This document shows positions 1 to 33,324 of a stretch of DNA of 33,324 nt, piece by piece. The stretch is from a virus. Taxonomy: Duplodnaviria; Caudoviricetes. Position numbers and translations under genes: made by a program. The stretch's first letter is position 1, and each line of letters opens with the position of its first letter. The notes below the pieces were generated by a model that was not told the DNA's origin, did not search any database, and was given only the letters and a program-made list of their open reading frames with translations. Location of the stretch: the IMG/VR virus record IMGVR_UViG_3300017754_002371, positions 1-33,324 of that record. One strand, written 5' to 3'.

Positions 1-124
1 ACTCCACCGATGGGCTACATTCAGAAGCAAACCGAGATTGCAGAGTTGCAAGATAAACGCATAAACGAGATGCGTTATCGTTCGTTAGCTGCCATCAATA
101 TGCAGTTTTTAGAGGCACAACCCG
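1..124 (+). repeat. Imperfect terminal direct repeat, copy 1 (matches 33201-33324)
   Basis: First 23 nt identical; 21 mismatches over 124 nt by manual alignment. Confidence 0.95.
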
Positions 125-960
125 CTGCTCAAAGTGGTGTTGCAAAGGCATACGATAGAGATGAAACAAACAACACTTTTTATGGTGTTGCAGTTGATAT
201 GGGAACTATAATGACAAACATTGCGGAGTTGTGTGCAATGTGGAGATATAAAGAGATATACGATGTTGAAACCATTAAGTCAATGGTGCCAGTTTGCGTT
301 GTTCCTAATCAGTTTGATATCTTAGGCAGTCAACTTATATTAGAGGAGATTAAAGCGGCTAAGGATAGCGGTCTAAACGATGCGGTGTTGAGCGCGCAAG
401 AGTTGGAATATATCGTTAAGCGTTTTCCTAATGACATCGCAATGCAAGATATGTTACGTGATGCATTTAACCTTGACCCCGCGAGTGGTAAAACGCAAGA
501 GGAGAAAGCGTTGTTGGTAAGCAATAAGATGCTATCTAAAACCGATGCGGTTATAAGCACATACATTCAAGACTTTGTTCAACGTGCATACGCTGAGAAT
601 CCTGAATTTAACCGCTTAGATAAGTCAAAGCAACAAGCGGTATTAAATGGATTTGCAGTTGAGAAGTTGAAAGAAATAAACACTAAGGATATATTGTTTA
701 ATCAGATATTTAATATAAACGAAACCGAAACTTTAAGTAGTGGTAAATCTCCTGCGGATTTGAAATACACAGTTGGTGGTTTAACTGGTATTATTGAAAT
801 CGTTAAAGCGGTAAGTAGTGGTGTTTACGATTTGGAGGCAGCTATTCAAATGGTTATGGATAGATTTGGATTAACTTATGATCAAGCTAAGGCGCAATTA
901 GGTACACCTCAAATCATAACATCGGAGGCGCAGTTGGATAAGATAACACAGTTGACTTAA
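1..960 (+). CDS. Portal protein, C-terminal part (continues 32211-33324; joined protein ~649 aa)
   Basis: Frame is open from position 1. MGYIQKQTEIAELQD also occurs in frame at 33210. Followed by minor capsid, scaffold and capsid genes. Confidence 0.8.
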   Translation, partial: TPPMGYIQKQTEIAELQDKRINEMRYRSLAAINMQFLEAQPAAQSGVAKAYDRDETNNTFYGVAVDMGTIMTNIAELCAMWRYKEIYDVETIKSMVPVCVVPNQFDILGSQLILEEIKAAKDSGLNDAVLSAQELEYIVKRFPNDIAMQDMLRDAFNLDPASGKTQEEKALLVSNKMLSKTDAVISTYIQDFVQRAYAENPEFNRLDKSKQQAVLNGFAVEKLKEINTKDILFNQIFNINETETLSSGKSPADLKYTVGGLTGIIEIVKAVSSGVYDLEAAIQMVMDRFGLTYDQAKAQLGTPQIITSEAQLDKITQLT

Positions 961-1877
961 TGGCGGTTGGAAGTAAAGAAATACAAGCAACATTAAACGC
1001 CATTGACAATGGTTTGATTACTTGGAATGAGGCAATGCCAAAAATCCAAGAGCAAATCTATCGTAGGCTATTACAATTTCAACGTGAGTTAGGTGTTCAA
1101 GGCGATACGATAACAAACTCAGTTAAGAACATCAAACTATTATCCAGTCTTAAAAGTGATTTGGAAACAATTATTTTAGATGACTCGGATTATGGCGAAA
1201 GTGTAACTAAATTTGCAAAGCTTTACGACAAAGTTAACGCGCTAAACTTTTCTTACTACAAAGCACTCGAAAAGAAATTCAAACCGCCCAAAGTAGTTGA
1301 GGCAATTAGGCAACAATCAATATCGGTTACGTTGGATAACTTAACCGAATCGGGATTGAATCAAAACCTCATCACGCCAGTGCGCGAAATGATTAACACC
1401 TATGTAACTACGGGTGGAAGTTACTCTAAGCTATCTAAGGAACTAAACAACTACATTAATGGCACACCAACAATTGATGGCGCGTTGGTTAAGTACACAA
1501 AACTGATTGCAACTGACTCAATCAATCAATATAATGCAACCGTTAACCAAGCTATAAGCGCTGATTTGGGTTGGGATTGGTTTCGCTATGTCGGCAGTAA
1601 TATAAAGACAACGCGCACTTTTTGTAAGGCATTGACTCAAAAGCAATACTATCACAGAAGTGAACTGCCAAAGATTATCAAAGGCAACTTTGCAGAATTC
1701 AAAGAAATGCAAGGACAAATATATGACCGCACTGGCTTACCTGAGGGAATGATTGAAGATACAAACGTAAGTAACTTCCAAACTTATCGCGGTGGTTATA
1801 ACTGCGGGCATCAAGCATATCCGATACCCGCTTCGCTTGTACCTAAAAATATAATTGCTACATTTGCAAATAAATAA
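960..1877 (+). CDS. Minor capsid / head morphogenesis protein (SPP1 gp7/MuF-like)
   Basis: Directly follows the portal; helical N-terminus; C-terminal RTFC...GGYNCGH motif typical of this family. Confidence 0.75.
   Translation: MAVGSKEIQATLNAIDNGLITWNEAMPKIQEQIYRRLLQFQRELGVQGDTITNSVKNIKLLSSLKSDLETIILDDSDYGESVTKFAKLYDKVNALNFSYYKALEKKFKPPKVVEAIRQQSISVTLDNLTESGLNQNLITPVREMINTYVTTGGSYSKLSKELNNYINGTPTIDGALVKYTKLIATDSINQYNATVNQAISADLGWDWFRYVGSNIKTTRTFCKALTQKQYYHRSELPKIIKGNFAEFKEMQGQIYDRTGLPEGMIEDTNVSNFQTYRGGYNCGHQAYPIPASLVPKNIIATFANK
1837..1866 (+). promoter_or_regulatory. Bacteroidota-type promoter ahead of scaffold/capsid genes
   Basis: TTG(1837-39)-N19-TACATTTG(1859-66). Confidence 0.55.
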
Positions 1878-1894
1878 TTAAACCCAATAATAAA

Positions 1895-2239
1895 ATGGAA
1901 ACAAATCCGACACTATTTAAATTACTAAAGATTACAAACGTGCGAAACGAAGTTAATTACTTTCCTCTTAACCGCACAAACAAACAATTTCACGAAACTT
2001 ATAAGCGTTCTTTGAGCAATGAAAAGCGCGAGAAGTATAAAGTTGAGGAAGTTGAATTGACAACCGAGCAAGCGGCAGAGTTAGGTGTTGCTGAAGCACA
2101 CGCTATTCTTTACCCACCGACACGCAAAGGCCAACCTAATGCAGCAAACACAAACATCATGGAGATGCTTATTGCGCAAAATGCTAAATTAATGGAGATG
2201 TTAGAAGCTAAAAACGAAACCACTAAACCAAAGAAATAA
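1895..2239 (+). CDS. Hypothetical head-module protein
   Basis: 114-aa ORF with A-rich start region, co-oriented with head genes. Confidence 0.7.
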   Translation: METNPTLFKLLKITNVRNEVNYFPLNRTNKQFHETYKRSLSNEKREKYKVEEVELTTEQAAELGVAEAHAILYPPTRKGQPNAANTNIMEMLIAQNAKLMEMLEAKNETTKPKK

Positions 2240-2295
2240 TGGCAAAGCAAACTAAACCTAAAGGCGGCTGCAAAGGATGTGGCGGTGCACGTTAA
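2239..2295 (+). CDS. Tiny basic CxxC peptide MAKQTKPKGGCKGCGGAR (not in ORF track)
   Basis: TAATG stop/start overlap with the upstream gene; 18 codons fill the gap before the scaffold gene. Confidence 0.5.
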   Translation: MAKQTKPKGGCKGCGGAR

Positions 2296-2318
2296 TTATA
2301 ATTTAAAACATAAACAAA

Positions 2319-3197
2319 ATGGCAATATTAGCTGATACAATTAAAAAATTACTTACTAAAGCGGGTTTCGACCTTAACTCTGAAACATACAGACAACTAA
2401 TAGGCATCAAAGAACTGGTTGCTGAGATACCTGATGAGGTGGACCAATCATTGACAACTCTTATGAGTGCAAATGAGGCTAAGAATAACATCGACATTAA
2501 GAAACATTTTAAAGCCGAGGCATTAGATCCGTTTAACAATAAAGTTTCAACATGGCTTAAAGACAATGGTGCTGATGATGATACTATCAAACTGATTACC
2601 GATGACCCAAACACTTATAACAAAGTTGAGGTAGCAATTAAGAAGATTGCTGAATTGAAATCAAAGCAAATTGATGGCAAAGGCGATAAAGCAGAACTTG
2701 AACGTAAGATTAACGAACTAAGCGCACAACTTTCTAAGGCCGCAACTGATGCCGCATTTGAAAAGCAAAGTGCTATTGATGCTATTGTTGCAAAATATGA
2801 TGGCGAGTTTACAGAAATGGAAATCAATCGCATTATTTCATCTAAGAAGTTGCCTGGTCAGTTTGGTTTGGATGTTGAAAGTAAGATTGCTCGTGAGTTT
2901 TTGAATAAGAAACTTGCTGAAAAAAGTGCGGCAATAAAAAAAATTGATGGTAAGTTAAAATTAGTTGCAAAAGATGATGATAAAATGCTTATCTTTGACA
3001 ACGGAAAGGAACTCGACCTTGACACTCTCACAGATATGGCCTTGGCCGACAACAAGTTTTTGAAAGTATCTGACAATGGAGGCGGTATGCCACCAAAGTC
3101 GACACAGAGCCCACAAAGCTCATCTAAACCATCTGCCGCGGCAGCCAACGCTTTAAGCGACTTAGACATCGCATTGCAAGGTTTCGGGCAGAAATAA
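2319..3197 (+). CDS. Capsid scaffolding protein
   Basis: Charged coiled-coil protein with a low-complexity Pro/Ser/Gly C-terminal linker, immediately before the capsid gene. Confidence 0.7.
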   Translation: MAILADTIKKLLTKAGFDLNSETYRQLIGIKELVAEIPDEVDQSLTTLMSANEAKNNIDIKKHFKAEALDPFNNKVSTWLKDNGADDDTIKLITDDPNTYNKVEVAIKKIAELKSKQIDGKGDKAELERKINELSAQLSKAATDAAFEKQSAIDAIVAKYDGEFTEMEINRIISSKKLPGQFGLDVESKIAREFLNKKLAEKSAAIKKIDGKLKLVAKDDDKMLIFDNGKELDLDTLTDMALADNKFLKVSDNGGGMPPKSTQSPQSSSKPSAAAANALSDLDIALQGFGQK

Positions 3198-3211
3198 ATA
3201 CATAAAATATC

Positions 3212-4324
3212 ATGGCATTAGGTTATTGCCCCGCGATGCTCCAACATATGAAATTCATAATTGGACAAAACGCACCAGAACATAAGATTACTCCTACGGG
3301 ATTTTTACGCGCTGCCTTAGAGAAAGGCGCAAACGCGACACCAATCGCTGACTCTTTACAACTTGCAAACACTGCGGGTCATATTAAAGATTTGAGATTG
3401 AAATACTACCAACGTACAACACCTGCACAAATGTCAACTGCTGACAACTGTGATATTGATTTGGTACAAGCGTATGATGAGATTACTATTGATACAACTT
3501 CAATCGTAAAATTCGGATTACATTTTGACCAAGCAACTATCGCACGTTACTGCGATGAGGCTTCTGCAACTGTGTCAATAGGTGGTGCACCAACTCCATT
3601 TATGCAAGAGCACTTAGCAGGCTTAATGGCTGCAATGAATGGTTTTGTTGGTAAGATTGACCAAACATTGTTAGGTCAAGTAACTTGGGGTAAGAATGTC
3701 GTTACGGGCGCAAACACTGCGGTTACCGTTAACTTCAACGATGACTCAACTGTAAACAACTTCTCTGAGGGTTGGACAAAAGTATTAACTGATTACCGCA
3801 GCAATGAGGGTCAAGGAAGACCAATCGTTGTTGGTAGTGGTTTGGTTGATTCTGCTTACATTCAATCTTTGAATCCTGCGATGACTCAGTACGCTAACTT
3901 AAACAACGCTGCGGCTGCAAGTAACATTGATTACTACCACGATATCTATTCAGGTACATCTTGGGGGTCAAATCAATTTGCAGTATTGATGCCTGGAACT
4001 TTTGGTATTGTTGAATTAGACCGTTACAAAGGATTCAGAGCTCAGCAACTTGGTTTATCTACTTTTTGGAACATGGCAATGCCATTTGAAATGCCAGGAA
4101 GTGAGGGTACATTAGGTATGTTAAACATCGATTTTCAATTAAGAGAAATTGACTGCCCTACTGAAACCACAGTTGGTTACGAATCTGCAACGCTTGGAGC
4201 AGGTTATTCTTTGATTATGTCTAAGAGATTTGCTTTATGGCAAGTGCCAAGTGATGCTTACTTAGCATCTGACAGATTAACTGGCAACAATGGTTCATTA
4301 CGTTACACTGCAACTAACTCTTAA
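3212..4324 (+). CDS. Major capsid protein
   Basis: 370 aa, position after scaffold, Ala/Gly/Thr-rich composition. Confidence 0.75.
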   Translation: MALGYCPAMLQHMKFIIGQNAPEHKITPTGFLRAALEKGANATPIADSLQLANTAGHIKDLRLKYYQRTTPAQMSTADNCDIDLVQAYDEITIDTTSIVKFGLHFDQATIARYCDEASATVSIGGAPTPFMQEHLAGLMAAMNGFVGKIDQTLLGQVTWGKNVVTGANTAVTVNFNDDSTVNNFSEGWTKVLTDYRSNEGQGRPIVVGSGLVDSAYIQSLNPAMTQYANLNNAAAASNIDYYHDIYSGTSWGSNQFAVLMPGTFGIVELDRYKGFRAQQLGLSTFWNMAMPFEMPGSEGTLGMLNIDFQLREIDCPTETTVGYESATLGAGYSLIMSKRFALWQVPSDAYLASDRLTGNNGSLRYTATNS

Positions 4325-4327
4325 TAA

Positions 4328-5350
4328 ATGAGTTGTTTTGACGGAATCGTAAAACTTAACGGTTGCTCAATTACAGAGGTGCCGCAGGCTGTTTATTCTT
4401 TAAACAGCCTGCCCGGCATTTCATTAAAATCATTTGAGCAAGTAGCCAATAGTGAGCAACAAAACTATATTGGCGTATGGAATGCTATCAATGAACGTGC
4501 TGACGCGCGAATGAAGAATCAAATTATATCGTACATGTCAACGCGATATGATATCAAAAGAGTGCGTAGGACAGTCGATGTGTTTGGCGATGATGAGTTA
4601 CCGACAACAAGTGATAATTTGTTCAAGGGCATCGTTATAAATTCGGCTTACACACTTGTTGACAATTGGAAGATTAGCCCATTGCAAACAACAACGGTTG
4701 ACAAAATAAGATTTTACAAGTCGGCAACCACAACTGCAACGACAATTGATGTAAAGTTTTTCAATTACTTATCTAAGGAAGTACTATTCACTAAGACCTT
4801 AACCGTTGCAAATATGGTTAATGGTTGGAATGAATTCTCTATACTAAAACAATTTGATTGCGCTATTTTGGCCATCGGTTTTTTAGACACAAACATTAAC
4901 GGTGTTACCTATTCGACCACCGATTCAGATACTTTTTTTGCAAGTTGTTTTAGCGCATATTATGACTGCGGAACATGCGGTCAAATCAATGGCTTTGTTT
5001 CATCAAATTCAAGCGCAAACGGAACATTATCATACAACACCATTGCTGACTCATTGCAAGTACTATTAACACTTGGATGCAGTTATGATTCTGCGGTGTG
5101 CTCAAATAGATTGCTATTTGCTGAGGCTTATTGGTATGCATTAGGCATCGAGTTTATGACCGAGCGTTTATATTCTGAGCGCACAAACTTTTACACAACG
5201 GTTAAACGTGAGGAGGCTAACGAGTTGTTAGCACTTTACACCACACGTTATGAGGAGGCAATTAAAAACGCTTTAGGCGGCATCAAATTAGAATGTGATG
5301 CATGTTTAGAGTGCAATAGTCAAGTACAAGTGTTTACACAACTACCTTAA
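4328..5350 (+). CDS. Virion structural protein (possible head-tail adaptor with inserted beta domain), Cys-rich
   Basis: Follows capsid; helical termini and beta-rich middle; CGTC and CDACLEC motifs. Confidence 0.5.
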   Translation: MSCFDGIVKLNGCSITEVPQAVYSLNSLPGISLKSFEQVANSEQQNYIGVWNAINERADARMKNQIISYMSTRYDIKRVRRTVDVFGDDELPTTSDNLFKGIVINSAYTLVDNWKISPLQTTTVDKIRFYKSATTTATTIDVKFFNYLSKEVLFTKTLTVANMVNGWNEFSILKQFDCAILAIGFLDTNINGVTYSTTDSDTFFASCFSAYYDCGTCGQINGFVSSNSSANGTLSYNTIADSLQVLLTLGCSYDSAVCSNRLLFAEAYWYALGIEFMTERLYSERTNFYTTVKREEANELLALYTTRYEEAIKNALGGIKLECDACLECNSQVQVFTQLP

Positions 5351-5790
5351 TGGACATAACCTCTAACATACCATTTGTGATTGGCAATATCCTTGCAAAG
5401 TTTCGCGAACTTGGAAACCCCGAAACGGTTTCAAGAGCTGCGGCTATTGCGGTGCTGCCTGAATTGCGTTATAGAATACACGTAGATGGCAAGAATTCAA
5501 GCGGTGGTGCAATCGGAACTTATAGCAATAGTTATTTAAAGATTCGTGAGCGTGAGAATAGAGGAACAAGCACTAAGGTAATCATATCGTTAACACGCCA
5601 ACTTGAAAATGGCTACACATTAAAGGCAACCGAGAAAGGTTACACAATAGGCAACACATCGCCCGCTAATGAAGAGATAATCGGTCACTTAACTGAGAAG
5701 TATGGTGACATTTGGCAGCTAACAGAACGTGAGCTTGAAATGACTCAAATCGTTGCGCAAGAAACCGCTTTATTAATTATGAACAAATGA
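5350..5790 (+). CDS. Neck / tail-completion protein (virion morphogenesis-like)
   Basis: Size and position; YSNSYLKIR...ISLTRQLENG pattern resembles neck proteins. Confidence 0.5.
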   Translation: MDITSNIPFVIGNILAKFRELGNPETVSRAAAIAVLPELRYRIHVDGKNSSGGAIGTYSNSYLKIRERENRGTSTKVIISLTRQLENGYTLKATEKGYTIGNTSPANEEIIGHLTEKYGDIWQLTERELEMTQIVAQETALLIMNK

Positions 5791-6338
5791 ATTTAAAGCA
5801 AGTAATAACTGAAATTGACAACGCTATAATTGCGGCGTTACCATTAACACCTAACAAGGCGTTTGGGCTTGCTGAATTTTACTACGATGGCGAGAAGCGT
5901 TATCCTGGCATCAATATTAATGGCGAAGTAACTAACTGTTTATTGCAGGATCAATACGCAATAAGTTGGTATCATCGTTCGGAGTCATCACGTTTAACAG
6001 TAATTGAAAATAATTTTGGTGACAAGATGGATAAGGTGGAGGAAACAACACCAGTTACGCTTGTTATCTATGCAAATAAAACATTAACATCGCAAACAAT
6101 TAAGGACATATTTGTTTCGGCTATTCCAAGTGTGTTGAGTAAATTAGTGTGTGAGAGCATTAATGTATTTGATTGCACATTCGAGTTAACGGAAACCGAA
6201 ATGAATTCAACTTTAGTGTTTAGAGAGGAATGTTCAATACCCGATGTGAGAGTCGGTCTAAACCATGGACTGTTAGCAGTTCGATACGAAATCAAACAAA
6301 CATATCGCAGAGGCTGCACAGTCATTTGCGAATGCTAA
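5787..6338 (+). CDS. Probable tail terminator / neck protein
   Basis: Lies just before the tail-tube-like genes; ATGA overlap. Confidence 0.45.
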   Translation: MNLKQVITEIDNAIIAALPLTPNKAFGLAEFYYDGEKRYPGININGEVTNCLLQDQYAISWYHRSESSRLTVIENNFGDKMDKVEETTPVTLVIYANKTLTSQTIKDIFVSAIPSVLSKLVCESINVFDCTFELTETEMNSTLVFREECSIPDVRVGLNHGLLAVRYEIKQTYRRGCTVICEC

Positions 6339-6350
6339 AAACAAATAATC

Positions 6351-6893
6351 ATGGCATATTATCCATCGGGTTGTGATGAAAACATTACCGCCCACACTTG
6401 TGGTACTTGCGGCGTTGAGTTATCTCGCGTAAGAGGAACTGCATTTATAAATAAAAGCTATTACCCCACACTATCTACTGACTTCGAAGATGAAGCGTTG
6501 TGGAATGCGGGCATAGCATCAGGCGCAATCATTGTTTACCCTGAAACACAAGGCGAATTTGATGGCGGAACACCTAACATGGGCCAAGGTTATGGCGATA
6601 CAGAGGAGAGTTTAAATTCTTACACTTTCTTATTGTCGTTTAAAGACCCTAACTATGTAGGCAATAGAAACCATTACAATAGCGTTAAGGGCTCACGTAA
6701 TTTTCACGTAGCATTTAGAAGTGAAACAGTGCTTGCCATCAGTGATGAGCCTTGCACTATCGTACCAAAGAATCCAATTGCCAACGACTTAAAAGTTGAG
6801 CGCACTTGGGATGTAGAAGTTAAGTGGACATCTGACAACTTCCCTGAAGAGTCAGCTATTCCTGCTAACTTGTTTACTTGTTACGTAGTTTAA
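6351..6893 (+). CDS. Probable major tail tube protein
   Basis: 180 aa, beta-rich and acidic, after neck genes, followed by a terminator-like hairpin. Confidence 0.55.
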   Translation: MAYYPSGCDENITAHTCGTCGVELSRVRGTAFINKSYYPTLSTDFEDEALWNAGIASGAIIVYPETQGEFDGGTPNMGQGYGDTEESLNSYTFLLSFKDPNYVGNRNHYNSVKGSRNFHVAFRSETVLAISDEPCTIVPKNPIANDLKVERTWDVEVKWTSDNFPEESAIPANLFTCYVV

Positions 6894-6898
6894 TCATT

Positions 6899-6930
6899 GG
6901 CGGTAACACCCCGTAAGGTGGCCGCCTTTA
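6899..6930 (+). terminator. Terminator/attenuator-like hairpin between the tail-tube paralogs
   Basis: GGCGGT-aa-CACC-ccgtaa-GGTG-GCCGCC followed by TTTA. Confidence 0.55.
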
Positions 6931-6943
6931 ATACTTTAAAATA

Positions 6944-7558
6944 ATGGCATTCTATCCATCAAATTGCAATACTATTGAAAGTCATTTTGCTTGCGGCTTA
7001 AGCGGAAGCGGTGAATGCACAAGCATTGAGCTTGCGCGCGTTCGTTCGGTGGCATTGATACACAAAACATTCTACCAACAGTTAATGACTGACCCCGAAT
7101 CGACCTTGATTTGGCAAACGGGCATCACTGCGGGAATGATAATCGTATTGCCACAAACACATGGCGAGTATAACGGTGGAAGTCCTATTGTTGGGCGTGG
7201 CTTTGGTTGGAGTGATGAAACATTGATTGCCTATAATTTCGAAGTAAATTACAAAGATCCCGATTACGTTTCTAATTTACCGCATTATAATTCAATTACG
7301 GGAAGCAGAAACTTTTACTTAGCATTTTGCTCAGAAACATTGATGAGAATATCACAAAGACCAGGCACATTAATAGCAAGTAATCCAGTTGCAAATTCAT
7401 TAAAGGATGAGGTAAACTTTGTATTAAATTACAAGTGGATACACGATAAGATGCCATTGGAGTTTAGCATTCCAGATGGTGTATTTGTTTGCGCGCCATC
7501 GGTTGTTTATGGTGCAAGTTTTGACAATAGTTTTGATGAATCATTTGATATACCTTAA
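6944..7558 (+). CDS. Paralog of the tail tube protein with C-terminal FDxSFDxSF extension
   Basis: Colinear with 6351-6893 (MAxYPSxC, ELxRVR, KDPxYV, HYNS-x2-GSRNF-x2-AF-x-SET, NPxANxLK). Confidence 0.7.
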   Translation: MAFYPSNCNTIESHFACGLSGSGECTSIELARVRSVALIHKTFYQQLMTDPESTLIWQTGITAGMIIVLPQTHGEYNGGSPIVGRGFGWSDETLIAYNFEVNYKDPDYVSNLPHYNSITGSRNFYLAFCSETLMRISQRPGTLIASNPVANSLKDEVNFVLNYKWIHDKMPLEFSIPDGVFVCAPSVVYGASFDNSFDESFDIP

Positions 7559-7560
7559 TA

Positions 7561-9105
7561 ATGGCACAAAAGAATAGGGCAAACATGCTCACAGATATTG
7601 TAAATAATATCTACAACAATTTAATAAACTTTATAACGGGGCAAAACGCGCAAGATAGGTTTGTAAACTTGCTCGATAGCAGCCCAAATATATTATCGGA
7701 TGCAAGTCAGCCTAATGGCTACGTGTCAACCGATGCAAATAATGAAATGTTTTCAAGTTATTACGATGAGGAGATTTCAAGGGCTGATTTGATTACTGAC
7801 TTAACTGCGAACTTGGCGGTTGGTGGAAAGTTTTACAGAATAAATGATGCGGTTGGATCAACTATAACATTGTTGGTTATTGCCGAAAGCAATATAAATT
7901 TATATTCAATAGGCACAGACATTACAACGGGTGAGCAAGGAACATATGATATAACAACTGATGTGTTTACACCCATAGTAGTTAGTGGCACACCCGACCT
8001 CCAACAAGTAACAACTGCTGGTGCTACAACAACAGTAGGTGTAACTGTTGACAATGGAGCAGGAGAAAGTATAGATATTAAGCACGATTTAATAAACATT
8101 AATAATGCTTTAGGGACTGCAACTATAACATCTCCAACACTTACAACTGCAACAACCTTTGAATTGCCAAACAAAGCAACAAGTCCACAAACCTTTGCGA
8201 TGTTGAGTGATATTAGCGCTGGTGGTGTTCCTTATACTGGTGCAACTGCCGATGTAGATTTAGGAATTTATTCATTAACTGCTGACACAATAGGAATAGG
8301 TGTTGCCGCTGGTGCTGAAAAATTGCATATTGATGGGGGGGCTACAACTACACGAGTAAAAATTGATGCAGATAATGGAGTTAGTAGAATTTTGTCTTTT
8401 AGAACTGATGATGTTCAACGATGGGCATTACGTGTTGATGGCATAGAAAGTGGGACAAATAGTGGGGGTGATTTTCAATTAAGAAGATATAATGATGCAG
8501 GAGCTTATATAGATAGCCCAATAGCTATTAATCGTGCCAATGGAAACATTACAACTGCTCAAAATATAAATGGAGCAACACCAACGGAATTAGGTTATTT
8601 AAGTGGTGCAACAAGTGCGATTCAAACGCAATTGAATAACAAAGTAACAGTATTTGCATCAGCAACCGATGGCACAGCATCATCTGGAACAACAAGCACT
8701 ATAAGCATTTCAGTTTTAATCCCTGCTAACACATTTGTTGTTGATGATGTAATAAGAATCAACCATAGAGTAAGAGCAACTGGCACAGCAGCAATAAGAG
8801 AAACAAGGGTGTATGCCAACACAACTTCAAGTTTAACGGGCGCAATATTAGTATCAACTGCAACTTTAGCATTAACAATTTTAGCAGCTAATACTCAAAG
8901 ATTTTTAGCAATAAAAAATGCAACAACAAATACAGAGGTTGTAACTGCAACAACAAGTTTGTTAAGCGATTACAATAGTGTTGCAACAGCAGTATCAACA
9001 CTTGCTATAAACTGGACAGTTGACCAATATATTATATTTCAAGTAAATGCTGCTAATGGAGCAGATAGCATAAGAGCAACAATGTATTCAATCGAAAAAT
9101 TATGA
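7561..9105 (+). CDS. Tail fibre / receptor-binding protein
   Basis: Thr/Ala/Gly-rich 514 aa with fibre-type segments (DLQQVTTAG, VPYTGATADVDLG, TELGYLSGATSAIQTQLNNK). Confidence 0.75.
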   Translation: MAQKNRANMLTDIVNNIYNNLINFITGQNAQDRFVNLLDSSPNILSDASQPNGYVSTDANNEMFSSYYDEEISRADLITDLTANLAVGGKFYRINDAVGSTITLLVIAESNINLYSIGTDITTGEQGTYDITTDVFTPIVVSGTPDLQQVTTAGATTTVGVTVDNGAGESIDIKHDLININNALGTATITSPTLTTATTFELPNKATSPQTFAMLSDISAGGVPYTGATADVDLGIYSLTADTIGIGVAAGAEKLHIDGGATTTRVKIDADNGVSRILSFRTDDVQRWALRVDGIESGTNSGGDFQLRRYNDAGAYIDSPIAINRANGNITTAQNINGATPTELGYLSGATSAIQTQLNNKVTVFASATDGTASSGTTSTISISVLIPANTFVVDDVIRINHRVRATGTAAIRETRVYANTTSSLTGAILVSTATLALTILAANTQRFLAIKNATTNTEVVTATTSLLSDYNSVATAVSTLAINWTVDQYIIFQVNAANGADSIRATMYSIEKL

Positions 9106-9275
9106 TAATATACGGATTAGAAGTTACGAGCAATTACTTTGCTCAAATAGGTGATAACGGATGTCACATTGAACTTGCATATGACATTAGATTTGTTTAT
9201 TTAGCTGATACGGAATACCGCACAATAGAAGATTTACAAACGGCCGTAGAGGCACTAACATTCCCAAGTAAATAA
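9102..9275 (+). CDS. Small protein, possibly fibre-associated (57 aa; not in ORF track)
   Basis: MIIYGLEVTSNY...FPSK; ATGA overlap upstream and TAATG overlap downstream. Confidence 0.65.
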   Translation: MIIYGLEVTSNYFAQIGDNGCHIELAYDIRFVYLADTEYRTIEDLQTAVEALTFPSK

Positions 9276-9481
9276 TGATACACTCACACCATCCAGACAA
9301 TAGCATATTAGTAATCATTACAAGCGTTATAATTCAAGCAGGGGTATGGACATCGGATTGGTTTGGCAATATGAATTTAACTGGTATCTACGATACCATT
9401 TATGATCTTGCCAAACTTGGTGCATTAGTAGTGTCAATGTGGGCTTCATACAGAGTAGCAAAGAAAAATAAGAATGAGTAA
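9275..9481 (+). CDS. Small membrane protein, holin-like
   Basis: Two hydrophobic segments and basic C-terminus (RVAKKNKNE), at the end of the late operon. Confidence 0.5.
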   Translation: MIHSHHPDNSILVIITSVIIQAGVWTSDWFGNMNLTGIYDTIYDLAKLGALVVSMWASYRVAKKNKNE

Positions 9482-9650
9482 TGAAGAGGCTGCTAATATA
9501 CCTCCATTAATAACAATTGCAGCCATTGTGATAGCCTTTATATTGCTTATGCTATATCAGTATAGGCAGCAAATAAATTATGTAGCAACATCGTTTAAAA
9601 TGGGTGTGATTGCCTTGTTAGTGACGCTAGGTATCATAGATGATAAATAA
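9474..9650 (+). CDS. Small membrane protein (58 aa; not in ORF track)
   Basis: MSNEEAANIPPLITIAAIVIAFILLMLY...GVIALLVTLGIIDDK; two hydrophobic stretches; overlaps the upstream stop. Confidence 0.6.
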   Translation: MSNEEAANIPPLITIAAIVIAFILLMLYQYRQQINYVATSFKMGVIALLVTLGIIDDK

Positions 9651-9677
9651 CAAAGCCCTCACATTTCTGCAAGGGCT
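9645..9677 (-). terminator. Intrinsic terminator with GAAA tetraloop
   Basis: Minus strand AGCCCTTGCA-GAAA-TGTGAGGGCT-TTGTTATTT; 10-bp stem with two G-U pairs; lies at the convergence of two operons. Confidence 0.75.
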
Positions 9678-9706
9678 ATGACCTAATAACTTAACTAACA
9701 TTGAAC
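9648..9706 (-). ncRNA. Predicted ~55-nt trans-acting sRNA antisense to early-gene start regions
   Basis: Promoter at 9740-9711 and terminator at 9677-9645 with no ORF between; 9681-9706 matches 15203-15226 at 23 of 26 columns. Confidence 0.55.
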
Positions 9707-9710
9707 GGGG

Positions 9711-9740
9711 CAAATATAGTAATTTATTTCAATCCAACAA
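9711..9740 (-). promoter_or_regulatory. Bacteroidota-type promoter for the predicted sRNA
   Basis: Minus strand TTG(9740-38)-N19-TATATTTG(9718-11). Confidence 0.6.
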
Positions 9741-10290
9741 CAAGCCATAAAATAAACATTGCCCCACCAACACACCACGCGGCTATCTTACCTCTTCTTT
9801 GTTGCTTTGTTTCTTGCTTGCTGATAGATAACAACGTACTATCAGTAACATTCTCCGCCTTGTAAGCAACTATTAAAGAATCCTTAATAGTACTTCCATC
9901 AGCACACAACTGAAACGCATTAAACAACGCTGCATAACTTGAATCTTTAACATTGATAATCTCATCACACAACACAAACACCGTGTCACAATCTTTTGGC
10001 AGCGTTGTACGCAACTTCTTAAGCAAAGCTATGTTAGTGTTGGTCAAAGATATTTCACATTGTCTAATCGAATCTTTTGCGTTGTTAGCAACTTGCAATC
10101 TTCGGTTAACTGATTCCAACTGATTCAACAATATTGCCTGCTCAATCCCAAACTGCTTCTTTATCATTTCCGCTTCGGTCTTATAATCAAATGGAATCGG
10201 CTTCGGTTTCTCCTTTGCGCAATGATTAAGCCCAATTATTAACAATAAGCATAGGACTGCAAAGGTTATAATTTGGTGGTGTGTTTTCAT
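9724..10290 (-). CDS. Spanin-like protein (N-terminal signal/TM ending in Cys, coiled coil, C-terminal TM)
   Basis: Likely start MKTHHQ at 10290; hydrophobic at both ends; same operon as endolysin and holin. Confidence 0.55.
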   Translation of the reverse strand: MKTHHQIITFAVLCLLLIIGLNHCAKEKPKPIPFDYKTEAEMIKKQFGIEQAILLNQLESVNRRLQVANNAKDSIRQCEISLTNTNIALLKKLRTTLPKDCDTVFVLCDEIINVKDSSYAALFNAFQLCADGSTIKDSLIVAYKAENVTDSTLLSISKQETKQQRRGKIAAWCVGGAMFILWLVVGLK

Positions 10291-10294
10291 ATTG

Positions 10295-10597
10295 TTATTG
10301 TTTATACCATTTATTAAGCCAATCAATAAACGCTTCTGGTGTATTGACATCAACTTTAGTGTTATCTTTAAGCGTTATTATTTTATCTACGTTATCATAA
10401 AGCCACCATTGCACATCATTAAGAACCTTTTCAAAGTCATTTTCATTTTCGGTAAACATTATAGAAATGCTTTCTTCAAGCAAATTAATACCGTTTTCAT
10501 AATCAAATAAATCTACACCCAAAGCCTTTAGCTTATCGTATGTTTCATGAATTTCTTTAATTCGTTTAAGTGTTCTTACTGCAAATTCTTTTTTCAT
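10295..10597 (-). CDS. Hypothetical protein
   Basis: 100-aa ORF with A-rich start region. Confidence 0.7.
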   Translation of the reverse strand: MKKEFAVRTLKRIKEIHETYDKLKALGVDLFDYENGINLLEESISIMFTENENDFEKVLNDVQWWLYDNVDKIITLKDNTKVDVNTPEAFIDWLNKWYKQ

Positions 10598-10612
10598 ATT
10601 ATATTGTTATTT

Positions 10613-10867
10613 TTAGCACCCATCACCATCAATAACCGCAGTTCTGGTAGGTGTTTCGGTTGTGAATTTGGTTAAGAATTTAGTATTAATCAGCAAGAAT
10701 GTTGCTGCCAAGCCACCCCAAAACGCTTGCTTTAAACTAATTAATCCTTGCGTTTCTGCGAGTGCTAAACTTGTTTGAATGAAAGGTAGCAAAACGTAAA
10801 TTAAATAGTCTGCAATCTTCTTTAACTGCTTGTTGTCGGGGCTTCTGTATTTTTGTTTTAGATTCAT
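10613..10867 (-). CDS. Probable holin
   Basis: Basic N-terminus plus two hydrophobic segments, between endolysin and spanin-like genes. Confidence 0.55.
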   Translation of the reverse strand: MNLKQKYRSPDNKQLKKIADYLIYVLLPFIQTSLALAETQGLISLKQAFWGGLAATFLLINTKFLTKFTTETPTRTAVIDGDGC

Positions 10868-10878
10868 ATTGTTTGTGT

Positions 10879-11088
10879 TTATTCGTTAGCTTCAACAATG
10901 TCAATAGTTATAAATGATTCTTTATCCAAGTAACGACCATTATTGTATTGATGTAAAAAAATAATTTGTTCTTCTTTTGTCATCTTTTTGCTAACTTTAA
11001 AAAATCCAGAGCCTAAAGTAGAATTGTTTTGTTTACTGGTTATTTTAAATCTATAACGAAAATTTGATTTTAATTCTTCTTGCATCAT
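10879..11088 (-). CDS. Hypothetical protein
   Basis: Packed ORF in the leftward operon. Confidence 0.6.
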   Translation of the reverse strand: MMQEELKSNFRYRFKITSKQNNSTLGSGFFKVSKKMTKEEQIIFLHQYNNGRYLDKESFITIDIVEANE

Positions 11089-11089
11089 T

Positions 11090-11275
11090 TCAATTAATTA
11101 TTTCCCATTCAAATTTACCCTTTAAATTCCATTCGACCAAAGGCATAATTAAATCGTGTTTATCCTTCCTACGAAAATAAACGTGGTCAATCTTGCGACC
11201 ACCGATAACAATGAAATCAATCTTAACAAAAGTAATTATTTCTTTGCCATTAGTGTAGCGTGTGTTGCGTGTCAT
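11090..11275 (-). CDS. Hypothetical protein
   Basis: ATGA overlap with the endolysin stop. Confidence 0.6.
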   Translation of the reverse strand: MTRNTRYTNGKEIITFVKIDFIVIGGRKIDHVYFRRKDKHDLIMPLVEWNLKGKFEWEIIN

Positions 11276-11694
11276 ACGATTGTCATTTTCCAGTTAGTAA
11301 GCTCCACGTGGGGTAGGTCTTTGAACGATTTAAAATTACCGCCCCAAGTCAACTTGTTAGATGCCGATTGCAACATCTCCCAAAATTCTTTAAAGTGCTT
11401 TGCGGAGTAGTCAAGTTCACGTTTGCCAACTTTCACAAAGGCTATGTCAAAGGCTCTGGAGGGGTAGTGGTTATGGGCTGACTGGCCCGCTCTTGCAAGT
11501 GATACTTTAGGCCTTTTACGATAATAAGCCTCCTGCATTGCATTGTTTCGATAAGTGCATACAATGATAACGTGAACATCATTATGAACAGAATTAAATT
11601 GCGCTTCTGCTTTCTTGTAAGCATTAGCAAGTGTTGGATGCAAATCCTCAATCAAACGTGATTCAAAGGGCTTTGTTTCATCTTTTGGTTTCAT
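11272..11694 (-). CDS. Endolysin, M15-family (L-Ala-D-Glu type) peptidase
   Basis: CTYR..Q, SAH-x6-D (SAHNHYPSRAFD), WGGNF and DLPHVE zinc-peptidase motifs. Confidence 0.9.
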   Translation of the reverse strand: MKPKDETKPFESRLIEDLHPTLANAYKKAEAQFNSVHNDVHVIIVCTYRNNAMQEAYYRKRPKVSLARAGQSAHNHYPSRAFDIAFVKVGKRELDYSAKHFKEFWEMLQSASNKLTWGGNFKSFKDLPHVELTNWKMTIV

Positions 11695-11911
11695 AGGTTG
11701 TCTTGTTTTTAAATTTTTCGTTGTAGTAATGTTCTGCTGTTAAATATCTATCGTCATCTAAATAATCATTTGTAAATTTTATTATCTGCTCCTTTTCCAT
11801 TGCTTTGGCTTGTTGGATTATATCTCTAATCATATCCCATTTGTGCATTGGAATAAAATCTATTTTTTCGTTTAATTGCTCAACCAACCATTCTACTGCG
11901 GTTTGTTTCAT
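11678..11911 (-). CDS. Small 'KQTAVEWL...AKxMEKEQI' phage protein
   Basis: Likely start MKQTAVEWL at 11911 after AAACAAAACAAT; paralog of the upstream gene. Confidence 0.7.
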   Translation of the reverse strand: MKQTAVEWLVEQLNEKIDFIPMHKWDMIRDIIQQAKAMEKEQIIKFTNDYLDDDRYLTAEHYYNEKFKNKTTYETKR

Positions 11912-11969
11912 ATTGTTTTGTTTATTACAATAGCATTCGTGTATGTCATTAGAGCCATAACACGCACAA

Positions 11970-12161
11970 CTATTTATTAAAATTTTGTTCATAATATTCC
12001 TGCGCATTGTACTGTTTCGGCATTATAGCCCTTGAATAGCCAACGTGATAGGCATTTATAATGTTTTGCTTTTCGATTTCTTTGGCTAACTTCAGCAACT
12101 TATCATTAATTTCTATTTCGTTTGCCAACCAGTCAACTGCGCTTATTTGTTTTGTGGGCAT
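11970..12161 (-). CDS. Paralog of the KQTAVEWL-type protein
   Basis: KQISAVDWL...AKEIEKQNII...AQEYYEQNF versus KQTAVEWL...AKAMEKEQII...AEHYYNEKF. Confidence 0.7.
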   Translation of the reverse strand: MPTKQISAVDWLANEIEINDKLLKLAKEIEKQNIINAYHVGYSRAIMPKQYNAQEYYEQNFNK

Positions 12162-12244
12162 CGTGTTGTGCGTTTAAATTGTTTATACTCGGTGGTATGG
12201 CAACTATTGAATAGTAACCAAAACATTATAATTAAGATACGCAT
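12143..12244 (-). CDS. Predicted small lipoprotein MRILIIMFWLLFNSCHTTEYKQFKRTTRCPQNK (not in ORF track)
   Basis: Signal-peptide-II-like N-terminus ending FNS-C; bridges the gap by overlapping both neighbours. Confidence 0.55.
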   Translation of the reverse strand: MRILIIMFWLLFNSCHTTEYKQFKRTTRCPQNK

Positions 12245-12648
12245 AAGTTTATTATCTCAATATCAATAGGCACTTCAACACCCCTCACACCATCTTTCTC
12301 GGCATAGGGATAAAGTTGGTAACCAATCGGAAATGAACGCTTCGGTGCTACTCTAAAAGCATAACCATCGTTAGCTTTGCATTCTATGTAGTAACCCCAT
12401 TGCAACGCAACCTTCACAAGTTCACCGATTTGGTATCTGCCAATCCGTTGAATGATTCTTTGCCCTTTAATATACGCATAGAAATATAGCACAATGTAGG
12501 TATCTTCTTTGCGAATGCCTAAACGGATGCTATTCCAATGATGCCAACCACGTGAAAATCCGATGACCTTTTGCACCCCATCGGACTTGTCGATGTCAGG
12601 TACGATGAACTCGCAGGTTAACTTGGTTGGTTTGTAGAGCAGTTTCAT
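12232..12648 (-). CDS. Hypothetical beta-rich, aromatic-rich protein
   Basis: Likely start MKLLYKP at 12648 (ATGA overlap); KVIGFSRGWHHWNSIRLG and GYQLYPY segments. Confidence 0.6.
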   Translation of the reverse strand: MKLLYKPTKLTCEFIVPDIDKSDGVQKVIGFSRGWHHWNSIRLGIRKEDTYIVLYFYAYIKGQRIIQRIGRYQIGELVKVALQWGYYIECKANDGYAFRVAPKRSFPIGYQLYPYAEKDGVRGVEVPIDIEIINLCVS

Positions 12649-12836
12649 TTTTTCAACCATTGTTGCATAAACCCTGCACCACATACAGCACTTGTTAGTG
12701 AGGCGCAAAAGGATAAAGTAAAGGTTAAATGGTCAGAGTTTCCATTTTCTGCGCCAGTCATTGCGAATGATACTGCCCAAAAGGACATAAAAAGGGCTGA
12801 TACTGCCCATAATATAAGTGATGCTTTTGTTTTCAT
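12645..12836 (-). CDS. Two-TM membrane protein
   Basis: Two hydrophobic helices with a short loop. Confidence 0.65.
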   Translation of the reverse strand: MKTKASLILWAVSALFMSFWAVSFAMTGAENGNSDHLTFTLSFCASLTSAVCGAGFMQQWLKK

Positions 12837-12839
12837 ATT

Positions 12840-13007
12840 TTAAAAATTATCTGGATTTAATTCTTCATTCAAAAGTTGTTCTAATTTCGGACTTAAATGA
12901 ATAGGTTTGTCACCATTCGTAATATCCGTTAATACCCAACCGCCACGAATTCCGCTTTCTCTATCTGTTTCTTCGTAATCCCAATGTAATGTTAGTGTTG
13001 TTTCCAT
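12840..13007 (-). CDS. Small acidic protein, first gene of the leftward operon (55 aa; not in ORF track)
   Basis: METTLTLHWDYEETDRESG...NPDNF, directly downstream of the leftward promoter. Confidence 0.65.
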   Translation of the reverse strand: METTLTLHWDYEETDRESGIRGGWVLTDITNGDKPIHLSPKLEQLLNEELNPDNF

Positions 13008-13029
13008 AGTTATTTAGTTTAAATTTTGG

Positions 13030-13060
13030 CAAATATAAAAATAAAATAATTAAATACAAA
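13030..13060 (-). promoter_or_regulatory. Leftward Bacteroidota consensus promoter
   Basis: Minus strand TTTG(13060-57)-N19-TATATTTG(13037-30). Confidence 0.8.
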
Positions 13061-13061
13061 T

Positions 13062-13092
13062 TTTGTTTTAATAAAAATTTATAGTAGGTTTG
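13062..13092 (+). promoter_or_regulatory. Rightward Bacteroidota consensus promoter
   Basis: TTTG(13062-65)-N19-TAGGTTTG(13085-92). Confidence 0.8.
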
Positions 13093-13119
13093 CGGTCTAA
13101 TCTAAAAAACACAAACACA

Positions 13120-13323
13120 ATGATACAAGGAATAAAAAGTAAATTTTATACAGATGTAAAAACTCCAATTATAGCAGGAATGCAATTTTGCTATAATAAA
13201 GGAGAAACAAAAAATAACAAGTGCAAACAAATTGGTTATGATTTAGTTAGAATATATTTTGACACAATAGAAAAAGATTTTACAATTGGTCAAGAAAGAA
13301 TTAAAAGAATATTCAATAATTAA
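13120..13323 (+). CDS. Hypothetical early protein
   Basis: ATG at 13120 after an A/C-rich leader; the track's TTG start lies inside the promoter. Confidence 0.6.
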   Translation: MIQGIKSKFYTDVKTPIIAGMQFCYNKGETKNNKCKQIGYDLVRIYFDTIEKDFTIGQERIKRIFNN

Positions 13324-13367
13324 AATCAAACACTACACATTTATAATCTAAAAACACAACTAACAAA

Positions 13368-13529
13368 ATGAAAGCACTAATCCAAAAACTATTATTCGGT
13401 TACCGAAACAACCCAGAAGCCTACATACCTAAAGGAGGCGCAAAACTTACTTATAAAGGTGGCAACGCTGAAGCCATACATTCAGCATTAGTATTAATGC
13501 AATACAATATACGAAATGCAAAAAACTAA
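13368..13529 (+). CDS. Hypothetical early protein (53 aa; not in ORF track)
   Basis: MKALIQKLLFGYRNNPEAY...AKN preceded by AACTAACAAA. Confidence 0.65.
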   Translation: MKALIQKLLFGYRNNPEAYIPKGGAKLTYKGGNAEAIHSALVLMQYNIRNAKN

Positions 13530-13881
13530 AAAGAAACGCAAATTAGGCAGGGCAATATGTGATAGTTACATTCACGTTCCGAAGCCTGCAACAATAACGC
13601 AACAACATTGGGATGTGTGGCTCAAGTATAATAGTGGTCTTACATCGGTTGAATGCGCTATGGTTTTTGGAATTAAAGTACACGAAATCACAAGTATAAT
13701 TTCGGGCATAGTAGAACGATTAAAAAACAAATCCAAAATTGCTGAAGACTGGAGCGAAGATTTCGCAACTGTGCAGGCTGCTATGGAATTCAAACAACGT
13801 ATTGCTAATAACATTTATATGGCTATGCGAAAAGCAAAAAAAGAAAATACAAATCAAATATTAATAATGTCTGAACTATGA
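13516..13881 (+). CDS. Sigma70 region-4/LuxR-like HTH DNA-binding protein
   Basis: ITQQHWDVWLKYNSGLTSVECAMVFGIKVHEITSIISGIVERLK fits the region-4 HTH pattern. Confidence 0.55.
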   Translation: MQKTKKKRKLGRAICDSYIHVPKPATITQQHWDVWLKYNSGLTSVECAMVFGIKVHEITSIISGIVERLKNKSKIAEDWSEDFATVQAAMEFKQRIANNIYMAMRKAKKENTNQILIMSEL

Positions 13882-14438
13882 AAACTTGCAGCAAATGTAA
13901 ATGCGAAAAGCAACTAACTGAATTTTGTAAAGACAATAGTGTTAAGTCGGGATTACGTTCGTATTGTAAAAGTTGTAATTATTTAATGCAAAGAATTTGG
14001 ATTGAAAAAAATAAACACAAGGTCAAAGAGTACAATGAAAGGTCAAGACCAAAAGTATCTGCTAAAAAAAAAGCAATTCAATTAACAAAACAAATTGAAA
14101 ACAAATGTATTAAATGCAATTGCTCATTAATAGGTAGACAGTTATTGTCAAAGTATTGTTTTGATTGTAAAGTAGAAATAAAAAAAGTTTGGCGAAATGA
14201 AAACCACAAAAGAAATATTCATACTGCAAAAAATTACTTTCAAAAAAACAAAACTGAAATTAATAATAAGACACGCTTATTGGAAGCTAACAGAAGAGAA
14301 AATGTAACTGATAGATATGTGTCAAAATTATTGAGAGAAAAAAACGGATTTACAATTGAGCAATTAAAAAATAATCCATCATTATTAGAAATTAAAAGAT
14401 TAATCATAAAAACAAAAAGAATATGCAAAACATCGTAG
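13878..14438 (+). CDS. Basic Zn-finger protein (four CxxC pairs), similar to N-termini of phage HNH proteins but with no visible HNH core
   Basis: KTCSKC...YCKSC and KCIKC...YCFDC. Confidence 0.6.
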   Translation: MKTCSKCKCEKQLTEFCKDNSVKSGLRSYCKSCNYLMQRIWIEKNKHKVKEYNERSRPKVSAKKKAIQLTKQIENKCIKCNCSLIGRQLLSKYCFDCKVEIKKVWRNENHKRNIHTAKNYFQKNKTEINNKTRLLEANRRENVTDRYVSKLLREKNGFTIEQLKNNPSLLEIKRLIIKTKRICKTS

Positions 14439-14626
14439 AATTAAGAAATAGCTTAAGTGATAATTACACTAAAATGAAAGCAGGAAAAATGGGTTTAAAT
14501 GTAGGCAAGGAATTAGCCAATACTGCTGGTAAAATTATTAACTCATTAAAAGTTGAATTAGAATATAATTCAATGATGGACATTAAGAAAAAAATAGATT
14601 ATTTAGATACCGAAACAAAGAAATAA
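14423..14626 (+). CDS. Small helical hypothetical protein
   Basis: Overlaps the Zn-finger gene; ELANTAGKIINSLKVELEY helix. Confidence 0.65.
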   Translation: MQNIVELRNSLSDNYTKMKAGKMGLNVGKELANTAGKIINSLKVELEYNSMMDIKKKIDYLDTETKK

Positions 14627-14627
14627 T

Positions 14628-14873
14628 ATGAAACAAACAAAACCAACAGAAAAACAACTACAAGAAATTTACGATGCTATCAAGCAAATTAACCTTGAAA
14701 GAGTGCAAACCTATGGAAGAAATGCAGGTAAAGGCGCATTCGTGACCATTGGTGAAAAGTGCTTTATGACCCAAGAACAAGTCAAAAACATCCTGCGAAA
14801 TCGTGTGGCAAACTGGAAGCCACAACATTTTAAGGTCTATAATCTTGCAAAGAGATATGTTAAAATATGTTAA
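14628..14873 (+). CDS. Possible Cro-like HTH protein
   Basis: Basic 81 aa; AFVTIGEKCFMTQEQVKNILRNR resembles an HTH. Confidence 0.45.
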   Translation: MKQTKPTEKQLQEIYDAIKQINLERVQTYGRNAGKGAFVTIGEKCFMTQEQVKNILRNRVANWKPQHFKVYNLAKRYVKIC

Positions 14874-14887
14874 AAGGTTAAAATAAA

Positions 14888-14918
14888 TTTGTAGGTTAAA
14901 AAAGTAGATGTACATTTG
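14888..14918 (+). promoter_or_regulatory. Bacteroidota consensus promoter for the recombination operon
   Basis: Intergenic TTTG-N19-TACATTTG. Confidence 0.8.
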
Positions 14919-14959
14919 CACTCAACAAATAACAATTACTAATTTTAAAAACTAACAAA

Positions 14960-15196
14960 ATGAACACAACACAATTAACAAAAAAAGTATCTTTCAGTTT
15001 CTCTGGTTACGGACACAACAAAGTAACCATCACATTCAGAGGTAAGCAATATTCTTGCACATCAACTAACACCAGCGCAACTGATAGGATTTCTGATGAC
15101 AATGATGGTATCAATCACGATACATATTACAAGACCAAGAAACAAGCATTTATGAGTCTTTACAACGAGTGCAAGAGAGCAAATAATTTAAGATAA
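14960..15196 (+). CDS. Hypothetical early protein
   Basis: First ORF after the promoter; AACTAACAAA-ATG start. Confidence 0.7.
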   Translation: MNTTQLTKKVSFSFSGYGHNKVTITFRGKQYSCTSTNTSATDRISDDNDGINHDTYYKTKKQAFMSLYNECKRANNLR

Positions 15197-15220
15197 TTAC
15201 AAACCTAATAACAACTAACA

Positions 15221-15511
15221 ATGAACTCGATTAACGTGATTACAAAAGTATCAACGCTAACAACTTGGCAAATTGAAAATTCAAAGGAACGCATCGAATA
15301 CGAATCAGACAATGAAACTTTTTACGTATGGAATAAAGACAACGAAATAACTGCTTCAATCGAACTTAAAGATGCATTCTGGACAATGCAATTATGTGAC
15401 CTTGCAGTATCTAATGACAAACACGAAATTAACTTACAATTCAACGATTACATTCCGCACACCTCATTCTTATCAATGGTATTAACCGATTTTTTACACA
15501 AAAACAAATAA
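15221..15511 (+). CDS. Hypothetical acidic early protein (best predicted sRNA target)
   Basis: 96-aa ORF; start region ACCTAATAACAACTAACAATGAAC. Confidence 0.7.
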   Translation: MNSINVITKVSTLTTWQIENSKERIEYESDNETFYVWNKDNEITASIELKDAFWTMQLCDLAVSNDKHEINLQFNDYIPHTSFLSMVLTDFLHKNK

Positions 15512-15521
15512 ACAAACAATT

Positions 15522-15845
15522 ATGACAATCAAAGGCACAATTAAGCGCATAGGCGCAACAGTATCAGTAAGTGATGGTAAATTCTCAAAGAGAGAAATAA
15601 TACTAACCACAAATGACCAGTATCCACAAATCGTATCAATTGAATTACAACAGAAAGCCTGCTCAATAGCAGATTCGCTTTCAGTAGGTCAAGACATTGA
15701 GGCTTACATTAACATTAGAGGTCGTGAGTGGACAAGCCCACAAGGTGAAGTTAAGGTTTTCAATACGATTGCTTGCTGGAAAGTGGATGCGAATCCGTTC
15801 ACCGAAGCAGCACCAGAACCGATTTCAAACGATGACTTATTTTAA
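15522..15845 (+). CDS. DUF3127-family protein (SSB-like OB fold)
   Basis: FSKRE..., DQYPQ, INIRGREW, FNTIACWK and acidic DDLF tail. Confidence 0.85.
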   Translation: MTIKGTIKRIGATVSVSDGKFSKREIILTTNDQYPQIVSIELQQKACSIADSLSVGQDIEAYINIRGREWTSPQGEVKVFNTIACWKVDANPFTEAAPEPISNDDLF

Positions 15846-15865
15846 ATCTTAATACATAACTAACA

Positions 15866-16330
15866 ATGGAACAAAAAACACATTTTAAAAAATTACGCAA
15901 CCCAAATTATATCGGTGGGTGGGACTTAACAGATGCCGATAAAACAGTTACAATAACCAAAGTGGATAAAGAAAAAGTCCACGATGGCAAAGGTGGAGAA
16001 TCCGAATGCTGCATAGTGCATTTTGCCGAATGCAAACCGATGGTGGCTAACGCTACCAACTTAAAGCGCATATCGAAGCTATTAGGTAGCCCATTTATTG
16101 AAGACTGGACTAACAAACAAATAGTATTAACAACCGAAAAGGTTAGAGCATTTGGTGAGATGCACGATGCGGTTAGAGTGTCAACTAAACCAGTTACTAA
16201 ACCGACATTAAGCGGTGAAGCAATCGAAAAGGCCAAAGCGGCTATTGCTGCGGGATCAGTTACAATTGATGCAATAAAGAAAAAATATAATGTTACTAAC
16301 GAGGTGGAGGCTCAATTGACAAATGGATAA
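15866..16330 (+). CDS. Putative ssDNA-binding/annealing partner of the exonuclease
   Basis: KTHFKKL.NPNYIG, NATN and IEDW motifs; between SSB-like and exonuclease genes. Confidence 0.5.
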   Translation: MEQKTHFKKLRNPNYIGGWDLTDADKTVTITKVDKEKVHDGKGGESECCIVHFAECKPMVANATNLKRISKLLGSPFIEDWTNKQIVLTTEKVRAFGEMHDAVRVSTKPVTKPTLSGEAIEKAKAAIAAGSVTIDAIKKKYNVTNEVEAQLTNG

Positions 16331-16946
16331 GATATTCAGAATACATTGCTCACAGATAGGTAAAATAATGAGCAACGCAAAAACTAAAGGCGAACTTTCA
16401 GCAACCTGCAAAACATTCTTAATGGAATGGTATGCCAATGACCGCGAGCAAATACATTCAAAGTACATTATGAAAGGTAACTTGGTTGAGATTGACCTTA
16501 TAGACTTTATGGCCGAACAAATCGGTTTGGGGATGGCCGAAAAGAACGAAGTAACTGTGCATAATGAATGGATGGTTGGCACTTGCGATGTGCTAACAAA
16601 TCATTTAATCGTCGATGTTAAGGCTGCTTGGTCACGCAAAACACTACAGCAACAAGCTATCGATGGAATGAATCCTGACTATGAGTGGCAAGGTCGTGGT
16701 TACATGGCGCTTTGGGAGCGACCAACGTTTATAGTTTTTCATGGCCTTATGAATACACCAGAGGAGGCGAACTATGATGGCGAGGTTGTGTATGATGACT
16801 TGCCAGCTAACGAACGTTGGGTGGCTTATCAGGTGCAACGTGATGTAACTATTGAACAGTTAATTATTCAGCGCGTCATTCAATGTCGCGAATGGCTTGA
16901 GGAATATGATAAAAAAATAGTTGCGAGTTTAGGTAAGATTCATTAA
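16323..16946 (+). CDS. Lambda-exonuclease/YqaJ-like PD-(D/E)XK nuclease
   Basis: CSQIG, KGNLVE, GTCD, VDVK and YEWQGRGYM motifs. Confidence 0.8.
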   Translation: MDKIFRIHCSQIGKIMSNAKTKGELSATCKTFLMEWYANDREQIHSKYIMKGNLVEIDLIDFMAEQIGLGMAEKNEVTVHNEWMVGTCDVLTNHLIVDVKAAWSRKTLQQQAIDGMNPDYEWQGRGYMALWERPTFIVFHGLMNTPEEANYDGEVVYDDLPANERWVAYQVQRDVTIEQLIIQRVIQCREWLEEYDKKIVASLGKIH

Positions 16947-16951
16947 GTTTG
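16921..16951 (+). promoter_or_regulatory. Bacteroidota-type promoter ahead of the structured leader
   Basis: TTG(16921-23)-N20-TAAGTTTG(16944-51). Confidence 0.6.
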
Positions 16952-16955
16952 CATC

Positions 16956-17050
16956 GTTGTTTCGATTCCACATTATAGAAACATAACCTTATTGGCCTGT
17001 ATAACCGAGCGTAGAAGTGGAATCCTGCGCAAAGTTTTACAGGCTTTTTT
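16956..17050 (+). ncRNA. Structured RNA with two hairpins whose loops are complementary, ending in an intrinsic terminator
   Basis: TGTTTC/GAAACA stem with loop GATTCCAC; GCGTAG/CTGCGC stem with loop GTGGAATC inside GCCTGTA/TACAGGC stem followed by T6. Confidence 0.65.
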
Positions 17051-17063
17051 AATTCTTATAAGT

Positions 17064-17213
17064 ATGAAAATATTTTTAGTAAAATCACCAAGCGGAAAAA
17101 TCCTTCCAATGTATGCCGAAACAATTTATCATGCAATCCAAAAAGCAATGGTTGTGGATGGGTTTAGCTACAATCAAACCGAGTATAATAAACTTAATCC
17201 TGCGAAAAAATGA
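17064..17213 (+). CDS. Small hypothetical protein (49 aa, MKIFLVKSPSG...)
   Basis: ATG downstream of the terminator; ATGA overlap with the next gene. Confidence 0.6.
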   Translation: MKIFLVKSPSGKILPMYAETIYHAIQKAMVVDGFSYNQTEYNKLNPAKK

Positions 17214-17773
17214 AAACAGAAAAAGAATTGGTTGATCAAATGGTAGTCCATTTTAAAAAGTATTTTGAAGTGCAAAGAGAAGTAGTAAGCAAGTGTAAAA
17301 AAAACCGAATTGATTTGCTTTTGTCTATTGATGGTAAATATCATTTTGGTATTGAGTGCAAAAGGCCCGACAAAAAAAGAGGCGAGGAAATCGGTGAATA
17401 TGTTTTGCAAGCCAATAGATACACAAAAGCAGAATGGGAATATAGACCAGGCGAATTTGTAAAAGCACTTATATTTATTTACCCTGCATTATCTTATAAC
17501 TATTTTATACTTAATGAAGAATCTATATTTATTGATGGTATCGAATATCATAAGGATAGACATCATAAATTGCATGATCATAATACTGTTAATTCATTTA
17601 TTTGTAAAATTGCGGATATTGGTGAAGTAAGAAAGAAATCATTAGGTTATCAGTTTTCTTTTATGAACAAACCAATATTTGAACATATAATTTACCCCCA
17701 CAACGGTAAAGATTATTCAAAGGTGCATGAAGTTAATTATAATTTTTATATGAATAAACTATGCAACCAATAA
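17210..17773 (+). CDS. PD-(D/E)XK restriction-endonuclease-like protein
   Basis: EV...RIDLLL...GIECK...QANRY motif order. Confidence 0.65.
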   Translation: MKTEKELVDQMVVHFKKYFEVQREVVSKCKKNRIDLLLSIDGKYHFGIECKRPDKKRGEEIGEYVLQANRYTKAEWEYRPGEFVKALIFIYPALSYNYFILNEESIFIDGIEYHKDRHHKLHDHNTVNSFICKIADIGEVRKKSLGYQFSFMNKPIFEHIIYPHNGKDYSKVHEVNYNFYMNKLCNQ

Positions 17774-18642
17774 CATTCAACTACTACGAAGCCGACATCA
17801 AACGTAGCACTCCATTAGGTAGTGTTACGCTTGAATATCTTATTAACGCTATTAGAACACCTAAAAAAGACATCCGCAATGTATTTGAGGAGATAAGGAT
17901 TGCGGAGGAAAATAAAGACATGGCAACAAAGCAAGCATTGAAGTCAAAATTATACTCATTTACTCCATGTGTGTATGTTAACGGCCCGCGCAAGTATTCT
18001 AATATTCAGCATTGGACTGGCTTGCTTGTTTTGGATTTCGACCATTTAGCAAGTGATGTTGCAGTTGAATTCAAAGAGTATTTATTTAACGAATACAAAT
18101 ACATCATAACCGCGTGGCTATCCGCTTCGAGGCATGGTGTTCGCGCACTGGTTAAGATACCGATTTGCACTTCAGTAGATGAATTTAAACAATACTATGC
18201 AGGAATTGAGCGACACCTCAACTGTTATAATGGTTTCGATACCGCGCCAAAGAACTGCATTCTACCGATGTTTATAAGTTACGATGCCGAAATCCTGCAC
18301 CGAAACGATGCGCAAACTTGGTCAACAAAACATATTGAAATTGTAAGGCCTGCAGTTAAGCAGTATATTGTTGATGATAAAACATCAACAATTGAACGTA
18401 TTATTGCAAAAAAAATAAACGTAATTGTTGATAATGGTCATCCACAATTGAGGGCCGCAGCTTACTTAATGGGTGGTTATGTTGGTGCTGGTTATATTGA
18501 TCAACAACATGCCATTTGTGTAATGGAGCAAATGATTGATGGCAACGGTTATTTATCACAAAAGGCATCAATTTACAAGCAAACAAGCAAAGAAATGATT
18601 AACAAAGGAACTACACAACCAACTTATTTAAACAAAGCATGA
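17761..18642 (+). CDS. Primase-like protein, BT4734/VirE N-terminal (AEP-related) family
   Basis: LKSKLYSFTP, TGLLVLDFDH, SASRHGVRALV, FD...KN and ISYD motifs. Confidence 0.75.
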   Translation: MQPITFNYYEADIKRSTPLGSVTLEYLINAIRTPKKDIRNVFEEIRIAEENKDMATKQALKSKLYSFTPCVYVNGPRKYSNIQHWTGLLVLDFDHLASDVAVEFKEYLFNEYKYIITAWLSASRHGVRALVKIPICTSVDEFKQYYAGIERHLNCYNGFDTAPKNCILPMFISYDAEILHRNDAQTWSTKHIEIVRPAVKQYIVDDKTSTIERIIAKKINVIVDNGHPQLRAAAYLMGGYVGAGYIDQQHAICVMEQMIDGNGYLSQKASIYKQTSKEMINKGTTQPTYLNKA

Positions 18643-20198
18643 GCGACAAATTTAAAAAACCCGAAAAGAATTCAATCTACAACCCAGTAGATTGGTTTAA
18701 TGAGTTTGGCACGTTTCAGCAAATATTTGAGGGCGATAAAAAATGTATTTCATTTTCAGATACGGAGGCAACTTATCCAGTTTCAGATGCAACTGATTTA
18801 TCTAAAAGTCCTAATTTTATATTAAATAAAAACGGTAAAATAGACATCAAAAAGTCAAACCCATTTGATTTAGCAACAGGGCAAAGCTTCAGTAAATTTA
18901 TATTGTTGACAACGGTTAAATTTAAAGGCGATTACTTTCAAGCTATGAGTCACGTTTCTTATAATATAATGCAAAACGAAATACCTTACATTCGCGTTGG
19001 CTCCGATTATTTTAAAGTAATTAAAAAAGATGACCGCTATTCAGGAACTAATGTAATTTTAAAATCTTGGAAAAAAGATGAAATAAAAGAAGATCATACT
19101 AAAAATATACTTTGCAAAATTTATAAGTTTGATGACTTCACAATTATTCCTAATAATGTGACTTTTATTCCATCAAAAAACAATTGTTATAATTTGTATG
19201 CCAAATTCCCACATACAAAATATAGTGATACTGTTTACACTAATGACATTAGTGTTACACTTGGTTTGTTAAGTCACATCTTTGGCGAGCAATTAGAGTT
19301 AGGTTTAAAGTACATGAAGTTACTTTATGAGCATCCTTGTCAAATATTGCCAGTACTTTCGTTAGTTTCAACTGAAAGGGAAACAGGCAAAACAACTTTT
19401 TTAAATTATATTCAGATGCTATTTGGCGAGAATTCAACACTTATCAATCCAAGTGATTTAATGAGTAGCTTTAACGATGCGTATGCCACAAAGAATATAA
19501 TTATGATTGATGAAACCGTAATTGAAAAGCAACACGTTGTTGAAAAACTTAAATCCTTAGCAACTGCAAAAACTATTTCAGTATCACAAAAGTTTGTGCA
19601 ACATTACAGCGTGCCATTCTTTGGTAAAATTATTGTTTGCACAAATAAGGAAACCGATTTTATGAGAATAGATGACGAAGAGATACGTTTTTGGATTAGG
19701 AAAATTAACCCTATTGTTGGCAAAAAGAACACCAATATTGAAAATGATTTATTTAATGAGATTCCTAAATTCCTTAAATATTTAGAACAACTGCCTGATA
19801 TTGACTTTTCAAATTCTCGCATGGTATTCACTCAGGAGGAAATACAAACCGAATCGCTGGAGCTTATTAAAAAAGAAAGCAAAAACGGATTACGAAAGGA
19901 ACTTGAAATATACATTGAAGACTTTTTTAACAATAATAATTGTGATACATTTGAAGCAACAGCAAAAGATATAAAAGAGGAATGGTTTGAACATGATAGG
20001 GAAAAGATGTCTTACATTCTTAAAGTGCTTAAAAACGAAATGAAAATGTCACCACAACCGAATAAGTATTATGTGCCATTTAATAAGACTAATATGTTGG
20101 ATAAAAAGAAAGGCACTCCATTCTTATTTGTAAGGGAAAATAACCAATCAGTTGAAAATGAATCTTATAGCGATTATGAAAATAGACAACCATTTTAA
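18639..20198 (+). CDS. Primase-associated helicase/NTPase (DUF5906/D5-like)
   Basis: YIRVG, Walker A-like STERETGKTT, Walker B IMIDE, CTN and RFW motifs. Confidence 0.8.
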   Translation: MSDKFKKPEKNSIYNPVDWFNEFGTFQQIFEGDKKCISFSDTEATYPVSDATDLSKSPNFILNKNGKIDIKKSNPFDLATGQSFSKFILLTTVKFKGDYFQAMSHVSYNIMQNEIPYIRVGSDYFKVIKKDDRYSGTNVILKSWKKDEIKEDHTKNILCKIYKFDDFTIIPNNVTFIPSKNNCYNLYAKFPHTKYSDTVYTNDISVTLGLLSHIFGEQLELGLKYMKLLYEHPCQILPVLSLVSTERETGKTTFLNYIQMLFGENSTLINPSDLMSSFNDAYATKNIIMIDETVIEKQHVVEKLKSLATAKTISVSQKFVQHYSVPFFGKIIVCTNKETDFMRIDDEEIRFWIRKINPIVGKKNTNIENDLFNEIPKFLKYLEQLPDIDFSNSRMVFTQEEIQTESLELIKKESKNGLRKELEIYIEDFFNNNNCDTFEATAKDIKEEWFEHDREKMSYILKVLKNEMKMSPQPNKYYVPFNKTNMLDKKKGTPFLFVRENNQSVENESYSDYENRQPF

Positions 20199-20203
20199 CA
20201 GTA

Positions 20204-20454
20204 AAGTCTTTTCTAAAAGTCTTTTCTATATTAAACTATTGATTACTAATTATTTAGAAAAAAATAGAAATAGAAAAGGCATTTGGCAAACTACTACAAA
20301 AAATTTTATCAATAATAATAATAGGAATAGTTTTAGCCATTTACCTCTCTCTTTTTTCTATTTTTATATAAAATATAGTAGTAGTAAGGGTTATAGCTTA
20401 GAAAAGACTTAGAAAAGTTATTAGAAAAGACTTAGAAAAAAATTGAGTTTTCTA
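20204..20454. repeat. Inverted arrays of TTAGAAAAG(ACTT) repeats; candidate replication origin
   Basis: AAGTCTTTTCTA x2 (20204-20228) versus TTAGAAAAGACTT x2 plus partial copies (20398-20440), around an AT-rich spacer. Confidence 0.7.
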
Positions 20455-20477
20455 TAAATCAATAAATCAAAATCAAA

Positions 20478-21005
20478 ATGAAAATTTACACAATCCCCGA
20501 ATTCGAACTATATTACCACGAATGGAAACGCACGCAAATGCAACCGAGATTCCATGACACCTTACCGATTGAACGATTTAACCTCAACAAAAAGAAAGTC
20601 GTTAAGAAGCGAAAGGCGGAACTCACGACAAACCATTTAGACTTGCCAGTGAACAATGTAATCCAGCCAAAAGAAACCAAAGATGCATTTAACACAAATA
20701 AGTTTACTGATTTGATCATTGCCTACCTTAAAGCAGTGCATAGCTGCAATAGTGCAAGGCGAATTAGCAGTGAGGGCCGATATCGAAAGGGCATAGGTTA
20801 CATTGCTGGGCTTAACAAAGGCATGGAGGACATACAGTGCATATTGAAAGGCCGATTGTTCGCTATCGAAGTCAAGTCACCAACGGATAAGATTAGCCCC
20901 GAACAACTAAAACGAAAGGCAGCAATTGAAGCCGATGGAGGTTATTACATTATTGCTACATCGTTTGAGCAGATGCAAACGGAATTGATTAACTTATTAA
21001 AATAA
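20478..21005 (+). CDS. VRR-NUC-like nuclease / Holliday-junction resolvase
   Basis: GMEDI...FAIEVK...SPEQ...IEADGGYYII. Confidence 0.8.
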   Translation: MKIYTIPEFELYYHEWKRTQMQPRFHDTLPIERFNLNKKKVVKKRKAELTTNHLDLPVNNVIQPKETKDAFNTNKFTDLIIAYLKAVHSCNSARRISSEGRYRKGIGYIAGLNKGMEDIQCILKGRLFAIEVKSPTDKISPEQLKRKAAIEADGGYYIIATSFEQMQTELINLLK

Positions 21006-21009
21006 TACT

Positions 21010-21017
21010 TATCTTTG
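21010..21017 (+). promoter_or_regulatory. -7 promoter element immediately before terS
   Basis: TATCTTTG in the short intergenic gap, 4 nt before ATG; TTG 22 nt upstream. Confidence 0.5.
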
Positions 21018-21021
21018 TGCT

Positions 21022-21378
21022 ATGAAAGCCGATGACAAAACGACCAAAAAACGACCTCAAAAACTGTTTAAAGGCGATGAGGGTGTTAAGTTTAGCAAAG
21101 AGAATCAACCACCACCCGAAGCTAAGAGCAAAGGATGGGAGGCAAGGCGCGCGGAAAGGTTACTGACTCAAAAGATTATCGAAAAGTTAACGGGCTCCAA
21201 CAATCTGGAGGAGTATGTCGATAGTTTATTTAACAACGCTAAGATGGGCAATGCTAAGGCCATTGACACATTGAATAACGGAATTGAGGAGCAAATAACT
21301 AAAACCGAAACGACCATCACCGACACGCGACCACCCTCAACGGTCACGATGCCTGATGGCACTAAGATTGAAATTTAA
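21022..21378 (+). CDS. terS: Terminase small subunit
   Basis: Directly upstream of TerL; GVKFSKENQP and AKMGNAKAI motifs. Confidence 0.7.
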   Translation: MKADDKTTKKRPQKLFKGDEGVKFSKENQPPPEAKSKGWEARRAERLLTQKIIEKLTGSNNLEEYVDSLFNNAKMGNAKAIDTLNNGIEEQITKTETTITDTRPPSTVTMPDGTKIEI

Positions 21379-22688
21379 TGAATGTCGATTTACAAGCCAA
21401 CCCAAAGCAGTATGATTTTTACATACAAGCGATGGCAGCGGCACAAGGCGCGACAGAGAAGCGCAATCTACTTTATGGCGGCGCTATTCGTGGTGGAAAG
21501 TCATTTATTTGTGCCACGATCTGTTTGCGTTTGGCATCTATGTATCCAAACAGCAAGTGGCATGTAATTAGGTCAGACTTTCCGAAGTTAGTAAAGACAA
21601 TCATACCCACATTTGAAAAGATTATCGATGGCTCACCTCACTTTAGATGGTCACGCGATAAGTCAAACTACTTCTTAGAGAATACCAAAACAAAATCAAA
21701 GATATTTTTTATGGCTGAAAACATAAGCCATGACCCCGAACTAAACGCATTCTTAGGACTTGAAACGAATGGAGTTTACTTTGAGCAAATCGAGGAACTG
21801 AGCAAGAAGTTATGGAACATCGGCAGCTCGCGTGTTGGTAGTTGGTACATTGATAAGATGCCAACACCTTTAATATTAGCAACGTTTAACCCGACTCAAA
21901 CGTGGATTAAAGATGAAATACACATACCTTACTTAAAAGGCGAGTTAGGCCCAGAGTTTTACTATCAACTTGCTTTACCCGATGACAATGCATTCGTAAC
22001 CGAGGAGCAACGTAAGGTTTGGTCACGTATGGATGAGCGTTATAAGAGGCAGTTTATTGGCGGCGATTGGACTAACTTCGATATGGATGGCAACCGTTGG
22101 GCCTATGCTTACGATTCGACTAAACACTTAAAGCCCGTTGAATTAAACAAACAACTGCCCATCATACTTTCGTTTGACTTTAACCGTAATCCAATATGTT
22201 GCTCAGTGTTGCAAGTTATGCCGCCATCAACTATACGCGTTAAGGAAACGATTAAGTTAGCTAATAGCGACATCTACCAACTTTGCGATGTTATTAAGTC
22301 TAAGTATGGCAATGCACTATACCAAGTAACTGGCGATGCTTCAGGCAAGTCATCGAGTGCATTGGTGCAAGATAACCTAAACTATTATGTTGTGATAAGG
22401 CAGAAGTTTAACCTTAGCAACAATCAAATGTTAGTGCCAAGCGTTAACCCATCGTTAGAAGAAAACCGAATGTTAGTTAACTCATTACTTGCGCGTGGCA
22501 ATGTCGAACTTGACCCTCAGTTTACTAAGGGCTTGCAATTCGATTTAGAAAACGTGGCGGTGTTGCCCGATGGGACAATAAAGAAAACAGACCGAAACGA
22601 TCCAACACAACAAGCCGATGCATTAGACACATTTCGTTATGCATGTAACACTTATCTAAAAAATTTCATATATTTGTCAAATGTTTAG
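21378..22688 (+). CDS. terL: Terminase large subunit
   Basis: Walker A GGAIRGGKS, TFNP coupling motif, nuclease SFDFN, GDASG and DALDTFRY. Confidence 0.92.
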   Translation: MNVDLQANPKQYDFYIQAMAAAQGATEKRNLLYGGAIRGGKSFICATICLRLASMYPNSKWHVIRSDFPKLVKTIIPTFEKIIDGSPHFRWSRDKSNYFLENTKTKSKIFFMAENISHDPELNAFLGLETNGVYFEQIEELSKKLWNIGSSRVGSWYIDKMPTPLILATFNPTQTWIKDEIHIPYLKGELGPEFYYQLALPDDNAFVTEEQRKVWSRMDERYKRQFIGGDWTNFDMDGNRWAYAYDSTKHLKPVELNKQLPIILSFDFNRNPICCSVLQVMPPSTIRVKETIKLANSDIYQLCDVIKSKYGNALYQVTGDASGKSSSALVQDNLNYYVVIRQKFNLSNNQMLVPSVNPSLEENRMLVNSLLARGNVELDPQFTKGLQFDLENVAVLPDGTIKKTDRNDPTQQADALDTFRYACNTYLKNFIYLSNV

Positions 22689-23289
22689 CGTAATCATTCC
22701 AACTATGTGGAGAAGTCCACGCATCACAAAGCTTGTTGAAGAACTATGTGCATGCGAATTTGTCGGTGAAGTAATCATTATTGACAACAACACAACTGAA
22801 TATAGACCGTTGCCGCTTAACGCTAAGTATGACATACACTTAATGGCTGAAAACATCTACGTAAACCCAGCATGGAATTACGGAGTTGAGCGTGCTAAGT
22901 ATGATAACATCTTAATTTGCAACGATGACATAAACTTCAATCCTGCATTCTTATCAATATTCGATGACAGTTTGCAGCACGTTGGCATTATCGGTATGGC
23001 ATTTGAAAACTACCAACTAAAGAAAGATGCTAACATACATTTGAAATCAATGAAGCAACGCCCATACGGATGGGGATGTATGATGTTAATGCATAAATCT
23101 AAATACGTTGCTATACCGGAAGACCTATTGATTGCAAATGGCGATGATTGGTTAGCGCAAAATTCAACGCCTTATGAGTTGCATGGGTTAAGTATTCAAT
23201 CCGAGATTAGCACAACTTCACAACTGCCTGAATTTGGAATGATTCAGTTGAATGATAACGAAATTTATAAGACAAAATATGCTAAGTAA
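22681..23289 (+). CDS. Glycosyltransferase family 2
   Basis: SVIIPT, IIIDN, NPAWNYG, ICNDD and GDDW GT-A motifs. Confidence 0.85.
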   Translation: MFSVIIPTMWRSPRITKLVEELCACEFVGEVIIIDNNTTEYRPLPLNAKYDIHLMAENIYVNPAWNYGVERAKYDNILICNDDINFNPAFLSIFDDSLQHVGIIGMAFENYQLKKDANIHLKSMKQRPYGWGCMMLMHKSKYVAIPEDLLIANGDDWLAQNSTPYELHGLSIQSEISTTSQLPEFGMIQLNDNEIYKTKYAK

Positions 23290-23836
23290 CGTAAATAAGT
23301 GGGACAATTGGTATAAAGACTTAGGAACAACACCGAGTGCATATAAGTATTCCGAAACGGAAACATACAAGATAGCTGCCGATTTTTTAAGAGGCTTAGA
23401 TGTGGTTGAAGATTGGGGAGTAGGATCTGGTGGTTTTTTAAATCATTTACCAAATGCAATTGGTGTTGATGGCAGCGATACTCCGTTTGCAGATAAGAAA
23501 TTTATTGATTTATGTAATTATACGACATTGGCAAACGGAATACATCTAAGGCATGTATTAGAACATAATTATAATTGGCAAAAAATATTTATCAACGCTT
23601 TATCCTCAGCAGTTAACAAGGTGGTAGTAACTTTGTTTATTCCATTAAGTGATAGTGAAACAAAAGAGTTGGCTCATAATTTAAAACATGGAGTTGATGT
23701 GCCTGATTTATCAATTTCAAAAAAAGAATTTAATGAAATATTAGAATCATTCTCGCCTAAACTTGTTGAAGTTCAAACGCTAAAAACACCAACTGGTTAT
23801 GGGGTTGAAATTATTTACAAAATAACAAAGAAATGA
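23279..23836 (+). CDS. Class I SAM-dependent methyltransferase-like protein
   Basis: VEDWGVGSG, GVDGS and RHVLEH; likely start MLSNVNKW. Confidence 0.7.
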   Translation: MLSNVNKWDNWYKDLGTTPSAYKYSETETYKIAADFLRGLDVVEDWGVGSGGFLNHLPNAIGVDGSDTPFADKKFIDLCNYTTLANGIHLRHVLEHNYNWQKIFINALSSAVNKVVVTLFIPLSDSETKELAHNLKHGVDVPDLSISKKEFNEILESFSPKLVEVQTLKTPTGYGVEIIYKITKK

Positions 23837-24486
23837 AAATAAGACTTGTATCATGCAACTTTGTAGATAATCAAAGTCTTATTATTAACAATCAAGAAGA
23901 GATTAATAGCTTAAGTGTTGATATTAAAATATACAATGACTCAAACACACCATCAAGGTTATTGAGCATGCATCCAAGGTTAAAGGGTAAAATACCTAAA
24001 ATGTTAGAATGGATTTCGGCACCTGGTTATGATTATTACATTTGGGTTGACTCAAAATTTACTTTAAATAACGGTATAATTCAAACCCTTATTAATCAAT
24101 TAGGCGATGCTGAGATAGGTTTGTTTAATCATTCACATAGAGATAGCATACAAACTGAATTGGAGTTTGTAAACACTTTAATTAACGAGGGTAACCATTA
24201 TTTAAATAGCAGATACGTTGGCGAACACATGGATAAACAAGTGGAGGATTATTTAAGCGATAATACATTTGTAGATGATAAGTTATTTGCTGCGGGTTGT
24301 TTTATTTATTCAAGCAAGTTGGTTAAAAATACTGAATATAATTTATTAAAAGAATGGTTTTTTCACAATAACATTTATTCAGTTCAAGACCAATTAAGTT
24401 TACCATATTTATTACATAAGTTTAAAACAAAATATATTACCTTTGACTTTGATTTATTGAATACAGAATTAATGAATTATAATTAA
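23833..24486 (+). CDS. DUF616-like glycosyltransferase
   Basis: KIPKM, YIWVDS, HSHRDSIQTE and QDQLSLPY motifs. Confidence 0.7.
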   Translation: MKIRLVSCNFVDNQSLIINNQEEINSLSVDIKIYNDSNTPSRLLSMHPRLKGKIPKMLEWISAPGYDYYIWVDSKFTLNNGIIQTLINQLGDAEIGLFNHSHRDSIQTELEFVNTLINEGNHYLNSRYVGEHMDKQVEDYLSDNTFVDDKLFAAGCFIYSSKLVKNTEYNLLKEWFFHNNIYSVQDQLSLPYLLHKFKTKYITFDFDLLNTELMNYN

Positions 24487-24490
24487 AACC

Positions 24491-24850
24491 ATGCCAATAC
24501 TTAACTGCCTAACAAGCTACACTCAAGACATTAGCGGCTGCGCTGAAACATTAGAATTCAGTTCGCCTACATTTACAAACGATACTGATTACGTTATTAA
24601 GTTTACCTATTCAAATGGATGGGTGCTTAAAAAAGATGTAACAAGCGGCCTATACGATGCAGTCATTGAAATGAACAATAACGGATTCTGGAACATCGGC
24701 ACTGGCATCGTAAAGGTTGAGATTCTAAATGGCTGCGATGTCACAAATTTTGACATTTGTGGGACAGTTTATTCATCGATTACACTTAACTTCATAAACA
24801 TAACTGAAGATGATACTATTGCCATTATCCCTTGTCCTTGTCCTGAATAG
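24491..24850 (+). CDS. Cys-rich hypothetical protein, probably virion-associated
   Basis: Acidic, beta-rich; ends PCPCPE. Confidence 0.55.
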   Translation: MPILNCLTSYTQDISGCAETLEFSSPTFTNDTDYVIKFTYSNGWVLKKDVTSGLYDAVIEMNNNGFWNIGTGIVKVEILNGCDVTNFDICGTVYSSITLNFINITEDDTIAIIPCPCPE

Positions 24851-25100
24851 CCTCGGTTGTTTAGGTGTTCATTGCCTAACGCGTGAGGGTATGTTATTCG
24901 AGCAAGCAGCAAACTATATTCGACATTATGTTGGTCACTATTGGAGCAAACCATTGTTTGATTGCCCGCCATGTATGGCATCTGTTTGGGGTTTGATAGG
25001 TTGGTTATATTTTGTAACCGACTTGCACTTGCTACCTTACTTACTTATCCTATGTGGCCTAAACGCGTTAACATCTAAAATGTATTATCATGGAGATTGA
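24810..25100 (+). CDS. DUF1360-like membrane protein
   Basis: Hydrophobic segments around KPLFDCPPCMASVWG. Confidence 0.55.
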   Translation: MILLPLSLVLVLNSLGCLGVHCLTREGMLFEQAANYIRHYVGHYWSKPLFDCPPCMASVWGLIGWLYFVTDLHLLPYLLILCGLNALTSKMYYHGD

Positions 25101-25290
25101 AGATGCACATAAGTTTTTGCTATCTCTCGGCTACACTTACACCGGTCAAACATGCGGGTGTGGAGGCAGTGCAAAAAAGCGCACGTATAATAAAGTAGAT
25201 AATAAAGTAATAATTAATCTAAGAACTAAACACTATATTCATAATAATGAACTTCCGAAACCTATTCAAGAACTTACCACCAACTTATAA
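25090..25290 (+). CDS. Small hypothetical protein with CGCGG motif
   Basis: Overlaps both neighbours. Confidence 0.55.
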   Translation: MEIEDAHKFLLSLGYTYTGQTCGCGGSAKKRTYNKVDNKVIINLRTKHYIHNNELPKPIQELTTNL

Positions 25291-25837
25291 ATCTGAATTC
25301 CCACTTGAATTCGCGTTTAAGTGTGGAGGCGTTGACTATTTTGAGTTTGTCGATAAAAACAACTTACCTTACGAGCGTGGGTTGGAAGCGTTGACATTCT
25401 ACCAAGAAATGCAAAACGGAGTCACAAACGATTACATTAAGAATTACAACGCAGCTATGAGCAAGTTGTTAAGTGATCCAAAGAAAATAAACCTCAACGA
25501 AATAATCAAACTGCAAATGCGATTCGAGGAGCGTTGTAACTTCATTATAAGCAAGGATATAATTTACAAGGTTGCTTCGGTTGCGTTTGTGGATAAAAGT
25601 GAGCCATTGACACGTTATGACTTTAAGGCCAACGAAAAAAAGATTAAGAACTGGAAAGAAAACGCGGGCGATAGTTTTTTTTTGTCAATGCCAATAAAGA
25701 AATTAGTTCCGTTTTTAGCGAAGTCAGGCGACACTTCCCTGACGTATTTGGCGATAGTGGAAAAAGTCGAGCAGATTCAACGGGATATAGTTTCGTTACA
25801 GACATTAGGGATGGAATTGCAAGCCGAGAAAGATTAA
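25247..25837 (+). CDS. Tail assembly chaperone (gpG-like)
   Basis: Upstream of tape measure; contains a T9 slippery run. Confidence 0.7.
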   Translation: MNFRNLFKNLPPTYKSEFPLEFAFKCGGVDYFEFVDKNNLPYERGLEALTFYQEMQNGVTNDYIKNYNAAMSKLLSDPKKINLNEIIKLQMRFEERCNFIISKDIIYKVASVAFVDKSEPLTRYDFKANEKKIKNWKENAGDSFFLSMPIKKLVPFLAKSGDTSLTYLAIVEKVEQIQRDIVSLQTLGMELQAEKD

Positions 25838-25956
25838 AGATTACCGTATTAAAATATTTACCCGCGAATTATCAAATTAATTTACTAAATTTGTGGGATT
25901 TCTTTTTCTTTGCTAATGAGGCAAAGAAGCCACAACCTAAACAGCCTAAAAAGTAA
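25675..25956 (+). CDS. -1 frameshift extension of the tail chaperone (gpGT-like)
   Basis: T TTT TTT at 25675-81; the -1 frame stays open for 93 codons to TAA at 25954-56, next to the tape measure start. Confidence 0.7.
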   Translation, partial: FFFVNANKEISSVFSEVRRHFPDVFGDSGKSRADSTGYSFVTDIRDGIASRERLKITVLKYLPANYQINLLNLWDFFFFANEAKKPQPKQPKK

Positions 25957-25962
25957 TGGCAG

Positions 25963-28257
25963 TTGGAAAACGTAATAATTAAATTCGTTGCAGACACATC
26001 AGGACTTGAGCCCGCGATTAAGCAACTTGAATTACTTGGTAAGATAAGCAAAGATGATGCGGCCGCGTTTGCGCAAGTAAACAATGAGCAAAAGGAATTC
26101 ATTCAAAACTTAAATAAATCCACAACTGAAATGGGCAAACTGTCCAACGAGGTCGATGGGCTTATGGCCGAAATTCAAGCGGGTGTTATGGAGGGATTCG
26201 CAGACCATTTAGCTGAGGTAACGAAAGAAACTAAGCAAGCGGGTGGTGGCTTTAAGTCAATGAAGCAAGAGTTGAAAGAATTAAAGGCGCAGATTAGTAG
26301 TGGGTCATTAGGCGAAAAGGAATTAAGAGAAGCCACAAAACGCGCCGCAGAACTACAAGATAAGATTGGCGATGTCAACGATAAGGTTAAGGCATTAGCG
26401 AGCGACACAAAGCGAATAGATGCGGTTGTAACTGCGTTTAGAGGTATAGCGGCAGCGGCTTCGGTTGCTGCGGGTGCTGCATCATTGTTTGGAAGTGAGA
26501 ACGAGAAGTTAACTAAAACATTAGCGCAAGCCCAAGGCGCGATGGCATTGTTGCAAGGTGTTCAAGAATTAGCAAACATAGCCACAACTGAGGGTGCATT
26601 AAAAACGTTTCTTTTGGATGGGGCGCAAAAAGCGGCAACAATATCATCAGCAATAATGGGTAGAACAATTGCAGCATCAACAGCAGTTGCAACTGGTGGT
26701 ATAAGTTTACTTCTTGCTGGGTTAGCTTACCTAATTATTACTATGGATGATGCGCGTGATAGTGCAACAGACATGAATAAAGCATTAGCAGATGATGCTG
26801 GTGTAAGACAAAAGTCAAACGATAAGTTAATAAGCATGTTAAAAGATGGCTTAGACAAAGAGTTGTTAATGAATAAGCAAGCGCATCAAAGAGAAATAGG
26901 AGAACTTGATAAGAAATTTCGCGCTAAAACATTATCACAAGAAGCCTATCAAGATGCGGTAAGGATTGAAGATGATTTGTTTTTATCTATTCAACAACAA
27001 ACGAGAGATAAGTTTGCAAAGCAAGAAGCCGATGCAGCCAAAGCCCATCAAGAAAAGTTAGTGCAAGATAAAAAGATTGCTAACGATAAAGCATTACAAG
27101 CGCAACTTAGACAGATACGTGATGAGATAGCAGCAAATGAATTATTGATGCGTCAAACAAACGATATTGATGCTAAGATGGGTTATTATGCTGCAATAAC
27201 AAAACTAAAACAAGACCAAGTTAGACTTGATAGTTCATTAACTGCAAATGAAAAGAAATTAGAAATTGCAAACCTTAATGATTCACAACGTGTTTATGAG
27301 GAATCATTTAATAAGCGCACAGAAACAGATATAGAAGCGTTTAATGAAGCAAATGAAATAAAGTTAGAGGATAACTTAAATTGGTGGCAAAAATACTTTG
27401 ATGTTGAAGATGCTTTTTTAGATAAGCAAGAAAGAAAAAATAAAGCAAGAAGAGAAGAGGCTATTAAGGCATACACTGACTTAGCACTTTATTCAGCACA
27501 AACTATTTCCGACACAATATTCACTATTAACCAACAAAATAGAGATGCCGAAACTGCATCGATATTAGAATCACTTAGTGAGCGTAAAGATGCCGAGTTA
27601 GCAAATAAGAATCTAACTGATGCACAACGCTTACAGATTGAGGAAAGATACGCACAACAAGAAGCCGAAATCAAAACACGCGCTTGGGAGGCACAAAAGC
27701 AAGCATCAATAGCGCAAGCAATAATGAATGGAGCTTTAGCAATTACAAATATACTTGCAACAGTTCCAGGAGGCCCATTAAATCCTGCAACCATAGCATC
27801 TTTGGCGGCCGCAGCCATATCAACTGCCGCACAAGTCGCAGTTATTTCAAATACACAACCGCCAAAGTTTGCCGATGGTGGTATGGTAGGCGGTCAACTG
27901 CATTCAAGCGGAGGCACATTGATTGAGGCTGAGCGAGGCGAATACGTAATCAATAGACAATCAACCTCAGATTATTTGCCATCGTTAAAGGTGCTTAATA
28001 GTGGTGAGGTTGAGCCTACATTTGCAAACAATATCTTAACTGCATTAGCCAACGGAACATTTGACCTTGCGGCACAATTTCAAACCAAACAGAGTGCAAG
28101 TAGTGATGGAATAAATTACGATAAGTTAGACCGCATTATGGCAAAGCACAAATCAAATCTTAATGTCAATATTGATGAGCAAGGATTAACAACTTTTTTA
28201 TTGAAAGAAAATAGCCGCGTTGAATTTAGAAACAAAAAAATGAGATACAGAGCATGA
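25963..28257 (+). CDS. Tape measure protein
   Basis: 764 aa Ala-rich helical protein; C-terminal KFADGG...GG..IEAERGEYVIN motif. Confidence 0.88.
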   Translation: MENVIIKFVADTSGLEPAIKQLELLGKISKDDAAAFAQVNNEQKEFIQNLNKSTTEMGKLSNEVDGLMAEIQAGVMEGFADHLAEVTKETKQAGGGFKSMKQELKELKAQISSGSLGEKELREATKRAAELQDKIGDVNDKVKALASDTKRIDAVVTAFRGIAAAASVAAGAASLFGSENEKLTKTLAQAQGAMALLQGVQELANIATTEGALKTFLLDGAQKAATISSAIMGRTIAASTAVATGGISLLLAGLAYLIITMDDARDSATDMNKALADDAGVRQKSNDKLISMLKDGLDKELLMNKQAHQREIGELDKKFRAKTLSQEAYQDAVRIEDDLFLSIQQQTRDKFAKQEADAAKAHQEKLVQDKKIANDKALQAQLRQIRDEIAANELLMRQTNDIDAKMGYYAAITKLKQDQVRLDSSLTANEKKLEIANLNDSQRVYEESFNKRTETDIEAFNEANEIKLEDNLNWWQKYFDVEDAFLDKQERKNKARREEAIKAYTDLALYSAQTISDTIFTINQQNRDAETASILESLSERKDAELANKNLTDAQRLQIEERYAQQEAEIKTRAWEAQKQASIAQAIMNGALAITNILATVPGGPLNPATIASLAAAAISTAAQVAVISNTQPPKFADGGMVGGQLHSSGGTLIEAERGEYVINRQSTSDYLPSLKVLNSGEVEPTFANNILTALANGTFDLAAQFQTKQSASSDGINYDKLDRIMAKHKSNLNVNIDEQGLTTFLLKENSRVEFRNKKMRYRA

Positions 28258-30467
28258 ATTGGAAGTTCACATTAATAGACAGTTCAAGTGTTTCAACGGT
28301 TGTTGAATCGCCAGTTGGGTGGAATGGTATTGGTGGCAACTTAACGCGTAACATTGTGCATCATGGCATCAATATAAACATCTCAACTGATTCATTCGAA
28401 TGGGTTGGTGAGGCTTACGATTTGCTTTACACCGAGTATCAAACTAATGGCGCTAACGGTCAATACCAAGTGCAAATCGATTACGAATGTGCCGAGGGCG
28501 ATGGATATACAAACTACTTTATTGGTGCATTTGACTTTAATACATTTGAAAGACAATGTGCTGATTATTGCTTTATTAAGTTAAGCGTTACAGCATCGAA
28601 GTGCACCGATGTATTTATGAGTAGAATGGGGCAGGATGTTGACATTGAGGCAACAACTAACTTTGATGGGCAAGCGATTACACCACCATTGTTGAGGGTA
28701 TTAAACATTGAGGGGCAAGATATATTGTTGCAAGATAAGGCAAACAATACTGGCCAAACGCATTCTGGTTTTTTTAATACAGTTTCAACGGGCAATAAGT
28801 TTATAGATATACCAGTTTACTTACCTAACAATATTATAAATGAATTTTATTTATTTAATATTAATAATGTAAGTGCAAATTATGTAGCAAAAGCGGGAGG
28901 CGATGATAACTTAGCATTCCCAATGGATTTAATTGATTGGGTAAAACATGGTCAGTTTTTATACATTACTGGCTTTGACAAAAACGATGTTGAAAATTGC
29001 GTTAATGGAAATGAGTTTGTTGTAAATTGGAATGCAAAAGGTACATTTACATTAACATCATCGTATAATGGAAACTTTTCAGTTATATTACGTGTTAACA
29101 AAAGAAATCCATTTACTGGAGCATTAGTTGATTTAGGAACTACTACAATAGCATCAGGCATTACATTAACAAATGGTGTGCCTGCGAGCTTTGCATTTGA
29201 TGAGGGGTTAACGGGCAGCACAGTAATTTTATATGACAATGAATATTTGTTTTTTTACTATCACATAGAAATTTTTAAGTCAACTGCGGGAGGTATAGGT
29301 GTTAATGACCCAACTGATTTTCAAATTGTTTACGAAAATGATACTTACTTTGAGCAAAAAATAGGGTCAGCATGCGAGCCATCAGTTGCCACATCAGTTT
29401 ATTTGCCCGAGTTGTTAAAGTTTCTCCCATCGGCATACATGGATGAGGATTGCCCATCGGTAGTAATGGAAGAGGAGTTGAATCAATGTTTAGATTTTTA
29501 TCAAATAACTAAGGGCTCATTTATTCGCCAAGTAACTGAGCCAAGTGTTCCAAAATTATTTACATCATACGAATATTTATTTGAGCAATGCAGAAAGATA
29601 TTTAACATTGGTTGGGGGTTTGACAACAACGAAACCGAATTAAAGATTGCACGTATTCAAGAGTTTTATAAATCAACAATAGTTGTCGATGTGGGATTAG
29701 TTGACAAAGCTATATTTACAACCGCAAAAGATTTGATTTACGGAACGATAATGGTTGGTTATAACAAGTGGGAAGCCGAGGAGTATAACGGGCTTGATGA
29801 GATGAATACAGAGCGACAATATCGCAGAAACATAGACTCAAATCCAACCGAGTTAGACCTAATGTCTGACCTAATAAGTGCAGGATATACGATTGAAATA
29901 ACACGCAGAAAAAACCAAGCAACAACGGGAACAAGTGACTGGCGCTATGATGATGACTTGTTTATTATTAATGCTAATGTTATTGAGGGCAACTTATATG
30001 CTTACAGAGGTGTTGACAATGGTGCTGCAAACATCTATTCTCCAACTACACGAATGAACTACGTATTAACACCTTTGCGTAACATAATGAGGTGGTTTAA
30101 GTCCATTGTTGCAGCACAACCAACGGTGGCAAATGAGGAATTAATATTCACAAGCGGCACTGGTAATTATATTGCTGAGGGGCAAATGACTGTTTATTGT
30201 CCTGTTGAGGGTGAAGTTATAGCAGAAAATGAAACAATAGACAGCACTAAATTTTCAGATGACTATTACATAACACCAATTTGGAAGACTGAACATGTGA
30301 CCTTTACCGCACCGTTTTCGATGGCAGACTTTGAGGATGTTAAAGTAAATCCTTATGGTGCGATTCGTTTTAGATGCTCAGACACTTACTACATTGGTAA
30401 CATTGTTGAAATCAATCACGATCCGAACGAGGGATTAGCAGAATTTAAACTTTTAATAAGAAGATAA
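28254..30467 (+). CDS. Tail tip / baseplate hub-like structural protein
   Basis: Large beta-rich protein directly after the tape measure. Confidence 0.6.
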   Translation: MNWKFTLIDSSSVSTVVESPVGWNGIGGNLTRNIVHHGININISTDSFEWVGEAYDLLYTEYQTNGANGQYQVQIDYECAEGDGYTNYFIGAFDFNTFERQCADYCFIKLSVTASKCTDVFMSRMGQDVDIEATTNFDGQAITPPLLRVLNIEGQDILLQDKANNTGQTHSGFFNTVSTGNKFIDIPVYLPNNIINEFYLFNINNVSANYVAKAGGDDNLAFPMDLIDWVKHGQFLYITGFDKNDVENCVNGNEFVVNWNAKGTFTLTSSYNGNFSVILRVNKRNPFTGALVDLGTTTIASGITLTNGVPASFAFDEGLTGSTVILYDNEYLFFYYHIEIFKSTAGGIGVNDPTDFQIVYENDTYFEQKIGSACEPSVATSVYLPELLKFLPSAYMDEDCPSVVMEEELNQCLDFYQITKGSFIRQVTEPSVPKLFTSYEYLFEQCRKIFNIGWGFDNNETELKIARIQEFYKSTIVVDVGLVDKAIFTTAKDLIYGTIMVGYNKWEAEEYNGLDEMNTERQYRRNIDSNPTELDLMSDLISAGYTIEITRRKNQATTGTSDWRYDDDLFIINANVIEGNLYAYRGVDNGAANIYSPTTRMNYVLTPLRNIMRWFKSIVAAQPTVANEELIFTSGTGNYIAEGQMTVYCPVEGEVIAENETIDSTKFSDDYYITPIWKTEHVTFTAPFSMADFEDVKVNPYGAIRFRCSDTYYIGNIVEINHDPNEGLAEFKLLIRR

Positions 30468-30468
30468 A

Positions 30469-31344
30469 ATGCCAGTATCAATATTAAACATCCCAAATAG
30501 TTTTGTAACATTTTATGACCTTGGCACAGATGTCGGGCGAAGTGAATATATTACTGATACCGAGTGCGGAATACAAAAAGACTTTTGCTTACCGATTTAT
30601 GAGGTTGGCGATGTTGCTTTTCAAACGCAAATAGTATCGAGTGAGGTTATAAATAGCGTTACTATATACAAGATTCCTAACGGTGGCAGCGCGGTTATTG
30701 TTGCAGATGTAACTACAAACATTGTGACTAATGGAACACAAAGCGGAGTGCCGATTTATAACATTTGGTTTTCGTTTTTGTCATCTGACTTATTAGATAA
30801 CATTTATGATGGCGATTGTTTTCAGTTAGCGTTTGCTTGTGGTGTTGCTGAGCCAAGTTTTTTTATATCCAATCAATGCTTTAAAAAAGTTAACGATAAA
30901 TGTTTGAGCACTAAACTTGAATACATAAACACATCTAACGCTTTTGGGTTTGTTTATAGAGCATTTGGCACGTTTCCAAACATAGCATTGACAATAAATA
31001 GAATCCGCTTACCATTATACTTTAAAGAGCCAAACATTAGCAGCGACAAAACTGTTTACGTTCGACCAGATGGAAGCCGCCAATTATTATCGGCCCGTTT
31101 GGCAAAGCGTTATAAAGGTTATGTCGATGAGGTGCCGGAGGAAGTGCATCAAAACTTAGTCATTGCATTGAATCACGATGGCATTTACTTCACACCGGAA
31201 AACTTTGCAACTCAAATACAAGCACGTTTTGAGGATGAGTATAACAATAATTATCCCGAAATAATGCAGAACGTAAACATTTGGAGCTCAGATTTTACTA
31301 TCTTTGAAACGCCATTTAACAACTTTAACTCTAACTGCGAATGA
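30469..31344 (+). CDS. Tail-associated structural protein
   Basis: Position and beta-rich composition. Confidence 0.5.
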   Translation: MPVSILNIPNSFVTFYDLGTDVGRSEYITDTECGIQKDFCLPIYEVGDVAFQTQIVSSEVINSVTIYKIPNGGSAVIVADVTTNIVTNGTQSGVPIYNIWFSFLSSDLLDNIYDGDCFQLAFACGVAEPSFFISNQCFKKVNDKCLSTKLEYINTSNAFGFVYRAFGTFPNIALTINRIRLPLYFKEPNISSDKTVYVRPDGSRQLLSARLAKRYKGYVDEVPEEVHQNLVIALNHDGIYFTPENFATQIQARFEDEYNNNYPEIMQNVNIWSSDFTIFETPFNNFNSNCE

Positions 31345-32210
31345 CAACTGGAATACTCTTAATCGGAATCGGCCATAAAAACTATGGGTGCATGGCTGCA
31401 AACCTTGCGATGTCATTACGTGCAAACGGTTGTGACTTACCTATAACATTAGTAACGCAAGCCGATACTATCACGCGTTTAGATGAAGATTATAAGGCTT
31501 TGTTTACCGATATAAAAGAAATCCCGTCACATTGCTACACACTTGCCGATAACGAAACGTGTTATATTAAAGCAAAGGCACACATGGATGAGTTAACGCC
31601 TTATGACTATACGTTGTTTATTGATGCCGATGTGATTATGATTAACAATCATTCGATTAATGCAGAGATTGAAAAATTAAATGGAATTGATTTCGCGGTA
31701 AAGAATAGTGGGTTTAAAAACTATGATAGTGATGAGATTACTGCCGATTCAAAGCAATGGGCTAACTTATTAGAAGTAAAAGAGGCGTTCGGATTCACAA
31801 CTGAAAAGATTTGGAATGTTCATAGCGAGTTTATATGGTGGAAAAAAGGCCATCCATTGTTTGCAAAGTGGGTAGAAAACTTTGAAAACATACGTGTAAA
31901 AAACATTGAGTTTGCTGGATGCATACCCGATGAGTTACCGTTATGGATTGCAATGTGTCAGTTAGGTATTGACTGCCATGAAGAAATGTATCACCCTACT
32001 TTTTGGCCAATGGATTCAACTAAAACAATGCGATTAAAGGATTTAAAAGATGACTATTGTGGCATATCTATTGGAGGTAACCGAATAAGTGAAGTGCAAT
32101 TAACAATCTATAACAACCTTGTGCAAATTCATGCATTAAGAATGAATATGCGATATAAATTTTTACAACAGCCTAAAAGAAGATGGGCTCCAGAACGCCA
32201 TACTTATTAA
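31341..32210 (+). CDS. GT-A fold glycosyltransferase (GT8 / nucleotide-diphospho-sugar transferase-like)
   Basis: A.NLAMSLR, PITLVT, TPYDYTLFIDAD (DxD) and PDELPL. Confidence 0.75.
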   Translation: MTTGILLIGIGHKNYGCMAANLAMSLRANGCDLPITLVTQADTITRLDEDYKALFTDIKEIPSHCYTLADNETCYIKAKAHMDELTPYDYTLFIDADVIMINNHSINAEIEKLNGIDFAVKNSGFKNYDSDEITADSKQWANLLEVKEAFGFTTEKIWNVHSEFIWWKKGHPLFAKWVENFENIRVKNIEFAGCIPDELPLWIAMCQLGIDCHEEMYHPTFWPMDSTKTMRLKDLKDDYCGISIGGNRISEVQLTIYNNLVQIHALRMNMRYKFLQQPKRRWAPERHTY

Positions 32211-33324
32211 ATGGAAACCGAAAACAAATACATTATTATTGATGCCGATATCGTTGCCGATGTCGCACGTAATCCACATATTGAGGATGAAGAGTATGTT
32301 AACTTTCAATACTATTCTGATGGAAAATATCCGCGTAAATTAATCGATGAGGTAAGACCTAACGAACACATAATCGTAAAGGAGTATCGTAAAAAAACTT
32401 ATGAGGCGGTTTTTAGCGAAGTTTATGATCGCGTTTTAAATGCACTAAATAAAATACAACGTGCGGATGGATTCTTTTTAAAGTTTCCCGACACGCAATA
32501 TCCACGAATTGCCAAAGATGAGGACTTAAAAACATACCTCACAAAAAACTTTACCGCTTCCAAGTCCTTAATGAATTGGGCTTTTCAAGTTGGTTTAAAA
32601 CAATATACAATCGATGCTAATGGTGTTATTATTGTGTGGGCAGAACAAGCTGAGCCAACTGAATATAAGAAGCCGAAACCTTACGTAATTAATTCAAGTA
32701 GCATTGTTTACCATTACGAGGGCAATTCGATTGTCTATAAAGATGATGACAATGGCAATGTATATTATTCAATTGATAAGATTAGTTGGTCAAAGTGGCG
32801 CAAGAAAAAGAAAGGCAACGGTTTTGATTTAGTTGAGGAAACATTTCATGGCCTTGGTGTATTCCCTGGCTTTACAATCGGTGGTGTTGTAGAAGAGGAA
32901 GAGGAACTTGGCCGCGAATATCAAAGCAGATTAAAGGCAATGCTCCCATGGTTAAACGTGGCAACGGTTGAGTTTAGTGATTTACGTGCTGAAATAACGC
33001 AACACATACATTCAACTGTTTGGATTTACCAAGATGAGCAATGTAAGTCATGCAACGGTCAAGGGTTTACGTTTACAAAAGAGCAAGAGCGTGTGCCATG
33101 TACGAATAGCAAGTGTAAGGATGGGCAGATACCGACATCGCCTTACGAAACTATACGTGTAAGGCCTGCGAAAACAACGATGGGAGAAGTGCCAGCACCG
33201 ACTCCACCGATGGGCTACATTCAAAAACAAACCGAGATTGCAGAGTTGCAGGATAGGAGGATAAACGAAATGCGCTATCGTTCACTTGCCGCAGTAAACA
33301 TGCAGTTTTTGGAGGTACAACCAA
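32211..33324 (+). CDS. Portal protein, N-terminal part (METENKYIII...; runs off the end, missing from ORF track)
   Basis: Frame is open from ATG 32211 to the window end and in frame with the overlap at position 1; contains CKSCNGQG...CTNSKCKDG. Confidence 0.8.
   Translation, partial: METENKYIIIDADIVADVARNPHIEDEEYVNFQYYSDGKYPRKLIDEVRPNEHIIVKEYRKKTYEAVFSEVYDRVLNALNKIQRADGFFLKFPDTQYPRIAKDEDLKTYLTKNFTASKSLMNWAFQVGLKQYTIDANGVIIVWAEQAEPTEYKKPKPYVINSSSIVYHYEGNSIVYKDDDNGNVYYSIDKISWSKWRKKKKGNGFDLVEETFHGLGVFPGFTIGGVVEEEEELGREYQSRLKAMLPWLNVATVEFSDLRAEITQHIHSTVWIYQDEQCKSCNGQGFTFTKEQERVPCTNSKCKDGQIPTSPYETIRVRPAKTTMGEVPAPTPPMGYIQKQTEIAELQDRRINEMRYRSLAAVNMQFLEVQP
33201..33324 (+). repeat. Imperfect terminal direct repeat, copy 2
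   Basis: Matches 1-124 with mostly synonymous differences. Confidence 0.95.

Follow-up and report, generated by a model that had tools for sequence, protein, structure and literature searches.

Among described RNAs, the closest to the one predicted here are FopS and GibS of Bacteroides. FopS is a paralogous small RNA (sRNA) family of Bacteroides thetaiotaomicron (Rfam RF04319, BTncRNA_FopS); according to the accessible text of its source (PMC11697453), FopS represses susC at the start codon, the RNAs bind RbpB via their 5′ part, and one copy was noted in a Caudovirales phage, as a vehicle for its spread. Both FopS-10 and GibS pair with start codons and thereby block initiation (PMC11697453; PMC7366714), and Bacteroidota initiate on A-rich starts without Shine-Dalgarno pairing (PMC6847099). 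Phage RNAs that repress phage genes by pairing include P22 sar, lambda OOP, aQ, and BTP1 STnc6030, which act on one gene each, in temperate phages; in the accessible part of the review that describes them, every phage antisense RNA acts on one gene or on host genes (PMC12197685).

Setting and anatomy of the predicted RNA unit

The window is a phage record of 33,324 bases, analyzed here over its whole length. Because its last 125 bases (33200–33324) are similar to its first 125 (1–125) and the portal gene spans both record ends, the genome is probably near complete; CheckV completeness of the record is 73%, and relatives with terminal repeats measure 33.5 to 36.3 kb. The end overlap, which lies inside the portal gene, is imperfect, suggesting a circular genome assembled from strain variants. 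A search for a cultured relative found none (best identity, <40%). Ahead of the early genes (13085 and 14911) and the leftward operon (13037) stand TAnnTTTG boxes, each spaced 19 nt from an upstream TTG. Since such boxes match the housekeeping promoter consensus of Bacteroidota, in which the start site lies 4 to 5 nt farther on (PMC6847099), the host is presumably a member of this phylum. Late genes at 22681–24486 and 31341–32210 include glycosyltransferase-like and methyltransferase-like genes (PF00535, PF04765; PF13489, PF11051 weak).

The unit occupies 9740–9645 on the minus strand, where the promoter (TTG-N19-TATATTTG) and the GAAA-tetraloop terminator of the original prediction are both present. 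Its −33 element (TTG, 9738–9740), assigned from published promoter consensus sequences (PMC6847099; PMC7366714), stands 19 nt before the −7 box, TATATTTG (9711–9718), which has the TAnnTTTG form of the Bacteroidota housekeeping type. Four nucleotides separate the end of the box at 9711 from the predicted +1 (a G at 9706), the first base of a 14-nt seed (9693–9706) that complements AACUAAC(A)-AUG-AAC, with position 6 mostly unpaired. There follows a variable, unpaired extension of the lead (9678–9692), which lengthens pairing to gene 15221 in this isolate only; the entire 29-nt lead (9706–9678) is predicted to fold unpaired. The unit ends at 9645–9677 in a terminator-like 10-bp hairpin with a GAAA loop (9677–9654) and a T-rich tail; the fold of −16.6 kcal/mol (z, −5.1) was matched by 0 of 200 shuffles. 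The window has just one promoter-plus-terminator unit of this quality, 0 of 40 dinucleotide shuffles gave one, and the unit itself is single-copy in the window. The predicted RNA would be ∼58 to 62 nt long, rather than the ∼55 nt first proposed. Although no ORF had been seen between promoter and hairpin, a 54-codon plus-strand frame with a TTG start crosses the unit; we rejected it as a gene because the frame varies from 7 to 54 codons among related loci and its start changes to CTG in five of them. Two RNA runs contained 4 to 5% of the words, as contigs only, which give no strand, ends, or level.

The gene just upstream (9724–10290, minus strand) is the last of the leftward endolysin-bearing operon; its position and hydrophobic ends suggest a spanin-like protein, and it has no family match. 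The −33 element lies inside its last codons, and the hairpin therefore likely terminates the leftward operon as well. That second use, together with the binding of RbpB by FopS RNAs (PMC11697453), would suit a reading in which the RNA is made but serves as a decoy for a protein (for example, an RbpB-like RNA-binding protein) or is the 3′ end of the leftward mRNA, with no pairing to start codons. We consider this very unlikely: it leaves unexplained both the tracking of lineage-specific start motifs by the seed and the retention of the unit's own box after insertions, each of which is described below.

Rfam searches gave no match in the window, at the RNA locus, or at ten distant units; Flavo-1, considered as a candidate identity, likewise gave no match. 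Like FopS, the unit has a canonical TAnnTTTG promoter and, judging from prediction and conservation, a 5′ stretch that is single-stranded and then an intrinsic terminator hairpin; also like FopS, it is predicted to pair beside start codons and block initiation. Unlike FopS, it is not recognized by RF04319, which had no match in the window at E ≤ 10 and scored 0 of 5 related records over the Rfam gathering cutoff of 56 bits (best, 17.4 bits). The TTTTTCATAG run of the FopS consensus R1′ seed is missing, the window seed being GTTCAATGTTAGTT. Whereas FopS is multicopy, chromosomal, and found in Bacteroidaceae, the unit is single-copy and phage-borne, and its predicted targets are the phage's own early genes instead of host susC mRNAs. 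GibS shares the unstructured 5′ seed across start codons, in a phylum without Shine-Dalgarno sites, but as its source describes it, it is 145 nt long, carries two seeds, uses another promoter type, is chromosomal, and has metabolic targets (PMC7366714). By analogy, the unit appears to work like the Bacteroides RNAs FopS and GibS but is not a member of the FopS family.

The nearest known RNAs are these two and not the sar, c4, and CI RNAs cited in the original prediction. P1 c4 and P4 CI repress phage genes by pairing; each is a processed, structured RNA that controls an antirepressor or termination in a temperate phage. Rfam gave no match at our locus, and no integrase or HTH_3 domain was found in the scans. 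As with sar, OOP, aQ, and STnc6030 (PMC12197685), a phage RNA is predicted to repress phage genes by pairing, but it would do so imperfectly, through a shared start motif, in a phage without detectable integrase. We rejected a cis-antisense RNA of the sar, OOP, or aQ type because the four predicted targets lie 3.7 to 6.2 kb from the unit and because the opposite-strand frame is not conserved. Also rejected was a type I antitoxin for the convergent gene 9474–9650, which is ∼2 kb from the unit in six relatives (L002, L006, L011, L022, L030, and L063); the start of this gene pairs at −8.0 kcal/mol, and 177 of 300 shuffles were as good. Literature searches, which covered mostly open-access papers, listed no phage sRNA whose target is a start motif common to early genes of the same phage.

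Conservation in related phages

An exact scan for the hairpin alone yielded 77 viral loci, 54 of which are related to the window (at least three shared proteins and mean identity of at least 70%); these 54 are close strains, not independent lineages. A TAnnTTTG box lies within 60 nt in 53 of the 54, with variation confined to its two free positions; in the 54th, the box differs by one letter. A TTG stands at 17 to 22 nt in 42. The seed is kept in 53 of 54, counting variants: 46 loci carry GTTCAATGTTAGTT, 5 differ by a G at position 6, 2 continue with GTTGTT after position 10, and the remaining 1 has a FopS-like seed. Box-to-seed spacing is 4 nt in 61 of 64 units, yet there is free variation in the four bases of the spacer and in the 3′ lead (the 64 units have 22 distinct leads, of 20 to 30 nt). 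The hairpin is paired in 90 of 90 cells, with one double-sided and three one-sided changes; since all four come from one allele, the support for pairing is weak (44 of 500 shuffles). When records were chosen by a protein, the unit was present in 17 of 18 distinct records, a count that leaves out one pattern-chosen record; the lone exception is a record that ends 1.3 kb downstream. The upstream gene and the unit are set apart in 30 of 63 loci by 40 to 1614 nt of other DNA, in which methylase-like genes are frequent; even there, with different sequence upstream, the unit retains its own box.

Judged by its sequence, this is the conservation pattern of a stand-alone RNA gene and not of a decayed gene start. 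The original prediction had itself raised the decayed copy, against which the persistence of box and seed in relatives speaks. A terminator adjoining an inverted and decayed copy of the start of an early gene, without any function as RNA, would account for the resemblance of the unit's plus strand to a start region with a TTG codon; this reading is highly improbable and largely refuted by conservation, because flanking bases vary around a conserved seed and box, the TTG frame is not maintained, and distant lineages have units of the same build in the same position following the lysis gene.

Several other elements were seen near the hairpin or in the insertions. Four unrelated phages (L226, L229, L240, and L269) carry the identical 20-nt hairpin behind FopS-like TTCAT leads, with no full TAnnTTTG box within 60 nt of it. 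In L244 (3904–4677), the inserted methylase-like gene upstream of the unit begins with the full start motif, or address, that the seed complements (AACTAACA-ATG-AAC); cargo genes may therefore fall under the RNA too. In L006 (4247–4279), L011 (4440–4508), L027, and L034, methylase-like and other genes inserted after the lysis-end gene start with a TAnnTTTG box of their own and a leader of ∼75 nt. The layout is attenuator-like, since a 5′ TGTAGGAG in the leader can pair with a CTCCTAC that belongs to a terminator hairpin; L082, L089, L091 to L095, L143, and L156 have the same layout in other letters. At 16944–17056 (plus strand), the window has a box (TAAGTTTG), a structured leader, and a terminator-like hairpin with a T tail before gene 17064 (z, −3.4); relatives show variants with alternative pairings, and this leader is probably of the same attenuator-like class.

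Predicted targets and the seed that reads them

The core AACTAACA ends 0 to 2 nt ahead of the ATGs at 13368, 14960, 15221, and 15866, exactly as first described for 13368, 14960, and 15866, and the match of 9681–9706 to the start of gene 15221 (15203–15226) holds at 23 of 26 columns, likewise exactly. The motif ACTAAC-N0-3-ATG is restricted to early starts, occurring at 4 of 11 of these versus 0 of 41 other called starts (Fisher p = 0.0012). The strongest predicted target, on the plus strand like the other three, is the start of gene 15221 (15203–15226; 96 amino acids [aa]), with a hybrid energy of −26.7 and a net energy of −24.7 kcal/mol; it is followed by the starts of gene 15866 (15848–15872; phrog_21613; −18.5 and −15.8 kcal/mol), gene 13368 (13346–13372; 53 aa; −16.2 and −14.9 kcal/mol), and gene 14960 (14939–14965; 78 aa; −16.2 and −10.2 kcal/mol). 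Among 54 start regions, the four rank 1, 3, 4, and 5 by energy, and the start of 15221 is the top non-self site among 3328 genome windows. Shuffled leads reached the hybrid energies of −26.7, −18.5, −16.2, and −16.2 kcal/mol in 0, 1, 0, and 2 of 300 cases. The window was chosen for its match, and its own p values are therefore inflated; the comparative tests given below weigh more than these statistics. The terminase start (21378) was considered as a fifth target and rejected: its hybrid energy ranks second (−22.6 kcal/mol), but its net energy after opening is −9.1 kcal/mol and the AUG is not covered.

To call these targets recombination genes, as had been done, is loose. Three of the four (all but 15866) have no family match, and gene 15221 also has no usable atlas match. 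Gene 15866 sits between SSB-like gene 15522 and the exonuclease gene and has a weak OB-fold-like match only; its fold search returned nothing at E ≤ 0.001 (best match, PrgE at 0.003). Gene 13368 overlaps the start of a possible HTH gene (13516; HTH scores, <0.9), and gene 14960 is the first past the promoter box at 14911. G006 and L231 have a different protein in the early block, which we take from its N terminus to be RecT-like; G006 has no 15866 homologue, and the homologue in L231 starts with the ACTAAC address.

Gene 15221 also has antisense elements of its own. In the window, a TACTTTTG box with a TTG 18 nt upstream lies antisense inside it (15243–15250, minus strand). Many relatives (the loci noted are L003, L005, L008 to L010, L014, L019, L022, L030, and L033) have a GC-rich hairpin with a minus-strand T tail just upstream of the gene, which the window lacks; where the hairpin is present, box and hairpin could yield a cis-antisense RNA over the same start.

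Position 6 of the seed lies opposite the A of AUG or is bulged. It is paired in 7 of 35 predicted own-genome duplexes, a count in which pairing at seed positions 8 to 13 is built in because targets were picked by the ACTAAC motif, and it is the site of the A-to-G substitution, the one point substitution. The GTTGTT seed variant mirrors the AACTAACAAC spacing ahead of gene 13368 in many relatives. We infer that the free sixth base lets one seed fit several spacings, among them AAC-AUG and AACA-AUG.

Within the clade of the window (clade A), ACTAAC starts number 2 to 5 per genome in nine genomes, mostly at homologues of the same early genes, but seed and target do not co-vary at the level of alleles (32 distinct pairs from 39 loci; p = 0.23). 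Allele pairs mostly fall between −9 and −20 kcal/mol, with relatives averaging about −15 kcal/mol; net energies for the seed only are modest (−8 to −13 kcal/mol). Since only the 14-nt seed is conserved, the 23-of-26 match to 15221 is this isolate's best case: the long complementarity that had been stressed earlier is real here and is not shared by the relatives.

Co-variation does appear between lineages. Units of the same build with other seeds occur in distant phages, directly after the homologous lysis gene in clade B, after the early operon in clade C, and after a lipoprotein gene in clade D. A pattern scan (box, TTCAT, and loop) gave 44 loci, 20 of them with a true hairpin and T tail, in which the anti-AUG part is present by construction. 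Start motifs differ accordingly from lineage to lineage: ACTAAC-N0-3-ATG occurs 2 to 5 times per genome in 7 of 7 clade A genomes and 0 to 2 times elsewhere, CCT-ATG 2 to 5 times in 5 of 5 clade B genomes and 0 to 1 times elsewhere, and AATT-ATG 7 times in L150 and 0 to 4 times elsewhere. When 11 leads were set against 11 sets of starts, leads fit their own genomes better than permuted ones (p = 0.0006 and 0.00009); this held with clade A removed (p = 0.005 and 0.0014; range, 0.001 to 0.005), and, when each lineage was represented by a single genome, p was below 0.05 in 27 of 32 combinations and above 0.05 in 5 (range, 0.003 to 0.078). The signal stems from clades A to D and is absent in 4 of the 11 phages (G435 to G438), which rank their own genomes 4th to 10th; two of these four are only 35% and 62% complete. 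Shared host or base composition can produce part of such a self-match. The proposal of a trans-acting sRNA with several targets, as a prediction, is thus borne out by conservation, by co-variation between lineages, and by the confinement of the motif to early starts; co-variation within the clade did not bear it out.

A close relative, L186, carries the same hairpin at the homologous place with a FopS-like seed, GTTTTCATAGT, and has no ACTAAC starts in the part of its early region covered. This links the RNA of this clade to the FopS type and hints that seed and address shifted jointly.

Phage targets, host targets, and the proposed role of the RNA

L186 also bears on whether the RNA is instead a captured FopS-like regulator aimed at host mRNAs (for example, those of outer membrane transporters, possible receptors), with the match to phage starts arising from shared tuning to the host's strong start context. 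In its favor, FopS is alike in anatomy, acts on susC, and was seen in one phage (PMC11697453, as far as its accessible text goes); FopS-like TTTTCAT seeds are found in L186 and in many distant phage units, that of L186 could equally address host mRNAs, and the leads of G436 to G438 fit their own starts no better than others. Against this, the clade seed has lost the generic anti-AUG run, and the address is scarce in bacteria: the 13- to 14-nt form occurs in 42 of 401 sampled genomes (phylum of a Bacteroidota-labeled record), at most twice in each and no more often than a reversed control, which occurs in more genomes, although the true host may be outside the sample. Among clade A genomes, 6 of 8 have the same address at early starts, its full form being absent from G001 and from G024, a partial genome; of 14 other phages, 1 contains it. 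For a shorter address, no genome of 201 exceeded 5 copies, with a frequency near that of the control, versus 4 copies in 33 kb here. These counts favor phage targets, and we regard an RNA aimed at the host as quite unlikely.

The original prediction had set the RNA in a genome with no recognizable CI repressor, an immunity or CI-substitute framing. Searches for integrase, serine recombinase, and HTH_3 found none in the window scans or in 5 near-complete relatives (0 of 5), and such a role is therefore unsupported. The same absence tells against a related reading that keeps the pairing but changes its purpose, in which a genome already resident, or the first to arrive, makes RNA that silences early genes of relatives entering the cell (superinfection or co-infection exclusion, or a carrier state) and the address is a clade-wide immunity code. 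In keeping with this reading, seed and address are common to the clade despite mosaic early-gene content, alleles fit one another's targets equally well, a constitutive-type promoter suits expression from a resident genome, and antisense exclusion is described for BTP1 STnc6030 in the accessible part of PMC12197685. A collection of species-representative genomes, however, gave 16 matches, none with the hairpin, and we think exclusion unlikely to be the main role.

On balance, we favor, with somewhat better than even confidence, a stand-alone RNA gene of ∼60 nt whose unpaired 5′ seed complements a motif that four early genes of the phage itself share at their start codons; acting in trans, the RNA would likely block translation of these genes and shut off early expression with a delay. 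Host RNA polymerase would read the TAnnTTTG box and start at 9706; the seed would then span about −10 to +5 of each target, the stretch read by Bacteroidota ribosomes in place of a Shine-Dalgarno site. Being of host type, the promoter would be active from the onset of infection, and RNA levels would rise with time and with the number of genome copies. Since the early promoters at 13085 and 14911 share the unit promoter's type, this accumulation would amount to delayed negative feedback rather than a lysogeny switch; delayed early shut-off fits better than the CI-substitute role. A broader proposal is more tentative: Bacteroidota phages may possibly have turned a FopS-like RNA into an address system, in which a lineage-private early-gene motif and one RNA with a matching seed give a repressor-free, regulon-wide translational shut-off that doubles as a lineage-specific immunity code against related phages.

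If this reading is right, one RNA that reads a shared start-codon address on several genes of its own genome would make up a compact regulon that needs no protein repressor and suits a phylum without Shine-Dalgarno sites. The clade offers a good test case, since its seed no longer has the generic anti-AUG form, its address is seldom met among sampled bacterial genomes, and its natural seed variants define the pairing register. If true, the finding would also suggest a source of new seeds for the multicopy FopS family.
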